64,000 bases of DNA from Gemmatimonadota bacterium (GTDB taxonomy: Bacteria; Gemmatimonadota; Gemmatimonadetes; Gemmatimonadales; GWC2-71-9): contig JBKPOS010000099.1 of assembly GCA_046733215.1 (NCBI GenBank), positions 1,545 to 65,544 of the forward strand, written 5' to 3'. Every line of letters starts with the position of its first letter. Within the stretch, counting starts at the first letter, position 1. A program made the position numbers and the translations under genes. Positions 1-64,000 of this stretch are shown in pieces. The notes beneath the pieces were generated by a model. That model was not told the origin of the DNA. It did not search any database and saw only the letters and a list, made by a program, of their open reading frames with translations.

Positions 1-253
1 CCCGACGGAGTTACGTCCGTCTTGTGCACCACCGGCTCGGTGTGACCGTCGAGGATTGCGTTCGTCACATCGAGTTCTCGAGGGAACGCCTCACAAAGGA
101 ATTCGAACCGTTTGAACGTGGTGCCCTTCGTGGATCAGGCACGGTGGAAGGCGAGTCCCTTCGTGGTCCATTTTGGCGCGGGAGGGGAGACTTCAGATAC
201 CCGAGGCACCGGCGGGCCGCAACAGGCGGATCGGCCGGCGGCAACCTTGCCGC

Positions 254-1342
254 TCAGAACGAGACCGACCGAAGCCAGCTGGCCGAGCTGACGTTGGCGA
301 GATTCAGCGCGGGCAACTTGGCCCGCAAGTCGCTCATGTTCTTGACCTTGTTTTCCAGCAGAAACGCCTGAGTAACGAGAGCTCCGGGGAACACGACTTT
401 CTTCTTGCCGAGCTGGCCGGATAGCTCCAGGGCGAGGGTGCGGGCGGCCGCGGCCCCGACCTCGCGCGGGTCCGTGGCGGCAGTCGCTTTCCAAGGGCTG
501 TTCTTCTTCGTCATCAGCTCGATGTCGGCATTCGAGATGTCGATCCCGTACACTGCCACTTTGAGCGACAGGTTATTCTGCTCGACGGCGGACAGGGTGG
601 CCTTGGTCAGCTCGTCGTAGGATGCGAAAATCGCTTTCACCTGGGGATGGGCTTTCAGCACGCCGGCAACAAGCGGCGCGTTGTCGGCGGCCAGGGCGTC
701 GGTGAGCTTGCCGATGACGAACTTCTGCTCCCACTTGTGTTCGGTGCGGAACTTCCTCCAGACAACGTCGGGCCGATCGAATGGAGCGATGCCAAACACG
801 GTGACGTAGCCCACCTGGGACCCGTCGCCCACCTCCTTGGCCATCTGGGTGAGCACGAGCGTGGCGAGATTGACATCGTCCTGCGCGGTATGGACCGCCT
901 TGGGGGCACACTGGGTTATCTCGATGCCGTACACCACGACAGCGATACCGGCGTCAGTGGCCCTGCGGATCAGGGGGCACATGGGCCGCGCGAGACCGTG
1001 ATCGACCAGGATGCCTTTGACGCCGGACGCAATGGCCGCGTCCATGTCGCTGGCCTGTTTAGCGGAATCGGCATGCGCGTCGTAGATCTGAATGTCGAAT
1101 CCGGCCGCGTCGCCCTGCTTGCGAGCACCGGCGGTCCACTGCTCGAAGTAGTCACCAGCGCCGCTGTATTGGACGAGGGCGATCTTCACCGGACCTTTGT
1201 CGAAGGGGGCCGGCTGCTCGGCCGACACGGCGCCTGCGCCAGTGCGAGCCCCGTCTTGCTGATGGGTGTCATGGTCCTTGGAGCAGGCGAGCACGGCAAA
1301 CATGGTACACAGACCGAGGTGGGTAATGGTGTTTCGCTTCAT
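254..1342 (-). CDS. Periplasmic sugar-binding lipoprotein (ABC-transporter substrate-binding protein, PBP type I / RbsB-like)
   Basis: ORF 254..1372 is trimmed to ATG 1342. MKRNTITHLGLCTMFAVLAC-SK is a lipoprotein-type signal. The body (VKIALVQYSGAGDYFEQW, GILVDHG, VAVYGIDISNADIELM) resembles ribose/monosaccharide-binding proteins. No permease or ATPase gene lies next to it. Confidence 0.75.
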   Translation of the reverse strand: MKRNTITHLGLCTMFAVLACSKDHDTHQQDGARTGAGAVSAEQPAPFDKGPVKIALVQYSGAGDYFEQWTAGARKQGDAAGFDIQIYDAHADSAKQASDMDAAIASGVKGILVDHGLARPMCPLIRRATDAGIAVVVYGIEITQCAPKAVHTAQDDVNLATLVLTQMAKEVGDGSQVGYVTVFGIAPFDRPDVVWRKFRTEHKWEQKFVIGKLTDALAADNAPLVAGVLKAHPQVKAIFASYDELTKATLSAVEQNNLSLKVAVYGIDISNADIELMTKKNSPWKATAATDPREVGAAAARTLALELSGQLGKKKVVFPGALVTQAFLLENKVKNMSDLRAKLPALNLANVSSASWLRSVSF

Positions 1343-1380
1343 TGAGGCGCCTTTCGAGTTGTAGCCGGCCACCCGGTGGG

Positions 1381-1396
1381 CCGCGCATATGCGCGG
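1381..1396. promoter_or_regulatory. Perfect 16-bp palindrome CCGCGCATATGCGCGG about 40 nt upstream of the sugar-binding-protein start; candidate operator
   Basis: Read directly: 1381-1396 equals its own reverse complement. It lies in the short 5' region of the minus-strand gene that starts at 1342. No cognate regulator was identified. Confidence 0.35.
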
Positions 1397-1470
1397 TGCG
1401 CGCGCTCCGCATCTACGAGGGGACGACGGAGACCCGGCGGTTGACCATCGCGGGGGAGCTGCTCAACCGA
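1393..1470 (+). pseudogene. Remnant of the 3' end of an acyl-CoA dehydrogenase gene (last ~26 codons only)
   Basis: Translation of 1393-1470 is AVRALRIYEGTTETRRLTIAGELLNR. This matches the conserved C-terminal IYEGT-E-RL-IA--LL tail of acyl-CoA dehydrogenases. Nothing ACAD-like lies upstream, because the opposite-strand gene starts only ~50 nt away. The frame also runs on to 1941 without the expected stop. Confidence 0.5.
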
Positions 1471-1752
1471 ACCGTCCCGCTTCAGTTCGCCAATCGGCCT
1501 CTTGGACAGAGGCCGGAGCTCGGGGTCGCAGTCCCTCCAGAGCTCGGCGACTCTGGCATGGCCCCCTGGCCTTCTGCCATTCGCCTCATCGTTCGTAGAT
1601 CTCCGCTAACTTCTTTCTCGTCCTCTGGGAGGTCACTGGGTCGGGGCGTTCCCGCCGCGGGCTGGTTCCACTGTTCACCTGACGATCGAGAAGTATGCCG
1701 GCTTAGCGGTTGCACGGGTAACACCGGGTACGCTAACCCGAACACGCTGCTC

Positions 1753-1779
1753 CCGCATCGAGCCGCCGTGCGGTTTTTT
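1753..1779 (+). terminator. Terminator-like hairpin plus T6 with no intact upstream gene
   Basis: CCGCA (1753-1757) pairs with TGCGG (1769-1773), followed by TTTTTT (1774-1779). It lies in the region with no convincing ORF. Confidence 0.3.
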
Positions 1780-2333
1780 GAGCAAGCGCGGGCAGCCGGA
1801 CAAGCCGACTGGTATATCGACGTTCATCGCAACCCCGCCTCGCGAAGCCGCGCCAGTACGCCATTCCAGCAATTTTTGCTGGCTCGGGACCTAAAGGAGG
1901 GCTGCGGCCGGTTCGCCAGCGCCTTTATTCGAGAATCTTGAAAGTCACTGGGCGGCCGGAGCGGTCAGCAAAACTAATCTCAAATGCAAAGGCGCGTTCA
2001 TCGCTAGAGCCCATCCTCCGAGGCGCGGTCCACGAATATCAGGGGTCATCTGCGAATCTGCGAGTCGGTCGCGAAGCTTGGCGGGAGCCAACAAGAAGGC
2101 GCTGAAGTTGTTAACCGCTACCTGTGTGGGTAGGAACGGCACGACCACCCGCCCCACGTGTTCATGGACACCTACCAGCGTGGGCTACAGGCGCTGGCAA
2201 AGACTCGCACGGGTAACCGTCAGACGGTCACCGTTGTCATCGGGCGGCCAGTTGCCCGATACGTGCCGCCTCGCCCAGCTTCGTACGGGCGGTTAGCGAA
2301 TCGCAACCGCGATTGATGGTCTTTCCTCGAATC

Positions 2334-2702
2334 TCACGCTGCAGGGGCACGTTTCAACGCGAGGTCCACGACCCGCAACAGTGCCTCACTATCAAACGGC
2401 TTCGAAAGAAATCTAGCCGCCCGGAGATCCGATGGGAGGTCAGGCGGCACGTGCCCGGACATGAGTACGACGGGCAAGCCGGCCCATGCGTGGCCAACTT
2501 CCATCGCGAGATCAACGCCGTTCATCCCCGGCATACGGACATCAATGAGAATGAGGTCCGGCTTCGGAGACGAGTGGAGCAACAACAACGCCGTTGCAGC
2601 CGAAGCCGCTTCCCGTACGCGATAGCCTGCCTGCTTGAGCATTCGTGCCGTAATGGCCCGCACGACCATCTCATCATCCACTACCAAGACGGTCCGACCC
2701 AT
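2334..2702 (-). CDS. Single-domain response regulator (CheY-like receiver only)
   Basis: TVLVVDDEMVVRAI, DLILIDVRMPGMNG (phospho-acceptor Asp), LPVVLMSGH and FLSKPF (conserved Lys). No output domain and no kinase nearby. Start set at ATG 2702, with GGAGG 8 nt upstream. The longest ORF starts at 2735. Confidence 0.8.
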   Translation of the reverse strand: MGRTVLVVDDEMVVRAITARMLKQAGYRVREAASAATALLLLHSSPKPDLILIDVRMPGMNGVDLAMEVGHAWAGLPVVLMSGHVPPDLPSDLRAARFLSKPFDSEALLRVVDLALKRAPAA

Positions 2703-2830
2703 CGACATTGCCTCCGCGGTCTGTGCGTAGATCACCTGGCCGAGGACCGCAATAAGTGTCGCAGCAACCGCAGTTCGGGTAGTCGGGAAAACGTGACCGA
2801 TGGGTAAGCGACCGCACTGATCCTACTAAT

Positions 2831-2851
2831 CCTGACAGGTTGTCAGGTTTT
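2831..2851 (+). terminator. Orphan hairpin CCTGACA-GGT-TGTCAGG followed by TTTT
   Basis: Perfect 7-bp stem with a 3-nt loop (2831-2847) and a T-run (2848-2851) on the plus strand. No plus-strand gene ends here. Confidence 0.3.
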
Positions 2852-3059
2852 CGGCGGAAGCCGAACGAGACAACCCTTCGAGCAACGATCGCGAGGGGCA
2901 TGGACCGGCAGGTTTCTGATAAACGACTGGCAACGGCGCTGTCAAACAGTTGTTTAGGGGGGTCGATTTCAGTCGGGAGCGACTCGGGTCGGTGTCGGCA
3001 GCCGGGCTACAATGCAAGCCGATGTGCGCTTCACCCGGATCTACCGCGACTGACCCACT

Positions 3060-4283
3060 TCATGGCAGGAGTCTTTTCGCGATGAGGCCAACGATTCCAG
3101 CTGTCAGGATCACGACAGGCTCCGGGATTCGCTTCACCTTGAGGACAAGCAGGAGCGTCAAGAGGCAAATTGCGACCGTGCCGGCATCGAATAGCGCCCG
3201 CCTCCCCAGCACGAACGCTGCGCCCGCGATGGCTCCGGTCGCCGCTGCCGTAACGCCATCCACGAACGCATGAACCTGCCGGTTTTCGGCGAAACGGCGG
3301 AAGTAGGGCGCCGGGATCACGACGAAGAGATATACCGGCAGGAAGACGCCGAGGGAGGCCACAGTGGCACCGGCAAGTCCGGCGATGAGGTAACCGATGA
3401 ACGCGACTGTGATCACGACAGGCCCCGGCGTGATCATCGCCACGGCGACGGCATCCAGGAATTCTCGTTCACTGAGCCAGCCGAATCGTTGTACGACGCC
3501 ACCGTGCAGGAACGGCACGATCGCCAGACCGCTTCCGAACACGACAGCCCCAGCCTGGGCGAAGAACCAGAAGATCGTCCAGAGGAGGCCGGCTGGCCCG
3601 GTCTTCGCCGCGTTAGCTCCGAGGAACGTTGACGAGAATACCATCGGCGATATCAGGGCCGCCACCTGTCCTCGGGTAAGGCTGCGCGGCCATCCGCGCA
3701 CCGCCATGACCACCAACCCGGATGCCACGAAGAGCGAGAAGATCTCCGACTCGGTCCAGGCGGTCACAAGCGCGCTGATGGCAAAGAGCAGCCAGAGAAG
3801 CCGGTCACGCCCGAGTGTCATTTTCAGCAGCTTGGTCGCGCTGCGGGCAATGATGGCGATGACCGCCGCCCCGATCCCGTAGAACACGCTCTGCATCCAC
3901 GGCAGCCCGCCGAATCGGACGTAGAGCCACGAGATCGCGAGCACCATCAGAAAGGAAGGCGCGATGAAGGCCGCCGCGACGAGCGTCGCCCCAAGTACGC
4001 GCGCGCGAATCCATCCCAGATAAATGGCGAGCTGTGCCGCGAGCGGTCCGGGCGCCAGCTGGGCGAGGGCGAGTCCCTCTTTGTAATCCTGTTCCGAGAT
4101 CCACCGCCGCCGCTCCACGAGATCCCGCTGCATGTAGCCGGTCAATGCGATCGGGCCGCCGAATCCGAAGGCGCCGAGGCGGAGGAAGTACAGCAAAAAG
4201 TCCCGTAAAGGGTACGCCTGGAGCGGGGGGGTCGATGCCGCAGTGCTCGGCGCGCCGTTCTCTGCCTCCACCTGCTGGCTCAT
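3060..4283 (-). CDS. chrA: Chromate ion transporter, CHR family (ChrA)
   Basis: Polytopic membrane protein with the duplicated CHR signature: LRLGAFGFGGPIALTGYMQRDLVERRRWISEQDYKEGLALAQLAPGP in half 1 and FFAQAGAVVFGSGLAIVPFLHGGVVQRFGWLSEREFLDAVAVAMITPGP in half 2. Start moved to ATG 4283 (GGAGG upstream). The longest ORF begins with TTG at 4325. Confidence 0.85.
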   Translation of the reverse strand: MSQQVEAENGAPSTAASTPPLQAYPLRDFLLYFLRLGAFGFGGPIALTGYMQRDLVERRRWISEQDYKEGLALAQLAPGPLAAQLAIYLGWIRARVLGATLVAAAFIAPSFLMVLAISWLYVRFGGLPWMQSVFYGIGAAVIAIIARSATKLLKMTLGRDRLLWLLFAISALVTAWTESEIFSLFVASGLVVMAVRGWPRSLTRGQVAALISPMVFSSTFLGANAAKTGPAGLLWTIFWFFAQAGAVVFGSGLAIVPFLHGGVVQRFGWLSEREFLDAVAVAMITPGPVVITVAFIGYLIAGLAGATVASLGVFLPVYLFVVIPAPYFRRFAENRQVHAFVDGVTAAATGAIAGAAFVLGRRALFDAGTVAICLLTLLLVLKVKRIPEPVVILTAGIVGLIAKRLLP

Positions 4284-4328
4284 TTCACGCTTCGCCTCCC
4301 TGGCCGTCGACCGGCTTCGAGGCAACGC

Positions 4329-5261
4329 TCACGGGGTGGCCGGCTTGCTCTTCGTCCGGTCAAGCGCGGCACGAAGCCCACGGGCGAGCTTCAGCGCGTC
4401 ATCATTGGCCCAGAAGTGCATGAAGAAGAGGCGGGGCTCGTCGGTCAGCATATGGCTGTGGAGCGCCGTGACCTGGATGCCACCGGCCCGAAGCGCCTGA
4501 ATCACCCGATTGACCTCGCCGCCAGCGAGCACGAAGTCCCCGGTGATCGCTGCCTTTCCCCCGCCGGTCGGCTGGAAGTTGATCGCGGTGGCCACGCCCA
4601 TAGAAGGCGGCACCTCCGTGCCCTCGACGCGGACCGGGTCGGCGCGCGGCACGCTGACCTGATATACACCACCGTTCCCCGTGCCGCCGTGACCCAATGT
4701 GGCTGCGATTCGGGTTGTGTCGAGGTCGACTGATGCCGCCGCTGGTGGGGGAGCGGCCGGCGGGGTCCTGGTTAGCGCGAGCGCAGCATGTACCGCTTGG
4801 GCGATCTTGATCGGGTCGCCGGAGGCTTCGATGTGCATGTACATCACGTGAGGCGATTCCTGCAGCAGATGATTATGGAGCGCCGTCTGTGTCACTGCCA
4901 TCTCCTGCAATTTGGTCATCACGGGAGCCACCTCACTCTCGAGCAGGACCAGGTCTCCCATGGCCATGGCGTCGCGCCCCATGCGCTTGAAGGCCACCCA
5001 CCCCCCCAACGCGAGCGCCGGCTTCAGCCTAACAGCACCGATCCTGACCTGAAGATCACTGCGCGGAAAGCTGTACTTGTACACATCACCCGGCTGCGCT
5101 TTGCCCGGCCGACCCATCGCCTGATCGACCGGCTTCCAGTCTGCCGTCGATGCCTGCTCCGGTTTCTGCGCTGTCGCCCGGGCCGCAGTCGCGCACACCA
5201 GCAGAGACGCTGTCACGAACGGGCGGCCGCAGTTCAGCCAATTGTGTCCATTAACTGCCAT
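4329..5261 (-). CDS. Secreted DUF1259 (LppY/LpqO-like) protein with two homologous halves
   Basis: Signal-like N-terminus, then an internal duplication: TQTALHNHLLQESPHVMYMHIEASGDP and QVTALHSHMLTDEPRLFFMHFWANDD. GGAGG lies 5 nt upstream of ATG 5261. The family assignment is from memory of DUF1259. Confidence 0.7.
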   Translation of the reverse strand: MAVNGHNWLNCGRPFVTASLLVCATAARATAQKPEQASTADWKPVDQAMGRPGKAQPGDVYKYSFPRSDLQVRIGAVRLKPALALGGWVAFKRMGRDAMAMGDLVLLESEVAPVMTKLQEMAVTQTALHNHLLQESPHVMYMHIEASGDPIKIAQAVHAALALTRTPPAAPPPAAASVDLDTTRIAATLGHGGTGNGGVYQVSVPRADPVRVEGTEVPPSMGVATAINFQPTGGGKAAITGDFVLAGGEVNRVIQALRAGGIQVTALHSHMLTDEPRLFFMHFWANDDALKLARGLRAALDRTKSKPATP

Positions 5262-5286
5262 CACGTCCTCCTGTTCTAATCATCGA

Positions 5287-6492
5287 TCACCCGGCATAGC
5301 GCTCCTCCACAGTTGCCGCGAAGAGTGCTGTGCCGATTAACCCCACACTGCCCGCGATCGCAAACGGCAGCGCGGGAGTGACCTTCCAGAGTACTCCACC
5401 GAGCGTTGCAGCGGGCGTGATAGCAAGACTGCGAATCAGGTAGTACAGGCCAATCCCGCGGGCTCGGACCGTCGGCTCCACGAGATCGACAATGAGCGCC
5501 TTGCGGGCCGGCTCTCCGATCTCCCGGAGTCCCCCGATGACAAAAGCCAGGGCGAGACCGGCAAACGAATGTGCCAGGATCACTATCATCGGAAACGCGG
5601 CAAACGCGAGAAACGTGGCGATGACAAAAGGCTTCCTGCCAAAGCGGTCGGCGAAGTGAGCGGCCGGGAGATAGCACGCGATTGCGGTAGCCATCTGAAT
5701 GGCGACGAGGAGGCCGAACTGAGGTGCGCTGATGCCGACGACATTGAGGGCATAGAGAACAAGAAAGACATCCACCATTCCTTCGCAGGTCCGGATAAAG
5801 ATGTCCGAAAGCAGCAACCGCCGAAGCGGGCCGGGAATCGTTGTCCACACGTGGCGGACGCCCGGTGAACCGATCGGCGTGGGGAGGCTGAGCCTGATGC
5901 GAGACGCCACCAACGCGGCTGTGCAAGCCACTCCGATCGAGATCACGAGACCAATCCGGACGCCATCCCGCACGCCGCAGGTGGCGATGAGCACGCCACC
6001 GATCGTGGGGGCAATCGCGATGGGTATCCGCCGGAGGATCGACTGCACCGAGAAGCCGAGGGCGCGTCGCCGGGTGGGAAGCGCGTCCCCGATTACGGCG
6101 AACAGCGTGGGGCTTGCCATGCTCGACCACGCCATCACGAGCACAACGCCCGCGACTACGAGGGGCCAGGTAGGGGCGAGGGCGACGACACAGTACCCTG
6201 CCGCGGCGATACAAATGAAAAGCGTGAGCGCTCGCCTTCGGCCGTAGCGATCGCCGACCCAGCCGCCCGGGTACTGATAAATCGCGTCGAAGAAGTCTTC
6301 CGTGCTTCCATATGCGCCGATGGCGACGACCGGCGCGCCCAGCGCTTCGAGGTACTTCGGCAGGAACCGTCTCCAGAGATGTTCCCCCAGTGCCATGAGG
6401 AACATCGAGGCAGCAGCGGCGCCGGTATTCCGATCGAGGGCCAGTCGCGAGGCGCCCCGAGTCGCCCAGCTCTGCGCCTTCGATGAGCTCAT
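5287..6492 (-). CDS. MFS transporter
   Basis: About 12 hydrophobic segments. MFS loop motifs occur in both halves (GDRYGRRRAL and ADRFGRKPF). Start set at ATG 6492, which forms an ATGA overlap with the stop of the upstream ChrB-C gene. The longest ORF starts at 6513. Confidence 0.8.
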   Translation of the reverse strand: MSSSKAQSWATRGASRLALDRNTGAAAASMFLMALGEHLWRRFLPKYLEALGAPVVAIGAYGSTEDFFDAIYQYPGGWVGDRYGRRRALTLFICIAAAGYCVVALAPTWPLVVAGVVLVMAWSSMASPTLFAVIGDALPTRRRALGFSVQSILRRIPIAIAPTIGGVLIATCGVRDGVRIGLVISIGVACTAALVASRIRLSLPTPIGSPGVRHVWTTIPGPLRRLLLSDIFIRTCEGMVDVFLVLYALNVVGISAPQFGLLVAIQMATAIACYLPAAHFADRFGRKPFVIATFLAFAAFPMIVILAHSFAGLALAFVIGGLREIGEPARKALIVDLVEPTVRARGIGLYYLIRSLAITPAATLGGVLWKVTPALPFAIAGSVGLIGTALFAATVEERYAG

Positions 6493-6908
6493 CGGGTCAT
6501 GCGCTGCACCCATGCGTAGAGTCCGTCGTATACCTGATCCGTGAGCACCAGAAGCTCATGATCGTCCTCGATGACCATCCCAAGACCACGGATCACGGCG
6601 TCGAGCCCGGGCGCCTCAGGAGAGCGGAACTTGTCATCGTCTAGATCCGCGTCGTGCACCATGGTCGCCATCTCGTGCAGCGCAGGATCAGCGAGGCCGT
6701 ATTTGAACAGGATCGTCTCGAAGGAGCACCGGCCGTCATGGTGCCCCAGCTCGACACCCCGCATGTCGAACGGCGTCCCTCCAAGCTCGCGAGCGCCGTC
6801 CGGGTCAGGCGCAAATCCAAAGACCGCGTCGCGATCGACAAACCGTCGAATCAGCCAGGCACATGCGGTGCGGTCGATGTGGGGATGCGGCCTAGTGACC
6901 CACAGCAT
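6489..6908 (-). CDS. chrB: Chromate resistance protein, ChrB C-terminal (rhodanese-like) domain as a stand-alone ORF
   Basis: MLWVTRPHPHIDRTACAWLIRRFVDRDAVFGF...GTPFDMRGVELGHHDGRCSFETILFKYGL matches the ChrB C-terminal domain. The ATG at 6908 lies 17 nt inside the preceding ORF. Confidence 0.8.
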   Translation of the reverse strand: MLWVTRPHPHIDRTACAWLIRRFVDRDAVFGFAPDPDGARELGGTPFDMRGVELGHHDGRCSFETILFKYGLADPALHEMATMVHDADLDDDKFRSPEAPGLDAVIRGLGMVIEDDHELLVLTDQVYDGLYAWVQRMTR

Positions 6909-7431
6909 CACGCGCTCCTTCGTTCGGCCCGAGATGCGCTTCGAGTTCCCTCATCGACTCCTCCAGCAATGCCTCAGCGGCAATCCGTCCCGCCGCCCGG
7001 AAGTAGTCCCGCCGTCGCTCGAGGCGAAGCGCCCGGTCGAGCCCTCGCAGCTGTCGTATGGCCTGGGCCAGTCGCGCCGGCTGCAGCTTACGCCGTCGCC
7101 CGATCGCGGCGCGTCGAATGGCTTTGGCCGAAGCAGCGAGCTCTTCGTAGCGCTCGTCTGCCTCGGACCGGAACTGCTGCACCACCCGCCGATCCTGTTC
7201 GGCAGAGAGGCTCTGCGCTTCCCAGGTGAGCGCAGTACCTCCCTGCTCCTCGATTTCTTCTGCCAGCCATTCGAAGGCTTCCCGGGTCTTCGCGTCAGCC
7301 GGTAGAATCCAGAGCGAGTCGTGCAGCAGGGCGGCGCCGATTCGTTTGAGACGTCGCCAGACGGCGAGACGCAGCCGGGTTGGCTCTCGGGGCAGCCGCG
7401 ACGAAAGGAGTATCCAGGTTCCCTGCGCCAT
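6892..7431 (-). CDS. chrB: Chromate resistance regulator, ChrB N-terminal domain as a stand-alone ORF
   Basis: Only the last 179 codons of ORF 6892..8412 are used. ATG 7431 was verified in the sequence (revcomp of ccctgcgccat). LRLAVWRRLKRIGAALLHDSLWILPADAKTREAFEWLAEEIEEQGG resembles the ChrB N-domain. The rest of that long ORF is antisense to the M20 peptidase gene. Confidence 0.7.
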   Translation of the reverse strand: MAQGTWILLSSRLPREPTRLRLAVWRRLKRIGAALLHDSLWILPADAKTREAFEWLAEEIEEQGGTALTWEAQSLSAEQDRRVVQQFRSEADERYEELAASAKAIRRAAIGRRRKLQPARLAQAIRQLRGLDRALRLERRRDYFRAAGRIAAEALLEESMRELEAHLGPNEGARDAVGH

Positions 7432-7438
7432 TGGGGCC

Positions 7439-7466
7439 AATGTAACGATGGTTACATTAGCGGCAA
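7439..7466 (-). promoter_or_regulatory. Candidate leaderless promoter with overlapping operator palindrome for the chr operon
   Basis: The minus strand reads TTGCCG-16 nt-TACATT-7 nt-ATG(7431). AATGTAAC-GATG-GTTACATT (7439-7458) has perfect 8-bp inverted arms. It covers the -10 hexamer and most of the spacer. Confidence 0.45.
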
Positions 7467-7581
7467 GGCTCGGCGGCCCCCGCCAACCACCCGGGTGCCC
7501 GAACCTTGACCTCGACAGCTCGGGCCGATAATGGTGGTTCGCACTGATCACGGCCAATTGGCACAGGATTCGGAGGCGGTC

Positions 7582-9126
7582 ATGAGCTCGCAGGACTCGT
7601 CGTTCTCCCACCTCGACCGACGCTCTTTTCTCGAGAACGCGGCTGCCGTCACCGCGGCGCTTGCGCTCCCGACCCGTTTCCCGTTTGGCGCGAGCAAACC
7701 TCCTGACCTGAGCGCGATCTTCGCCCAGATCGAGAAGCAGCACGATCAGTCCGTCCAGCGGCTGCAGGACTGGATTCGGCAGCCGTCCATCGCGGCGGAA
7801 AATAAGGGAATGAACGAAGGCTGTGCGTTGACCATGCGGATGCTGTCCGACGCCGGCTTCGACAAGGTGACCAAAATCCCGACTGACGGCCAACCTGGCA
7901 TCTTCGCCACACTGGATGCCGGTACCTCGCGCACGGTCGGCCTCTACTTCATGTACGACGTCAAGCAGGTGGACCCGGCCGAGTGGACTTCGCCTCCCTG
8001 GGATGCAGCGGTGGTCGATAAGCAGGGTCTGGGAAAGGCGGTGGTGGGCCGGGGGGCCGTGAACCAGAAAGGTCCGGAGGCCACGTTCCTCGCGGCCCTG
8101 CACGCCATTCGCGGCACCGGCAGGAAGCCGCCCGTGAACTTGGTCCTCGTCGCCGAGGGCGAGGAAGAGATTGGCTCGCCGCACTTTCCGCAGATCGTCC
8201 GCCGACCGGAGGTGCTCGCGGCGCTGCGCAAGACCATGGGTATTTTCATGCCCTCCGCCAGTCAGGGACTCGACGGGCAGGTGACCATCAATCTTGGCGC
8301 CAAAGGTGTGATCGAGTGCGAGCTGGTCTCCAGCGGAGAGCGCTGGGGCCGGGGACCGCAGAAAGACATTCACTCCAGCAACAAGGCCCGCGTAGACAGC
8401 CCTGCGTGGCATCTGGTCCAGGCACTGACCACCCTGGTCTCAGCCGACGGCAACGATCCCGCCATCGACAACTTTGCAGCAAAGGCTCGCCCTCTCTCGG
8501 CGGACGAGAAAGCGATGATTGCCGCGGCCGCCCGCCGCCTGGACGAGAGCGCGGCGAAAACGCAGCTCGGAGTGCAGCACTGGGTTCGTGATGTCGACTG
8601 GAACACGGCTCTCGAGCTTCTCATGTCCCGTCCGACGGTCAACATCGAAGGACTGGTCGGGGGCTACACCGGACCCGGCGGGAAGACGATCCTGCCCCAC
8701 CGGGCCGTGGCCAAGCTCGACCTTCGGCTGGTGCCGGACATGACGGCGGCGGAGGCGCTGGCCGCGCTCAAGACTCACCTCGCCAAGCGGGGCTACAGCG
8801 ACATCGAAGTGAACATGACGGGCGGCTACGACCCGACCAGCACGCCCAAAGCCGCCGCCGTGGTCAAGGCTCAGGAAGCCGTGTATCGTCGCTCGAACAT
8901 CGACCCCATCATACTTCCGCGCGCTGCTGGCTCCTGGCCGGGCTACGTATTCACGGGCGAGCCACTCCGCCTGGCCGCCGGCCACTTCGGTCTGGGACAT
9001 GGCAGCGGTGCCCATGCTCCCGACGAGTACTATGTCATCGAATCGACCAACCCCAAGATCGAGAGCTTCGATCGCGCGACTCGTTCCTACGTCGAATATC
9101 TCTACGAGCTGGCCGGAGCCGGTTGA
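7582..9126 (+). CDS. Tat-exported M20-family metallopeptidase (ArgE/DapE/ACY1/CPG2 family)
   Basis: ATG 7582 has GGAGG 5 nt upstream. Twin-arginine signal HLDRRSFLENAAAVTAALALP. M20 blocks LYFMYDVKQVD, VVGRGAVNQKG, VLVAEGEEEIGSPHF and GAHAPDEYY. Confidence 0.8.
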   Translation: MSSQDSSFSHLDRRSFLENAAAVTAALALPTRFPFGASKPPDLSAIFAQIEKQHDQSVQRLQDWIRQPSIAAENKGMNEGCALTMRMLSDAGFDKVTKIPTDGQPGIFATLDAGTSRTVGLYFMYDVKQVDPAEWTSPPWDAAVVDKQGLGKAVVGRGAVNQKGPEATFLAALHAIRGTGRKPPVNLVLVAEGEEEIGSPHFPQIVRRPEVLAALRKTMGIFMPSASQGLDGQVTINLGAKGVIECELVSSGERWGRGPQKDIHSSNKARVDSPAWHLVQALTTLVSADGNDPAIDNFAAKARPLSADEKAMIAAAARRLDESAAKTQLGVQHWVRDVDWNTALELLMSRPTVNIEGLVGGYTGPGGKTILPHRAVAKLDLRLVPDMTAAEALAALKTHLAKRGYSDIEVNMTGGYDPTSTPKAAAVVKAQEAVYRRSNIDPIILPRAAGSWPGYVFTGEPLRLAAGHFGLGHGSGAHAPDEYYVIESTNPKIESFDRATRSYVEYLYELAGAG

Positions 9127-9201
9127 GCCCTGGTCTCGATCGGCAACGGCCTAAACCACCACTGGCGGGTCGGTTGGAGGACAGAGACACGAAGGGGTGA
9201 G

Positions 9202-9242
9202 CCCGCGCACACCAATCGTGCGGCGCGGCGGACGGATTTTTT
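9202..9242 (+). terminator. Possible terminator after the M20 peptidase gene
   Basis: Imperfect GC hairpin CCGCGCAC-ACCAATC-GTGCGGCGCGG, followed a few nt later by TTTTTT (9237-9242). Confidence 0.3.
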
Positions 9243-9300
9243 CGCTTCACGGACCTAACCATGCATGACTTGGTGACTTTACCCTCGTACGGAGGTTGTC

Positions 9301-9855
9301 ATGCTTGGCATAACATCGATCGCCGGCGCAGCGCTGGCTGGCGTGCTTTCATTGAGCCCTCGCGTCGCGGCGCCCCCCTCCGGCCCGGCAATAAACATCC
9401 CGCCGGGAACCAGTGTGCCCGTGACGCTGGATCAGGACATTCCGCTCAAAAAAGAGCAATTTGGGCAGACCTTCGACGCGCACGTAAGCCGGGACGTCAT
9501 GGTCAATGGCAAGGTCAGCGTTCCGCAAGGCTCTCCGGCCAAGGTCAAGCTGGTTCAGAGCTCCGATTCGTCGAAAAGCGACAACGCAACGCTCCAGCTG
9601 GCTGAGGTGCGGGTAAACGGGGAGAATCAGACCGTGAATAGCGGCGATGCTCAGCCTGATACCGAACGCAGCCACGAAGGCTTGGGCAAGAAGACCGGTA
9701 TCGGCGCCGCTGCTGGTGCCGTCGTCGGTGCAATAACGGGAGTTGGTGTGATTAAAGGTGCTGTGCTAGGCGCAGGTGGCGGTCTGGCGTGGGGTATGCT
9801 TGGTGGATCGAAGCAGATCGGGAAGGACACGCAGGTCCAATTCGAGACCAGGTAA
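9301..9855 (+). CDS. Secreted hypothetical protein with C-terminal glycine-zipper
   Basis: GGAGG lies 5 nt upstream of ATG 9301, and the N-terminus is a signal peptide. The C-terminal segment GIGAAAGAVVGAITGVGVIKGAVLGAGGGLAWGMLGG is a glycine-zipper type membrane segment. Confidence 0.6.
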   Translation: MLGITSIAGAALAGVLSLSPRVAAPPSGPAINIPPGTSVPVTLDQDIPLKKEQFGQTFDAHVSRDVMVNGKVSVPQGSPAKVKLVQSSDSSKSDNATLQLAEVRVNGENQTVNSGDAQPDTERSHEGLGKKTGIGAAAGAVVGAITGVGVIKGAVLGAGGGLAWGMLGGSKQIGKDTQVQFETR

Positions 9856-9875
9856 TTGCAGCATTCGCGCAACGC

Positions 9876-9915
9876 AAAGGCCTCGTCGAAAGACGGGGCC
9901 TTTGACTTGGTTTTC
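9876..9915 (+). terminator. Intrinsic terminator after 9301..9855
   Basis: AAAGGCC(9876-9882)...GGCCTTT(9897-9903) stem with an inner TCGTC/GACG pairing, then T-rich GACTTGGTTTTCG. Confidence 0.5.
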
Positions 9916-10120
9916 GATGGATCGTCGGTAATAGTTGGAAGCAGTAACGACTTGGTAAATCTCTCCGCACAGGTGGACATCGCGGTGGAAAAAACGGGAC
10001 TAGCGGTGTGGAAACAAAAACCATAGCATAGCGCCTTCCCCATGCGAGCCGCTCTGGCGGCACCCCGCGAGACGCCTGCTTTTCGGTCGTGGCTGATGAG
10101 CCGCGAGCCCGGAGACTCCG

Positions 10121-10336
10121 ATGACGCAGACGATTCACTCCCCCTCTCACGCTAACCTTCTCCGTGAAATTGCCCGCAATCTCGAACGCACCCTGATCAG
10201 GTCGGGCGAGGAGCGCGTGTGCTTGACGCACGCCACCGCCGGCCGGTCATCGTGCGTGTGCTATCGGGATGCCGGGCATGACGGCGCCCATCGGTGCGCG
10301 TGCGGCTCCGAGTGGGATGGGAGATTCTGGCGGTAG
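10121..10336 (+). CDS. Small Cys/His-rich hypothetical protein (71 aa)
   Basis: ATG with GGAG 7 nt upstream. Third codon positions are strongly G/C-biased, as in real genes here. C/H pattern: CLTH...CVCYRDAGHDGAHRCAC. I recognise no homology. Confidence 0.35.
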   Translation: MTQTIHSPSHANLLREIARNLERTLIRSGEERVCLTHATAGRSSCVCYRDAGHDGAHRCACGSEWDGRFWR

Positions 10337-10647
10337 TTTTACAGGGCACACCCGAATCATCCACAGTGGAAATGTGGGGGGCCATCGTAAACCTGGCCTC
10401 TCGCATGCCTTTGCCGTGACGCGCCGCGCGCCGCGATGTGTGGACGACGTGTGGAGGCCGGTGTGGATTGGCTCGAATTGCATCGCACAAGTCGAACTGG
10501 GCAAAGAGCCATCCGGGTCGCGACGCAGGCGCTGAATCGTGCCGCGCTCGATTGGGCTTTGCGCTGGTTCCCGTTGACTAACTTCATGTGGGACAACTAT
10601 TTTTTCGGGCTCTTGATATGCCGGATCTATCGCAGGCTCGGAGCCAA

Positions 10648-11571
10648 ATGCTCCTGATGAGCGGTACGGCCAACCGCCCTCTCTCCGAAGAGGTGGCGGC
10701 ACATCTTGGTCAGCCGCTTTGCCAGATCACGATCCGGCGCTTCGCGGACGGCGAGATTTTCGTCAAGATCGACGAGAACGTGCGCGGGCGGGATGTCTTT
10801 ATCATCCAGCCCACCAACCCGCCGGCGGAAAACGTGATGGAGCTCTTGCTCCTCATGGATGCAGCTCGGCGCGCGAGTGCAGCCCGGATTACGGCAGTGA
10901 TTCCGTACTTCGGCTACGCCCGGCAGGATCGCAAGGAGCAACCCCGCGTTGCCATCAGCGCGAAGTTGCTTGCGAACATGGTGTCGGTCGCGGGCGCGGA
11001 CCGGGTGCTGGCAATGGACTTCCACCAGCATCAACTGCAGGGGTTCTTCGATCTGCCGGTCGATCACCTGTACGCCGCGCCGGTGTTCGTGAACCATTAT
11101 CGCCAGAAAGCACTGCGGGAGCTGGTGGTGGTAGCGCCGGACGTCGGCTCTGCCAAGATGGCACGAGGGTTTGCCAAGCGGCTCAACGCCTCGATTGCCA
11201 TCATCGATAAGCGACGCCCGTCGGCCAACATCGCCGAGGTGGTGAACGTCGTGGGTGAGGTTACCGGTAAGGACTGCCTCATCCCGGACGACATGATCGA
11301 TACAGCGGGCACCATGGTCGAGGCGGTGCACGCGTTGAAGCGGCTCGGCGCAGAGGACATCTATTGCTGCGCCAGTCACGCGTTGCTCTCGGGACCGGCG
11401 GTAGAGCGATTCATGAAGTCACCGGTGAAGGAAGTCGCGGTGACTAATACGATCGCGATTCCTCCGGAGCGCTGCTTCGAGCGCCTGAGAGTGCTTTCAA
11501 TTGCGGGATTGTTGTCCAAGGCGATCGGGTACACCCACAGCGACCAGTCGGTGAGCTCGCTCTTCGACTAG
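10648..11571 (+). CDS. prs: Ribose-phosphate pyrophosphokinase
   Basis: RGRDVFIIQPT, YFGYARQDRK, DFHQHQLQGFFDLPVDHL, VVVAPDVGSAKMAR and LIPDDMIDTAGT (PRPP loop). Start trimmed to ATG 10648 (MLLMSGTANRPL). Confidence 0.9.
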   Translation: MLLMSGTANRPLSEEVAAHLGQPLCQITIRRFADGEIFVKIDENVRGRDVFIIQPTNPPAENVMELLLLMDAARRASAARITAVIPYFGYARQDRKEQPRVAISAKLLANMVSVAGADRVLAMDFHQHQLQGFFDLPVDHLYAAPVFVNHYRQKALRELVVVAPDVGSAKMARGFAKRLNASIAIIDKRRPSANIAEVVNVVGEVTGKDCLIPDDMIDTAGTMVEAVHALKRLGAEDIYCCASHALLSGPAVERFMKSPVKEVAVTNTIAIPPERCFERLRVLSIAGLLSKAIGYTHSDQSVSSLFD

Positions 11572-11604
11572 CTGATAGCCGCTAGCTGATAGCTGATAGC
11601 AGCC
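11570..11604 (+). repeat. Tandem heptamer array (AGCTGAT)x5, two units degenerate, beginning inside the prs stop codon
   Basis: Read directly: AGCTGAT AGCCGCT AGCTGAT AGCTGAT AGCAGCC. The prs TAG (11569-11571) overlaps the first unit. Confidence 0.9.
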
Positions 11605-11627
11605 AGTTCCCAAACAGGATCTCATCA

Positions 11628-12299
11628 ATGGCTCAGCAAGCAACCCTCCAGGCTGCCACTCGCTCGGAAACGGGCAAAGGAGCCTCGCGCGCGTTTCGCC
11701 GGACCGGTCGAGTCCCGGCCGTCATCTACGGGCACGACCGGCCTGCCGAAGCCGTGACGATCGAGACTCTCCCCCTCACCAAGCTGCTCAGCACTATCAG
11801 CGCATCGACCACCATCGTGGATGTGACGGTGGACAGCCGCGCCCCGGTGAAGGCGCTCATCCGCGAGATTCAGCGCGATCCGCTCCGTCCGGTCAACATT
11901 CTTCACCTCGACCTGTACGAGGTGAAGGCGGACGAGAAGGTTACTGTCTCGGTTCCGGTCCGTCTGGTCGGCGTTCCAGATGGCGTCCGCAACTTCGGCG
12001 GCGTGCTGGACCAGGTCCTCTACAATCTCGACGTCGAGGTCCTTCCGGCGGACATCCCGGATCACATCGATCTGGACGTCACGGCGCTCGCCATCGGCCA
12101 TTCGCTATTCGTCCGGGACGCGCAAGTGCCGAAGGCTCGTGTGCTGAACACGCCCGAGTCACCGATCTGCTCTGTCGTTGCGCCACGCACTGAGGAAGCG
12201 CCGCCAGCAGCCGAAGTGGTCGAGGAAGCTCCGGCCGAGCCCGAGCTCATCCGGAAGCCAAAGGCCGAAGGCGAAGGCGAAGGCGAGGCAGAAGAGTAG
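11628..12299 (+). CDS. rplY: 50S ribosomal protein L25 / general stress protein Ctc
   Basis: RSETGKGASRAFRRTGRVPAVIYG...IREIQRDPLRPVNILHLDLYEV plus an acidic C-terminal extension. Classic prs-rplY-pth synteny. Confidence 0.9.
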   Translation: MAQQATLQAATRSETGKGASRAFRRTGRVPAVIYGHDRPAEAVTIETLPLTKLLSTISASTTIVDVTVDSRAPVKALIREIQRDPLRPVNILHLDLYEVKADEKVTVSVPVRLVGVPDGVRNFGGVLDQVLYNLDVEVLPADIPDHIDLDVTALAIGHSLFVRDAQVPKARVLNTPESPICSVVAPRTEEAPPAAEVVEEAPAEPELIRKPKAEGEGEGEAEE

Positions 12300-12314
12300 G
12301 CCCTGTACGCCATT

Positions 12315-12875
12315 GTGGGGCTGGGAAACCCCGGCCCGGAGTATGCGAATACCCGGCACAACGCCGGGTTCCGGCTGGCCGATCGCCTGGCGGCCCGCTG
12401 GGGGTTCGGTCCGTTTCGCCGGGGCGAGCGGGCCCGGGAGACCTCGGGCACGGTCGACGGGACCCCGGTCAAACTGCTCAAGCCGCTCACCTACATGAAT
12501 CGAAGCGGGGCCGCCGTGGCCCCGCTTCGTGCGCTTCCGGGCTTCGATCCGGCCCAACATCTGCTCATCCTCGTGGATGAGGTCGCCCTACCGGTCGGAC
12601 GTTTCCGACTTCGCGGCGCGGGCTCGGCCGGCGGCCACAATGGGCTCAAGAGCGTCGAAGGGGCACTGCAACGCCAAGACTACTCACGCCTCCGCATCGG
12701 TGTGGGTCCCAAGCCGGAAGAGATCGACGATCTGGCCGATTACGTGCTCGCGGAGTTCACCCCGGATGAGCGACAAATGCTGGACCAGCTGCTCGATCCC
12801 ATGTCCGAAGCCGTGGAGTGCTGGCTGGCGGAGGGGATTGAGAAGGCTATGAGTAAGCACAACAAACAGCAGTGA
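12315..12875 (+). CDS. pth: Peptidyl-tRNA hydrolase
   Basis: GLGNPGPEYANTRHNAGF, KPLTYMNRSG and GGHNGLKS. The start codon is uncertain. GTG 12315 is used, but the conserved IVGLGNPG begins 1-2 codons earlier. Confidence 0.9.
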   Translation: MGLGNPGPEYANTRHNAGFRLADRLAARWGFGPFRRGERARETSGTVDGTPVKLLKPLTYMNRSGAAVAPLRALPGFDPAQHLLILVDEVALPVGRFRLRGAGSAGGHNGLKSVEGALQRQDYSRLRIGVGPKPEEIDDLADYVLAEFTPDERQMLDQLLDPMSEAVECWLAEGIEKAMSKHNKQQ

Positions 12876-12902
12876 ACCGTTCACGCAGTTCCTCGGAGCT
12901 CC

Positions 12903-14000
12903 ATGCTACGCCTCGGTATTGTCGGCTTGCCCAACGTCGGCAAGTCCACCCTGTTCAATGCGCTCACCTCCGCCAGGGCACTAGTGGCGAACTATCCTTT
13001 CGCCACGATCGAGCCGAATACGGGTGTCGTGCAGGTCCCGGATGCTCGGCTCGACGCCATCGCCGCCATTGTCGTTCCCGAGCGCGTTGTGCCGGCGGCG
13101 GTCGAGTTCGTGGACATCGCGGGCCTGGTCAAAGGGGCCAGCCAGGGTGAAGGATTGGGCAACCAGTTTCTGGCGAATATCCGTGAAGTGGACGCAATTC
13201 TTCACGTGGTGCGCTGTTTCGAAGATCCCGACGTTCAGCATGTGATGGGGCCGGTGGATCCGGTGCGAGACCGCGAGGTGATCAACATCGAGCTCGGGCT
13301 CGCGGACCTTGCCACCGTAGAAAAACGGCTGGACAAGACCGCACGCACCGCCAAGTCGGGTGACCCTCAGGCTAAAGTCGAGCAACGTCTGCTCGAAGCC
13401 ATCCGCAGCGCCCTCGCGGAGGGTAAGGCTGCCCGCACCATCGTTCCGACAACCGAGGAAGCTCCGGTGTACTGCTCGCTCAACCTGCTCACGAGCAAGC
13501 CGGTGCTTTATGCCGCGAACGTGGCGGAGTCGGAGATAACCGAAGGCAACCGGTTCGTGGATGCACTGGTCTCCGCCGTGCAGCGCGACGGCGAACAAGC
13601 GGAAGTCGTGACGTTTTCGGCGAAAGTCGAAGCTGAGTTGGCCGAGCTGCAGCCGGAAGACAGAAGTGAGTTCCTCGCCTCGCTCGGGCTCGAGGAATCA
13701 GGGCTCGACCGGCTCGCTCACGCCGCGTACCACCTGTTGGGTCTTCAGAGCTACTTCACCGCGGGTGAGAAGGAAGTCCGGGCCTGGACTATTCATCGGG
13801 GTGACCGGGCGCCGGAGGCCGCCGGCGTGATTCATTCCGATTTCGAGAAAGGCTTCATTCGTGCGGAAACCGTGGGTTACGACGATTTCGTGCGGGTGGG
13901 TGGGTGGAGGCCGGCGCGTGAACAGGGCCTGGCGCGAGCCGAAGGCAAGGAATACGTGGTGCAGGACGGCGACGTGATGCTCTTCCGATTCAATCCCTGA
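12903..14000 (+). CDS. ychF: Redox-regulated ATPase YchF
   Basis: GIVGLPNVGKSTLFNALT, FVDIAGLVKGASQGEGLGNQFL and the C-terminal DFEKGFIRAE...VVQDGDVMLFRFN. Confidence 0.9.
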   Translation: MLRLGIVGLPNVGKSTLFNALTSARALVANYPFATIEPNTGVVQVPDARLDAIAAIVVPERVVPAAVEFVDIAGLVKGASQGEGLGNQFLANIREVDAILHVVRCFEDPDVQHVMGPVDPVRDREVINIELGLADLATVEKRLDKTARTAKSGDPQAKVEQRLLEAIRSALAEGKAARTIVPTTEEAPVYCSLNLLTSKPVLYAANVAESEITEGNRFVDALVSAVQRDGEQAEVVTFSAKVEAELAELQPEDRSEFLASLGLEESGLDRLAHAAYHLLGLQSYFTAGEKEVRAWTIHRGDRAPEAAGVIHSDFEKGFIRAETVGYDDFVRVGGWRPAREQGLARAEGKEYVVQDGDVMLFRFNP

Positions 14001-14038
14001 CCCTCTATACTTCCGCGCGTCAACAACTTCCCTCTTCG

Positions 14039-14059
14039 GCTCGACACCAGAGTCGGAGC
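14039..14059 (+). promoter_or_regulatory. Hairpin in the rpsF 5' leader (possible S6:S18 autoregulatory element)
   Basis: GCTCGAC-ACCAGA-GTCGGAGC forms 7 bp with one bulged G. It ends 22 nt before the rpsF ATG. The function is inferred only from its position. Confidence 0.25.
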
Positions 14060-14081
14060 GCTCAGACCAAAGGACGGTGAC

Positions 14082-14423
14082 ATGACCCGCCAGTACGAGG
14101 TGGTCTACATCTTCGACAGTGCGCTCGAAGAAGCGGCCATCAACGACCGACTCGCTCGGTACCACACCCTCATCCAGCGACCCGGTGTCGAAACGCCCCA
14201 GGTATCCCACTGGGGGAAGCGCACCTTGTCGTATCCCATCAAGAAGCACGAGACCGGGTACTACGTCGTCGCCAAGTTCGATGCCGACGGTGCCGCGCTT
14301 CCCGAGTTCGAGCGCGCCGTGAAGCTCGACGAATCAGTGCTTCGCTTTCTCGTCGTTGTGAACGAGGGTGCCCAGCCGGTGCCCGTCACAACCGCCAAGG
14401 GTGACGAGGAGGACGACGAATGA
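14082..14423 (+). CDS. rpsF: 30S ribosomal protein S6
   Basis: [17 protein letters not shown]...[20 protein letters not shown], with an acidic tail. Confidence 0.9.
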
Positions 14424-14641
14424 GGCGGCCTCAGAAAACCTGCGCGATCTGCGAGTCGGGCGTTCGGATCGTGGACTACAAGGATGAACGCACGCTGCAG
14501 CGATTTCTCACCGAGCGTGGCAAGATTCTGCCCAGCCGGCTGTCGGGGACCTGTGCACGGCATCAACGCCAGTTGAGCACCGCCATCAAGCGGGCTCGCC
14601 AGCTCGCACTGTTGCCGTACATCAAGGGCTTCGGCGGCTGA
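14420..14641 (+). CDS. rpsR: 30S ribosomal protein S18
   Basis: ATGA overlap with rps[45 protein letters not shown]. Confidence 0.9.
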
Positions 14642-14655
14642 CGCAGGTCGCCGGA

Positions 14656-15591
14656 ATGAGCGGTCTGCCGCCCGGTCGCCGCGCGCGTCCGGGCGTGTTG
14701 GCTTTGGCCTTGGCGTATCTGTTGCTCGCCCCGCCCGGATTCCTGCTTGGGCCGCTGGCGGGGCTGCTTGCCTTGTCGCGGCCCACAACGTTCCGCGAAT
14801 GGGCCTGGCTGGGACTCGCCGCCGGGTGGATGTGCGTTTGGCTGGTTCCGGCGGGCAATCTGATGGATCAGTTGTTGCGCGCGGCCGCGGTGCTGATCAC
14901 CGGCGGGTTCCTCGCTTTCACTCTGGTCGGCCGGGCGCCGGTGTTTCGGCGCGGTCTGGCAGCCCTGGGGTTTGCAACAGCGGCGCTGGTGCTCTGGGCC
15001 TCCGCCTTTCACCTGGCGTGGTCCGACCTCAAAGCAGTCATCGGCCGCGATGCCGCGCGCAACTTGAGCGCCCTGGCCAGCCAGGCCGCGACCGCCGGCA
15101 GCGACGAGACCGCCGAGCTGCTGCGGCAGATGGCAAGCAGCGCCCCGTCGATGGCGATGCTTACCCCTGCCCTGGTCTTCCTGAGCGGATTGCTGGGCAC
15201 GCTGCTCGCCTGGAACCTCTATCAGGGGATCGCGGTACGGGCGATGGGCGACCCGCCGGCACCTTTCCCGAGCTTTCGCTTCAGCGATCAGATGGTCTGG
15301 CTTCCGGTCGCAGGCCTGGCGCTGGTCCTCTTTCCACCGGTACCGGCTCTGGGGGAGCTGGGTGCCAACCTGCTCCTCGTCGCAGTGGCTCTGTATGCGG
15401 CTCGCGGCCTTGCTGTGGTAGGGGCCGGGGCAGGTCGGGTTCCCCGGCTTACGACTACGTTCGTGGCGCTGATTGCCTTCTTTCTCTTACCGTTTGTTGT
15501 CGGCGGGCTTACGCTCCTTGGCCTGGCCGACACCTGGCTAGATTTCCGGGGACGCCCGGCGTCTCCCGGCACCGGAGGGTTCGACCGATGA
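14656..15591 (+). CDS. Polytopic membrane protein (DUF2232/YybS-like by position and topology)
   Basis: Multiple hydrophobic segments. It sits between rpsR and rplI, as yybS does in Firmicutes, and has an ATGA overlap with rplI. The family call is tentative. Confidence 0.55.
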   Translation: MSGLPPGRRARPGVLALALAYLLLAPPGFLLGPLAGLLALSRPTTFREWAWLGLAAGWMCVWLVPAGNLMDQLLRAAAVLITGGFLAFTLVGRAPVFRRGLAALGFATAALVLWASAFHLAWSDLKAVIGRDAARNLSALASQAATAGSDETAELLRQMASSAPSMAMLTPALVFLSGLLGTLLAWNLYQGIAVRAMGDPPAPFPSFRFSDQMVWLPVAGLALVLFPPVPALGELGANLLLVAVALYAARGLAVVGAGAGRVPRLTTTFVALIAFFLLPFVVGGLTLLGLADTWLDFRGRPASPGTGGFDR

Positions 15592-16034
15592 TCGAAGTGA
15601 TCCTGCGTGAAGATGTGAAGTCGCTCGGCAGGGCCGGAGAGCTGGTCCGGGTGCGACCTGGCTACGCCCGCAACTTCCTGCTTCCCCAGGGGCTCGCTTT
15701 TGAAGCCACCGAGGGTAACAAGAAGCGGATTGCGGCGGAGTCCAAAGCCCGGAGCAGCCGGGTCGAGACGGAGCGCGCAGAGGCCCAGGCCTTCGCCAAC
15801 AGGCTCGCGGAAAGCGCGTTGACGGTGACCGGCAAGGCGGGCGAAGAGGGCAAGCTGTTCGGGTCGATCACGGCTCACGACATTGCCGAGGGGCTGGCGA
15901 AGCAGGGGGTCGAGGTAGACCGCCGGCGCATCGAGTTGGGCCAGCCGATCAAGAGCCTCGGGTTTCACACCGTGGCAGTGCGGTTGCACCCTGATGTCCA
16001 CGCAGAGGTTCGGGTCCAAGTCGTCGGCGAGTAA
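15588..16034 (+). CDS. rplI: 50S ribosomal protein L9
   Basis: Last 148 codons of ORF 14799..16034. MIEVILREDVKSLGRAGELVRVRPGYARNFLLPQGLA. ATG 15588 was verified. Confidence 0.9.
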   Translation: MIEVILREDVKSLGRAGELVRVRPGYARNFLLPQGLAFEATEGNKKRIAAESKARSSRVETERAEAQAFANRLAESALTVTGKAGEEGKLFGSITAHDIAEGLAKQGVEVDRRRIELGQPIKSLGFHTVAVRLHPDVHAEVRVQVVGE

Positions 16035-16041
16035 CCTGGCC

Positions 16042-17895
16042 ATGACGGTCGGGATCGCCTATCTCGACGGGCCGCGGCTCGCCCGCTCGCTCTTCGCCGC
16101 TGCCGACTGGGTGGCGGCCGGCCGGGACGAGATCAATCGGATCAACGTCTTCCCGGTCCCGGACGGGGACACCGGCACCAACTTCAGCCTCACCTTACGC
16201 GCAGTCGCCGATGCGCTCCGTGCGCTCGGCGACGCATCGCTTCCGGAGACCGCCAACACCGCCGCCCGGGCGGCCGTCCTCGGCGCGCGAGGCAACTCCG
16301 GGATGATGCTCGCCCATTTCCTGATGGGATTTGCCGAGTCGATCGGCGACCGACGTCACGCGAGCACGACCGATATCGCTACGGCGCTTCGCCGGGGCGC
16401 CGATCGGCTCTACGAGTCGCTGGACGATCCTCGCGAGGGAACGATTCTCACCGTCGCGCGAGAGGCGGCCGCTGCCGCCGAGCGGGCCGCGGCGGACTGC
16501 GAGGACATCAGCGAATTCATGAGCCGTCTGCTAGCCGAAGCGGAGCAAGCCCTCGCTCGGACGCCGGAGCTGATGACGGTGCTCAAGGAAGCGGGAGTTG
16601 TGGACGCAGGCGGCAAGGGCTTCGTGCGGATGATCGAAGGCGTGGTCCGGTTCATCGAGGGGGATCCGATCCTTCCCGCCGCGGCCGAGGTGGGTCCGCC
16701 GGTAACGATTCCCGCAGCACTGATCGAGGTCGCCGCCGAGCGCGATTTCCAGTATTGCACCGAGGTGCTGGTCCGGGGAGCACAGCTCCCGCCGGCCAAC
16801 GAAGTGCGGGCGGCGATGCACAATTTCGGCGGTTCGGTGCAGGTTGCCGTGATGAGCGATGTGCTCAAGGTCCATGTGCACACTGATACGCCCGAGGCCG
16901 TCTTTAGTTATGCCGCGCGCTGGGGGCGGATCGAGACCACCAAGTCTGAAGACATGCGGGCCCAGCATCGGAAGCTCTCGCATGACACTCGGCGCCCGGT
17001 TGCGGTGGTGGTGGACAGCTCGGCGGATCTCTCGGACGCCATCCTGGACCGGCACCACATCGCGATCGTGCCGCTCCAGGTCGTCTTCGGCAACGAAACC
17101 TTTCGTGATCGCGTACAACTGAGGCCAGACGAGTTCTATAGCCGCCTGCGCAGCGCGAAGGATCTGCCGACCACGTCTCAGCCCGCTCCCGCCGAGTTTG
17201 TGCGGGTTTTCCGCGACGCTCTGCAGGAGGCGGATGAAGTCGTTGCGGTGGTGCTGGCAGGCGCTCTGTCGGGAACGCACCAGGCCGGCGTGGCGGCGGT
17301 CAAGGCGGCAGGGCTATCCAATGTTATTGTGGTGGATAGCGCCAGCGTCTCGCTCGGAGCGGGCATGCTGGCGCTCCGGGCCGCTGAGCTCGCCGAGTCG
17401 GGCTGGCGCTCACCGGACATCGCGACCGAGTTGGAGCGGCTCAAGGGCCAGTCGGGCGCGCTCATCACGGTGGACCGGTACGACAACCTACTCCGGTCAG
17501 GCCGGGTGACACGGGGCAAAGCATGGGTCGCGGGCCTTCTGGACGTAAAGCCCATCCTCTCGCTGGACTCGGCCGGGAGAGTGGTACCGGTCGATCGGGT
17601 TCGGGGACGAGAGAACGTGGCCCCCAGAGTACTGTCCCTTCTGGAGCGCCGTCTTACCCCTCGTCCCAAAGCCGTGCGGTTCGGGGTCGCCCACGCAGAC
17701 GCGCCGGACGTGGCCGAGCGCGTACGCACGGCGTTGGTTGCAGCATACCGGCCGCGAGACTGCTTCGTCTCGATGGCCACGGGGGTGCTCGGGACCCATG
17801 TGGGAGAAGGCGCCTGGGGCGTCTTCTATCAGATAGAAGACGGCACTCCGACCCTGCTGGAGCGAGGCAGAGTGAGCGGAGACTGGCCGGCGTGA
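16042..17895 (+). CDS. DAK2 (DhaL/FakA-like) domain fused to a DegV (FakB-like) fatty-acid-binding domain
   Basis: N-terminal VFPVPDGDTGTNFSLTL and ARGNSGMML (Dak2). C-terminal VAVVVDSSADLSDAILDRHHIAIVPLQVVFGNETFRD...LPTTSQPAPAEF (DegV). Start trimmed to ATG 16042. Confidence 0.8.
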   Translation: MTVGIAYLDGPRLARSLFAAADWVAAGRDEINRINVFPVPDGDTGTNFSLTLRAVADALRALGDASLPETANTAARAAVLGARGNSGMMLAHFLMGFAESIGDRRHASTTDIATALRRGADRLYESLDDPREGTILTVAREAAAAAERAAADCEDISEFMSRLLAEAEQALARTPELMTVLKEAGVVDAGGKGFVRMIEGVVRFIEGDPILPAAAEVGPPVTIPAALIEVAAERDFQYCTEVLVRGAQLPPANEVRAAMHNFGGSVQVAVMSDVLKVHVHTDTPEAVFSYAARWGRIETTKSEDMRAQHRKLSHDTRRPVAVVVDSSADLSDAILDRHHIAIVPLQVVFGNETFRDRVQLRPDEFYSRLRSAKDLPTTSQPAPAEFVRVFRDALQEADEVVAVVLAGALSGTHQAGVAAVKAAGLSNVIVVDSASVSLGAGMLALRAAELAESGWRSPDIATELERLKGQSGALITVDRYDNLLRSGRVTRGKAWVAGLLDVKPILSLDSAGRVVPVDRVRGRENVAPRVLSLLERRLTPRPKAVRFGVAHADAPDVAERVRTALVAAYRPRDCFVSMATGVLGTHVGEGAWGVFYQIEDGTPTLLERGRVSGDWPA

Positions 17896-18242
17896 CGCCT
17901 CCGCTTCCGGAGGCGCTGGGGCTTGCGGTCGAAGCCATTGACGATCTGAAAGGCGTGCAACCGGTGGTGCTGGACCTGCGCGGCTTGAGTAACGCAACCG
18001 ATTTTTTCGTGATCGCCTCCGGCACGTCCGATGCACACGTGCGCGGCATCGCGGAGAACGTGATGGAGCGGCTCGGGCGTCGGGGCCACCGGACCCACCA
18101 CGTCGAAGGGCTGGGTGGTCGCTGGGTGCTGCTCGATTTCGTGGATTTTGTGATTCACCTCTTTCATCCGGAGACCCGGGCATTCTATCAACTGGAGCGA
18201 CTGTGGGGAGACGCCCCCGAGCTCCTGATCCGGTCTTCGTAA
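17892..18242 (+). CDS. rsfS: Ribosome silencing factor RsfS (iojap family)
   Basis: GTG 17892 overlaps the preceding stop (GTGA). VVLDLRGLSNATDFFVIASGTSDAHVRGIAENV...WVLLDFVDFVIHLFHPETRAFYQLERLW. Confidence 0.8.
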   Translation: MTPPLPEALGLAVEAIDDLKGVQPVVLDLRGLSNATDFFVIASGTSDAHVRGIAENVMERLGRRGHRTHHVEGLGGRWVLLDFVDFVIHLFHPETRAFYQLERLWGDAPELLIRSS

Positions 18243-18256
18243 GCGGGGTTCGATCT

Positions 18257-21200
18257 ATGGTTCGTCGCTGCACCGTGGCCCTGGCCCTCCTTCTCGGAAC
18301 ACCTGCGCTGTTGGAGGCCCAGTACTACTTCGGCCAGAACAAGGTCCAGTACGAATCGTTCGACTGGAAGATCATTCAGACCGAACACTTCGACGTGCAT
18401 TTTTACCCCGCTGAACGCGAGGCGGCCATGGACGCTGCCCGCATTGCGGAGCGGTCGTACGCCCGATTGTCGAAAGTGCTCGGCCACCGCTTCCGGGAGC
18501 GGAAGGTGATCATCCTCTACGCCTCCCATTCCGATTTCTCGCAGACCAACACCACCGAAGGCGACGTGGGCGAGGGCACCGGCGGCTTCACCGACTTCTT
18601 CAAGCAGCGAAACATCATGCCGCTGACGGGAGCCTACGCGGATATCGATCACGTCCTCACCCACGAAATGACGCACCAGTTCCAACTGGACGTCTTTTCC
18701 AGCGGACGGGGCGGTTCGGCGCTCCAGGGCGTGCTCCAAGTGCAGCCGCCACTCTGGTTCATGGAGGGCATGGCGGAGTACATGTCGCTGGGCAAGGTCA
18801 CGCCGGAGACCGCGATGTGGCTCCGGGATGCTGCGCTCCAGAACAAGCTCCCCACCATCGAGCAGCTGACCTATGACCCGCGGATTTTCCCCTACCGCTA
18901 TGGCCACGCCCTCTGGGCCTACATCGGCGAGCGGTGGGGCGACGAGGCCATTGGCGACATCCTTCGAGGCACCGTGGAGGGCGGCGGCGGAATCGAAGGG
19001 TCGATCAAGCGCGTAACCGGTCTGAGCCTCCAGCAACTATCGGTTCAGTGGCGCGATGCCGTGAACGCGAAATACCTACCCGAGGTCGGATCCCGGGTGC
19101 GCGCACGCGCCGTGTCGCAGAACCTTCTCGACGAGAAGAAGGATCGGGGGACGCTGCACTTGGCGCCGGCGTTGTCACCGGATGGGAGTCAGGTGGTTTA
19201 CTTCGGGGAGCATGACTGGTTCTTCGTCGATATGTGGCTCGCGGATGGAAAGACCGGCGAGACCAAGCGACGGATCCTCAAATCCACCCAGTCGAGCAAC
19301 TACGAGACCTACCGGTTCATCAACTCGCAGGCTAACTGGTCGGCTGACGGCAAGTACCTCGCATTCGCCGCCAAGCGGGGACCGCGCGACGTCATCGTCA
19401 TCGTCGACGTGAAGCGAAACCACGAAGTGAAGCAGATAGATGTAAAGCTGAACGGCATCACCACGCCTTCGTGGAGTCCGGACGGTGAGCAACTGGTATT
19501 CACCGGGTACGACGGGGGCATCACCGATCTATTCATCGTTAATCGTGACGGCAGCGGCTTGAAGCGGCTCACGGAGGACAAGTACGCCGACCTCCATCCG
19601 GTCTGGTCCCCAGATGGCAAGACCATCGCCTTCGCCACCGATCGAGGACCCAAGACCGACTTCCGAACTCTGAAGTACGGCAACTATCGCATCGCCGTGT
19701 ATCATCTCGATACCGGCGTGATCGATGTGCTGCCGCACATGGACGAAGGAAAGAATGTGAGCCCGCAATGGGCTCCGGATGGACAATCACTTGCGTTCGT
19801 GTCTGACCGGAATGGCGTGAGCAACGTCTTCCTGTACGACTTCACCACCAAGAACATCTATCAGCTGACCGACTTCTATACCGGCGTGCAGGGGATCACA
19901 CCGCTCTCGCCGGTCCTTTCCTGGGCCGCGGGCGCCGATCGGCTGGCATTTCAGTACTACGAGGACGGGAAATACGACGTCTACACACTGGACAATCCAC
20001 GGAGCCTCAAGCGGTCGCCGTACAGCCCCGTCCTTGCCGACACCATGAACACTGCGCTGGGGCTTCCCAGCGATACCAACGTCGCACGGATCGATCGGAA
20101 TGCCCAGGTCGGCGAGGGCGGCTCGATCTATCGCAGTCCGCAGGGCTTCCGGCCCTCGGCCGACCTTGGCCGCGCCAGCGATACGTCCAAGTATGTGGCT
20201 CCGGTGACCGTTGCAGCACTGCTCGATTCCGCCAATTACGCGCTGCCCGATACCAGCGAATTCTCGATCAAACCCTATAAGATCGGATTCTCAGCCGACT
20301 ACGTGGCACGCCCCCAGGTCGGCTATGTGCGGGACAACTTCGGTCAGGGCTTTTATGGCGGCAGCGCAATTACGATGAGCGACATGCTGGGCAACCATCA
20401 GCTCGGCTTTGGGCTCGCCGTCAACGGCCGAATCGACGAAGCGTATGCCATCGCGGCCTACACCAATCTCACGCACCGTCTCAACTGGAGTGTGGGGCTG
20501 TCGCAGCAGCCGTACTTCTATTTCGCGCAGGCCGGCTACTCGCAGGACCCCAACACGGGCGAGCCGCTCTATATCGAACAGATTCGCCGGCTGGTCTACC
20601 GGTCGGCTTTCATCCAGGCGCAGTATCCTTTGAGCCGGTTTTCCCGAATCGAGATGGGCTTCGAGGCCACCAGTGCCGATGACGCGATCTATCAGACCAT
20701 TGTCCCGCTCATCTCCGACATAACCCAGCAAAAGATCGGGCTCGGTACGCATAACTACGTGGCGCCGCGGCTCGCGCTGGTCCACGACAACTCAGTTCAA
20801 GGCTATATCGGTCCCTGGGCGGGCCGCCGATCGCGGTTTGAAATCTCCCAGGCTGTCGGCGGCTGGCGTTTCACGCAGCTTACCGCTGACTATCGACGCT
20901 ACGACAAGATCGCCGGCCCGGTCCTCTTGGCCACCCGGGCGCTCATGTTTGGACGGTTCGGGCGCGACGCATCGCTGATTCAGAACTTCATCGGGGACCC
21001 GAGCTTCCTCCGCGGGCAAACGTCGGGCTCCTATAGCCGGAACGAGTGCACCAGCGCCCTCTCAGCACCGCCGCCTACGGGCTCCGCGAGCGGTTGCGTT
21101 GCCCTGGACCGCCTGATTGGGGAGCGGATGGCACTAGGATCGGCGGAGATTCGATTCCCGATTCTAACGCGCCAGGTCATCCATACGTTGCCAAACGCGG

Positions 21201-21442
21201 TGCCGCCCATCGAAGGAGCAATCTTTTACGACGTCGGGATCGCCTGGAACAACGGCAACACGTTGAGGTGGAGCCTCCAGCCCGGTGACAACCCGGAGTT
21301 CGTGCGGACTCCACTTCAGTCTTACGGCTTTTCGGTCCGGACCAATCTCTTTGGCTTCATGATTCTCCGGCTGGATATGGCACGACCGCTGGATCGAGCC
21401 ATCAAGAGCCTCTGGACGCTGAGCCTCGGACCGACCTGGTAA
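18257..21442 (+). CDS. Large outer-membrane protein: N-terminal HExxH peptidase-like module + TolB-like PD40 beta-propeller + C-terminal Omp85/surface-antigen-type beta-barrel
   Basis: Signal peptide MVRRCTVALALLLGTPALLEAQ. LTHEMTHQF plus WFMEGMAEYMS. Five PD40-type repeats (LSPDGSQVVYF, WSADGKYLAFA, WSPDGEQLVFT, WSPDGKTIAFA, WAPDGQSLAFV). The C-terminal ~400 aa have an alternating beta-strand pattern and end LWTLSLGPTW (terminal aromatic). Confidence 0.75.
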   Translation: MVRRCTVALALLLGTPALLEAQYYFGQNKVQYESFDWKIIQTEHFDVHFYPAEREAAMDAARIAERSYARLSKVLGHRFRERKVIILYASHSDFSQTNTTEGDVGEGTGGFTDFFKQRNIMPLTGAYADIDHVLTHEMTHQFQLDVFSSGRGGSALQGVLQVQPPLWFMEGMAEYMSLGKVTPETAMWLRDAALQNKLPTIEQLTYDPRIFPYRYGHALWAYIGERWGDEAIGDILRGTVEGGGGIEGSIKRVTGLSLQQLSVQWRDAVNAKYLPEVGSRVRARAVSQNLLDEKKDRGTLHLAPALSPDGSQVVYFGEHDWFFVDMWLADGKTGETKRRILKSTQSSNYETYRFINSQANWSADGKYLAFAAKRGPRDVIVIVDVKRNHEVKQIDVKLNGITTPSWSPDGEQLVFTGYDGGITDLFIVNRDGSGLKRLTEDKYADLHPVWSPDGKTIAFATDRGPKTDFRTLKYGNYRIAVYHLDTGVIDVLPHMDEGKNVSPQWAPDGQSLAFVSDRNGVSNVFLYDFTTKNIYQLTDFYTGVQGITPLSPVLSWAAGADRLAFQYYEDGKYDVYTLDNPRSLKRSPYSPVLADTMNTALGLPSDTNVARIDRNAQVGEGGSIYRSPQGFRPSADLGRASDTSKYVAPVTVAALLDSANYALPDTSEFSIKPYKIGFSADYVARPQVGYVRDNFGQGFYGGSAITMSDMLGNHQLGFGLAVNGRIDEAYAIAAYTNLTHRLNWSVGLSQQPYFYFAQAGYSQDPNTGEPLYIEQIRRLVYRSAFIQAQYPLSRFSRIEMGFEATSADDAIYQTIVPLISDITQQKIGLGTHNYVAPRLALVHDNSVQGYIGPWAGRRSRFEISQAVGGWRFTQLTADYRRYDKIAGPVLLATRALMFGRFGRDASLIQNFIGDPSFLRGQTSGSYSRNECTSALSAPPPTGSASGCVALDRLIGERMALGSAEIRFPILTRQVIHTLPNAVPPIEGAIFYDVGIAWNNGNTLRWSLQPGDNPEFVRTPLQSYGFSVRTNLFGFMILRLDMARPLDRAIKSLWTLSLGPTW

Positions 21443-21462
21443 GCTGAACCTCAAGCGGCTCA

Positions 21463-21500
21463 ACGGGGACTTCCGACGGGAGTCCCCCGTTTGCCGTTTA
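21463..21500 (+). terminator. Intrinsic terminator after the outer-membrane protein gene
   Basis: ACGGGGACT-TCCGACGGG-AGTCCCCCGT hairpin, followed by TTTGCCGTTTA. Confidence 0.6.
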
Positions 21501-21531
21501 CCGATCACCCCTGTTCATCTAGTTTTCTGTT

Positions 21532-22914
21532 GTGCTCCCCAGATCCATCACCGGTGCGGTGCTCGTGGTCGCCGCTTGCGGTGGGACCGACCGTCCCGTC
21601 TCCCGGCTTCCCGACAGCCCCCGCGCGGCGACTCCGGCCAGCGTGCTTCGACTCCCGCAATCGGGTGGTCAGGCACATCTGTACCGGGTGCCGGGCCTCG
21701 ATGAGTCCAGCTGGAAAGAGGCCGACAAGCTTCCCGCCATGAAGCGGCTGGTCGGCACCGATCTCGAGCAGGAGATCGTTTATGCGCTGGACGCGAAGAA
21801 CAACCTGGTAGGTCTGGATCTCGAATCCCGGAGAGCGCGCACGGTCCTGACCGATATTCGTGAGGCTGCGGTCGGACCCGACGGCGCCGTGTACGCCGTG
21901 GACACCGGAGCGACCGTCACCCAGATCATCCGGCGCAGTCCAGTTCGCTTTCGGACCAAGCTGGCCGGCGCCTCCCGCGGCCTTTACGGGACCATGAACG
22001 GTACCCTGGTCGCGCTTCCTGCTGCCGAGCGGGGACAGGCCATGGCGCTCACACCCGATCAGGCTCAGGGTCGCACCACGCTGCCGGCGGGAAGTGCTGC
22101 CGCGACCTATCTGGGCGACCTGGTCGCGGTGGCAGCCGACACCGCCGTCGTCCTGTACGAGCCGACGGCGAAACAGCCAGTACGGTCCATTGAAGTCAGT
22201 GGGCAGGTGCGCGCGGTCGCGTTCTCGCCATCGGGGCACCGACTCTACGTTGCCCGGGGCAAGGGTGACATTCAGGTGTTCGATCGGCTGAGCAGCGAGC
22301 TGATCGCGAGTATCGATCTGCCCGGCCCGGCCCGCGACCTTCGGAGCGATTTCTTCGGGAGCTGGCTGCTCGCACGGCCGGAGCGGGCCGACTCGGTCTG
22401 GATCGTGGATGCGACGACGGGCAAACTCGCGGGAACCGTCCAGACCCGCTGGGGTTCCGATCTCCCCTCGGTGGCCGGCACAAAGACTCTGCTGATGCGC
22501 GCGGGTCCGGACGTGAAGGCTCTCGATTTGGCAAGCAAGAAGCTGACAACTACCGGCTCAGTGGCTGGAGGCGCGGAAGACCTGTGGCTTCCGTTGTCGT
22601 GGCTTCCGCCGCTGGAGCAGCAGCAGTTGGCCGAGAATACCGACAGCACCGCGCCGGCCGCCGACTCGGGCGCCGGTGTGCCGGGAATCTTCCTTCAGGT
22701 GAGCAGCTCCCGAAATCCATCCTGGGCCAATGAGCTTGCCGGAAAGTTGAAAGCCGCCGGCCTGCCGGCCTCGGTGCTCCCGCCCAAGACCGGCGAAGAT
22801 GCGTATCGCGTCGTGCTTGGCCCCTACGCCAGCCGCGACCAGGCTGAAGCAACCGGCCGGAGTCTTGGCATGCCTTCGTTCGTGATTACTCCGCAGGACC
22901 AGGCCCCGCAATGA
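21532..22914 (+). CDS. SPOR-domain lipoprotein
   Basis: GTG start. Lipobox-like MLPRSITGAVLVVAAC-GG. C-terminal SPOR fold sequence IFLQVSSSRNPSWANELAGKLKAAGLPASVLPPKTGEDAYRVVLGPYASRDQAEATGRSLG. Confidence 0.7.
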   Translation: MLPRSITGAVLVVAACGGTDRPVSRLPDSPRAATPASVLRLPQSGGQAHLYRVPGLDESSWKEADKLPAMKRLVGTDLEQEIVYALDAKNNLVGLDLESRRARTVLTDIREAAVGPDGAVYAVDTGATVTQIIRRSPVRFRTKLAGASRGLYGTMNGTLVALPAAERGQAMALTPDQAQGRTTLPAGSAAATYLGDLVAVAADTAVVLYEPTAKQPVRSIEVSGQVRAVAFSPSGHRLYVARGKGDIQVFDRLSSELIASIDLPGPARDLRSDFFGSWLLARPERADSVWIVDATTGKLAGTVQTRWGSDLPSVAGTKTLLMRAGPDVKALDLASKKLTTTGSVAGGAEDLWLPLSWLPPLEQQQLAENTDSTAPAADSGAGVPGIFLQVSSSRNPSWANELAGKLKAAGLPASVLPPKTGEDAYRVVLGPYASRDQAEATGRSLGMPSFVITPQDQAPQ

Positions 22915-22948
22915 GGCCTGGACGCACCCCGACCACAGGATGCCCTGC

Positions 22949-25900
22949 ATGAAGCTCACCAAGCTTGAGCTCTCCGGCTTCAAGTCGTTCGCCGACACCG
23001 TCACGCTGGACTTCGAGGAAGGGGTCGCCGCCATCGTCGGCCCCAATGGCTGCGGCAAGTCGAACGTCTCGGATGCGGTTCGCTGGGTGCTGGGTGAACA
23101 GTCCGCCCGCCTGCTTCGCGGCGGGAAGATGGAAGACGTCATCTTCCAGGGCTCCGCGAATCGGCGCCCGGTCAACGTGACCGAAGTCGCCTTGTATCTC
23201 GACAACACCGACGGAGCCCTGCCCATTGCCTACCAGGAGGTCGTCATCGCGCGCCGGCTCTCGCGATCGGGGCAAAGCGACTACCTGCTCAACGGCACGG
23301 TCGTGCGGCTGCGTGACATCCAGGACCTGCTGCGTGGGACCGGGTTAGGCAGCGATGCTGGGGTCGTGATCGAGGCCGAGATGATCAAGCTGCTTCTGTC
23401 CGACCGGGCGGATGAGCGGCGCTCGCTGTTCGAGGAAGCGGCCGGGATCGGGCTTTACCGTGACCGCAAGCATTCCACTGAGCGCCGACTGGAGGAAACC
23501 GCAGCGGACCTGCAGCGGGTCGAGGACCTCCTGAACGAGGTACAGTCCCAGATCCGAAGCCTCGCTCGGCAGAAGGGCAAGGCGGAGCGCTCCGCCAAGC
23601 TCCTGGAGGAAAAATTCGCGGTGCAGGTCACCCTCGCCCGACGCCAGCTCGATCAGCTTGCGGAACGGACCGACGGACTCGAGGCCCGCTTCAATCAGCT
23701 GAGCGACGTGTTACCGGCTGAGCGGGAGGGAGTAGGACGAGCTGGCGAGCGTCGCGAAGAGACCGCGCGCGCAAGAACCGCCGCCGAGGTACACCGGACC
23801 GAGATTGCGCGCCGCCTGGGTGCCGTTCGGGTGGAAGTCGAGAAGCTGGATGGTGACCTGGCGCTCGCCGCGGAGCGACTCGGCACGGCCACTAGTCGAC
23901 GTACGAAGGCGCTGGAGGAGCGGACCCAGACGGAGCTGCGGGCGGCGCTCGCACTAACCGAGCGTGACGCTGCCGCTGCCGACCGCGCCGCCGCGGAGGC
24001 CGAGCATGCGAACATCAATGTCGAAGTCGCCAGCCGTACCGCCGACGAGGAGAGCGGGCGCCAGAGGCTGGTGGACCAGCGGACTGCCGTGCGACAGCTG
24101 GAAGAAGACCTTCAGTCGAGGGCCCAGGCCGTTCGCTCACTGGAAGGTGAGCGGACGGCACTCGAAGGAGAGCTGGCATCGCTCCGTGATCGCGCGGCGC
24201 AGGCCGTGGCCCATCGTGAGGGGCTCCGGTCAGAGCTCGAGGCAGCCGAGCGCCGCCGCGACCACGCGATCGAGCAGGCCGCATTCCGAACCCACGAGAT
24301 GCGGCGCGCCGCCGGTGAAACCGATCGTGCGCGGCATCGGGTTGCGGAAGCTCGCGAGCGCGAGGCGCTGCTGCGGTCGCAGCGACGCCAGGCCGAAGAG
24401 GCCCTGGCGCAAACGACAGCGCGTCGCGAGGCGTTGCAGGAACTAGAGCGGGAACGGGTCGGTCTCGCACCGGGCGCAGCGGCCCTGCTGGCGGCACGAG
24501 ATCAGTTTGGTGACGCCGTACTTGGGCCACTCAGTGACTTCGTACGTACACCACCGGAACATGCGGAGCTGGCGGAGCGACTGCTGGGCGGATGGACCCA
24601 CGCGATTCTGGTCCGAGATGCCGCCGCCGTCGAAGCCATCCGCCGCTGGCATGCGGAGCAGCAGCCTGGAGCCCTGGTTCTGCTGCCCGCGGACCCCGGT
24701 CCGCAAGCTCCGGTTGGCGCCCCACCGACCGATGGCCAACTCGAAGCCGAGGGGCCGGCAGCCGCCTGGCTCCGGACGGCGCTCGCAGGGTCACAGGTTC
24801 TCGATGATACGGGGCGGGTTCTCCGGCGAGCCAGCGGGGCGATCCTTCTCGGCGGTGCCGCCGCTCCGTCCGGCCCGCTGCGCCGCCGGGCCGAGTTGGA
24901 GGGCCTGGTGCACGAAGCCGAGCTTGCCAGCATTGCCCTTGGCTCGGCCGAGGCCGACCTGGGTGGAGCCCTGAGCCGCCTCGCGACCCTGGAAGAAACG
25001 CTCACTCACGCGACCGGTGCGGTGGAACGCGCGCGGGAAACCGAACGTGCGGCGCTCGCGGCCCAAGACGACGCCGCGCGCTTCGTCAACAACCTCGCAA
25101 GAGAGTTGGCCACGGCAGATGCGGAAGTCGCTCGGCTTACTGATCGCATCGAGCGGGCGGAACAGCGCCTGGTTGAAGTAGATGTCGCCATGGTCGAGGG
25201 CGACGTCACTCGGGCGCGCCTGGGCGAAGAGCTGGGAGCCGCCCGCGCCGGCTTGTCCGAGCTCGAGACCGTGCAGGAAGGAACTCGCGAGAAGCGTGCT
25301 CAATGGCAGGTTCAGGAGGCGCACGTCGCGGCTCGGCTCCGCGCGGCGACGGAACGGTGGGAGAGAGCCCAGGCGACTCAGGTCGAGGCTGCCACCGGCG
25401 TCCACGCGCTCACTGACGAGCTGGCTCAGCTCGATCTCGACTGCACCGCGCTCTCGGCTCAGCAAGCGCAGTGGCAGGAGGCGCGGGCCGAGCGTCGTGT
25501 GGCGCTGCTCGAGCTGGAAACGGCGGATACCGAGGCGGGAGCTGCCCTGGAAGCAGCGGAACGGGCTCTCGAGTGGGCCGAGCGGGATGTAACGACGCAG
25601 CGCAGCCTGGTGGAGGCCCACGGCGAGGAAAGCCACCGGCTGCAGATCGAGCTGACCGAAGCGACAGGCCTCCGGCGCAACATTGTCGAGCGTATCGAAG
25701 CCGAGTGGCGGAAGTCGATTGATCAGCTCCTGGAAGAGGCACCCCGGCTCGAGCTTGATCTGGATACCCTCGAGTCGGAGTCCATTCGGATAGCGAGTGC
25801 GCTCGAAGCGATCGGACCAGTCAACCCCCTGGCGATGGAAGAGCACGCCGAGGAGGTCAAACGGTTCGAGTTTCTCTCGGGACAGCGGGACGATCTGGTC

Positions 25901-26422
25901 AGCGCCCGCCAGTCGCTGCTACAGGCGATCCGAGAGATAGATGGCACGGCGCGCGCCATGTTTCTTGAAACATTCGAAGCCGTCAAAGCGAACTTCCATA
26001 CGGTGTTCGAAACGCTGTTCGGTGGGGGCGAGTGCGATCTTCGGTTGGCCAACCCGGACGATCCGCTGGAAAGCGAAATCGAAATTCTGGCTGCACCGCG
26101 GGGCAAGCGGATCCAGCACGTGCGCCTGTTGTCCATGGGCGAGCGGACGCTGGTCGCGACGTCGCTCCTTTTCGGGCTCTATCTCACCAAGCCGAGCCCC
26201 TTCTGCCTGATGGACGAGGTGGACGCGCCGCTCGACGACGCCAACGTGGGGCGCTTCACCCGTCTCCTCGACGAATTCAAGCGTCAGACCCAGTTTATCG
26301 TCATCACTCACAACCCACGTACCATGCATGCGGCCGATGCGGTGTACGGGGTGACTATGCAGGAGCCGGGTGTATCGACGATCGTGGGAGTGCGGTTGGG
26401 GGAGGCGGTGGGGGTCAGTTAG
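22949..26422 (+). CDS. smc: Chromosome segregation protein SMC
   Basis: MKLTKLELSGFKSFAD, IVGPNGCGKSNVSDA (Walker A), long coiled coils around a hinge, and LSMGERTLVATSLLFGLY...FCLMDEVDAPLDDANV (signature + Walker B). Confidence 0.9.
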   Translation: MKLTKLELSGFKSFADTVTLDFEEGVAAIVGPNGCGKSNVSDAVRWVLGEQSARLLRGGKMEDVIFQGSANRRPVNVTEVALYLDNTDGALPIAYQEVVIARRLSRSGQSDYLLNGTVVRLRDIQDLLRGTGLGSDAGVVIEAEMIKLLLSDRADERRSLFEEAAGIGLYRDRKHSTERRLEETAADLQRVEDLLNEVQSQIRSLARQKGKAERSAKLLEEKFAVQVTLARRQLDQLAERTDGLEARFNQLSDVLPAEREGVGRAGERREETARARTAAEVHRTEIARRLGAVRVEVEKLDGDLALAAERLGTATSRRTKALEERTQTELRAALALTERDAAAADRAAAEAEHANINVEVASRTADEESGRQRLVDQRTAVRQLEEDLQSRAQAVRSLEGERTALEGELASLRDRAAQAVAHREGLRSELEAAERRRDHAIEQAAFRTHEMRRAAGETDRARHRVAEAREREALLRSQRRQAEEALAQTTARREALQELERERVGLAPGAAALLAARDQFGDAVLGPLSDFVRTPPEHAELAERLLGGWTHAILVRDAAAVEAIRRWHAEQQPGALVLLPADPGPQAPVGAPPTDGQLEAEGPAAAWLRTALAGSQVLDDTGRVLRRASGAILLGGAAAPSGPLRRRAELEGLVHEAELASIALGSAEADLGGALSRLATLEETLTHATGAVERARETERAALAAQDDAARFVNNLARELATADAEVARLTDRIERAEQRLVEVDVAMVEGDVTRARLGEELGAARAGLSELETVQEGTREKRAQWQVQEAHVAARLRAATERWERAQATQVEAATGVHALTDELAQLDLDCTALSAQQAQWQEARAERRVALLELETADTEAGAALEAAERALEWAERDVTTQRSLVEAHGEESHRLQIELTEATGLRRNIVERIEAEWRKSIDQLLEEAPRLELDLDTLESESIRIASALEAIGPVNPLAMEEHAEEVKRFEFLSGQRDDLVSARQSLLQAIREIDGTARAMFLETFEAVKANFHTVFETLFGGGECDLRLANPDDPLESEIEILAAPRGKRIQHVRLLSMGERTLVATSLLFGLYLTKPSPFCLMDEVDAPLDDANVGRFTRLLDEFKRQTQFIVITHNPRTMHAADAVYGVTMQEPGVSTIVGVRLGEAVGVS

Positions 26423-26567
26423 CTATCAGCTATCGGCTATCAGATGGCGCGAACACGTATCTCTGACACCGAGTAGCGCGTAGGCGATTTCCGCGTGCGT
26501 GCAACCAGCGGATTACGAGCGCGGCCTCCCCGGCGACTGATAGCTGATAGCTAATAGCTGACTAGCT
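26421..26567. repeat. Inverted heptamer arrays, (AGCTATC)x3 at 26421-26443 and (GATAGCT-type)x4 at 26536-26567, enclosing ~93 nt
   Basis: Read directly. The left arm AGCTATCAGCTATCGGCTATCAG and right arm CTGATAGCTGATAGCTAATAGCT are complementary at 21 of 23 positions. The smc TAG (26420-26422) overlaps the first unit. Confidence 0.9.
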
Positions 26568-26595
26568 TTCATCCCATATCCAACGGGACACCCTG

Positions 26596-27636
26596 ATGCT
26601 CGTCGTCATGCGCCACGGCGCCAGCGAACAGGAAATCCAGCAGGTCGCGGCAGCCATCGAGCAGATGGGCTACGAAGCGCGCATCATGCCAGGCCGGCAG
26701 CGGACTACCGTCGGCTTGGTCGGCAACGACGGGCGGGTGGACCCATCGCGGCTGGCCGGCCTTCCCGGCGTGCAGGAATGCATTCCCGTCACGAAGCCCT
26801 ACAAGCAGGTCTCGCGCGAGTGGCGCGCCCAGCCCACCATCGTCCAGTTCCCTGGCGGTCTCAGCATTGGCGGCGATGAAGTGGTGGTGATGGCCGGGCC
26901 ATGTTCGGTCGAAAGCAGCACCCAGATTCTGGAGGCAGCCCACGCCGTTCGGGAAGCCGGTGCGACGATGCTGCGCGGAGGTGCCTTCAAGCCGCGCAGC
27001 TCACCGTACTCGTTTCAGGGGCTCGGCCGGAAGGGCCTGGAACTGCTCGCCCGCGCCCGGGAAGAGACCGGGCTGCTGATCGTGACCGAAGCGATGGATC
27101 CCGAGGGCCTGGACGCAGTTGCCGAAATTGCGGACCTGGTCCAGATCGGGGCCCGTAACATGCAGAACTATTCCCTGCTCAAGAAGGCGGGCCGCTCCCG
27201 CAAGCCGGTCCTGCTCAAGCGGGGCCTTGCCGCCACGATTCAGGAGCTGCTCCTCTCGGCCGAGTACATCCTCGCCGAAGGCAACCCAAACGTGATTCTC
27301 TGCGAGCGAGGCGTGCGCACCTTCGACTCTGCCACCCGTAACCTGTTCGACCTCGCGGCTGTCGCCGTCGTCCACGGCTTATCGCACTTGCCCATCGTGG
27401 CCGATCCGAGCCACGGCACGGGTCACCGCGACATGGTGATCCCGATGGCTCGCGCCGCGATCGCGGCCGGTGCTGACGGGCTCCTGGTCGAGGTGCACCC
27501 CAACCCCGACGCTGCTCTCTCCGACGGAGCGCAGAGTCTCTATCCGGTACAGTTCAGCCAGTTGATGCGCGAAGTGCGGCTGATTGCCGAGGTAATCGGC
27601 CGGCGGGTTTCGGAGCCGGCGGGAATGCGCGCGTGA
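26596..27636 (+). CDS. 3-deoxy-7-phosphoheptulonate (DAHP) synthase, type I-beta with N-terminal ferredoxin-like regulatory domain
   Basis: [33 protein letters not shown] (regulatory domain as in the Thermotoga enzyme), then [37 protein letters not shown] and ADPSHGTG. Confidence 0.85.
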
Positions 27637-28298
27637 GAAGCCTGTATACCATCACCGCTTTGAGTCTGCTGCTGTCCCCCGCGGCCGCCCCCTTGTCCGC
27701 ACAGCAGGACGCGCGATCCATCGTGAGCCGGGCCGCGTTTGCCTATAGATCGCTCTCCGCACTACGCGCCGACTTCGATCAGCTGATCGAAAACCAGATG
27801 ATCGGGAACGCCGCCAGCAAAGGGGTACTGGAACAGGCCGGACAGGCGCGCCTGTCGATGCGGTTCACCGACCCGCCTGGCGAAGCCATCGTCATCGACG
27901 GGAAATGGGTGTGGGTTTATACCCCGAGTACCACGCCTGGCCAGGTGCTCCGGATTCCGGTACCAAGCGGCGGACCGGTGTACGGGTACAATCTGCTGGC
28001 CTGGCTGATGGACCGCCCGACGGAGCGATACAACTCGACCTACGTCCGCGCCGACCGACTCGACAACCGCCCTATGGATGTGGTCGAGATGGTTCCAACG
28101 GTGCCCGATATGCCCTTCGGACGCGCAACCGTATGGCTCGATCGCGGCGACGGCCTGCCGCGACGAATGGAAATAGAGGAGCTGTCCGGCCAACGCCGAA
28201 CTCTCACGCTCCATAACGTGCGGGTGAACCAGCCCGTGAGCAATAAGACGTTTACGTTCGAGGTGCCGGCGGGCGTGAAGGTCGTTGATAGCGGGTGA
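27633..28298 (+). CDS. LolA-like periplasmic protein (outer-membrane lipoprotein carrier fold)
   Basis: GTGA overlap with the previous gene. Signal peptide [25 protein letters not shown]. The size and sequence character fit LolA-like proteins. This is a family-level guess. Confidence 0.5.
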
Positions 28299-28316
28299 AA
28301 ACAGCGGGTGAAAAAC

Positions 28317-28371
28317 GGGGAAGAGGAGACAGGGAGAAGGGTGTAGCGAGCACCCTTCTCCCTTTCTCCCC
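28317..28371. terminator. Bidirectional terminator hairpin between convergent genes
   Basis: Perfect 12-bp stem GGGAGAAGGGTG(28332-28343)/CACCCTTCTCCC(28351-28362) with a 7-nt loop, extended imperfectly to GGGG...CCCC. It is preceded by the tandem AGCGGGTGAAAAC x2 (A-rich). Confidence 0.6.
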
Positions 28372-28373
28372 GC

Positions 28374-29624
28374 TTATCCCACGTACGCGTCCGCTTCGAT
28401 CTCCACCAGAATGTCCGGTCCGATGAGCCGGCGCACCTCGACCATCGTCGCCGCCGGGCGGACATGGGCGAACACCTCCCCATGTGCCCGGCCTACGTCT
28501 TCCCACCTGCCGATGTCAGTCACGAAGATGCGGGTGCGCACCACCTGATCGAGCCGGGCGCCTGCCTCGGTCAACGCATCGGAGATCTTGCCCAACGCGT
28601 GGCGAGCCTGGACATAGACGTCGGCGGAAATCGCCCTGCCCTGCCCGTCGGTCCCGGTGGTGCCCGCTACATGAACGTAGGGGCCCACCCGAACGGCCCT
28701 CGAGTAGCCAACGGTCGGCTCCCACGGCGATCCGCTCGAAATGTTCTTTCGTGCCTGCTCCATCGACCCTTCCTCGAGTAGAGATCCAATATTGCGAGCG
28801 ACCGGGTCCGGTAGCCCGGCTTCTGCCGCAAGCTCGAGCGCGGCCAGGCCCAGCGCTCTATACAGGACCTCGACGTCGCGCGGGAGCGCCCCGAGATGCG
28901 CCTTCACGGTATCGACGTCGCCACGGCGGATCGGTCCTGTAAGCGCCTCTACGGGACCCAGCTCGGCGAGGTTTTGGGCGGCGCCGATGAACAGGGGTAC
29001 GTACATGCGGGCGGCCGTCTCTTTCGGAATTCCGGCCGACATCGCCAACCGCTCCGCCAGCCCGGCCAGCACGGTCGTGTAATTGGCGGCGAAGACTGCA
29101 CCGGCGTGATAGAGCGGTTTGCTGCCCGGAGCGAGCACGACCGGCACCATATCGAGGGCGCTGGCAAGGGTGAGACCGGCTTCGATGGCGCGTCCTTCGC
29201 CTTCGATGCCGGCATACGCGCCGCGCAACCGGTTTGCGGCTGATGCCGTGTCGACGATAGTCTGAAGCGGATGAAAGCTCCCCAATGCAGCACCCGTTGC
29301 GCCGAGCGGCGCCAGCGCCGAGCGATCCAGCAGACCCGACATGTGAAGAACCACGTGCTGGGGGCTTACAACGCCGGACGATTGCAGTCCGGCCGCAATA
29401 CCGGCGACAACGTCATCCGGGGTTGCGATCAGGACCAGCCTCGTGGCTCGGACCGGGGCGGCGGGGCCAGTCGAGAGCGCTATTCCCGGCGGAGCCGGCT
29501 TCCGGGCACGCGACACCGACGTGACCTGCCAGCCCCGACTCGCCAGAGCCGATCCAATGCCCAAACCCATGCGACCCGCACCTATGATGACCACGCGTTG
29601 CGGGACCGTTTCGGGGTTATTCAT
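28374..29624 (-). CDS. Fusion of a Rossmann-like/DUF2520 domain protein with a RidA (YjgF/L-PSP) family domain
   Basis: N-terminal VVIIGAGRMGLGIGSAL...LTGPIRRGD (DUF2520 hallmark). C-terminal 130 aa: GYSRAVRVGPYVHVAGTTG...VRTRIFVTDIGRWEDVGRAHGEVF...ATMVEV (RidA-like). Confidence 0.7.
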   Translation of the reverse strand: MNNPETVPQRVVIIGAGRMGLGIGSALASRGWQVTSVSRARKPAPPGIALSTGPAAPVRATRLVLIATPDDVVAGIAAGLQSSGVVSPQHVVLHMSGLLDRSALAPLGATGAALGSFHPLQTIVDTASAANRLRGAYAGIEGEGRAIEAGLTLASALDMVPVVLAPGSKPLYHAGAVFAANYTTVLAGLAERLAMSAGIPKETAARMYVPLFIGAAQNLAELGPVEALTGPIRRGDVDTVKAHLGALPRDVEVLYRALGLAALELAAEAGLPDPVARNIGSLLEEGSMEQARKNISSGSPWEPTVGYSRAVRVGPYVHVAGTTGTDGQGRAISADVYVQARHALGKISDALTEAGARLDQVVRTRIFVTDIGRWEDVGRAHGEVFAHVRPAATMVEVRRLIGPDILVEIEADAYVG

Positions 29625-29711
29625 CTATGCTCGAAAAGCCAGCAGCCCGGCCGTTCCCTGTAGCGGAACGACCGGGCTGCATGACTGCTAAAGGATAGCG
29701 TGGCGTTTGGC

Positions 29712-31343
29712 TCAGTTCGTCCTCGTGGCGGAGGCACTGGACATCGCGATGCCCATGAGGTCCTTGGGCGTCTGAGCCTTCTTCAGGAGACCGAGAGCCG
29801 ACTGCAGCTGGCGGTCATCCAACGAGCGGCGACGGAATTCGGCGGGACGGCCGAACACGTATCGCTCGATTTCATAGCTCAGTTGCTCATCGACCAATTG
29901 AGCGGCAGCGTTGAAGTCAGCCTGGGTGACCTCCACGCCCTTGTTCCGCAACCGCTGGAAGACTTCCCGCCGCATGTCGGGCGAGATCTTGAAGCCTTCG
30001 TTCTCCACGGTCTTGGTCCGCTTTAGCTCGAGCGCGTACGTCGTGAGCACGTCGCGGTACACCGGCAGCTTGGCGCCGAGCGCCTTGGCAAACGTGCGCT
30101 CCCCGGTCGTAAGCGTATCCGGGCGAATCACGAGATCGGGAACGATGCCACCACCGCCCCGCACGGCGCGTCCCGCGTCAGTGCGGTAGATCGGCCGCTC
30201 CTTGAGAGCCGAGTCGGTGCTTTCCTCGGTCGGCGTACCGACTGCAGCCGATTCCGCCTGGGCCAGCTGGTCCTCTTCGTCCTTGGCGATCCGTTGAATG
30301 GTTCGGCCGCTCGGGGTGTACCAACGGGCCGTCGTCAGTTTGAGTGCGACTCCGTCGCCCAGAGGGAATAGCGTCTGGACCAGCCCCTTGCCGAAGGTAG
30401 GCGAGCCGACCACGACCGCCCGGTCGTGATCCTGGAGCGCCCCCGCAATGATCTCCGCCGCGCTCGCCGTCCCTTCATTGACCAGTACGACGATCGGGAG
30501 ATCGGGCCAGAGCTGCTTGACTTCGTCGTAGAACTCCTTGCTCGAGCCTCGCGCGCGCCCCTTGGTGGAGACGATCTCCTGGCCCTTGTCCAGGAACAGC
30601 TCGGCGACCTTGACACCCTGATCCAGCAAGCCACCAGGATTCAGCCGAAGATCGAGGACCATCGACTTCATGCCCTTGGACCGCATGCCGGTGATCTCGT
30701 CGCGCAGCTCCTGAGCCGACGTTTCGGCCACCGGGTTCAGAGAGATGTAGCCGATACCGCCTTCGAACAACGTGCCCGGCGGGACCGACCTGATGTGGAT
30801 GGTGGCGCGCGTCAGGTCGAAAGTGATCGGGTCTGCGATTCCGGAGCGACGCACCTTGACGGCGATCTTGCTGCCGGGGTCACCCCGCAGCGCCTTCACC
30901 GCCTGATCGTTCTTCCAGCCCTCCGTGGACTTCCCGTCCACCTCGATGATCTGGTCGCCGGTCTGAATGCCTGCTCGTTCGGCAGGCGTATCGGGAAGCG
31001 GCGCCACGACGGTAATCCAACCGTCCCGCACATCGATCTGGATGCCCAGGCCCGCGTAGTTCCCGGACGTCTGCTCGGTCAGAGCCCGATAGTCGTCACC
31101 GGTGAGGAGCACGGAGTAGGGATCCTTGAGCTCCTCCAGCATGCCGTTGGTAGCTTTGTCGTAGAGATCGCTCTCACCCAGCGAGTCCACGTAGTAGTTG
31201 TGAACGTGGGAGAGGACGTCGTCGAAGAGACGAGCCTGCTGGTATACGTTGCCGCCGGCCGCGACTCCGCGCTGCAGGAGCCAGCCGCCGCTCAGGAATG
31301 AGATTACCGCCACCAACCCAATCAGGCCCCAACGCTGCTTCAT
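29712..31343 (-). CDS. Carboxy-terminal processing protease (S41, PDZ-containing)
   Basis: Start trimmed to ATG 31343 (MKQRWGLIGLVAVISFL anchor). PDZ domain GLGIQIDVRDGWITVVAPLPDTPAERAGIQTGDQIIEVDG. Catalytic block VVLVNEGTASAAEIIAGALQDHDRAVVVGSPTFGKGLVQ. Confidence 0.85.
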   Translation of the reverse strand: MKQRWGLIGLVAVISFLSGGWLLQRGVAAGGNVYQQARLFDDVLSHVHNYYVDSLGESDLYDKATNGMLEELKDPYSVLLTGDDYRALTEQTSGNYAGLGIQIDVRDGWITVVAPLPDTPAERAGIQTGDQIIEVDGKSTEGWKNDQAVKALRGDPGSKIAVKVRRSGIADPITFDLTRATIHIRSVPPGTLFEGGIGYISLNPVAETSAQELRDEITGMRSKGMKSMVLDLRLNPGGLLDQGVKVAELFLDKGQEIVSTKGRARGSSKEFYDEVKQLWPDLPIVVLVNEGTASAAEIIAGALQDHDRAVVVGSPTFGKGLVQTLFPLGDGVALKLTTARWYTPSGRTIQRIAKDEEDQLAQAESAAVGTPTEESTDSALKERPIYRTDAGRAVRGGGGIVPDLVIRPDTLTTGERTFAKALGAKLPVYRDVLTTYALELKRTKTVENEGFKISPDMRREVFQRLRNKGVEVTQADFNAAAQLVDEQLSYEIERYVFGRPAEFRRRSLDDRQLQSALGLLKKAQTPKDLMGIAMSSASATRTN

Positions 31344-32005
31344 ACGTCCGTCCTCCGAGCCGCCCGAGGGTCTTCGCCAGGGCGAAAGGTTGCCGGCGCC
31401 GCCGCGACCACCTCGGCCCAAGCGGCATCGAGAACAGCCGCTGGCGGCGCTACTGCATTCAAATGTCGCACCCCGTCGCCGGTAGCCGCTAGATAGGCAG
31501 CTGCGACCCGGCGATGAAACCCGGGATCTTCCTGTTCCAGCCGATCGTGCTTCTTGGCGCCGGCCTTCAATCGATCAAGCCCAACCTCCGCCGGAATGTC
31601 GAGGACCAGCGTCAGGTGTGGCCGAAGCCCAGCAGTCGCGACCCGGTTCACGAAGGCTACAATGTCCGGATCCAGACCCCGTCCCGCCCCTTGATAGGCC
31701 AAAGTGGAGAGTTCGTAGCGATCAGAGACGACCGGGCGCCCGGCAGCCAGGGCCGGCTGGATGACCTCCTGCACCAAATGGGCCCGGGCCGCGCAAATGT
31801 ACAGCAGTTCCGTGTGGGGGGCGAATCGGTTCGCCGGATCCAGGAAGGCTGCCCTAACGGCCTCTGCCGCTGGAGTTCCTCCGGGCTCGCGGACAGCGAC
31901 CGGATCCCATCCCGATTCCTGCATCCGCCGAACCAGGCCAGCGGCGAGGGTGGACTTGCCGGCCCCCTCCGGTCCTTCGATGACGACGAAAAACCCCTCG
32001 TTCAC
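31340..32005 (-). CDS. tmk: Thymidylate kinase
   Basis: FVVIEGPEGAGKSTL (P-loop), REPGGTPAAEAVR and VSDRYELSTLAYQGAGRG. GTGA overlap with the upstream gene. Confidence 0.9.
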   Translation of the reverse strand: MNEGFFVVIEGPEGAGKSTLAAGLVRRMQESGWDPVAVREPGGTPAAEAVRAAFLDPANRFAPHTELLYICAARAHLVQEVIQPALAAGRPVVSDRYELSTLAYQGAGRGLDPDIVAFVNRVATAGLRPHLTLVLDIPAEVGLDRLKAGAKKHDRLEQEDPGFHRRVAAAYLAATGDGVRHLNAVAPPAAVLDAAWAEVVAAAPATFRPGEDPRAARRTDV

Positions 32006-32355
32006 GAGAGGGTGATGATACTGCTGGTCGCGCCTTTCTCCATTCCCTCGCTGATCTGCTGATTCACTTTCGTCATCAGCTTCTCGAAATTGGCCCGGGC
32101 AACGACGTACGCCTGCCCCGACCCGCTCATCTCCAGATCCCGCACAGCGGTCTCATAGGCTTCGGCGGTGGGTTGGTCGGGCATCTGTCCCTGGGCCACC
32201 AACTGATCCACTTGACGGGCGAGCCGCTGGATCTGGTCGAGCTTGGCCTGGGTGTCCTGATCTTCGCGAAGGTTCGTCTCGGCGCGCCGCAGCGCCTGAT
32301 ACTCCGGCGTCTGGCCGATGAGCCGGCCAAGCTCCTGTGCCTTGTCCCAGATCAC
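32002..32355 (-). CDS. YlbF/YmcA-like (UPF0342) helical protein
   Basis: GTG 32355 with GGAGG ~11 nt upstream. The longest ORF extends to 32496 but overlaps prmC. The 117-aa helical product IWDKAQELGRLIGQTPEYQALRRAE...KLDQIQRLARQVD resembles the YlbF/YmcA family. Confidence 0.5.
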   Translation of the reverse strand: MIWDKAQELGRLIGQTPEYQALRRAETNLREDQDTQAKLDQIQRLARQVDQLVAQGQMPDQPTAEAYETAVRDLEMSGSGQAYVVARANFEKLMTKVNQQISEGMEKGATSSIITLS

Positions 32356-33206
32356 GGTGTTTTGCTCCTCCGCGCAAGCAGATAACGCTCGCGCCCGAAA
32401 AGGTCCGCCCGCACTTCTATCGCCTCCCATCCCCCGCGCTCCGCCGTCTCGGCGACCATCGCCGCCCGAGTGGCATCCAACTCGAGAGCGATCCAACCTC
32501 CCGCCCGCAATATCCTGCGTCCGTCGTCGAGCAGCCGCACCGTTGCGTCCATTCCTTCGCGGCCGCTCACCAGCGCCTCGCGAGGCTCCCAGAGAGAGAC
32601 GCCCGGATCCAGATCGGCGTACTCCTGCTCTGTGAGGTAGGGTGGGTTCGAGACCAGCGCGTCCACGCTTGCGTCGCCGAGCGTGGTGGTGAGGTCACCC
32701 CGAACCAGCGTAACCGAGGCACCCACCAGCTCACGGTTGAGCCCCGCGAGCGTAAGCGCGGCCGCCGACTTGTCGATGGCGACTACGCTTTCGTAGCGAC
32801 CCTCGGTCGCCAGGCTGAGCGCGATGCAACCCGAGCCGGTCCCCACGTCTACGATCCGCCCCTCGTCGACCCGCTCGAGCACCAACTCGACCAGGCCCTC
32901 CGTCTCCGGCCGCGGAATCAGGGCCCGCCCGTCGATACGAAGTTTGAGCAAGCGGAACCCGGTCCAGCCGGTAACATACGCCAGCGGTTCTCCGACCGCC
33001 CTGCGGTCAACGGCGGCCAGAAATCCGGCTGCCATGTCCGGATCAACCGTGCGAGAGCTCGCAAGCAGAACACCTGCCGCGGGCTCACCGCTCACATCCG
33101 CCCACAAAAGGAGGCCTTCCCTGGCAGGCTCCGGAATCCCGGCCCCGCGCAGGATCAGTCTGCCTTCGGCCAAGAGATTCGCAAGCGATCCGGTCAGCTC
33201 AGGCAC
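32352..33206 (-). CDS. prmC: Release-factor glutamine N5-methyltransferase PrmC (HemK)
   Basis: VDVGTGSGCIAL (SAM site) and LVSNPPYL (NPPY). It overlaps prfA by 8 nt. Confidence 0.85.
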   Translation of the reverse strand: MPELTGSLANLLAEGRLILRGAGIPEPAREGLLLWADVSGEPAAGVLLASSRTVDPDMAAGFLAAVDRRAVGEPLAYVTGWTGFRLLKLRIDGRALIPRPETEGLVELVLERVDEGRIVDVGTGSGCIALSLATEGRYESVVAIDKSAAALTLAGLNRELVGASVTLVRGDLTTTLGDASVDALVSNPPYLTEQEYADLDPGVSLWEPREALVSGREGMDATVRLLDDGRRILRAGGWIALELDATRAAMVAETAERGGWEAIEVRADLFGRERYLLARRSKTP

Positions 33207-34257
33207 TCACCTGCTCCTCGCGGCTGGCCAGTCGGAGCGCATCTACAAAGGGCTCCAGAGACCCGTTCATCACGTCGTCAAGATTGTGCACCGACAGGTT
33301 GATGCGGTGATCGGTGACCCGGCTCTGAGGAAAGTTGTAGGTCCGAATCTTGGCCGACCGATCGCCGGTGCCCACCATCGCTCTCCGGTCTCGTGCTCGC
33401 GCGGCTTCCTGGTCCGCGATCATCCGGTCGAGCAGCCGCGCCCGGAGGACTTCCATCGCCTTGATCTTGTTCTGCAGCTGAGATTTCTGATCCTGCTGCT
33501 GAACCACCAGGCCGGTTGGAAGATGGGTGATGCGCACGGCGCTGTCCGTGGTATTGACGCTCTGACCTCCCGGGCCGCTGGAGCGGAACACGTCGACTTT
33601 GAGGTCCTGCGGCTCGATCTTGACATCAACTTCTTCCGCCTCAGGAAGCACGGCAACGGTTGCAGCAGAGGTGTGTATCCGGCCCTGCGTTTCTGTTTGA
33701 GGGACGCGCTGGACCCGGTGCACCCCGGACTCCCAGCGCAGAAGTCCATACGCGCCGGTCCCGCGCACCGCAAAAATGGCTTCCTTGACGCCGCCCAGGT
33801 TCCCCTCGCTCGCCGAGATCGGCTCGACGGTGAGTCCGTGCCGTTCGGCGTAGCGGGTGTACATCCGGCCCAGCTCCGCCGCAAACAGACCCGCCTCGTC
33901 ACCCCCGGTTCCGGCACGCACCTCGACAATGGCATCCCGGTCATCGTGGGGATCGCGGGGAAGGAGGAGCTCATGCAGCTCGGCTTCCAGATCCTCGATC
34001 GCGGGGCCAAGCCGACCCAGGTCGGCACGGGCCAACGCAACAAGCTCGGGATCGGCCTCTCCGGCCAGCTCCCGAGCCTGTTGAAGTTCGTCTCTCAGCC
34101 GCGCCAATCGCTCGGCGGCTCTAACTACCGGGACCAACCGCGTATGCTCCCGACCCAGCGATCGGAGCCGCGCGGGGTCCCGGGACACATCGGGATCAGC
34201 CAGCGCCTGGGCTACCTCCTCCGCTCGGGCGAGGGCCTGGCGGAGTCGGCTCTCCAT
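33199..34257 (-). CDS. prfA: Peptide chain release factor 1
   Basis: GTGGDEAGLFA and SSGPGGQSVNTTDSAVRITHLPTG (GGQ). Full-length RF1-like. Confidence 0.95.
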   Translation of the reverse strand: MESRLRQALARAEEVAQALADPDVSRDPARLRSLGREHTRLVPVVRAAERLARLRDELQQARELAGEADPELVALARADLGRLGPAIEDLEAELHELLLPRDPHDDRDAIVEVRAGTGGDEAGLFAAELGRMYTRYAERHGLTVEPISASEGNLGGVKEAIFAVRGTGAYGLLRWESGVHRVQRVPQTETQGRIHTSAATVAVLPEAEEVDVKIEPQDLKVDVFRSSGPGGQSVNTTDSAVRITHLPTGLVVQQQDQKSQLQNKIKAMEVLRARLLDRMIADQEAARARDRRAMVGTGDRSAKIRTYNFPQSRVTDHRINLSVHNLDDVMNGSLEPFVDALRLASREEQVSA

Positions 34258-34260
34258 CGA

Positions 34261-34479
34261 TTACGCCTTGGCCGGCGCCGTCTCGCTCTTATACTTGCGC
34301 CGGAACCGATCAACTCGTCCGGCAGTGTCCACCAGGCGCTGCTTGCCCGTAAAGAACGGATGGCACTGAGCGCAGACCTCGACATGGATCGACGAGGCCG
34401 TCGACCGGGTTTCAAACTGATTCCCGCAGGCACAGACCGCGGTGATCTTCCGGTAGACGGGATGCAGATTGGCTTTCAC
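34261..34479 (-). CDS. rpmE: 50S ribosomal protein L31 (Zn-ribbon type)
   Basis: GTG 34479 with GGGGAG upstream. [46 protein letters not shown]. Confidence 0.9.
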
Positions 34480-34584
34480 GCTGGACTCCCCCAAAGCAAT
34501 AGCCAGTAAAGCTAGTCGTATGAATCGTTTCCGGGCAAGCCTCTGGTTGCGCCCGGGGGCGTTTCGGGTGCTTTCTTGAGGCGA

Positions 34585-34624
34585 CGTGACGGCTATTACG
34601 TACAAAACTCGTGACGGCTGTTAC
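34585..34624. repeat. Direct repeat CGTGACGGCT(A/G)TTAC x2, 25-nt period, in the rpmE/crp divergent region
   Basis: Read directly: 34585-34599 and 34610-34624 differ at one position. Confidence 0.8.
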
Positions 34625-34644
34625 TTAGGGTCTGCGCGTCTGCG

Positions 34645-34675
34645 CACCTGGAAATCCAGGTGGGCTGCATATACT
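34645..34675 (+). promoter_or_regulatory. Palindrome CACCTGG-AAAT-CCAGGTG next to a TATACT -10-like hexamer upstream of the Crp/Fnr gene
   Basis: The palindrome at 34645-34662 has perfect 7-bp arms with a 4-nt spacer, the same 5-N4-5 core geometry as FNR-type sites. TATACT lies at 34670-34675 and the GTG start at 34700. Confidence 0.4.
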
Positions 34676-34699
34676 GGCTAACCAACACGTGAGGCGCCT

Positions 34700-35404
34700 G
34701 TGCCCGTTGTCGCGCTTGACATTCTTCGCCGAGTTCCGCTCTTCGAGGGCCTCTCGGACGCGGACCTCAACTCGTTTGCTGATTTCATCAGGGAACGAAG
34801 CTATCCCAAGGGCAGCGTCATCGTTTTCGAAGACGACCCAGGTGATGCGCTGTATGTGGTAGCGTCCGGCCAGGTCAAGGTTGTGCTGGTGGCGGAAGAT
34901 GGTCGCGAGGTAATCCTCTCCGTATTGGGTCCGGGAAGCTTTTTCGGGGAGATGGCGATTTTGGACGACGAACCCCGCTCCGCCCATGTCATCGCCATGG
35001 AAGAATCCAACCTCCTCATGCTGCGGCGCGAGGACTTCCAGGCCCGGCTTCGGTCGATGCCGGATGTCGCCATCTCGCTGTTGCGGGAGATCTCCCGCCG
35101 GCTCCGGCGGGCGGACGAAAAGATCGGCAGTCTGGTGCTGCTCGATGTCCACGGTCGCTTGGCCCACCTCCTCCTGCGCATGGCCGATGAAGAGCAAGGC
35201 GACCGTATTACCCGGAAGCTCACACATCACACGATTGCGCAGATGATCGGGTCGAGCCGGGAAACGGTGTCGCGCGCGATGCGCAATCTGGTAGAGCAGA
35301 ACATCATCGAAGTGACCCGAACCGACATTGCACTCAAGAATCGGCAGGCCCTCCTTGCGGCGGCCCGGCGAGAGCGCGCAGCTACTGTCCCGCGGCCCGC
35401 GTGA
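34700..35404 (+). CDS. Crp/Fnr family transcriptional regulator
   Basis: cNMP-binding fold (FFGEMAILDDEPRSAHV) and a C-terminal HTH (TIAQMIGSSRETVSRAMRNL). There is no N-terminal Cys cluster, so it is not a classical FNR. Confidence 0.85.
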   Translation: MPVVALDILRRVPLFEGLSDADLNSFADFIRERSYPKGSVIVFEDDPGDALYVVASGQVKVVLVAEDGREVILSVLGPGSFFGEMAILDDEPRSAHVIAMEESNLLMLRREDFQARLRSMPDVAISLLREISRRLRRADEKIGSLVLLDVHGRLAHLLLRMADEEQGDRITRKLTHHTIAQMIGSSRETVSRAMRNLVEQNIIEVTRTDIALKNRQALLAAARRERAATVPRPA

Positions 35405-35429
35405 GGCCGAGGCGCCCCGCACCAAGTCT

Positions 35430-36293
35430 GTGGGGTACAGCCTGACCTTTTGGGGTACCCGCGGGTCGATTCCGACCCCGGGACCCCGAACGGCGCGCTA
35501 TGGCGGCAACACGCCCTGCGTCGGCGTTTCCGACGACGAAGGACATCTGGTTGTATTGGATGCGGGCAGCGGGTTGCGGCCGCTGGGAAGCGCCATCATG
35601 GCCGAAGGCGGTGGCATGGCCGCTCACCTCCTGCTGACCCACACGCATTGGGACCACATTCAGGGATTCCCCTTCTTCAAGCCGCTGGGCGTTGTGGGAA
35701 ACGAGCTCCACGTGTACGGGGCGGCTCAAGAGGGCGTAGAGTTGTCGGAGATTCTCCGGCGACAGATGGAGCCAACCGTCTTTCCAGTCCCGCTCAGCGC
35801 CCTCGCAGCCAACATCGTGGTCAGCCCCGTCACGGAGGGCACTTTCGAGATCGATGGGTTCCGCGTGGCGGCGTTTCGACTTCGACATCCCGGAACCACC
35901 CTCGGCTACCGGCTCGCACCCAAGCAGGGTGGTCGGGGAGTCGCCTACATGACCGACAATGAGTTGGGGCCGGGAGGTACCTACTCGGTCGGGCCGAACT
36001 GGCGCAACGCGCTCGTAGAGTTCCTGGGAGAGGTGGACACCTTGATCCACGACGCGATGTACTCCGAGTCGGTCATCGCGGCCCGCGCAGGGTGGGGTCA
36101 TTCCACCCCGCGCGAGTCGATCGACCTTGCAGCGGACGCGGCGTGCAAGCGTTTGATTCTCTTCCACCATGACCCGGAGTGCGACGACGAGACCATCGAT
36201 CAGCGGCTGCGAGAAGCCAGGGACTACGCGGCCTCGCGAGCGCCGAATCTCGAGGTCGAGGCAGCCTGTGAAGGAGGGCGACTCACGCTTTGA
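35430..36293 (+). CDS. MBL-fold metallo-hydrolase
   Basis: LTFWGTRGSIP and LLTHTHWDHIQGFPFFKP (HxHxDH). Start placed at GTG 35430 to avoid overlapping the crp gene. The start is uncertain. Confidence 0.75.
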   Translation: MGYSLTFWGTRGSIPTPGPRTARYGGNTPCVGVSDDEGHLVVLDAGSGLRPLGSAIMAEGGGMAAHLLLTHTHWDHIQGFPFFKPLGVVGNELHVYGAAQEGVELSEILRRQMEPTVFPVPLSALAANIVVSPVTEGTFEIDGFRVAAFRLRHPGTTLGYRLAPKQGGRGVAYMTDNELGPGGTYSVGPNWRNALVEFLGEVDTLIHDAMYSESVIAARAGWGHSTPRESIDLAADAACKRLILFHHDPECDDETIDQRLREARDYAASRAPNLEVEAACEGGRLTL

Positions 36294-37530
36294 GGCGTCT
36301 GGCGGCAGTGACCACCCCAGCGGCAAGCCCCAGGTTCGCCGGCACCGCCAGCGCCAATAGCTCCATGTTGTCCTGGTAGAAAGCCGGCAGGATCTTCACG
36401 ATCATCCCCAGCAGCGCAACGAGCGCGATCAGCACGGCCAATCCCATCGCCGGGCGCTGGGCCCAGTCTGCCTTCCGCTTCAGTGCCGGAATCAGCACGA
36501 TGAGCGGGAGCGCAAGCAGATTCGCCTGGAAAAGATTCTCATTGCGGTAGGCGACGGCGTGGTCGGTGAAAGCCCAGAAAAAAGCGAGCATCCCGCCTGA
36601 AACACCGGTGATGAACGTCCAGAGCACGGCCAGGAAGACGAATCCCTTGCCCTGCCAATCATTCCCGGCCGTGTGGGAGCCCAGCCACCAGAGACCAGAC
36701 CCGAGCAGGAGGCCGATCACCAGATAACCGGGGAGCCAATGAGGTGGGTTGGACGGCGGGTCCGGCTGAGACGCCTCGAACAGCACACGCTCGCTCCGCA
36801 CCAGCGGCGCTTCGCCACCGGCCGCGTCGGGGACTTTGACGTGACGAATCCAGGCACGCAACTCGAGCGGCAGAAACATCTCGTCCCAGGCGGTCAACCT
36901 GCGATCGGCCGGCTGAGCCAGCCCGACCAGAAGACCGGTGTATAGAAGTGGGTCCGAGCTGGTCAGCCGCTCGGTGTGAAACCGGTAGGTGTGTCCTGTG
37001 CGAATCGTGTCGGTCTGAGCCCGCATCCGGCCACCGATGATCCGGTCCAGTGCGTCGCGCACCCGGGTGGAGCAGTTGTCTCTGTAATAGTCGTACCGAT
37101 AGTAGCGATTCTCCGGCCGCTCGTTCCATTTTAGAAAATCACGTAGAGCCACCCTTTGGGACGGCGAGAGGTTCAGCTCCTGCACCCAGACCGAGCGATT
37201 GGCCCGCCGGTAGATCTCGAGCGTGGAGGCGAGATCGAACCCCTCCATCCAATATCGCATTCGCCCCTGAATGAACCGCCAGAGAAAGTTCTCCTGCCGG
37301 AAGTCGAACATGCCGTAGTTGTATGCGACGGCGGTTCCGCGGGACCGGTCCTCAACCAGGATGGCATTGTGTCCGAAGAGTTCCCACACCCGGACACCAA
37401 CACCCATCGTCATGAGCGAAATAGTGAGCTCTGACCCCGCGACCGCGGGTGCGGGGGGACGCGGCGACTGAGCAGCAGCGGGCGCGCCGGCTCCGAGTAG
37501 GATGACTGCGAGCCAGCCGCTGAGCCTCAC
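36283..37530 (-). CDS. DUF4105 (Lnb N-terminal domain) protein with C-terminal membrane domain
   Basis: Signal peptide MRLSGWLAVILLGAGAPAAAQ. WELFGHNAILVEDR...AYNYGMFDF is typical of DUF4105. There are 4-5 C-terminal hydrophobic segments. Confidence 0.6.
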   Translation of the reverse strand: MRLSGWLAVILLGAGAPAAAQSPRPPAPAVAGSELTISLMTMGVGVRVWELFGHNAILVEDRSRGTAVAYNYGMFDFRQENFLWRFIQGRMRYWMEGFDLASTLEIYRRANRSVWVQELNLSPSQRVALRDFLKWNERPENRYYRYDYYRDNCSTRVRDALDRIIGGRMRAQTDTIRTGHTYRFHTERLTSSDPLLYTGLLVGLAQPADRRLTAWDEMFLPLELRAWIRHVKVPDAAGGEAPLVRSERVLFEASQPDPPSNPPHWLPGYLVIGLLLGSGLWWLGSHTAGNDWQGKGFVFLAVLWTFITGVSGGMLAFFWAFTDHAVAYRNENLFQANLLALPLIVLIPALKRKADWAQRPAMGLAVLIALVALLGMIVKILPAFYQDNMELLALAVPANLGLAAGVVTAARRLKA

Positions 37531-38537
37531 AAGGCCACGTCGCGGCCGTCCTGCGCGGACCGATAGACGGCGTCGAGCACCTTATGCAGCGTGATCTGCT
37601 CGTCGAGCGAGGGAACTTTGGCGTCGCCAGCGACGGCAGCCTGGAAATGGGCCCACTGCGCGCGGAACGACGCGTTGAAAGGAGTCTCCCGGCTCACGGA
37701 GCCGGTCGGCGAAACATCGGTTGGTACCCCGTGGAATTCCTTCCACACCTTGAGCGGATTCACGGCTGCCATCCCTCGGCTGCAGCGAAGGCCGAGCCCG
37801 AATCGCTCGCCTTCGCCGATGTGGCGCCAGGTAACGTCCAGAAAGACCGAAATGCCTTGGTCGCAAACCACGAAGGCGCTGCCGGACTGTTCGACCCCGC
37901 GCTCCTTGCCGGGACGATCCAATGTCGAGCTCACCCGTTCGGGGTGGGGCCAACCGGCGAGCCAGAGTCCCAGATCGAGAATCGTGAGACCCAGGTCCGT
38001 CATGGCCCCACCGCCGGCCTGATCCCGACGCTGACGCCATCCGAGCTGCGCGCGGGCGGGCCGATGCACGTGCCAGCTGCCCCGCACGCTCTCGACGGTT
38101 CCCAGCTCGCCGCTTTGGACAAATCCGCGGACAATCTGCACGTCGGGACGGTAGCGGTGGTTCATCCCGACCATCACGATGCGATCCCGCTTCTCGACCG
38201 CGCGTACCATGCGTTGCGCGCTTGCTGCGGAGATGGTGAGCGGCTTCTCGACCAGCACGTGGAGGTTGGCCGAGAGCGCCGCTGCCAGGTGAGCCTCGTG
38301 AAGATGGGTAGGAGACGACACGATGACCGCATCGAGCGCTTCGTAACGAAGCAGCTCCTCGATGTCGTCGAACGCGTCTTTGACCCCAAATCGATCGGCC
38401 AGGGCGCGGGCTTTGGGCAGATCGTTGTCGCACAGGGCGCGGACCTCCATGCCCTTCATCTTCTTCAGCACGGGGAGGTGCGCGACCTGAACGACGGCCC
38501 CGGCACCCACGATCCCGACCCTGAGCGGTTCGTTCAT
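37527..38537 (-). CDS. Gfo/Idh/MocA family oxidoreductase
   Basis: ATG 38537 with GGGAG upstream. LRVGIVGAGAVVQVAHLPVL Rossmann motif. EKPL motif (VLVEKPLTIS). Confidence 0.8.
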   Translation of the reverse strand: MNEPLRVGIVGAGAVVQVAHLPVLKKMKGMEVRALCDNDLPKARALADRFGVKDAFDDIEELLRYEALDAVIVSSPTHLHEAHLAAALSANLHVLVEKPLTISAASAQRMVRAVEKRDRIVMVGMNHRYRPDVQIVRGFVQSGELGTVESVRGSWHVHRPARAQLGWRQRRDQAGGGAMTDLGLTILDLGLWLAGWPHPERVSSTLDRPGKERGVEQSGSAFVVCDQGISVFLDVTWRHIGEGERFGLGLRCSRGMAAVNPLKVWKEFHGVPTDVSPTGSVSRETPFNASFRAQWAHFQAAVAGDAKVPSLDEQITLHKVLDAVYRSAQDGRDVAL

Positions 38538-38569
38538 CGTCTTGGCTCCCACGCTTTCCTCCCCGGTCG

Positions 38570-39829
38570 CTAGTAGAGGCGCTCGAGCTCGGTACCCGGA
38601 TAATAGGCCGCCAGAATCTGGCGGTAGTCCTGCCCCACCCGGGCTCGCCCCACAGCACCCCATTGACAGAAGCCGACCCCGTGGCCGTTGCCACCGCCGT
38701 CGGCGACCAGACGAGTCAGCCGAGGGCCTGAGCGCGAAACGGTCAACGTGAAGGTATTGCTGCGCAAGATGTCACCCGTCGTAGTTCGGAGCACCTGGCG
38801 GACCTTGGGACCGTCCACCTGTACGTCCTCAGCGTCGAGCGCGATGTTGAGCTGACCCACCCGTCCCGACGGCGTGCGGTTCGTGACACGAACGTCGCGG
38901 ACGCCGGTGACCCGCGCGGCGGGAAATCCGAGCGCATCGGGGAGCGACCGGCGCAGGATGGCTCTGAGAGCCTCACCGGTCCATTCCTCCCGCCAGCGAA
39001 AGCGCGGTGAGATGCTGCAGTACGGCGTACCGGTCTGATCGATATCGGGAACCGAGCGAAGATACGGCCGATCCGCTCCGCGGAAGACCTCCACGCCGTC
39101 GGCGGTGCGGCCGCCACAGGTCGAAAAGAAGAACGCATCGATCGGCTGGCCGCCCCAGGTGACGATCTGGCCTCGGGTCTCGGATACCGCATCGCGGCCC
39201 TCCGGCGTCTCTGCACCGACCCCACCATAGACCTGGTCTGCCACCGTCGGCTGAAGATCGAAACCATCCGCCCGCCAGCGGCCGAGGTTCCTGACCGCGT
39301 AAGTGCGGGAAACGATCGCCTGCGCGCGCAGGGCCTCGCGTTCACTGGCGTCGCGCCGGCCCATTTCTCCTGAGACGACGCCCAGGAGATAAGCCTCCAG
39401 GCCGACCTGATTAACGACAGTGAGGCCAGTCCGGTCGCGCAGCAACGTCAACGAACCGCGGTAGAGCCGCCCGTTCACTCTTACCGGTGCCGTCGAATCG
39501 GTCGGAATCACTCGAGCCTGGGTGACCGAGTTGACCGGTATGCCGGTGGTCGTACTGAGCGCGATCGCGCTTCCCGCGACGGTTGCGCGCCAGATTTCGC
39601 CGCGAGGGATATCCAGAAGTCTCCGGCCATCCGGCTCGGTGACAGTGAGCGCAGCATCACCGCCCAGCGCGACCGACGGGGCTCCTACGATCAAACCGAT
39701 CTGGACGTTTATCTCGCCAGGCAGGGGGCCGGCCGGCGGCACTGCCGGCGGCGGGTTGGCGCAGCCGAAGATGATTGCGGCGGCCAAGGCCCAGGCAACG
39801 CGCCTGCACTCAGCCGCGGTAATTGCCAA
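38570..39829 (-). CDS. SpoIID/LytB domain protein
   Basis: Lipoprotein-like N-terminus (AAAIIFGC). YLLGVVSGEMG, EALRAQAIVSRTYAV, DLQPTVADQVYGG and FFFSTCGGRTAD. TTG start at 39829 overlaps the end of yajQ. Confidence 0.8.
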   Translation of the reverse strand: MAITAAECRRVAWALAAAIIFGCANPPPAVPPAGPLPGEINVQIGLIVGAPSVALGGDAALTVTEPDGRRLLDIPRGEIWRATVAGSAIALSTTTGIPVNSVTQARVIPTDSTAPVRVNGRLYRGSLTLLRDRTGLTVVNQVGLEAYLLGVVSGEMGRRDASEREALRAQAIVSRTYAVRNLGRWRADGFDLQPTVADQVYGGVGAETPEGRDAVSETRGQIVTWGGQPIDAFFFSTCGGRTADGVEVFRGADRPYLRSVPDIDQTGTPYCSISPRFRWREEWTGEALRAILRRSLPDALGFPAARVTGVRDVRVTNRTPSGRVGQLNIALDAEDVQVDGPKVRQVLRTTTGDILRSNTFTLTVSRSGPRLTRLVADGGGNGHGVGFCQWGAVGRARVGQDYRQILAAYYPGTELERLY

Positions 39830-40310
39830 ACTTGAGCTCGATGCCGAAGTCCTGTCCTCTGAGCAACGCGATGACCGCCTGTAATTCGTCCTTGGACGGA
39901 CTCGAGACCCGGACCTCGTCGCCCTGAATGCTGGCCGTCGCCTTGCGGAATCCGTCCTTGATGGTCTTCACGATCTTCTTGGCGGTATCGGCAGGGATCC
40001 CCTGGGTGAGCGAGACGGTCACGCGAACCGAGCCGCCGGTTGCGGCGACGGGGTCGCCGAACTTGAGGTTCTTGACCGGGGCCCCGCGTTTGACCAGCCG
40101 TCCGCGGAGCACGTCGACGAGGGCATCCATTCGGAATTGATCGTCGGCCGCGAGACGGATTTCCGCCTTGGCCCGATCGAACTCGATCGTGCAATGGGTG
40201 CCCTTGAAGTCATAGCGCTGGGCGACCTCCTTCAGCGCCTGATTGACGGCGTTGTCCACTTCCTGGAGATCGGCGCCGGTGGAGATATCGAACGAGGCGT
40301 TGCTGGCCAT
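39810..40310 (-). CDS. yajQ: YajQ-family nucleotide-binding protein (UPF0234)
   Basis: MASNASFDISTGADLQEVDNAVNQALKEVAQRYDFKGT...; length 166 aa. Confidence 0.85.
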   Translation of the reverse strand: MASNASFDISTGADLQEVDNAVNQALKEVAQRYDFKGTHCTIEFDRAKAEIRLAADDQFRMDALVDVLRGRLVKRGAPVKNLKFGDPVAATGGSVRVTVSLTQGIPADTAKKIVKTIKDGFRKATASIQGDEVRVSSPSKDELQAVIALLRGQDFGIELKFGNYRG

Positions 40311-40381
40311 GAACCCGGCAGGCTGTCGTCGAGGCGGAGATTAGCCGCCCAGGCTCTCGGCATCAAGCGTATTTCGCGCTC

Positions 40382-40506
40382 TTGACGTGCCGGAACGGCG
40401 CCGATACACTCACCATCACGGCGGTGGATTTAGGGCCACTTGCTCCCGCCCGGGCGTATGTATCGACTGGTCGCCCAAACCAAAGAGCTAAAGCGCCGGA
40501 TTTCAT
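40382..40506 (+). promoter_or_regulatory. metX leader: sigma-70-like promoter plus structured 5' UTR (candidate SAM-responsive riboswitch, class unassigned)
   Basis: TTGACG(40382-40387)-17 nt-TACACT(40405-40410). The UTR contains GAUUUAGGGCC...GCCC AAACCAAAGAGCUAAAGCG. UUUAG (40429-40433) is complementary to CUAAA (40488-40492). A terminator follows (next feature). Confidence 0.4.
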
Positions 40507-40540
40507 TCCTCCGCGCTGAATGGCCGGAGGATTTTTTTTG
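40507..40540 (+). terminator. Intrinsic terminator (attenuator) immediately upstream of metX
   Basis: TCCTCCG(40507-40513)...CGGAGGA(40525-40531) stem followed by T8 (40532-40539). It ends 13 nt before the metX ATG. Confidence 0.7.
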
Positions 40541-40552
40541 AGGCATGGGCGG

Positions 40553-41587
40553 ATGAGCGTGACGATAGCACCGACAGGAACCCAGGATCTGGAACTGGGC
40601 GACTTCACGACGGAGCGAGGCGACGTAGTCGCGGACGCCCGGCTGCGGTATCGGGTGATCGGCGACGTCGAGGCCGCACAGGAAAACGGCTGGATTCTGG
40701 TCTTTCACGCACTCACTGGCAGCGCGGACGTCGAGGCGTGGTGGGGCCCCCTGGTCGTCCCTGGCGGAGCACTCGATGTCAGCCGCCACGCCGTGCTCTC
40801 GGCGAACCTCCTTGGAGGATGCTACGGCTCCACCAGCCCGATCACCTGGCAAGCCAGCCACGGACGCCGCTTCCCCCGCCTGTCGTCGCTCGATCTCGCG
40901 CGGGCTCATCTGCCTCTCATCAAGCATCTCGGCATCCGGCGGCTCTCGCTCGTCAGCGGTGGATCCCTGGGTGGGATGGTTGCGCTCCAATGGGGACGGG
41001 TAAGCGCCGTTCCGGTGGACCGGTTGGTGGTCTTCGCCGCACCCGCAGCCACCTCGGCGCAGGCGATCGCGTGGAATGCGGCTCAACGCATGGCGATCGA
41101 GGCCGATCCGGCCTGGCAGGACGGACAGTACCGCGAGGGCGAAGGTCCCACGACAGGCCTGGCCGCCGCCCGCGCTATCGCGATGATCACTTATCGGTCG
41201 GCTGCGGAATTCGAGGAGCGGTTCAGCCGTCAATCAAGCCGGGTTCCCGGACGCTTCGATGCGGATCACTACCTCCGCCGTCAGGGCGACAAGCTGGTCG
41301 CACGATTCGATGCCGCGAGCTACGTGGCCCTGATGGATGCGATGGACCTGCACGACGTGGGTGACATCCGTGTGGCCGCGGCTGAGACGGCCGAACGAGT
41401 GGGCGAAGTGATCGGTGTGGGAGTTGACTCGGATATTCTCTACTATCCGGCCGAAGTGCGGGCCTGGACCGACACGTACCGCGCCGCCGGCGCGAACGCG
41501 CGGTATGTTGAGATCAAGTCGCTCTACGGGCACGACGCGTTTTTGATTGAATGGGACCAGGTGGGGTCGATAATGCGTGAACGGTGA
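40553..41587 (+). CDS. metX: Homoserine O-acetyltransferase
   Basis: ATG 40553 with GAGG 9 nt upstream. LVFHALTGSADV, GGSLGGMVALQW (nucleophile elbow) and YGHDAFLIE. Confidence 0.9.
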   Translation: MSVTIAPTGTQDLELGDFTTERGDVVADARLRYRVIGDVEAAQENGWILVFHALTGSADVEAWWGPLVVPGGALDVSRHAVLSANLLGGCYGSTSPITWQASHGRRFPRLSSLDLARAHLPLIKHLGIRRLSLVSGGSLGGMVALQWGRVSAVPVDRLVVFAAPAATSAQAIAWNAAQRMAIEADPAWQDGQYREGEGPTTGLAAARAIAMITYRSAAEFEERFSRQSSRVPGRFDADHYLRRQGDKLVARFDAASYVALMDAMDLHDVGDIRVAAAETAERVGEVIGVGVDSDILYYPAEVRAWTDTYRAAGANARYVEIKSLYGHDAFLIEWDQVGSIMRER

Positions 41588-41655
41588 ACAGTAACGGTAA
41601 ACGGGGGTCCTCTTGACTGGAGCCCCCGTTCACCGTTCACCGTTTTACCGTTCAC
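41577..41655. terminator. Long imperfect hairpin built from GGTGAAC/GTTCACC-type heptamers; bidirectional terminator between metX and the sigma gene
   Basis: Left arm GTGAACGGTGAACAGTAACGGTAAACGGGGG (41577-41607), 15-nt loop, right arm CCCCCGTTCACCGTTCACCGTTTTACCGTTCAC (41623-41655). The metX TGA lies inside the left arm. Confidence 0.65.
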
Positions 41656-41659
41656 GCCG

Positions 41660-42529
41660 TCAGGCTAAAAAACTCTCCAACGCTCTCGCCCTGCTTACAT
41701 GCCGTAACCGGCTCAGCGCCTTTTCCTTGATCTGCCGCACCCGCTCGCGCGTGATACCCAGCAGGCTTCCGATTTCTTCCAGCGTCATAGGCTCGGGGCC
41801 ATCCAGCCCGAAATAGAGCCGGAGAATCTTGGCCTCCCGCTCCTTGAGCGTGGAGAGGACCTCTTCGATCGACTCGGTGAGTGCGTGCTCGAACGTTTCC
41901 GAGTCGGGGCCGGGATTCTGGGTGTCGGGGAGGTAGTCGAGGAGCTTGTTGTCTTCGCCCGGGGTGAGCGGTGCGTCCAGCGAGAGGTGATTCTGGGAGA
42001 TCGAGAGGGTCTTCTGGACCTCTTCCATCGAAATGTCCATCCCCTCCGCGATCTCGGACGGCGTGGGCTCCCGACCCAGCTCCTGGAGTAGCGCCGAGGA
42101 GCGCTTGCCGATCCGATGGAGCGTGCCCGCACGGTTCAGGGGGACGCGGACGATTCGGCTCTGCTCGGCCAGGGCCTGGAGAATCGCCTGCCGAATCCAC
42201 CAGACGGCGTACGAGATGAATTTGATGCCTTTGGTCTCGTCGAACTTGTGCGCCGCGCGGATGAGGCCGAGGTTGCCCTCGTTGATGAGATCGGCGAGGG
42301 ACACACCCTGGTTCTGATACTTCTTGGCGACGGATACGACGAACCGAAGATTGCTGCGCACCAGCTTGTCCAACGCCTCCGGATCGCTCACTCGGATGCG
42401 CTGGGCCAGCTCGACTTCTTCTTCCTGCGGGATCAGCGGATACCGGCTGATCTCCCGCAGATACTGGTCTAGCGAGCCCTCGTCGAAGGACGGACCACGC
42501 TTGCCGGACCCGACCTGCATCGGACGCAT
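41660..42529 (-). CDS. RNA polymerase sigma factor, RpoD/SigA family, short form lacking region 1.1 and the non-conserved insert
   Basis: Regions 1.2-4.2 are all present: LDQYLREISRYPLI, NLRFVVSVAKKYQNQGVSLADLINEGNLGLIRAAHKFDETKGIKFISYAVWWIRQAI and TLEEIGSLLGITRERVRQIKEKAL. 289 aa. Confidence 0.9.
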   Translation of the reverse strand: MRPMQVGSGKRGPSFDEGSLDQYLREISRYPLIPQEEEVELAQRIRVSDPEALDKLVRSNLRFVVSVAKKYQNQGVSLADLINEGNLGLIRAAHKFDETKGIKFISYAVWWIRQAILQALAEQSRIVRVPLNRAGTLHRIGKRSSALLQELGREPTPSEIAEGMDISMEEVQKTLSISQNHLSLDAPLTPGEDNKLLDYLPDTQNPGPDSETFEHALTESIEEVLSTLKEREAKILRLYFGLDGPEPMTLEEIGSLLGITRERVRQIKEKALSRLRHVSRARALESFLA

Positions 42530-42647
42530 ACGACTCGACCTCTCGTCCCAGGAGACCTTACTGCGCGTACCTTACCCTGCCCTGCATCGCCGCGCAACCG
42601 CCCTTGGCATCCGTTGAACACCGGTATATAACGCGGGCGCCAGTTGC

Positions 42648-44132
42648 CTATTGGCCGTAGGTATCGATCTGCGCTTTTTGAAGCCTGCCGGAGTAGTCCA
42701 GATAGCAGACTTTCGTCTCGGAATAGAACTCGTAGACCTCCCAACCGCCTTCGCGGTGCCCGTTCCCGGTTTGCTTCACTCCGCCGAAGGGAAGGTGCGC
42801 CTCCGCGCCGATGGTGGGTGCATTGACGTATGTGATCCCGGTGTCGAGCAGCTCGAGCGCGCGCATCGCGCGGTCCACGCTTCCGGTGTAGATCGAGCTG
42901 GAGAGGCCGTATCGAACGTCATTGTTCACCGCGACGGCTTCCTCGAATGAGTCGACCGAGATGACGCTCAGCACGGGCCCGAAAATTTCTTCCTGCTCGA
43001 GCCGGCTTCCCGGCCGGACACCGGTGAAAATGGTCGGTTGATAGAACCATCCCTTGATCAACTTCCCGCCCGGCGATCGCCCGCCCGTCACCAGCTCGGC
43101 ACGCTCGCGACCAGCGATTTCGACATAACACTCGACCTTCTTGCGGGCATCCTCGTGGATGAGCGGCCCGACCTCGGTATCCGACTCGCGACCGTCGCCG
43201 AGCCGAAGGGCCTCTGCCCGCGCCGCTAAGTCGGCGATGAAGCGGTCGTGAATGCCACGGTGAAGGATCAGACGGCTGGTCGCCGTGCACCGTTGCCCGG
43301 TGGTGCCGAAGGCGCCCCAGAGGACCCCGTCGAGTGCGAGCTCGAGGTCGGCATCGTCCATCACGATCTGGGCGTTCTTGCCGCCCATCTCCAGGGAGAG
43401 GCGCTTGTGCATTCGCCCGCACGTCTCACCGATGGCTGCTCCAGTGGCCGTCGATCCGGTGAAGGAGACCACCGGGACGTCCGGGTGTTCTACCAAGGCC
43501 TTACCGGCAGTCTCTCCCCGGCCGTGGACCAACTGTATGACCTCCGGCGGCAAGCCGGCCTCGACGAGGATTTCGACTAGCGTGTGGGCGGTATGAGGAA
43601 CGTCCTCCGATGGCTTGAGAATGACTGCGTTTCCGCAGAGGAGCGCAGGAAAGACCTTCCAGGTCGGAATTGCGAGCGGAAAGTTGAAGGGCGTGATGAG
43701 ACCGACGACGCCGATCGGCCGGCGATAGCTCATCGCCCATTTACTCCGAAGCTCAGACGGCACCACGTGTCCGAAGAGTCGCCGTCCTTCAGTAGCGGCG
43801 TAGTAAGCGGTATCGATCCCCTCCTGCACGTCCCCCATCGTTTCCGTCAGCACCTTCCCCATCTCACGGGTCATCGCGTCAGCGATGGCTGCCTTCCTCT
43901 CTACCAGCAGATCGCCGACGCGTCGAAGCACATCGCCTCGGGCCGGTGCCGGCGTGCGCGACCAGATGGCAAATCCACGCTTGGCAGACGCGACGGCCTC
44001 CGCGACGTCTGCAGCATCGGAATCCGGGAAGAGGCCGATGAGGTCGTCGGGATTGGCAGGGTTCCGATTCTCGAAATAGGAACCGGAACCAGGGGGGACC
44101 CAGCGGCCGGCGATGAAGTTGGAAAAGGGCAT
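42648..44132 (-). CDS. NAD(P)-dependent aldehyde dehydrogenase
   Basis: FTGSTATGAAI, LEMGGKNAQIV (catalytic Glu) and FGTTGQRCTATSRL (catalytic Cys). Confidence 0.85.
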   Translation of the reverse strand: MPFSNFIAGRWVPPGSGSYFENRNPANPDDLIGLFPDSDAADVAEAVASAKRGFAIWSRTPAPARGDVLRRVGDLLVERKAAIADAMTREMGKVLTETMGDVQEGIDTAYYAATEGRRLFGHVVPSELRSKWAMSYRRPIGVVGLITPFNFPLAIPTWKVFPALLCGNAVILKPSEDVPHTAHTLVEILVEAGLPPEVIQLVHGRGETAGKALVEHPDVPVVSFTGSTATGAAIGETCGRMHKRLSLEMGGKNAQIVMDDADLELALDGVLWGAFGTTGQRCTATSRLILHRGIHDRFIADLAARAEALRLGDGRESDTEVGPLIHEDARKKVECYVEIAGRERAELVTGGRSPGGKLIKGWFYQPTIFTGVRPGSRLEQEEIFGPVLSVISVDSFEEAVAVNNDVRYGLSSSIYTGSVDRAMRALELLDTGITYVNAPTIGAEAHLPFGGVKQTGNGHREGGWEVYEFYSETKVCYLDYSGRLQKAQIDTYGQ

Positions 44133-44141
44133 GGGGATGTG

Positions 44142-44646
44142 AGCTATCAGCTATCAGCTATCGCAGTCCGAGGGTACTGAGCCAATAAAAGAAAGCACAA
44201 GGTTGCTGATCCTACGTGGCGACATTGGGACGAGGAGCGACTATGGGTGACTATCGAAAGCTGGAACTCTGGAACCGATCTCACCAGCTCGCATTAGCAA
44301 TCTATCGTGCCACCGCCAGCTTCCCGTTGCAGAAAAGTACGGCCTAGCAATCCAAATACGGCGAGCTGCAAGTTCTATCCCGATGAACATCGCTGGGGGA
44401 TGTGGACGGAATACGGACCCGGAGCTCTGTCGTTTCTTGAGGATCGCGCTGGGATCAGCCTCCGAGCTCGAATACCAGATATTGCGCGGTCAGGACCTCG
44501 AATACCTCGATCACCCCATGGCTGACCATTTCGTACGCGAGCTCGATGAGATCAAACGGATGCTCGCATCTCTGATACACCGACTACAGGGTCGTGGTCG
44601 ACGAATCCCGCTAGGCCACCAGTCTGATAGCTGATAGCTAATAGCT
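44142..44646. other. Cassette bounded by inverted heptamer arrays, (AGCTATC)x3 at 44142-44162 and CTGATAGCTGATAGCTAATAGCT at 44624-44646
   Basis: Read directly. The arms are complementary at 20 of 21 positions. The right arm is identical over 23 nt to 26537-26559. The interior carries the four-helix-bundle gene and an AT-richer stretch (GCCAATAAAAGAAAGCACAAGG). Mobility is an inference. Confidence 0.45.
44243..44634 (+). pseudogene. Four-helix-bundle protein gene (23S rRNA intervening-sequence protein / Avd family), interrupted by a frameshift
   Basis: ATG 44243 (GGAGG upstream) gives MGDYRKLELWNRSHQLALAIYRATASFPLQKSTA-stop. The family continues in the next frame from 44332: EKYGLAIQIRRAASSIPMNIAGGCGRNTDPELCRFLRIALGSASELEYQIL... 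(ORF 44383..44634). One base appears to be missing at the CAG-AAAAG junction (44329-44337). The stop TGA lies inside the right heptamer array. Confidence 0.7.
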
Positions 44647-44650
44647 CCCC

Positions 44651-45100
44651 TCACCCACACGTCCACCGAATCATTTGCTTCGCGTAGCCCACCCTCGGCA
44701 GCACCTCGGTCATCACCAGGCCCAGGCCCCACAGCGTCACCAGCAGGGCCACGATGTGCGCCAGAGCCCTATGGCGTCGCCAGCTGGAGACAGCGCCCCA
44801 GATTCCGGCCAGCACGACCACGACCGCCGCCGCGAGGTACGTCGCCAGGCCGATGCCGCACCCACGTCCGTACGGCCAGAAAGGCATGGCGAGCGCCAGC
44901 ACCACACCGAGCCCCACCCGCATCCAGGTCGTGAGGCCGGCTGCTTTGTGCGGCTTCGCGACGGCCGGTTGCGGAGTGGGCAGGGCCGGCGCGGCGCCCG
45001 GCTTGGCCGCCGGAACCTCCTCGGGCGGCGGCTGTTGCCGAGCCATGGCGCGGTCGATGGCCGCGAGTTCCTTGTCCCAGTCCCGCGGCTGCTCGCTCAT
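44651..45100 (-). CDS. Hypothetical membrane protein (3 predicted TM segments)
   Basis: ATGA-type overlap with the upstream activator gene. Pro/Ala-rich N-terminal region, then hydrophobic segments. I recognise no family. Confidence 0.5.
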   Translation of the reverse strand: MSEQPRDWDKELAAIDRAMARQQPPPEEVPAAKPGAAPALPTPQPAVAKPHKAAGLTTWMRVGLGVVLALAMPFWPYGRGCGIGLATYLAAAVVVVLAGIWGAVSSWRRHRALAHIVALLVTLWGLGLVMTEVLPRVGYAKQMIRWTCG

Positions 45101-46461
45101 GGCGATTCCCGGCTCAGGCCGTAGCGCTCGATCTTCTTATAAAGGTTTGATCGCGGCATCTTGAGCGACCGGGCGGTCTCGGAGACGTTCCAGTCGTGCT
45201 CGCGAAGCTTCGCCTGGAGGAATGACTTCTCGGCTTCCTGCTTGAAGCTTTCGAAAGTCTGAGCCCGACTCGCCTCGGGTGGCGGAACGGCCCCTTCCGC
45301 CCCGGGGAACAGCCGATCGATGTCGGCCGCGGTCACGATCTTTCCGGCGCCGAGAATAAGTGCCCGTTCGACCGCGTTGCGAAGTTCGCGAATGTTCCCA
45401 GGCCACGCCCGCGCCTGGAGTCTCGCGATGGCCTCGTCGGCAAACTGCTTGGCGGGAACGCCGGCGGTCTGCGCCAGCTGCAGTGTGAAATGATTCACCA
45501 AGGCGGGCACGTCCTCCAGTCGCTCCCGTAGTGGAGGAACATTGATCTCCACCACGTTGAGTCGGTAGAGCAGATCCTCCCGAAAGCGCTGCTCGTCGAT
45601 CTCGAGTCCCAGGTCCTTGTTGGTCGCCGCCAGGACTCGAACGTCTACTTGAACCGCTTTGGCGCCGCCGATGCGGGTGACGACACCTTCCTGCAGCACC
45701 CGCAGCAATTTGGCCTGGGCCGCGAGCGACATGTCGCCCACTTCATCGAGAAAAAGCGTGCCGCCATCGGCCTGCTCGAACTTCCCGGCGCGATCGGCGA
45801 ATGCCCCGGTGAACGAGCCCTTCATGTGACCGAATAGCTCACTTTCGATCAGCTCGGATGGGATGGCCGCACAGTTCACTTCGATGAACGCCTGCGCTCG
45901 TCGAGGCGACGCCTCGTGGAGCGCTCGAGCCACCAGCTCCTTACCGGTTCCGTTCTCGCCCGTGATCAGGACACGGGCGCCGGTCGGCCCGACCCGCGCC
46001 ACCAGCTCATGGACCAGTTTGAGCGCCGCGCTGTCGCCCACCATCGCGTACCGACTGGCTTGATCTTCGCGCAGCCGTTCGTTCTCGCCGACCAGGCGGG
46101 CATGCCGCAGGGCGTTGCGAACCGTCACCAACAGGCGATCGGCGTCCAGCGGTTTTTCCAGGAAGTCGAATGCACCGCGCTGGGTCGCTTCTACCGCAGT
46201 GGCGATGGTCCCGTGGCCTGAGATCATCACGACGGTGGCGGTGGGATCGAAGTCACGCAGGCGAGTCAGGGTCTCGAGCCCGTCGAGACCCGCCATCTTC
46301 ACGTCCAGAAAGACCACGTGGGGCCGATAGTCCTGATACACCGTGATGCCTTCACCGCCGGAAGAGGCGACCCGTACTTCCATCCCCTCGTAGTCGAGCA
46401 CCTGCTTGAGCGCCTGACGGATGCCGGCCTCATCGTCGACGATGAGCACACGATCGCTCAT
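45097..46461 (-). CDS. Sigma-54-dependent response regulator (NtrC family: REC + AAA+ + Fis-type HTH)
   Basis: VLIVDDE...[12 protein letters not shown] (REC). [16 protein letters not shown] (sigma-54 contact loop) and [30 protein letters not shown] (HTH). Confidence 0.9.
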
Positions 46462-47093
46462 GGAGAGCGCGCTCCAAAGAGAACGGTTCCTGTGGGTCGA
46501 ATCCTGATGTCAGTGACCCCCGGTGGAATCGCAATCGGCAGGGTTTGTTGCCCGAACGTCTTCTCGAGTAATGGCCTGATCGCGTCGACCGGCAGCGGAA
46601 CCCCAGCCAGATTGAGCTGCTCGATTCGCCATTCGCCTCGCCCGCTGCCCACGACCGTCACCGGGCCGGTCGCGCGGACCCGCTCATGAGCCTTAAGCGC
46701 CATCGCCAGCGGGCCGAGCGCGCTGCGCGGCAGGTTGGCGGTGGCCACCCGGGCGCCGACCTCGATCTGGCCGTCGAGCAGCCGTACTTGGAGGGAGTCG
46801 AGCTGGCGACGAACCGAAGGATCGAGTCCCTGACCGATCAGGGATGCGGTCTCGGCAGCACTCAGCACCACTGAGTCGGCAGAGCCACGCCGAACCGAAT
46901 CGGTCCGCGCTTTGGCATTCTCGAGGGCCCGCGGTCCGGGGCGGCCCGCGGCTGCCGGAGCTTCGACTCGATGGCCGGCCAGATGCATCGCTGCCGAGAA
47001 CACGCGGTCACGATACAACCAGGCAAGAGCGATGGCTGCCACGACGACGAGGCACCCTAATGCGCGAAACGGCGCGAGCAGGCAGCCCATCAC
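46458..47093 (-). CDS. Hypothetical N-terminally anchored protein
   Basis: A single N-terminal hydrophobic segment (LGCLVVVAAIALAWL). Translationally coupled on both sides (4-nt overlaps). I recognise no family. Confidence 0.5.
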   Translation of the reverse strand: MMGCLLAPFRALGCLVVVAAIALAWLYRDRVFSAAMHLAGHRVEAPAAAGRPGPRALENAKARTDSVRRGSADSVVLSAAETASLIGQGLDPSVRRQLDSLQVRLLDGQIEVGARVATANLPRSALGPLAMALKAHERVRATGPVTVVGSGRGEWRIEQLNLAGVPLPVDAIRPLLEKTFGQQTLPIAIPPGVTDIRIRPTGTVLFGARSP

Positions 47094-47644
47094 GCCTCGA
47101 GTGGAAGGATCAGCCTGGCCTGATAGCGAGGGCCATCCGACGTCAACACGCTTTCGTACAACACCAACTCCTCCGCCAGAAACGAGGCTCCCTCATCGCG
47201 GAGTGCATAGCGATCGATGGCACCCGGCGGCAGCCGATGACCTTCGCGGACCCGGCCAAGCGTGACGTGCGGCCGGTACGGTGCACCTTCCGGTGGAAAG
47301 CCGATCTCCTCACCGCCTCGCTCCAGGCGATCCTGCAGGAGCTCCAGCGACGCTGGTGCTTCCAACCCGATCCAGAGTACCCGCGGCCGGGCCGACGTGG
47401 GGAAAGCTCCCAGGTGCGCGAGCCTTAGCGGAATCGGGCGGGCGCCGGCCGTCGCGAAACGAACTGCTTCCTCGATGACGTCGAGCCTTTCCGGCATCAC
47501 TTCGCCGTAGAACTTTAGCGTGAGATGGATACCCTCCGCGCGCACCCACCGCACCGGCCAGTTGGACTGTCGCAGCTCATCGAGCAGAGATATGATGGCG
47601 GCCCGCCCGGGATCCCGAATCGGCAGCGCGGCGAACAACCGCAT
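47090..47644 (-). CDS. thpR: RNA 2',3'-cyclic phosphodiesterase (2H family, ThpR/LigT)
   Basis: Two HxT/S motifs: IHLTLKFYGE and PHVTLGRV. 184 aa. Confidence 0.8.
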   Translation of the reverse strand: MRLFAALPIRDPGRAAIISLLDELRQSNWPVRWVRAEGIHLTLKFYGEVMPERLDVIEEAVRFATAGARPIPLRLAHLGAFPTSARPRVLWIGLEAPASLELLQDRLERGGEEIGFPPEGAPYRPHVTLGRVREGHRLPPGAIDRYALRDEGASFLAEELVLYESVLTSDGPRYQARLILPLEA

Positions 47645-48453
47645 CAGCGGATGGGCTCGCCGGCAATGGCGAGAAGACTGCCCCGGCGATACCCTCGCGG
47701 ATCGAGCTCAACGGTGTTGAATCCCAGCGAAACGAAAAACGCCTGCAGCGCATCCCAGCTGTCGCGCAACCGCGTATGATGCTCCGCACCGACCTCGATC
47801 GAAGCGGCTGCGCCGAGATGTCTCACTCGTAGATCGCCGTCGATCCCGAGCGCCCGAAGGTGAGCCTCGGCAGCTTCCACCTGGCCGAGACGGGCCGGCG
47901 TGACAGTCAGACCGTACCGAATGCGACTGGAGAGGCACGGCGATGCCGGCGCGTCCCAGACCGGCAAACCCAGTTCCCGTGCCGCGGCGCGCACGTCAGA
48001 CTTGCGCCAGCCTAGCTCCGCCAGTGGCGAGCGGACAGCATGCTCCAGCGCAGCGCGGAGACCCGGACGATGGTCGCCGAGGTCGTCGGCATTCGTGCCG
48101 TCGATCACGACGTCGAACCCCCGGGCCTTCGCGATCTCGCCCAGCCGATTCCATAGCTCAGTCTTGCAGAAGTAGCAGCGGTCGGGTGTGTTGGCGAGGT
48201 ACTGCGGGTCGTCCAGCTCATGCGTCTCGAGCTCGAGCAGCGGCACATCGAACCGACTTGCCAGAACGACAGCCGCATCTCGCTGCGCCGCGGGATACGA
48301 ACCGCTACGGCCGATCACGGCGAGCATGCGCTCGGGGCCAAGTGCCCTTCGGGCGGCCACTGCCAGCAAGGTGGAATCCACCCCACCCGAGTAGCCCAGC
48401 ACCACCCGGCCGAGCCCGGCGAGATGCACCTCAAGCGCTGGGAGGGTCGGCAT
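47644..48453 (-). CDS. PP-loop ATPase of the LarE / TIGR00268 family
   Basis: VVLGYSGGVDSTLLA (PP-loop SGGxDS). ASPCLSSRIRYG is equivalent to the LarE active-site Cys region. No larB or larC in the window. Confidence 0.75.
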   Translation of the reverse strand: MPTLPALEVHLAGLGRVVLGYSGGVDSTLLAVAARRALGPERMLAVIGRSGSYPAAQRDAAVVLASRFDVPLLELETHELDDPQYLANTPDRCYFCKTELWNRLGEIAKARGFDVVIDGTNADDLGDHRPGLRAALEHAVRSPLAELGWRKSDVRAAARELGLPVWDAPASPCLSSRIRYGLTVTPARLGQVEAAEAHLRALGIDGDLRVRHLGAAASIEVGAEHHTRLRDSWDALQAFFVSLGFNTVELDPRGYRRGSLLAIAGEPIR

Positions 48454-48504
48454 GGCAGTAACGTAATCCGCTCAGGGCAAGGCGGAAGCGTTGGTGGCGC
48501 TGGC

Positions 48505-48960
48505 ATGAATCGCTTACCCTTGGGCATGCCACCAGAGCTATTTCTCGAGGTCAGCCCAACGTTGGGCATTCCCCTCGCCGAACTGGTATATCGAGCCTCC
48601 CGCTCGAGCGGACCTGGCGGGCAGCATGTCAACACGTCCTCGACCAGGATTGAACTGGTGTGGGATATCGCGGTATCCAACGCCGTGACCGAAGAACAAC
48701 GCGCCCGCTTACTGACGCGGCTCGCCTCTCGGCTCGATTCTACCGGCCGCCTTCGTTTAGTGTCTGGTGAGACCCGAAGCCAGCTGCGAAATCGAGAGGC
48801 CGTGACCGAGCGCCTTCGCGATGTAGTCGCTCGGGCGCTGGTAGTCCCCAAGCGTCGTAAGCGAACCCGGGTTCCGCCCGCGGAAAAGGCAGCGCGGCTC
48901 GAGGCCAAGCGCAGACGATCAGACCTCAAGCGGACCCGACGTCGGCCGCACGACGAGTAG
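48505..48960 (+). CDS. arfB: Alternative ribosome-rescue factor ArfB (peptidyl-tRNA hydrolase, YaeJ-like)
   Basis: Last 151 codons of ORF 48220..48960. SSGPGGQHVNTSSTRIEL (GGQ) and the basic tail KRRKRTRVPPAEKAARLEAKRRRSDLKRTRRRP. Confidence 0.85.
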   Translation: MNRLPLGMPPELFLEVSPTLGIPLAELVYRASRSSGPGGQHVNTSSTRIELVWDIAVSNAVTEEQRARLLTRLASRLDSTGRLRLVSGETRSQLRNREAVTERLRDVVARALVVPKRRKRTRVPPAEKAARLEAKRRRSDLKRTRRRPHDE

Positions 48961-48970
48961 GGAGGAGGTA

Positions 48971-50941
48971 ATGCTCGCGCGATCAAGACTCCTGCCGATT
49001 CCTTTCCTTCTCTCCGCGCTCTTGCCCACGAGCGTTGCGGGTCAGAGCACGGCGCGCCTAGCCGCGGCAGACTGGCCCGCCTATGGCCTCGACCCGGAAG
49101 GGTCTCGCTTCAGTCCCCTCTCCGACATCACACCGGCCAACGTCGGCAGTCTGAGAATCGCATGGCGCTATAGCACAGGCGAAGCCTCGGCAGAAACCCG
49201 TCGCCCGACGTCGCTGGAGGCAACCCCGATCGTAGTCGACGACATTCTCTTCTTCAGCACTCCGCTGGGTAAGGTGATTGCACTGAACCCCGAGACTGGT
49301 GTGGAGCGCTGGGTCTTCGACGCGAAAGTCGGACGGGATCACACGTTCGGCGACTGGACCAGTCGGGGCGTATCCGCCTGGCTGGATGCCAACGCAAAAC
49401 CCCAGGACCCTTGCCGCCGAAGGATCGTTGTTGCGACCGTCGACGCTCGGCTCATTGAGCTCGACGCGGCGACCGGCGCGTTATGTCGCCAGTTCGGCTC
49501 CAATGGGACGGTGGACCTGCGGCGCGGGCTTCGTAATGCGCCGTTCGAGCTCGAGGAATACGAAGAGACATCACCACCCGCAGTCGTCGGCAACGTCATC
49601 GTGGTAGGTTCCGGCGTCGCCGACAACAACCGCACTGACGCGGCGAGCGGAGAAGTCCGCGGCTTCGACGCTCGCAGCGGACGCTTGCTCTGGACCTGGG
49701 ATCCGGTGCCCCAGAGCTCCAGGGATCCGGCGTATCCCACCTGGCAAGGTCCCGAGGCACATCGCACCGGTGCTGCCAACGCCTGGTCCGTAATCGCAGC
49801 CGATCCTGCGCGAGATCTCGTAGTGATCCCCACCGGAAGTGCGAGCCCGGACTATTTCGGAGGCAAACGACTTGGGCAAAATCGCTATGCCAACTCGGTC
49901 GTAGCCCTCCGTGCGTCCACAGGCACGCTGATCTGGAGCTTCCAGACGGTTCACCATGATCTCTGGGACTACGACAACGCCTCACCACCGGCGCTCGTTA
50001 CGATCACGAGGAACTCGACCTCCACTCCTGCTGTGCTGCAAGCCACCAAAACCGGCATGCTGTACGTCTTGAACCGTGAAACCGGCGAGCCTCTCTGGCC
50101 GGTGGAGGAACGGCCGGTCCCGGCCAGCAATGTCCCCGGAGAACAGGCCTGGACCACGCAGCCGTTCTCGACGATTGAGCCGCTAAGTCCGCACCGGATC
50201 CCTGCCGCCTGGGGCGCGAGCGACAGCGACCGCACCGCCTGTCAGACGCGGCTCGACGGGTTACGGAACGAAGGAATCTTTACGCCACCGAGTCTCGGCG
50301 GAACGCTGGTCGTGCCCTCCAACATCGGGGGGGCCCATTGGGGCGGCCTGGTCTTCGATCCCTCGCGCCAGCTGGCAATCGTGCCGGTCAACCGGCTGGC
50401 CACGGAAGTTCGACTCATTCCCCGCGAGCAGGTGAAATCGGTCAGAGATTCGGAGAGCGGCTCCCGAGTCGAAGCCGAGTACACCGATATGCACGGCACA
50501 CCGTACGTGATGCGGCGGGAGATCGTGCGATCACCCTCGGGTCTTCCGTGCACTCCACCACCGTTCGGCGAGCTGGTAGCCGTGAGCCTGGCGACCGGTC
50601 ACGCAGTCTGGCGAGTCCCTAACGGAACGCTCCCGGCACGTTCCGACAGTGCTTCGGCTCCGCCCGCCACCTGGGGATCGCCGGGACTCGGCGGACCCAT
50701 CGCAACTGCGGGCGGACTCGTCTTCATTGCCTCCACACCCGACCGCTTTCTTCGCGCGTATGAGACGGCCACCGGACGCGAGCTATGGAAAGGCGCGCTG
50801 CCAGCCGCGGGCAAGGCGACTCCGATGACTTACCGCGCCCGACCCGGCGGACGGCAATTCGTTGTCATCGCCGCGGGAGGCTCGGGCGGATTGTGGGGCA
50901 AAGGGGATGAGCTGATCGCCTTCGCCCTCCCCCAGCAGTGA
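48971..50941 (+). CDS. Secreted PQQ-dependent (quinoprotein) dehydrogenase, glucose/quinate/shikimate-type beta-propeller
   Basis: GGAGGAGG RBS and a signal peptide. Propeller repeats ATPIVVDDILFFSTPLGKVIALNPETGVERW, GGAHWGGLVFDP and GGLVFIASTPDRFLRAYETATGRELW. No pqq biosynthesis genes in the window. Confidence 0.75.
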   Translation: MLARSRLLPIPFLLSALLPTSVAGQSTARLAAADWPAYGLDPEGSRFSPLSDITPANVGSLRIAWRYSTGEASAETRRPTSLEATPIVVDDILFFSTPLGKVIALNPETGVERWVFDAKVGRDHTFGDWTSRGVSAWLDANAKPQDPCRRRIVVATVDARLIELDAATGALCRQFGSNGTVDLRRGLRNAPFELEEYEETSPPAVVGNVIVVGSGVADNNRTDAASGEVRGFDARSGRLLWTWDPVPQSSRDPAYPTWQGPEAHRTGAANAWSVIAADPARDLVVIPTGSASPDYFGGKRLGQNRYANSVVALRASTGTLIWSFQTVHHDLWDYDNASPPALVTITRNSTSTPAVLQATKTGMLYVLNRETGEPLWPVEERPVPASNVPGEQAWTTQPFSTIEPLSPHRIPAAWGASDSDRTACQTRLDGLRNEGIFTPPSLGGTLVVPSNIGGAHWGGLVFDPSRQLAIVPVNRLATEVRLIPREQVKSVRDSESGSRVEAEYTDMHGTPYVMRREIVRSPSGLPCTPPPFGELVAVSLATGHAVWRVPNGTLPARSDSASAPPATWGSPGLGGPIATAGGLVFIASTPDRFLRAYETATGRELWKGALPAAGKATPMTYRARPGGRQFVVIAAGGSGGLWGKGDELIAFALPQQ

Positions 50942-51030
50942 GCGAAACCGCCGGCGCTCGCATCCCGTAAGAGAGCTTGCCTCGTAATTGACAGCGGTGG
51001 TCGCGAGGCTTTCCTATCTCCTAATCTCGG

Positions 51031-52197
51031 ATGCGACTCATGCCCCGCTTTACTCTCCTGTCGCTTCTCGCGTTTCTTCCCGCGACGTTGCTGGCCCAGG
51101 GCCAGGCCGAGAAAGCGGCCTTCGTTACCCGTCTCGGCAGCGACACTCTTTCCGTCGAACAGTTCTCCCGCACCAGTAGCCGCCTCGAGTCGGATGTCGC
51201 CGCACGGGTGCCGCGGGCCCGTCGCCTGCATTTTGTCGTGGCGCTCAATCCGGACCAGACCGTCTCCCGACTGCAGGTGACGGTGCAGCCCGCAGTCCCC
51301 GGCCCGGACGCTCCGGCGTTCACTGGTGACATGGTCTTCGGCAAGGACACCGTGACCATGACGATCAAGCAGCCGGACAGCACGATCACGCTGCACGTTC
51401 CGGCTCGAGCCGGTGCCATGCCGCTCAGCACCACGTCGTACGCGCTCTACGAGCAGATGTTCCTTCACTTCCAGAAAGCCGGTAAGGACAGCCTTCCCTT
51501 CTTGATCGTTCCGTTCGGCGGTAACCAGGCAACCGAGACGTCGATCGTGCGGCGAGGACCCGATACCGCCGACTACGATTTCTTCGGGTTGCCGATGCAT
51601 GCCAAGCTCGACAAGCAGGGCCGGCTACTCGCGCTCGATGGCCGGGAGAGCACCAGCAAGATACAGGTCGAACGGCTCAAGTCTGCCGATGTGGAGAAGG
51701 CGTACAAGGATTTCGCCGCCCGCGATGCATCTCAGGGCGCGATGGGGCAGCTTTCCGCCCGCGACACGGTTCGCGCCACCATCGGCAATGCTCACCTGTC
51801 GGTCGACTACGGCCGGCCTCACAAGCGGGGGCGTGAGATTTTCGGGACCGTCGTTCCATGGGGTCAGGTCTGGCGCACTGGCGCGAACGCCGCGACCGGA
51901 TTCACTACCGATGCCGATCTGGTCGTTGGATCGCAGACCATCCCGAAGGGCAGCTACACGTTGTGGAGTCTACCGACCCAGAACGGAAGCAAACTGATCA
52001 TCAACTCCCAGACCGGGCAGTGGGGAACTGATTATCATGCGGACAAGGACTTTGCCCGGCTCGATATGAAGACAGAGGCGCTGGCTCAGCCGGTTGAGGT
52101 GTTCACCATTGCGATCGATCCGCAGGGAGATCGAGCCGGCGTGCTCAAGTTGCAGTGGGACCGCACTCAGCTTTCCCTTCCCTTTAGCGTGCAGTAA
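51031..52197 (+). CDS. Secreted protein with C-terminal DUF2911 domain
   Basis: Signal peptide MRLMPRFTLLSLLAFLPATLLAQ. VDYGRPHKRGREIFGTVVPWGQVWRTGANAATGFTTD...IPKGSYTLWSLP matches DUF2911 as I remember it. Confidence 0.65.
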   Translation: MRLMPRFTLLSLLAFLPATLLAQGQAEKAAFVTRLGSDTLSVEQFSRTSSRLESDVAARVPRARRLHFVVALNPDQTVSRLQVTVQPAVPGPDAPAFTGDMVFGKDTVTMTIKQPDSTITLHVPARAGAMPLSTTSYALYEQMFLHFQKAGKDSLPFLIVPFGGNQATETSIVRRGPDTADYDFFGLPMHAKLDKQGRLLALDGRESTSKIQVERLKSADVEKAYKDFAARDASQGAMGQLSARDTVRATIGNAHLSVDYGRPHKRGREIFGTVVPWGQVWRTGANAATGFTTDADLVVGSQTIPKGSYTLWSLPTQNGSKLIINSQTGQWGTDYHADKDFARLDMKTEALAQPVEVFTIAIDPQGDRAGVLKLQWDRTQLSLPFSVQ

Positions 52198-52281
52198 CGC
52201 GCAGCCACTCGCCATTCGCCCGGTGTCAATCAGGCACCGGGCTGATGGCAGCATCCGGCTCCTTACTTCGAGGACAGGCCG

Positions 52282-52986
52282 TTGTTTGTGAAGTTGCTCC
52301 GCTCAGTTTGGGATTGGTCCAAGCCTGTCGTCCAGGCTCTGGTCATCTGGTTCCTGGTCACGACCTTTCTGGTCGAGCCCTTTCGAGTCTGGCCCACCGG
52401 CAGCATGAAGAACACCCTGCTGGTCAACGACTTCCTCTTCGTGAACAAGTTCCTCTATGGGGCCGAGCTGCCGCTGGCGAGCGCCCGCCTGCCCGCAGTG
52501 CGCGAGCCGGCTCACGGTGACATTGTCGTCGTACGTTCGGTGGAGGATCCGTCGCTGCGACTCGTCAAGCGGGTGATCGGGCTTCCGGGTGACACCGTGG
52601 CGATGGAGGCCGGCGTGCTGGTCCGCAACGGAATCCGGGTCTCGGAGCCATACGCCACACAGCCGGACCTGGGTAAGGGTGCGGACCTCGAGACGCAGAG
52701 AAAGATGCGCAGCTGGCAGCTCCGCTACTACGTCGGTGCGGATGCGATGCACTACGCGCCCGATCTCCACGATTGGGGCCCGTTGGTGGTTCCCCACGAC
52801 TCTCTTTTTCTATTGGGCGATAACCGGGATTCTTCCTACGACGGGCGGTACTACGGGTTCGTGCCGAGGGCAAACCTGCTGGGCCATCCGTTCGTGGTCT
52901 ACTTCAGTTACGATAACGACTCCTGGCACTCGCTTCCCTTCGTGACCGCGGTGCGCTGGAACAGGCTCTTTACTCAGCCTCGCTGA
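52282..52986 (+). CDS. lepB: Signal peptidase I
   Basis: WPTGSMKNTL (Ser nucleophile), RLVKRVIGLPGD (Lys) and LGDNRDSSYDGRYYGFV. The exact start is uncertain. Confidence 0.85.
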   Translation: MFVKLLRSVWDWSKPVVQALVIWFLVTTFLVEPFRVWPTGSMKNTLLVNDFLFVNKFLYGAELPLASARLPAVREPAHGDIVVVRSVEDPSLRLVKRVIGLPGDTVAMEAGVLVRNGIRVSEPYATQPDLGKGADLETQRKMRSWQLRYYVGADAMHYAPDLHDWGPLVVPHDSLFLLGDNRDSSYDGRYYGFVPRANLLGHPFVVYFSYDNDSWHSLPFVTAVRWNRLFTQPR

Positions 52987-54538
52987 CCACAGGCCTGTAC
53001 CCGGCGCCGAGCGACCGCAGGTCGCGGCCGCGCATTGTACCTGGACACGGCAGGTTGAGCATCGCGTAGACGGTGGGCGCCAGGTCGAGAATGTGGCCGT
53101 CCTCGATATTGGCCCTTGCCTCGAATCCTTCACCCACACCGATGAAGAATCCGTGCGGTCGGTGATTACCGCTTCGCCCGGTTGGGTTTCTGCCCGGCGT
53201 GGGCAGGTCGATCTGTCCGAACTGTGGCGACACAATGGCGCGCTGCCCCGCCACCGGACTCGGCGCCCATCCAACTAGGAGATCCGGCAATTCAGCCCGT
53301 CGCGGGCCGGATGGAAAGAGCCGATCGCTCCGGACAACCTCGCGCACCACCGGCTCGCCCGTGTCGGCGTCGCGAAACGTCAGCAATCCGTCCGTAATGC
53401 TGGAGCACAGCTCTTCGAACTCGGCGCCGGGCTGGACCACGCCGGCACCTTCTCTGCCTTTCAAGTTGATTCGTATGTACCCCTGGAGATCCGCTACCTG
53501 GCAGAACGCCCGCGTGCGTGACCATTTGGTTCCACCCAGGCGCCAAAAAGCGGTCAGGCGATCCTGGATCGCGACTGGGAGCCGATGTTTTACGGCATGA
53601 CGCCAGCGGTTCGGGATCCACCCTCGCAGGTGACGAAGAAGACTTTTGCGGGAAGGCAGCGGCGAGGATTCGCCGGTGATGATTCGCCGCAGCATCTCCG
53701 GAAGGATATCAATCCGGGTGGTCTCTACGCCCATGCCGTGCAGAGAGAACGCGATGATCTGGCTGTCTCCGGCCGCTGAAACGATGCGCCCCAGCGCCAC
53801 GTCGCACGCGATGTACACCTCGCGCAGCGCATCCCTGAAGGCCGATTCATCTGCCGAATCCGGCTGTTCCGCCAACCCCGTCTGGTCCCAGAGCTGGTGC
53901 CCGCACCGATGTGTCGCGCTGAACGCCGCCAGGAGCAGGTCCCAATGTTCCTTTCCCATCAGTCTCACGGCGAGCTTGCTCACCATGTGCACCGCGCGAA
54001 TCTGCTCGTCCCGAATTCCAAACGCACGCCGAATCGGCAGAGCCACATGCTCCTCGTCGGTCCTGGGAGAGGCACCTACCTCTTCTCTCACCCATCGCAT
54101 CACGTCCGTGGGATAAGCGCACGGGGGAACGAGCCCATCGTGAGAGGCCCATCCCGAGATCTCGACGCCATTGAATGGTTCGGCCGCGTACGTCATCGGT
54201 GGATCGACGGCGATGACGCGTGGACCGAGCCGGCTCAACTCCCGCCAGAATGGATCGAGCGGGAGGCGATCGGCCGACGCCCGTGCCGCCTGCATCCGAT
54301 CCGCTTGCCACTGCAGGTAATGGTAGAAGCCGTGATCGCTCGGAAGCGTGCCGGTGTAGAAGGTGGGCCAGGGAGAGCCCGCGAGCCAATCGGCTGACGA
54401 CTCAAGCCTGCCATAGGCTCCTCGGAGACGCAGCGCTCTCAGATTGGGCATCGATCCGTCGCCCATCCATTGCTCGATCAGGCGCGGCTCCGCCGCATCG
54501 AGCGCGATGAGAACCAGACGCCGCGTCGGTCCGCTCAT
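52970..54538 (-). CDS. Alkaline-phosphatase-superfamily protein, type I phosphodiesterase/nucleotide pyrophosphatase-like (paralog A)
   Basis: Start trimmed to ATG 54538. LVLIALDAAEP...MPNLRAL...LAGSPWPTFYTGTLPSDHG, FSLHGMG and RSGNHRPHG fit the metal-ligand/nucleophile pattern of the AlkP/NPP fold. It aligns full-length with the genes at 56154 and 57698. Confidence 0.7.
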   Translation of the reverse strand: MSGPTRRLVLIALDAAEPRLIEQWMGDGSMPNLRALRLRGAYGRLESSADWLAGSPWPTFYTGTLPSDHGFYHYLQWQADRMQAARASADRLPLDPFWRELSRLGPRVIAVDPPMTYAAEPFNGVEISGWASHDGLVPPCAYPTDVMRWVREEVGASPRTDEEHVALPIRRAFGIRDEQIRAVHMVSKLAVRLMGKEHWDLLLAAFSATHRCGHQLWDQTGLAEQPDSADESAFRDALREVYIACDVALGRIVSAAGDSQIIAFSLHGMGVETTRIDILPEMLRRIITGESSPLPSRKSLLRHLRGWIPNRWRHAVKHRLPVAIQDRLTAFWRLGGTKWSRTRAFCQVADLQGYIRINLKGREGAGVVQPGAEFEELCSSITDGLLTFRDADTGEPVVREVVRSDRLFPSGPRRAELPDLLVGWAPSPVAGQRAIVSPQFGQIDLPTPGRNPTGRSGNHRPHGFFIGVGEGFEARANIEDGHILDLAPTVYAMLNLPCPGTMRGRDLRSLGAGYRPVVSEAE

Positions 54539-54542
54539 AATA

Positions 54543-56150
54543 TCACCGACTGGCCGCGCCATCGGTCTGCTTGAGGTGATCGGCCAGGCGAATCGCGAGC
54601 GCCACGATTGTCAGCGTCGGGTTTGCAATGCCGCCCGTAGGAAAGACCGAGCCACCGGTGACGTACAGGTTCGCGAGGTCGTGTACACGGCAGTTCGCGT
54701 CCACCACGCCGTGGCGGGGATCGTCGTGCATCCGCGTCGCGCCCATGTGGTGCATGCCGCTCGAGATCGAGACCGGCCAGCCCTCCGCATCCACAGCCGG
54801 ATCCTCCACGAGTCTGCCGAGGCCGAGCCGCGCGAGCTCCCGACGCATGACCTCGTACAGCCGGCTGAGTCCGCGCTGGTCGTCCGAGTTGATGCGCCAA
54901 TCGACCCGGACGCGCGGCATGCCGAGGGCGTCGCGCTGGTCGCCGAGCGTCACCCGGCTCGCCGGGTTGGGCGTCGTCTCGATCACGGTTTTCAGCGCCA
55001 GCCGTGGGCGCGGGCGCACCATTTCGATCACCTTGCGAGCGAGCGTGGTTCCTACGGCGGGCAGTCCGGCGGCGACGTTGATCAGGTGCCGTCCCACTGA
55101 GCCGTCCACCAGATCCTGACCCTTCAGCACGTCGGCGAGCTGCGTGAATGACTTCACCCCGTCGGTGAAGTAGGCCGGCTGAACCTTGAAGTTGGGCCGC
55201 CGGACGAAGTACACAGCGCAGTCGTTCAGCGCTTCCGCGCGAATCGTACGCTCGGGCAACGCCAGCGCTGCATGGGCGCGCTGCTTCGAACCCACCTTGT
55301 CGTAGTCGATGACGTTCAGGGTCCGGTCGGCGTCCGGCCGGAACGGGTCGAACCAACCGTGGAAGAGGTAGGCATGTTCGGTGTAGAAGCGCCCCACCAG
55401 GTCGTAATGATTTCCCAGCCCGGCAACCGCGACCCGGTTCGAAGCCAGGAGCAACCGCGGGTTCTCCAGGCCGCCACAGGCGAGGACGTAGCGGTCGGCG
55501 ACGAAGCGTACCTCCTTGCCCGGCGCAGTCGCCACCCGGAGCCCGCTGACCCGACGCACGTCCGCGGCTGCTTCGATCTCGAGGACGTCGGCGTGCAGCC
55601 ACACATCGACGTTGCGCGCCGCCTCGAGCTCGTCGTGGTAGATCTTCCCGAAGTCGGTCGGATGGGCGAACTGGTAGATCCGCAAGTCGAGCGCGTGCGG
55701 ATCCACCGGGAGCGGCCGCGTTCCACCGGCGCCCCACGTCGAAGGAGAATAGTCGTAGGGCCCAAGGCGGCAGACCTCGTGCGCCCGGCGGTAGTAGGGC
55801 TCGATGGCATCCATCGAAAACGGCCAGCCGCTGTAGGGAACCCAGTCGCGCCTCTCGAAGTCGAGCCGCTCGAGCGGACGGCAGTGGCCGGTCCACCGCG
55901 TGGTCGAGCCCCCGTACATCCGGACGCGCGATCGGTACGGCGTATAGGCAGGCCTTCCTACGATGTCGCCCGCGTAGAGCTTCTGCGGCCCGCGTGCGAA
56001 TTCGAGGCCGCCGCTGGTGAGAAGCGCCACGCGCAGCTGCTGCCCTACTAGCTCGCGCGCAATCGCGATGCCCGAGGCGCCGGCGCCTACGATGCAGACA
56101 TCGGCCTGGATCTCCGCTCCCGCCTCGAGCCGACTCGCGTCGTGAAACAT
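54543..56150 (-). CDS. GMC-family FAD-dependent oxidoreductase
   Basis: DVCIVGAGASGIAIA (FAD GxGxxG). C-terminal HHMGATRMHDDPRHGVVDANCRVHDLANLYVTGGSVFPTGGIANPTLTIVALA. Confidence 0.85.
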   Translation of the reverse strand: MFHDASRLEAGAEIQADVCIVGAGASGIAIARELVGQQLRVALLTSGGLEFARGPQKLYAGDIVGRPAYTPYRSRVRMYGGSTTRWTGHCRPLERLDFERRDWVPYSGWPFSMDAIEPYYRRAHEVCRLGPYDYSPSTWGAGGTRPLPVDPHALDLRIYQFAHPTDFGKIYHDELEAARNVDVWLHADVLEIEAAADVRRVSGLRVATAPGKEVRFVADRYVLACGGLENPRLLLASNRVAVAGLGNHYDLVGRFYTEHAYLFHGWFDPFRPDADRTLNVIDYDKVGSKQRAHAALALPERTIRAEALNDCAVYFVRRPNFKVQPAYFTDGVKSFTQLADVLKGQDLVDGSVGRHLINVAAGLPAVGTTLARKVIEMVRPRPRLALKTVIETTPNPASRVTLGDQRDALGMPRVRVDWRINSDDQRGLSRLYEVMRRELARLGLGRLVEDPAVDAEGWPVSISSGMHHMGATRMHDDPRHGVVDANCRVHDLANLYVTGGSVFPTGGIANPTLTIVALAIRLADHLKQTDGAASR

Positions 56151-56153
56151 GGC

Positions 56154-57698
56154 TCAGACCGGACAGAGCGCCGCGATGGCGCTCCCGAGCGCCGACGCGG
56201 GTCGCGGCACGCCAAGGAGGTCGTGGATCGTGGCGTTGAGGTCCCAGACGGTGGCCGAGCCAAAGTCCGATGCCGGCCGGATGTGCTCTGCCGTTGCGAT
56301 CAACCAACCTTGTGGTCCGTGGTGACCGCTGCGGCCGTCGAGAGGGTAGCCGGGGCAAGGCCAGTCCAGACTGCCGAAGCGTGCAGAGACGATCTTGCGG
56401 TGGAAACGGGCAGGCGTGTCGTTCCAGCAGATGACCAGGTCGGGCAAGCCCACGTCGTAGCGGGCCTCCGGGTAGAGCTTGTCGCCGCGGCCGACGCGCG
56501 TGACGAGCGTCTCACCGGTGTCCGCGTCCTTGAAGCTCATCAGCCCCTCCGTGATCCGGTCGCAGAGGGTCTCGTATTCACGGCCGGGCTCGACGATCCC
56601 CTGCGCCTCCCGTCCCTTCAGGTTGACCTGCACGAGCGCCTGCAGGTCCCCCATCAGCGCGAAGGCAGGCGTCTTCGACCAGTCGCGGTTGTCCACCCTG
56701 CGCCAGAACCGGGAGAGTGTGTCCTGCACCACGACAGGCAGCCGTTGCTTGACCGACGTTCGCCACTCCACCGGCACGGCCGCACGCAGGCTGTGCAGCG
56801 GCGACCTCTGCTGCGGCGCCCGGCTCGCGAAGCCGAGCTCGTTGAGCACGAGTTCGAGCATACGCGGCACGAGATCGAAGCGACTGATGTTGTCGCCCAT
56901 CCCGTGCAGCGCGAAACACAGCACCGTCGCGTCCCGGCCCGCGGCCCTGACAATGCGCCCGACGGCCTGGTCGCACGCCACGTAGACGTCGCGAAGCGCA
57001 CGATCGTACTCGGTGGCCTGGTCCGACGTCATCGGATGCGCGCCGGACCGGTCCCAGAGCTTGTGGCCGCCTCGGTGTGCCGCGCCCATCCCGATGAGGA
57101 AGAAATCCCAGCGCTCGCGGGCCATTAGAGCTTCGCAGAGTGCCGCTTCCCTCCGGGTCGATTCGATCAACTGGTCGCGCAGCTTCAGAAGCGATTCAAC
57201 CTTCTGTACGCCCCCTTCTTCGATCCTGATCGGCTCCTTGCCGATCTCGCGGTTGACCCAGTTCAGCACCGTGGGAGGGTAGGACGCCGTAGGACCAACT
57301 TTGTCGTGCGTGCTCCAGGAGGTGATTTCGATGCCGTCCATCGGCTCCGGTGCGTAGGCGATGGGGATGTCGATCGCAATCACCCGTTTGCCGTGCTCAC
57401 CAAGGTGCCGATAGAAAGGCGACATCGGGAGCCACTCCGGGCCCGGACGCTCGTGGCGCATCTTTGCGGCGTGCCACTGGAGGTGGAACAGGAAGCCATG
57501 GTCGGGTGGATAGCTTCCCGTGTAGAAGCTCGGCCAGGGCGTCCCCGCTAGCCAATCGACCGTGGAGATGAGACGACCGTGGGCGCCCCGCTCGTATAGC
57601 TGCTTCAGGTTCGGCAGGATGCCGCCGCGCAACCACCCTTCGATCAGATCCCACGCCGAGGAGTCGATCCCGATGGCGAGCACGCGCTTGACACTCAT
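56154..57698 (-). CDS. Alkaline-phosphatase-superfamily protein (paralog B)
   Basis: VLAIGIDSSAW...LPNLKQL...LAGTPWPSFYTGSYPPDHG, FALHGMG and RSGHHGPQG. GAGGAGGAG RBS lies inside the end of paralog C. TAATG overlap. Confidence 0.7.
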   Translation of the reverse strand: MSVKRVLAIGIDSSAWDLIEGWLRGGILPNLKQLYERGAHGRLISTVDWLAGTPWPSFYTGSYPPDHGFLFHLQWHAAKMRHERPGPEWLPMSPFYRHLGEHGKRVIAIDIPIAYAPEPMDGIEITSWSTHDKVGPTASYPPTVLNWVNREIGKEPIRIEEGGVQKVESLLKLRDQLIESTRREAALCEALMARERWDFFLIGMGAAHRGGHKLWDRSGAHPMTSDQATEYDRALRDVYVACDQAVGRIVRAAGRDATVLCFALHGMGDNISRFDLVPRMLELVLNELGFASRAPQQRSPLHSLRAAVPVEWRTSVKQRLPVVVQDTLSRFWRRVDNRDWSKTPAFALMGDLQALVQVNLKGREAQGIVEPGREYETLCDRITEGLMSFKDADTGETLVTRVGRGDKLYPEARYDVGLPDLVICWNDTPARFHRKIVSARFGSLDWPCPGYPLDGRSGHHGPQGWLIATAEHIRPASDFGSATVWDLNATIHDLLGVPRPASALGSAIAALCPV

Positions 57699-59308
57699 TA
57701 ACTCCTCCTCGCGTGGTGCGAGGTGCGCGCGATTTCCCGGATGACTTCACCCGTCATGTAGCGGGGAATCTGCTCGCCGAGAAGCGCCAGGATCGTGGGT
57801 GGGAGGTCGAGGATGTGCGCCTCCGCAGCGACGCTCGAGCCGGGCGCGATCCCGTCGCCGACAGCAACGACGAACGCGTCGGCCGTATGATTGCCGCTCC
57901 GCGCGTTCGGGTTCTTTCCCGGCGTGGGCCACGGGATATGGCCGAAGCGCGGCGACTCGATCACCCTGGTGTTCGCGCATGGGCTCGGCGCCCACCGCAC
58001 AATCAGATCCGGAAGCGCGTCCCTGCGCCCCCCCGCCGGGAACAGCTCGTCGATGCGGCGGACCTCCTGGACGACCGGCTCACCGGTGTCCGAGTCCACG
58101 AAGCTGAGCAGTCCCTCGGTGACCTGGGTGCACACACGGTCGTATTCCTTACCCGGGTCCACGATTCCCTGGGCTTCCCGGCCGCGCAGGTTGATCCGGA
58201 CGTAGCCGTGCACGTCGGCGGTCATGCTGAACGCCTTCGTCCTGCTCCAGTCCGCGCGTCCCGCCCGCCAGAACAGGCTGAGTCGGTCCTGGATTGCCAT
58301 AGGAAGCCACCCCTTCATGACCTGGCGCCACGGGAGGGGGATCGCCCGGCGCAGCACGCTGGCCGCTCCCAGCTTCTCGTGGGCCGCCGCCGCCGAACGA
58401 TCGCCTGCGAGCACACGGGCGAGCATGGTTGGCAGCAGGTCGGTCCGGGACGTGTTGTGGGACATGCCGATCAGGCTGAACACGAGCGCCGGCGTGTCGT
58501 CCCCGGCTGCTTGCAGGACCGTCCCGACAGCACGATCCGTCGCCGCGTATACATCTCGTACCGCGTCTTGCATTGCACGATCGACTTCGGGACCGGTCTC
58601 TCCAGCCACGCTCCCCGCGCCCCACAACATGTGACCAGCCCGATGGGACGGACCGAAGACGGTCAGGAAGAGATCCCAGGGCTCGGTCGCCATGAGCTCG
58701 CAAGTCAGTCCGGCTGAGCGCTCCACGATCTCCACGAGCTGGTCCCGGATGTGGAGCAGCTCCACGAGCGGGCGGGGCGCGTAGCGCTCGTACGCCAGCC
58801 CTTCCCCGGCGCGGCGGAGCGACCGTCCATACGTCCGCCGCACGACGTCCTTCATCCTCTGAGGGTGCACGAACGGAGGGAAGATCAGCTCGCTCGTCGC
58901 CCAGCCGCACATCTCCACGCCCGGGTAGGACTCTGACTTCGGTGGCGGGGTATAGGGCGCGTCAAGAACCACCACCCGGGTGCCTCGCTGGGCCAGCTCG
59001 CGCCAGAACGGCTCCCGGATCATCCACCCCGGGTCGGGTCGCCTGATTCTCATCTCGTCGGCATGCCACTGGAGAAAGTGGTAGCAGCCGTGCTCGTTGG
59101 GAGGCGTGCCCATCGAGAAGCTCGACCAGTGCGAGCTGACCAGCCAATCCGACGTGGTCCTCAGGCGCCCGTACGCTCCCCGCTCACGCAGCCGGGCCAG
59201 GTTCGGCAACCACCCTTCACGCATGCCCTCCTCGACGAGAGCGGGGGCGGCTGAATCGAAGCCGATCAGGAGCAGACGGCGGCCGGAAGAGAGCGGTCTG
59301 GTGTTCAT
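57698..59308 (-). CDS. Alkaline-phosphatase-superfamily protein (paralog C, divergent at conserved positions)
   Basis: Start trimmed to ATG 59308 (ATGA overlap with the GT2 gene). LLLIGFDSAAP...LPNLARL...LVSSHWSSFSMGTPPNEHG, FSLIGMSH (His replaced) and RSGNHTADA. Confidence 0.7.
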   Translation of the reverse strand: MNTRPLSSGRRLLLIGFDSAAPALVEEGMREGWLPNLARLRERGAYGRLRTTSDWLVSSHWSSFSMGTPPNEHGCYHFLQWHADEMRIRRPDPGWMIREPFWRELAQRGTRVVVLDAPYTPPPKSESYPGVEMCGWATSELIFPPFVHPQRMKDVVRRTYGRSLRRAGEGLAYERYAPRPLVELLHIRDQLVEIVERSAGLTCELMATEPWDLFLTVFGPSHRAGHMLWGAGSVAGETGPEVDRAMQDAVRDVYAATDRAVGTVLQAAGDDTPALVFSLIGMSHNTSRTDLLPTMLARVLAGDRSAAAAHEKLGAASVLRRAIPLPWRQVMKGWLPMAIQDRLSLFWRAGRADWSRTKAFSMTADVHGYVRINLRGREAQGIVDPGKEYDRVCTQVTEGLLSFVDSDTGEPVVQEVRRIDELFPAGGRRDALPDLIVRWAPSPCANTRVIESPRFGHIPWPTPGKNPNARSGNHTADAFVVAVGDGIAPGSSVAAEAHILDLPPTILALLGEQIPRYMTGEVIREIARTSHHARRS

Positions 59309-60249
59309 GCCCCGACTCGGTCCACGTGGGCTGCGGCGCCCTCCAGCTCCGTTGGTGCGGCCGAGGCCCTGCAGCCGCGGCGAAAACCGAGCGCCCAGGC
59401 AATGAGACCCGACACGATCAGCGGGAGAAGGACGACCATTCGCGGCGCATTCGCGGGATCGAATCGGAGCGTCCGCCCCGCGACGTAGCTGAGCCGCTTG
59501 AGCACCACCGCCGGCAGCATTGCTGCCCGTGCACCCCAGCGTCTCTGGCGCTCGGTCAGGTGCAGTCCCAGTGAGCCGCGCGCGTAGCCGAACGTCGACT
59601 GATGCTTGAAGAACTCGCCCAGACCCGTGCGCCCGTCGTGGCTCACTCGCATCGCCAGCACGAAGCAAAGACCTTCCGGCCACCGACGCAGGAAGCGGTT
59701 GCAGAGCGACAGATCCTCCCCTACGCCCAGATCGGATTCCGGGAATCCTCCCACGGCCACGAACGCTTCACGCCGCACGGCCATGTTGCACGACGGGAAG
59801 TAGCGGGCGGACCCGCCCTCGCGACCGGGCCGGAAATCGGCAAACTGGAGCAGATTGTCCGCGACGGCGATCGGATGCCACGGCAGCGCGTCAAGCACGG
59901 GCCCTCCCACCATCACTGCCCCCCGGCGCAGCTCGTCGACGGCCGTGGCCACCCAGGTCTCCCCGGCCTGGCAGTCCGCGTCGATGAAGGCCACGTAATC
60001 GGCGCGGGACAAGCGAACGCCCAGATTGCGCGCAGGCCCGGCGCGCAGGTCGCCCTGGCTGCGCACTACGCGCACACCGGGAAAGCCGCTGGCGACCGAA
60101 GTTACGGCCGGATCCGACGCGCTGTCCACGACGACTGTCTCGTACGCAAAGCTCGTCACCTGACGGATCAGGCTCGCCAGGCAGCGCGAGAGCTCCTTCG
60201 CGTGACCCTTGCAGGGCACGATGACCGTCGCGAGCGGCGTGTCGCTCAT
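59305..60249 (-). CDS. Glycosyltransferase family 2
   Basis: ATG 60249. ATVIVPCKGHAKELSRCLASLIRQ...VVVDSASD...ARNLGVRLSRADYVAFIDADC (DxD). Confidence 0.8.
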   Translation of the reverse strand: MSDTPLATVIVPCKGHAKELSRCLASLIRQVTSFAYETVVVDSASDPAVTSVASGFPGVRVVRSQGDLRAGPARNLGVRLSRADYVAFIDADCQAGETWVATAVDELRRGAVMVGGPVLDALPWHPIAVADNLLQFADFRPGREGGSARYFPSCNMAVRREAFVAVGGFPESDLGVGEDLSLCNRFLRRWPEGLCFVLAMRVSHDGRTGLGEFFKHQSTFGYARGSLGLHLTERQRRWGARAAMLPAVVLKRLSYVAGRTLRFDPANAPRMVVLLPLIVSGLIAWALGFRRGCRASAAPTELEGAAAHVDRVGA

Positions 60250-60259
60250 CGGGTGCGGC

Positions 60260-61345
60260 TCACCCGACGGCATGGCGCGCGACCCGCCAGTACGCGTTGA
60301 GGACTGTCGAGAGCACCGACACTGCGGCGGCAAGTGTGCGCCGCCGAATCAGACCTGGCGTGAGCGGCAGGGGGCCGCCCGTAAGCAGGTCGCGGTCGTT
60401 CCGGACCCGCATCCGCTGAGCGGCTCGCCGCCGCCGCAGGATGTTCGGCAGGTTGCGAATCAGCCACCACCAGCCCTGGAGCCACTCGATGCCCCACCCT
60501 TGCAACAGGGCGAACCCCACCACCACCAGCTCGTACAGCGCGAGCACCGGCAGGAGAAGCAGTAGCGTCCAAAGCCTGTAGTGCATGAGGATCGTCAGCC
60601 AGCGGTTCCGCATGTGAAGGTAGGCACGCCGCGCCGGGTAGGAGCCGGTTCCCCGGTACGAAAGTCCCACGATTCCTTCACCTCGGTCGTGGAAGACGAG
60701 CGCCGCCGGCTCACAGACGAACTCGTGACCGAACGCCGTGAGGCGAAGCATGAACTCCAGGTCCTCGAAGTAGATGAAGTATGCTTCGTCAAAGCCTCCT
60801 GCATCTAGCACGCGCCGACGGTCGAGCAGGTAACATGCGCCGATGCAGCCGGGGACTTTGGCGCGCTCGGCAGTCAGCTCGTTAACGGGCCGGTAGCCGT
60901 GGAGCAGGGTCATCGTGCCGATGAAGTGCGGGGCCGCCCCGTCGGTCTGGACCACGTCCCGCTCGGGAATGAGGCGGATGCGCGGGCAGATCACCGTCGC
61001 GCCGGTCTCGGCCCGAGCCGCGAGCAGTCGGCCGAGTGTATCAGGCTCGAGATACACGTCGCTGTCCGCGAGCAGCACGAAGTCGGAAGTCACCGCCTCC
61101 AAGCCGATGTTGCGCGCGGCGGGGAGCCCACGGTTCTCACCCACCTCGATCACTTCGACGTGCGGGAGAAGGGTCCGAATCCGCTCGCGGCTCCCGTCGT
61201 CGGAGCCATTATCGACGACGACGATGCGCTCGGGTGGCGTGGTTTGCCGACTGAGCGCCTCGAGGCACCGGATCGTGCGGTCGCCGCCATTGTAGTTGAC
61301 AACCACGGCGCTGACCGACGTCGCTGTAGACGAACCGTCGCTCAC
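60260..61345 (-). CDS. Glycosyltransferase family 2 with C-terminal membrane segments
   Basis: GTG 61345 (GAGGA 5 nt upstream). VSAVVVNYNGGDRTIRCLEALSRQ...VVVDNGSDDGS...NRGLPAARNIGL...LADSDV. Hydrophobic tail LWTLLLLLPVLALYELVVVGFALL. The longer ORF to 62248 overlaps the epimerase gene. Confidence 0.75.
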   Translation of the reverse strand: MSDGSSTATSVSAVVVNYNGGDRTIRCLEALSRQTTPPERIVVVDNGSDDGSRERIRTLLPHVEVIEVGENRGLPAARNIGLEAVTSDFVLLADSDVYLEPDTLGRLLAARAETGATVICPRIRLIPERDVVQTDGAAPHFIGTMTLLHGYRPVNELTAERAKVPGCIGACYLLDRRRVLDAGGFDEAYFIYFEDLEFMLRLTAFGHEFVCEPAALVFHDRGEGIVGLSYRGTGSYPARRAYLHMRNRWLTILMHYRLWTLLLLLPVLALYELVVVGFALLQGWGIEWLQGWWWLIRNLPNILRRRRAAQRMRVRNDRDLLTGGPLPLTPGLIRRRTLAAAVSVLSTVLNAYWRVARHAVG

Positions 61346-61461
61346 ACCAATCCTCGGCCGACTCTTCCTTCGGGATGCATCGGTTGAACCAGGAAGGTGC
61401 TCACATAGAGGGGTAAGAATACCACGCGAGTCGGGCGGACTGCAAAACGGCAGATCCCAGG

Positions 61462-62442
61462 TCAGACGAGCTTCTGCTCCCGCAGCCACGACACGGTACG
61501 CGCGACACTTTCCGAGGTCTCGATGCGAGGCGTCCATCCGAGCTCGGATCGTGCGCGCGCTGTGTCGTAGGCGATGAGCCCCGAGTAGAACTCGGCCGTG
61601 TAGTGGTATGGCAGACCGATGCGCGTCCACCGGAAGACCAGGTTGCCCAACGCTACGTAACTCCGGTAAGGCACCGACGACACGATGCGCGGCGCGAAAG
61701 GCACACCGAGGCACTCCGCGACCTTGCGTAGTAGCCTCTCGACAGGCATCGGCGCGGGTGCCCCGAGCAAGTAACGTCGCCCTGCGATGCCCGGCGTCGC
61801 TGCGCAAAGTCGGAGCGCATCTACCAGGTCGTCGACGTCGCCCGAATGGACGCTGCCGCCTCGCGGGAGGACGCGGATTTTGCCATCGCGCACGGACCGG
61901 ACTCGTTTCGCCCAGTCGCGCGCCCCCGGGCCGAGCACGCTCTGAGGGAGCCGCGCGACCACTACATCCAGGCCGTTCCGCCGTCCGAATTCTTCGAAGA
62001 TGCGCTCGTCCACGAAGCGCGAGTAGCGGTACGACGAGTTCGGGCGCGCTTGCGTGTCCTCGGTCTGTCGCTTGGGGCCCGCATAGCCCGTCACCGCGGC
62101 GGTGCTGGTGAAAACGACGCGGGCCGCGCCGGTCGCAAGGGCGGCTCTTCCGACCGCCTCTGAGAGCATGCTGTTCTGCTCGAGATACGCGCGGTTGCCG
62201 AGCTTGTGCCTCCCCCGCAAGGCAGCCAGGTGATAGATCACCGAGCACCCCTCCGTCGCCGCGCGCATCGTGTCGAAGTCCGAGGCGTCTCCCCGGACGA
62301 CCTCAACGCCGGCTTCTTCGAGCGCGCGGGTGCCGTGCGAGGGGCGCACGAGCGCTCGAACTTCGATCCCGTCCGCACGCAGCGCGAGGGCAAGGCGGCT
62401 GCCGATGTGACCGGCCGCCCCCGTGACGAGCGAGGGGCTCAA
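61462..62442 (-). CDS. NAD-dependent epimerase/dehydratase family protein (extended SDR)
   Basis: LVTGAAGHIGSRLALAL Rossmann motif. Typical SDR length. TTG start with no clear RBS, so the start is uncertain. Confidence 0.75.
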   Translation of the reverse strand: MSPSLVTGAAGHIGSRLALALRADGIEVRALVRPSHGTRALEEAGVEVVRGDASDFDTMRAATEGCSVIYHLAALRGRHKLGNRAYLEQNSMLSEAVGRAALATGAARVVFTSTAAVTGYAGPKRQTEDTQARPNSSYRYSRFVDERIFEEFGRRNGLDVVVARLPQSVLGPGARDWAKRVRSVRDGKIRVLPRGGSVHSGDVDDLVDALRLCAATPGIAGRRYLLGAPAPMPVERLLRKVAECLGVPFAPRIVSSVPYRSYVALGNLVFRWTRIGLPYHYTAEFYSGLIAYDTARARSELGWTPRIETSESVARTVSWLREQKLV

Positions 62443-62461
62443 GGCGCGGCAGTCACCGTCG

Positions 62462-63628
62462 TCATACCACGATTCTGGCGTACACCGCTTCGGCCTTCTC
62501 AGCCGCGCTGTCCCAGGTCAAGCTCGCCTGGGCGTATGAGCGTGCATTGGCGCCCAGCCGGACGGCGAGCGCCGAGTCAGTGAGCAGGCGATCGATCCCG
62601 TCTGCAAAGCCGGCGACATCGCCGTCTTCCACCACCCACCCCAGCTCTCCATGCGCGAGATGCTTGGCGGAGCTGCGGAACGACACGATCGGCGCTCCCG
62701 CAGCCATGTAGTTGAGGAGCTTTTGAGGAACCCCCTCGCAGTCGATGCGAGGGTTCAACGCAACGGCGGCCTCGGTGAGATGTCGCGGAACCTCCTCGAA
62801 CCGCGCCGGCACGAGATCGATGGCTTGTTGAATGCCCAACTCCGAGGCCAGGCCGGCATAGGGAGCAAACGGCGAGTGAGTCACGATCTTGAGCCGTACG
62901 TCGTTCCGCTTTCTCGCCAGCTGAGCGAACGCGTGCAGCATCAGCTCGATGCCCTGGTAGGGCGCGAGGTTGCCTGCATAGACCAGGGTTCGCCGCTGGC
63001 GTTGCTGCAGCGTCCGCTCGGCCCCTCCCGCAAAGGGCTCCAGTTCGACGCCGTTGGTTGCCACGGCGATTCGACTCTCGAGCCCGGGATCGATCGCGAT
63101 GAGGCGCCGCCGGATGTCCTCGTGTGCGGCCAACACCCAGGTGGCGAGTCGGGGTAACCGCCGGTCCAGAGCGCGTCCCGCACGAGCCAGCACGCGGCGT
63201 CCAATGCCGAGCGGATACTGAGGCAGCTCGGATTCGATGATCGTGTGCACATCGTAGACGATCGGTAGCCGGCGCCGACCTCGGGCCATCAGCGCCACCA
63301 GAAAGCCCTCTGCGTGATGCGCATGAATCACATCGATCGGGCAGGACCGAAGCAGGCGGCCCGTACACGCGGCGAGCAGCGGATCCAATACCAGCAGCTT
63401 CTGCCACGTGGGACCCGGCTCGTAGCGACGATAGGTCGGCACTCGGCCAATCCTGTGGACCGTCACCGAGGCGTCCGGCAAGCCGTCGCCGAGATGATAG
63501 GTCACCACGTGCACTTCGTGTCCTCGCCGCGCGAGCGCCTCAGCGAGCCGGAGCACCCGTATCGGCGTTCCCCGCCCAGCTGGAAATGGACAGGCCGCGA
63601 TCATCGCGACGCGAAACCGATCAGCCAT
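62462..63628 (-). CDS. Glycosyltransferase family 4 (GT-B, GT1-like)
   Basis: ATG 63628. RVAMIAACPFPAGRGTPIRVLRLAEALARRGHEVHVVTY and C-terminal LNPRIDCEGVPQKLLNYMAAGAPIVS. Confidence 0.8.
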   Translation of the reverse strand: MADRFRVAMIAACPFPAGRGTPIRVLRLAEALARRGHEVHVVTYHLGDGLPDASVTVHRIGRVPTYRRYEPGPTWQKLLVLDPLLAACTGRLLRSCPIDVIHAHHAEGFLVALMARGRRRLPIVYDVHTIIESELPQYPLGIGRRVLARAGRALDRRLPRLATWVLAAHEDIRRRLIAIDPGLESRIAVATNGVELEPFAGGAERTLQQRQRRTLVYAGNLAPYQGIELMLHAFAQLARKRNDVRLKIVTHSPFAPYAGLASELGIQQAIDLVPARFEEVPRHLTEAAVALNPRIDCEGVPQKLLNYMAAGAPIVSFRSSAKHLAHGELGWVVEDGDVAGFADGIDRLLTDSALAVRLGANARSYAQASLTWDSAAEKAEAVYARIVV

Positions 63629-64000
63629 CCGCCAGTACCTCGAGCGCGGGCGTCGGGGATGGCTCGGCGACACCCGCCTTCGCACGTACTCGCAGCGCAC
63701 GAAAAACCAGCCAGAGAAGCGAGCTCGCTGCCAACGTCTCGGTGACGACCGTGGTCCAGGCAGCGCCGAGCGGACCCCACCGGGGGATGGCAACAAGATT
63801 GAGCCCGATGTTGGCAGCGAGACAAAGCGCCAGGACTCGGGCGGCCTTTGCCTCCTGATGAAGGGCTCCGGCGAGAAACGTCGCGACGAATCCCAGGTAG
63901 AGCGCGGGTACCGCGAGATAAAGGATGCGGAGCACCCACACGGTCCCGCCGTACTGGCCGCCCCAAACCAGCCGTACGACGAGCTCGGCGGCGACCAGGA
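63621..64000 (-). CDS. C-terminal part of a polysaccharide flippase/MOP-family membrane protein (gene continues past the window end)
   Basis: The frame stays open from 63621 to the window edge: ...LVAAELVVRLVWGGQYGGTVWVLRILYLAVPALYLGFVATFLAGALHQE...NLVAIPRWGPLGAAWTTVVTETL. It overlaps the GT4 start by 8 nt. Confidence 0.6.
   Translation of the reverse strand, partial: LVAAELVVRLVWGGQYGGTVWVLRILYLAVPALYLGFVATFLAGALHQEAKAARVLALCLAANIGLNLVAIPRWGPLGAAWTTVVTETLAASSLLWLVFRALRVRAKAGVAEPSPTPALEVLADG

Follow-up and report, generated by a model that had tools for sequence, protein, structure and literature searches.

Between two co-directional genes of a Gemmatimonadota operon lies a 505-bp insert (44142-44646) that has inverted arrays of 7-base repeats at its ends and carries a gene of its own. 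What kind of element is this cassette, and what do its arrays have to do with its gene? The question joins two long-standing unknowns that have hitherto been treated separately: the function of the protein encoded in 23S rRNA intervening sequences (IVSs) and the meaning of heptamer repeats. We analyzed the cassette within the whole 64,000-nucleotide stretch of DNA that contains it, which we call the window, and compared it with other assemblies of the locus and with metagenomic relatives of the gene. The features concerned are listed in Table 1.

Table 1. Positions of the cassette, its neighbors and the other array sites in the window
Feature	Coordinates	Strand	Remarks
Cassette gene, four-helix-bundle family PF05635/TIGR02436, pseudogene here	44243..44634	+	profile match after frameshift repair
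Leader of cassette gene	44163..44242	+	53.7% GC; SD-like motif GAGGAG at 44232-44237
Left arm	44133..44162	.	AGCTATC x3, all perfect (44142-44162), plus imperfect 9-nt extension (44133-44141) touching the ALDH start codon
Right arm	44624..44655	.	CTGATAGCTGATAGCTAATAGCT (44624-44646; units GATAGCT, GATAGCT, AATAGCT) plus imperfect 9-nt extension
Aldehyde dehydrogenase (ALDH), downstream gene of interrupted operon	42648..44132	-	ATG 9 nt from left array
Hypothetical membrane protein, 149 aa, upstream gene at interrupted junction	44651..45100	-	stop 4 nt from right array
Gene-less paired element	26419..26567	.	AGCTATC-type array (26419-26443) versus GATAGCT-type array (26537-26567); interior 93 nt
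Solo TAGCTGA-type array	11569..11600	+	between prs stop (its TAG in the first unit) and L25 gene
Hairpin of a different heptamer	41577..41655	.	GTGAACG x4 versus CCGTTCA x4; 21-nt loop

The cassette and its surroundings

A first-pass annotation of this DNA had assigned the enclosed gene to the 23S-IVS/Avd family of four-helix bundles, and profile searches bear this out. After repair of a frameshift, the encoded protein scores 118.6 bits against PF05635 (cut-off 33.8), covering profile positions 1-105 of 106, and 118.7 bits against TIGR02436 (cut-off 24). Its nearest solved structure by sequence is 2gsc_A (XCC0516), with E = 2.6e-20. The ribosome-binding site originally read as GGAGG is really the motif GAGGAG. 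The gene is antisense to the flanking operon genes. We found no sigma-70-like promoter in its leader, and no consensus match to an own promoter or terminator within the cassette.

The reading frame of the gene is not intact. One T is missing from a T-run (TT at 44321-44322, where the intact allele of assembly L007 has TTT); a frameshift had indeed been suspected from the sequence, but was placed at 44329-44337. The intact allele, P0001 on L007, encodes 130 aa with 98% identity. Because all six of the other assemblies of the locus that were aligned carry the identical 1-nt deletion, the frameshift is genuine, and sequencing error is ruled out as its cause. A second, independent frameshift occurs in the L210 copy, and dN/dS of the intact copies is 0.13-0.31. 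At least two independent events of decay have affected the cassette gene, and intact copies are still subject to purifying selection.

The two arms were initially described as three AGCTATC units facing CTGATAGCTGATAGCTAATAGCT, with complementarity at 20/21 positions and with 4 nt to the stop of the upstream gene and 9 nt to the ALDH start. All of this was confirmed (44142-44162 and 44624-44646). When the imperfect extensions are included, the inverted repeat grows to 30 nt at 87% (44133-44162 / 44626-44655). On the plus strand, the right arm has TGA, TAG and TAA stops, present in all three frames. As had been proposed, this array supplies the stop codon of the cassette gene, a TGA (44632-44634) that spans the junction of two right-arm units. 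On the outward-reading strand, the heptamer unit is TAGCTGA. The 14-mer AGCTATCAGCTATC, allowing at most two mismatches, has 11 matches in the window versus 0.13 expected, and 0/100 shuffles reach 11.

The composition of the cassette is foreign, with 53.9% GC versus 64.6% in the window and a GC3 of 56-61% versus 76% in ALDH. The interior had been noted to begin with an AT-richer stretch; it is AT-richer, but this holds for the cassette as a whole and not for its start alone. The surrounding genes encode ALDH, an NtrC-type regulator, LigT, a sigma factor and hypothetical proteins. There is no transposase or recombinase in the cassette or the adjoining genes, nor is there a reverse transcriptase among the neighboring genes or a TR/VR pair. 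A search of positions 43000-46000 against Rfam gave no match to a known RNA family.

The window holds four array sites in total, i.e., the cassette and three more. The gene-less pair sits between the stop of an SMC gene and the start of a DAHP synthase gene. In relatives, this junction is an empty 18-nt spacer (L229) or contains a CGCTATC pair (L225), and none has a four-helix-bundle gene there. The interiors of the cassette and this pair align locally with a best score of 23, where shuffles average 17.7 (sd 2.2, maximum 26). The possibility that the pair is an internal-deletion derivative of the cassette is unproven, since the score is within the range of the shuffles and no relative has the gene at this junction. 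The GTGAACG hairpin lies between convergent MetX-like and sigma-factor genes, and only one arm of it is found at the corresponding site in L008 and L210. Within the 64-kb window, the arms recur, but there is no second copy of the cassette interior.

Insertion history and occurrence in relatives

The junction between ALDH and the 149-aa gene is empty in two related Gemmatimonadales lineages, with a spacer of 16 nt in L215-217 and of 37 nt in L218. It is filled in the window, L008, L210-212 and L213. A tree of concatenated NtrC, ALDH and sigma-factor sequences splits the filled from the empty lineages with 99.8% bootstrap. The filled lineages form one clade. The cassette was gained a single time, by the ancestor of this Gemmatimonadales sub-clade, in a 16-37-nt spacer between co-directional genes, and vertical descent has carried it since. 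The gain of the cassette is thus a discrete insertion with a datable origin. Such presence/absence polymorphism was one of the checks suggested for the first-pass view of the cassette as a discrete module, and this view is supported by the empty and filled junctions. A comparison of filled (window, L008, L210, L213) with empty sites (L215, L218) revealed no visible target-site duplication, but the spacers are so diverged that this absence is only tentative.

The arrays have changed since the insertion. Between strains they have 2, 3, 4, 5 or about 12 units, the last in L210; in other assemblies of the same locus, units number 3, 4 or 5 on the left and 2 or 3 on the right. The arrays probably grow and shrink by replication slippage, although this is inferred. 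The unit itself has changed in concert on both arms, being AGCTATC/GATAGCT in the window versus CGCTATC/GATAGCG in L008, L210 and L213. One unit is shared by three separate loci in the lineage of the window, and it differs at two of the corresponding loci in the sister lineage.

The arrangement is not peculiar to this locus. Inverted heptamer arrays bracket 47 of 68 metagenomic relatives of the gene, versus 1 of 148 shifted controls, where bracketing means a flanking inverted repeat of score 12 or more. The usual layout is 5′-(TCAGCNN)n...(NNGCTGA)n-3′, with TCAGC enriched about 13-fold upstream and GCTGA about 14-fold downstream, and 192 of 243 successive motifs are spaced by 7 nt. In many relatives, it is chiefly the 5-nt core that matches between the arms, and the NN positions do not. 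Elements have a median length of 451 bp (range 399-629 bp); stops are concentrated in the 3′ arm in 36 of them, against 4 with the opposite arrangement. The relatives span many bacterial phyla; examples include a cassette in Calothrix and, in a second Gemmatimonadetes MAG, a pair of cassettes that differ in their unit. Among 80 sampled metagenome loci, none is located in rRNA (0/80). The IVS-like cassette is therefore widespread outside rRNA, with arrays bracketing about two thirds of the sampled relatives of the gene.

The association is far less evident in the opposite direction. Among xGCTATC arrays in species-representative genomes, 5 of 120 have a four-helix-bundle gene within 400 bp, although no matched background rate was computed. 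Therefore, the arrays are not simply markers of the gene. Most arrays of the cassette-type unit are solo or form gene-less hairpins, so they lead a life independent of the gene. The co-occurrence predicted by the first-pass annotation is thus very strong when starting from the gene (47/68 versus 1/148), but weak when starting from the array.

The architecture was at first thought to be undescribed. In this form the claim does not hold, as the heptamers of Coxiella (PMC4990558) and the inverted pairs of Geobacter (PMC2700814) have been published. We found no literature, however, that states a general link between PF05635 genes and heptamer arrays outside rRNA, so in this respect the claim stands. 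Given that inverted heptamer arrays usually enclose the gene, and that it lies in ordinary operon spacers in the sampled relatives, what was a curiosity of rRNA becomes a general class of element. This also matters for annotation: among the operons split by such cassettes are cas operons, in which the gene was marked as possibly cas-associated.

Possible roles of the arrays

On balance, and by a modest preference, we read the insert as an IVS-type “fold-out” gene cassette, that is, a selfish insert of about 500 bp in which a PF05635 gene is closed by inverted 7-nt arrays; there are no RNA data on this point. The arms meet the stem criterion of 23S IVSs, in that the predicted stem is at least 20 bp and closes the whole element. 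When either strand is folded in silico, both the MFE and the centroid structure have the entire domain closed by the array stem, with z-scores of -4.3 for the operon strand and -2.1 for the gene strand. In a transcript of either strand, the arms are inferred to form a stem of 21 bp or more, about two turns of dsRNA, which is the length that RNase III substrates usually have. By analogy with the 23S IVSs of Coxiella and Leptospira, for which RNase III sites have been demonstrated, we infer that the stem could be an RNase III site. It would extrude the 460-nt interior and bring the upstream stop, 4 nt off on one side, back towards the ALDH start, 9 nt off on the other. If coupling between the two were restored in this way, polar damage to the operon would be limited. 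In addition, the stops that NNGCTGA units provide in three frames of the 3′ arm would end the cassette ORF in any frame. The likely target of the cassette protein is nucleic acid, on which it would act in trans, but this is inferred, and there are no binding data for any member of the family.

It is also possible, but in our opinion unlikely, that the arms act at the level of DNA. The cassette would then resemble a MITE or a REP/BIME in being mobile but non-autonomous: an enzyme from another locus would recognize its arms, in duplex or cruciform form, and the gene would be cargo or helper. With its terminal inverted repeats, the cassette meets one criterion for a MITE or insertion sequence. 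Mobility is also consistent with the low GC content, the uniform element length (399-629 bp), the presence/absence polymorphism at two junctions, the gene-less derivatives with the same arms in the same genome and the absence of strand bias in stem mismatches, and would fit the use of the same unit at several loci within one lineage and of a different unit in its sister. However, filled and empty sites show no visible target-site duplication, neither the cassette nor its neighbors encode a transposase or recombinase, and the two paired elements in the window lack significant similarity in their interiors (score 23; shuffles average 17.7 and reach 26). Moreover, the ALDH locus received its insertion only once, long ago, and the cassette was inherited vertically thereafter. 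A proposal that the arrays are binding sites of a trans-acting protein is doubtful as well. This protein could be the four-helix-bundle protein as an autoregulator, a cold-shock-domain protein or IHF/HU, and the inversion would reflect the geometry of an operator rather than a helix. Avd, a related protein, acts with nucleic acid in diversity-generating retroelements (DGRs), which counts in favor of this proposal, as do the strict 7-nt spacing of the core TCAGC/GCTGA with variable NN and the solo arrays just upstream of genes. A lineage-specific unit across loci is what would be expected if the unit co-evolves with a protein that reads it. Inverted heptamer pairs in Geobacter have been proposed as global regulator sites (PMC2700814), and TAACTGA arrays have been discussed as possible CspB-type sites (PMC4679880). 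Yet loci whose own gene is broken retain their arrays and have even gained units, although the protein could then come from a paralogue. Furthermore, the arms in the window lineage are perfectly complementary unit by unit and have changed in a compensatory way, and the lack of binding data for every family member weighs against this proposal too.

Two other ideas have very little in their favor. Inverted repeats around a segment next to a gene start are the geometry of known invertons, and here repeats of 21-30 bp flank a segment of about 460 bp beside a gene start; a recombinase might flip this interior and thereby switch expression of the gene or of ALDH. We reject such an invertible switch because every assembly examined has the same interior orientation, including the window, the seven assemblies of its lineage (L001-L007) and the divergent orthologues L008, L210-212 and L213. 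There is also no recombinase gene nearby, and no promoter-like site inside. That the arrays are a chance or mutational simple-sequence repeat unconnected to the gene, or that the gene encodes the DGR accessory protein Avd, can likewise be rejected. Heptamer microsatellites are common in these phyla, but chance does not account for 11 matches versus 0.13 expected, or for 47/68 versus 1/148 bracketed genes. As for Avd, there is a match to the equivalog model NF033474, but it is weak (16.7 bits versus a cut-off of 80), and no reverse transcriptase is nearby.

The fold-out reading has its own difficulties. The arm matches that are restricted to the core fit a protein-binding motif as well as they fit a helix, and RNA pairing alone fails to explain a lineage-specific unit across loci. 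Pairing in vivo, cleavage by RNase III and restored translational coupling are all inferred, without RNA data. In addition, the mechanism of insertion is left unexplained, as our search yielded neither a target-site duplication nor a transposase nor another copy of the interior.

A strand bias in G.U mismatches could have marked the transcript under selection. Among the stem mismatches of 47 elements, 29 are G.U-compatible on the gene strand versus 31 on the opposite strand. There is no such bias, so the mismatches do not single out either transcript as the one under selection.

A broader generalization is more speculative still, and we think it probably goes too far. PF05635 genes and short-period, mostly 7-nt, tandem arrays might constitute one multi-phylum system, with the protein as a trans-acting reader or propagating factor. 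The IVSs of rRNA would then be the special case that was noticed first, and solo arrays and gene-less hairpins (STRRs, TAACTGA repeats and Geobacter class 3 sites) would be footprints or non-autonomous derivatives. If this were true, the decades-old question of bacterial heptamer repeats would gain a testable protein partner.

Comparison with known systems

Avd belongs to the same Pfam family as the cassette protein and has a distantly related four-helix-bundle fold. Unlike Avd, the cassette gene has no accompanying reverse transcriptase or template/variable repeat pair, and its score of 16.7 bits falls short of the required 80. In Neisseria, Correia repeat-enclosed elements occupy intergenic sites as short inserts bounded by terminal inverted repeats; they fold in the mRNA, are cut by RNase III and thereby alter the expression of neighboring genes. 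The cassette is likewise a short intergenic insert with terminal inverted repeats. However, the inverted repeats of Correia elements are not tandem arrays, and these elements carry no gene and have a TA target duplication, whereas the cassette has tandem-array arms and a gene.

The arrays in the window also meet the description shared by STRRs, TAACTGA repeats and Geobacter class 3 sites, in being tandem, 7-nt, intergenic and stop-rich on an NNNCTGA-type strand. The “class 3 global regulator binding sites” of Geobacter metallireducens consist of two tandem heptamer arrays, one on each strand, and have the consensus MTYCTGA (PMC2700814), which is comparable to the unit TAGCTGA of the window. 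They lie between adjacent operon genes and about 100 bp apart, and in this they resemble the gene-less pair at 26.4 kb. Unlike the cassette, they were described without an enclosed gene, were read as IHF/HU sites and were not linked to PF05635. Intergenic direct repeats of TAACTGA, one base apart from TAGCTGA, occur in Beggiatoaceae, Cyanobacteria and Bacteroidetes (PMC4679880), a similarly patchy phyletic range. Like these and the cyanobacterial STRR heptamers, our arrays are intergenic and consist of 2-6 or more 7-nt units, often just upstream of a start codon or overlapping an upstream stop, with forward-strand stops in all frames. In contrast to the cassette arms, TAACTGA repeats are almost always direct (1 inverted set in 170), and they were not reported to be associated with any gene family (PMC4679880).

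The closest known element is the 23S rRNA IVS of Coxiella. This IVS has 428 nt, a 28-bp stem that RNase III cleaves internally, and a decaying S23p ORF (PMC4990558). The cassette differs from 23S IVSs in its location, which is between protein-coding genes of an operon (ALDH and the 149-aa gene) and not in helix 9, 25 or 45 of 23S rRNA. Its heptamer is AGCTATC, while that of Coxiella is GACAGAT, and RNase III cleavage is demonstrated for Coxiella but only inferred for the cassette. Otherwise, the resemblance is close. As in the IVSs of Coxiella and Leptospira, the loop encodes a protein of the PF05635 family, GC content is below that of the host, and the ORF decays while the RNA element persists. 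The sizes are similar (428-444 nt for 23S IVSs, 505 bp for the cassette and a median of 451 bp for relatives), as are the stem of Coxiella and the 21-30-bp inverted repeats of the cassette. Finally, the 5′ arm of the Coxiella IVS carries 2-3 tandem heptamers whose number depends on the strain (PMC4990558), just as the cassette arms vary between 3-5 and 2-3 units and reach about 12 in L210.

The cassette at the ALDH junction

The inverted heptamer arrays reported in the first-pass annotation have the sequence described, and their arms are complementary at 20 of 21 positions. Imperfect extensions lengthen the inverted repeat to 30 nt (87%; 44133-44162 / 44626-44655). The 14-mer AGCTATCAGCTATC, allowing up to two mismatches, has 11 matches in the window versus 0.13 expected, a number that none of 100 shuffles reached. 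The arrays do lie 4 nt and 9 nt from the neighboring genes, as reported. The cassette is a discrete insertion of foreign composition, with a GC content of 53.9% versus 64.6% in its surroundings, and a GC3 of 56-61% versus 76% in the aldehyde dehydrogenase (ALDH) gene. The AT-richness that had been noted at the start of the interior is real, but it is not limited to the start, as the entire cassette is AT-richer.

The interior contains two ORF fragments, 44243-44347 and one in another frame ending at 44634, which become one protein after a 1-nt repair. This protein matches PF05635 (118.6 bits) and TIGR02436 (118.7 bits), in agreement with the four-helix-bundle family originally proposed, and the gene is a pseudogene in the window. 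By sequence, the closest protein chain with a solved structure is 2gsc (XCC0516). We rejected an identity as Avd, the accessory protein of diversity-generating retroelements, given a score of 16.7 bits with the Avd model versus a cut-off of 80. As had been claimed, the right array supplies the stop codon: the TGA at 44632-44634 straddles two of its units. Two details required correction. The Shine-Dalgarno-like motif of the gene reads GAGGAG, not GGAGG, and the frameshift that was placed at 44329-44337 is actually a lost T at 44321-44322.

We compared six contigs from different samples that encode an identical ALDH. The cassette and the same deletion are present in all six, which confirms the frameshift and means that the gene is a true pseudogene. 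A seventh contig (L007) has an intact 130-aa allele with 98% identity. Among these near-identical strains the orientation of the interior is constant, and the number of units varies, with 3, 4 or 5 in the ALDH-side array and 2 or 3 in the opposite array.

The source names of ALDH and DAHP-synthase homologues indicate that the lineage is Gemmatimonadales. We then looked up the state of the junction next to ALDH orthologues at 83-91% identity. Intact four-helix-bundle genes occur in L008 (ALDH 87%; arrays CGCTATC/CGCTGTC and GATAGCG/GACAGCG) and L213 (88%; CGCTATC-type arrays, GCTATCC / GGATAGC). In L210-212 (91%), the gene is broken by a different frameshift, and there are 3 units on one side versus roughly 12 on the ALDH side, which shows that the two arms can differ widely in length. 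The junction is empty in L215-217 (84%) and L218 (83%), where 16 nt and 37 nt, respectively, separate the upstream stop from the ALDH ATG; the empty sites whose existence the first-pass annotation had raised were thus found. A neighbor-joining tree built from NtrC, ALDH and sigma-factor proteins, concatenated to 1,240 columns, places the four filled lineages apart from the two empty lineages with 99.8% bootstrap support. This pattern is most simply explained by a single insertion of the cassette at this junction, followed by vertical inheritance.

Within the filled clade, AGCTATC/GATAGCT is limited to the window lineage, and the sister and both cousins have CGCTATC/GATAGCG. This difference implies a compensatory change on every repeat of both arms. 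The arrays are dynamic, and their two arms co-vary. Intact copies of the gene have dN/dS values of 0.13-0.31, and their dN is about four times that of ALDH; the protein is functional and loosely constrained. The gene was lost twice independently with the arrays retained, and it is dispensable in cis.

Coordinates of arrays, hairpins and cassettes in the window and in compared loci
Feature	Sequence	Coordinates	Details
Left arm, AGCTATC x3	window	44142-44162	
Right arm, CTGATAGCTGATAGCTAATAGCT	window	44624-44646	
Gene-less AGCTATC/GATAGCT pair	window	26419-26443 / 26537-26567	93-nt interior; between SMC stop and DAHP-synthase start
Solo TAGCTGA-type array	window	11569-11600	stop-rich orientation; between prs and L25 gene
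Hairpin, GTGAACG x4 / CCGTTCA x4	window	41577-41655	between convergent MetX-like and sigma-factor genes
MetX-side arm only of GTGAACG hairpin	L008	368-387	
MetX-side arm only of GTGAACG hairpin	L210	5525-5546	
GTGAGAA/TTCTCAC pair	L213	5495-5555	at MetX/sigma-factor site
ALDH-side array, ~12 GGATAGC units	L210	2912-2997	two units are variant GGATTGC; 4 nt short of ALDH ATG
Two four-helix-bundle cassettes	L039, Gemmatimonadetes bacterium AG40 MAG	1128-2049; 5824-6327	4.7 kb apart
Four-helix-bundle gene	L219, Pseudanabaena galeata CCNP1313 plasmid pPg_01	45868-47045	between cas6 and cas4
Four-helix-bundle homologue	L222, Gemmatirosa kalamazoonensis plasmid 1	~1007186-1008324	between 8-nt arrays
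Two tandem four-helix-bundle genes	L189, metagenome contig	2086-2851	

Arrays with and without the gene

The cassette belongs to a recurrent architecture that crosses phyla. Among 80 metagenome loci with relatives at 46-57% identity, 68 genes were flanked sufficiently on both sides, and 47 of these are bracketed by an inverted repeat with a score of at least 12, versus 1 of 148 shifted controls. TCAGC occurs 1.81 times per 120 nt upstream (controls 0.14) and GCTGA 2.49 times per 120 nt downstream (controls 0.18); successive motifs are exactly 7 nt apart in 192 of 243 cases, for which there is no control value. The elements measure 399-629 bp (median 451 bp), and rRNA is absent from all 80 loci. 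In most cases, the ORF ends within or directly next to the downstream arm. The arm rich in stop codons is 3′ in 36 elements, 5′ in 4 and neither in 7, and three NNGCTGA units provide TGA in all frames. Since an inverted repeat is identical on both strands, either transcript reads 5′-(UCAGCNN)n ... (NNGCUGA)n-3′.

In the opposite direction, a search of one genome per species for GCTATCNGCTATCNGCTATC found at least 120 loci in Gemmatimonadota, Cyanobacteria, Chloroflexota, Bacteroidota, Planctomycetota, Acidobacteriota and others. Among the matches listed, only 5 of 120 have a four-helix-bundle gene at a distance of up to 400 bp, 4 of them bracketed by inverted arrays; many loci contain gene-less pairs that form short hairpins, and the majority of arrays are solo. 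The co-occurrence envisaged in the first-pass annotation thus holds from gene to array, but is weak from array to gene.

The units themselves are diverse. A Calothrix PCC 7716 plasmid has inverted TTAGCNN / NNGCTAA arrays. In L219, about 17 AAAGCTA units extend right up to the ATG, and the downstream side has about 10 AAAAGCC units; insertions of this kind could account for the flagging of the family as cas-associated. The octamer arrays of L222 (CTCCTGCC x4 downstream, inverse GGCAGGAG-type upstream) indicate that the period is not fixed at 7. The two L039 cassettes have different units, xGCTATC and GGTGTCT/AGACACC, and a third array, of type xGATAGC, follows about 430 bp past the first cassette.

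Other arrays in the window lack the gene. The first unit of the gene-less pair overlaps the SMC stop codon (TAG), and the first unit of the solo array contains that of prs. The SMC-DAHP synthase junction is polymorphic across relatives, with spacers of 18 nt (L229) and 77 nt (L227) without arrays, 134 nt with a CGCTATC/GATAGCG pair and unrelated interior (L225), 173 nt in the window and 197 nt (L223). L225 is of the same lineage as L210, which has CGCTATC at its ALDH locus too. Given AGCTATC at three loci of the window lineage and CGCTATC at two of the L210/L225 lineage, the unit is lineage-specific across loci. No arrays were found in the 7.5 kb examined in both lineages with an empty ALDH junction. 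The GTGAACG hairpin and its one-armed relatives suggest that a solo array can gain, or lose, an inverted partner. The GTGAACG array also encodes the MetX C-terminus (MRER*), and the copy number of this hairpin varies in the related contigs L001 and L004.

Predicted folding and possible roles

On both strands, the predicted RNA fold of 44125-44662 is a whole domain closed by the array stem. The stem on the operon (minus) strand is predicted to have 22 contiguous pairs including one G·U (z = -4.3), where the gene strand has a C·A mismatch (z = -2.1). With its extension, the predicted stem runs as far as the stop codon upstream and the start codon of ALDH. In the predicted minus-strand RNA, this extension pairs the upstream-stop region with the ALDH AUG region (44125-44141, 44647-44662). 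No Shine-Dalgarno motif is visible for ALDH, and its translation might conceivably depend on ribosomes terminating upstream. Stem mismatches in the 47 elements have no strand bias (29 are G·U-compatible on the gene strand versus 31 on the opposite strand), so there is no evidence of selection on one particular transcript.

We infer that the cassette behaves as a 23S intervening sequence (IVS) set in an mRNA. The arms would pair and extrude the insert, so that the flanking stop and start codons are re-approximated. The stem could offer a substrate to RNase III, as three units amount to 21 bp, or about two turns of dsRNA; both pairing and processing are inferred. The stop-rich 3′ arm would end the cassette ORF in any frame. 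However, this model does not explain why one unit is found at several loci within a lineage, why solo arrays are abundant or why the match in many relatives is confined to the unit core. These three features keep alive two alternatives: a mobile element acting at the DNA level, and a trans-acting protein that binds the arrays, possibly the four-helix-bundle protein itself, for which there are no binding data. The initial reading of a discrete, possibly mobile or RNA-processed module with a heptamer stem is supported in its main lines, and the underlying observation is confirmed.

Comparison with known systems

Geobacter metallireducens has eight opposite-strand pairs of five-MTYCTGA-heptamer arrays between operon genes, annotated as putative IHF/HU sites (PMC2700814). 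In Beggiatoaceae, Cyanobacteria and Bacteroidetes, TAACTGA direct repeats of unknown function lie shortly before start codons (PMC4679880), a position similar to that of the solo array at 11569-11600. In the literature searched, we found no paper linking PF05635 genes to heptamer arrays outside rRNA. The 428-nt Coxiella 23S IVS has a 28-bp terminal stem, cut internally by RNase III, and an S23p ORF of the PF05635 family that was judged to be decaying and probably unexpressed; two or three tandem GACAGAT heptamers, depending on the strain, sit at its 5′ arm (PMC4990558). The cassette appears to work like such an IVS, but does not meet the criterion of location in 23S rRNA.
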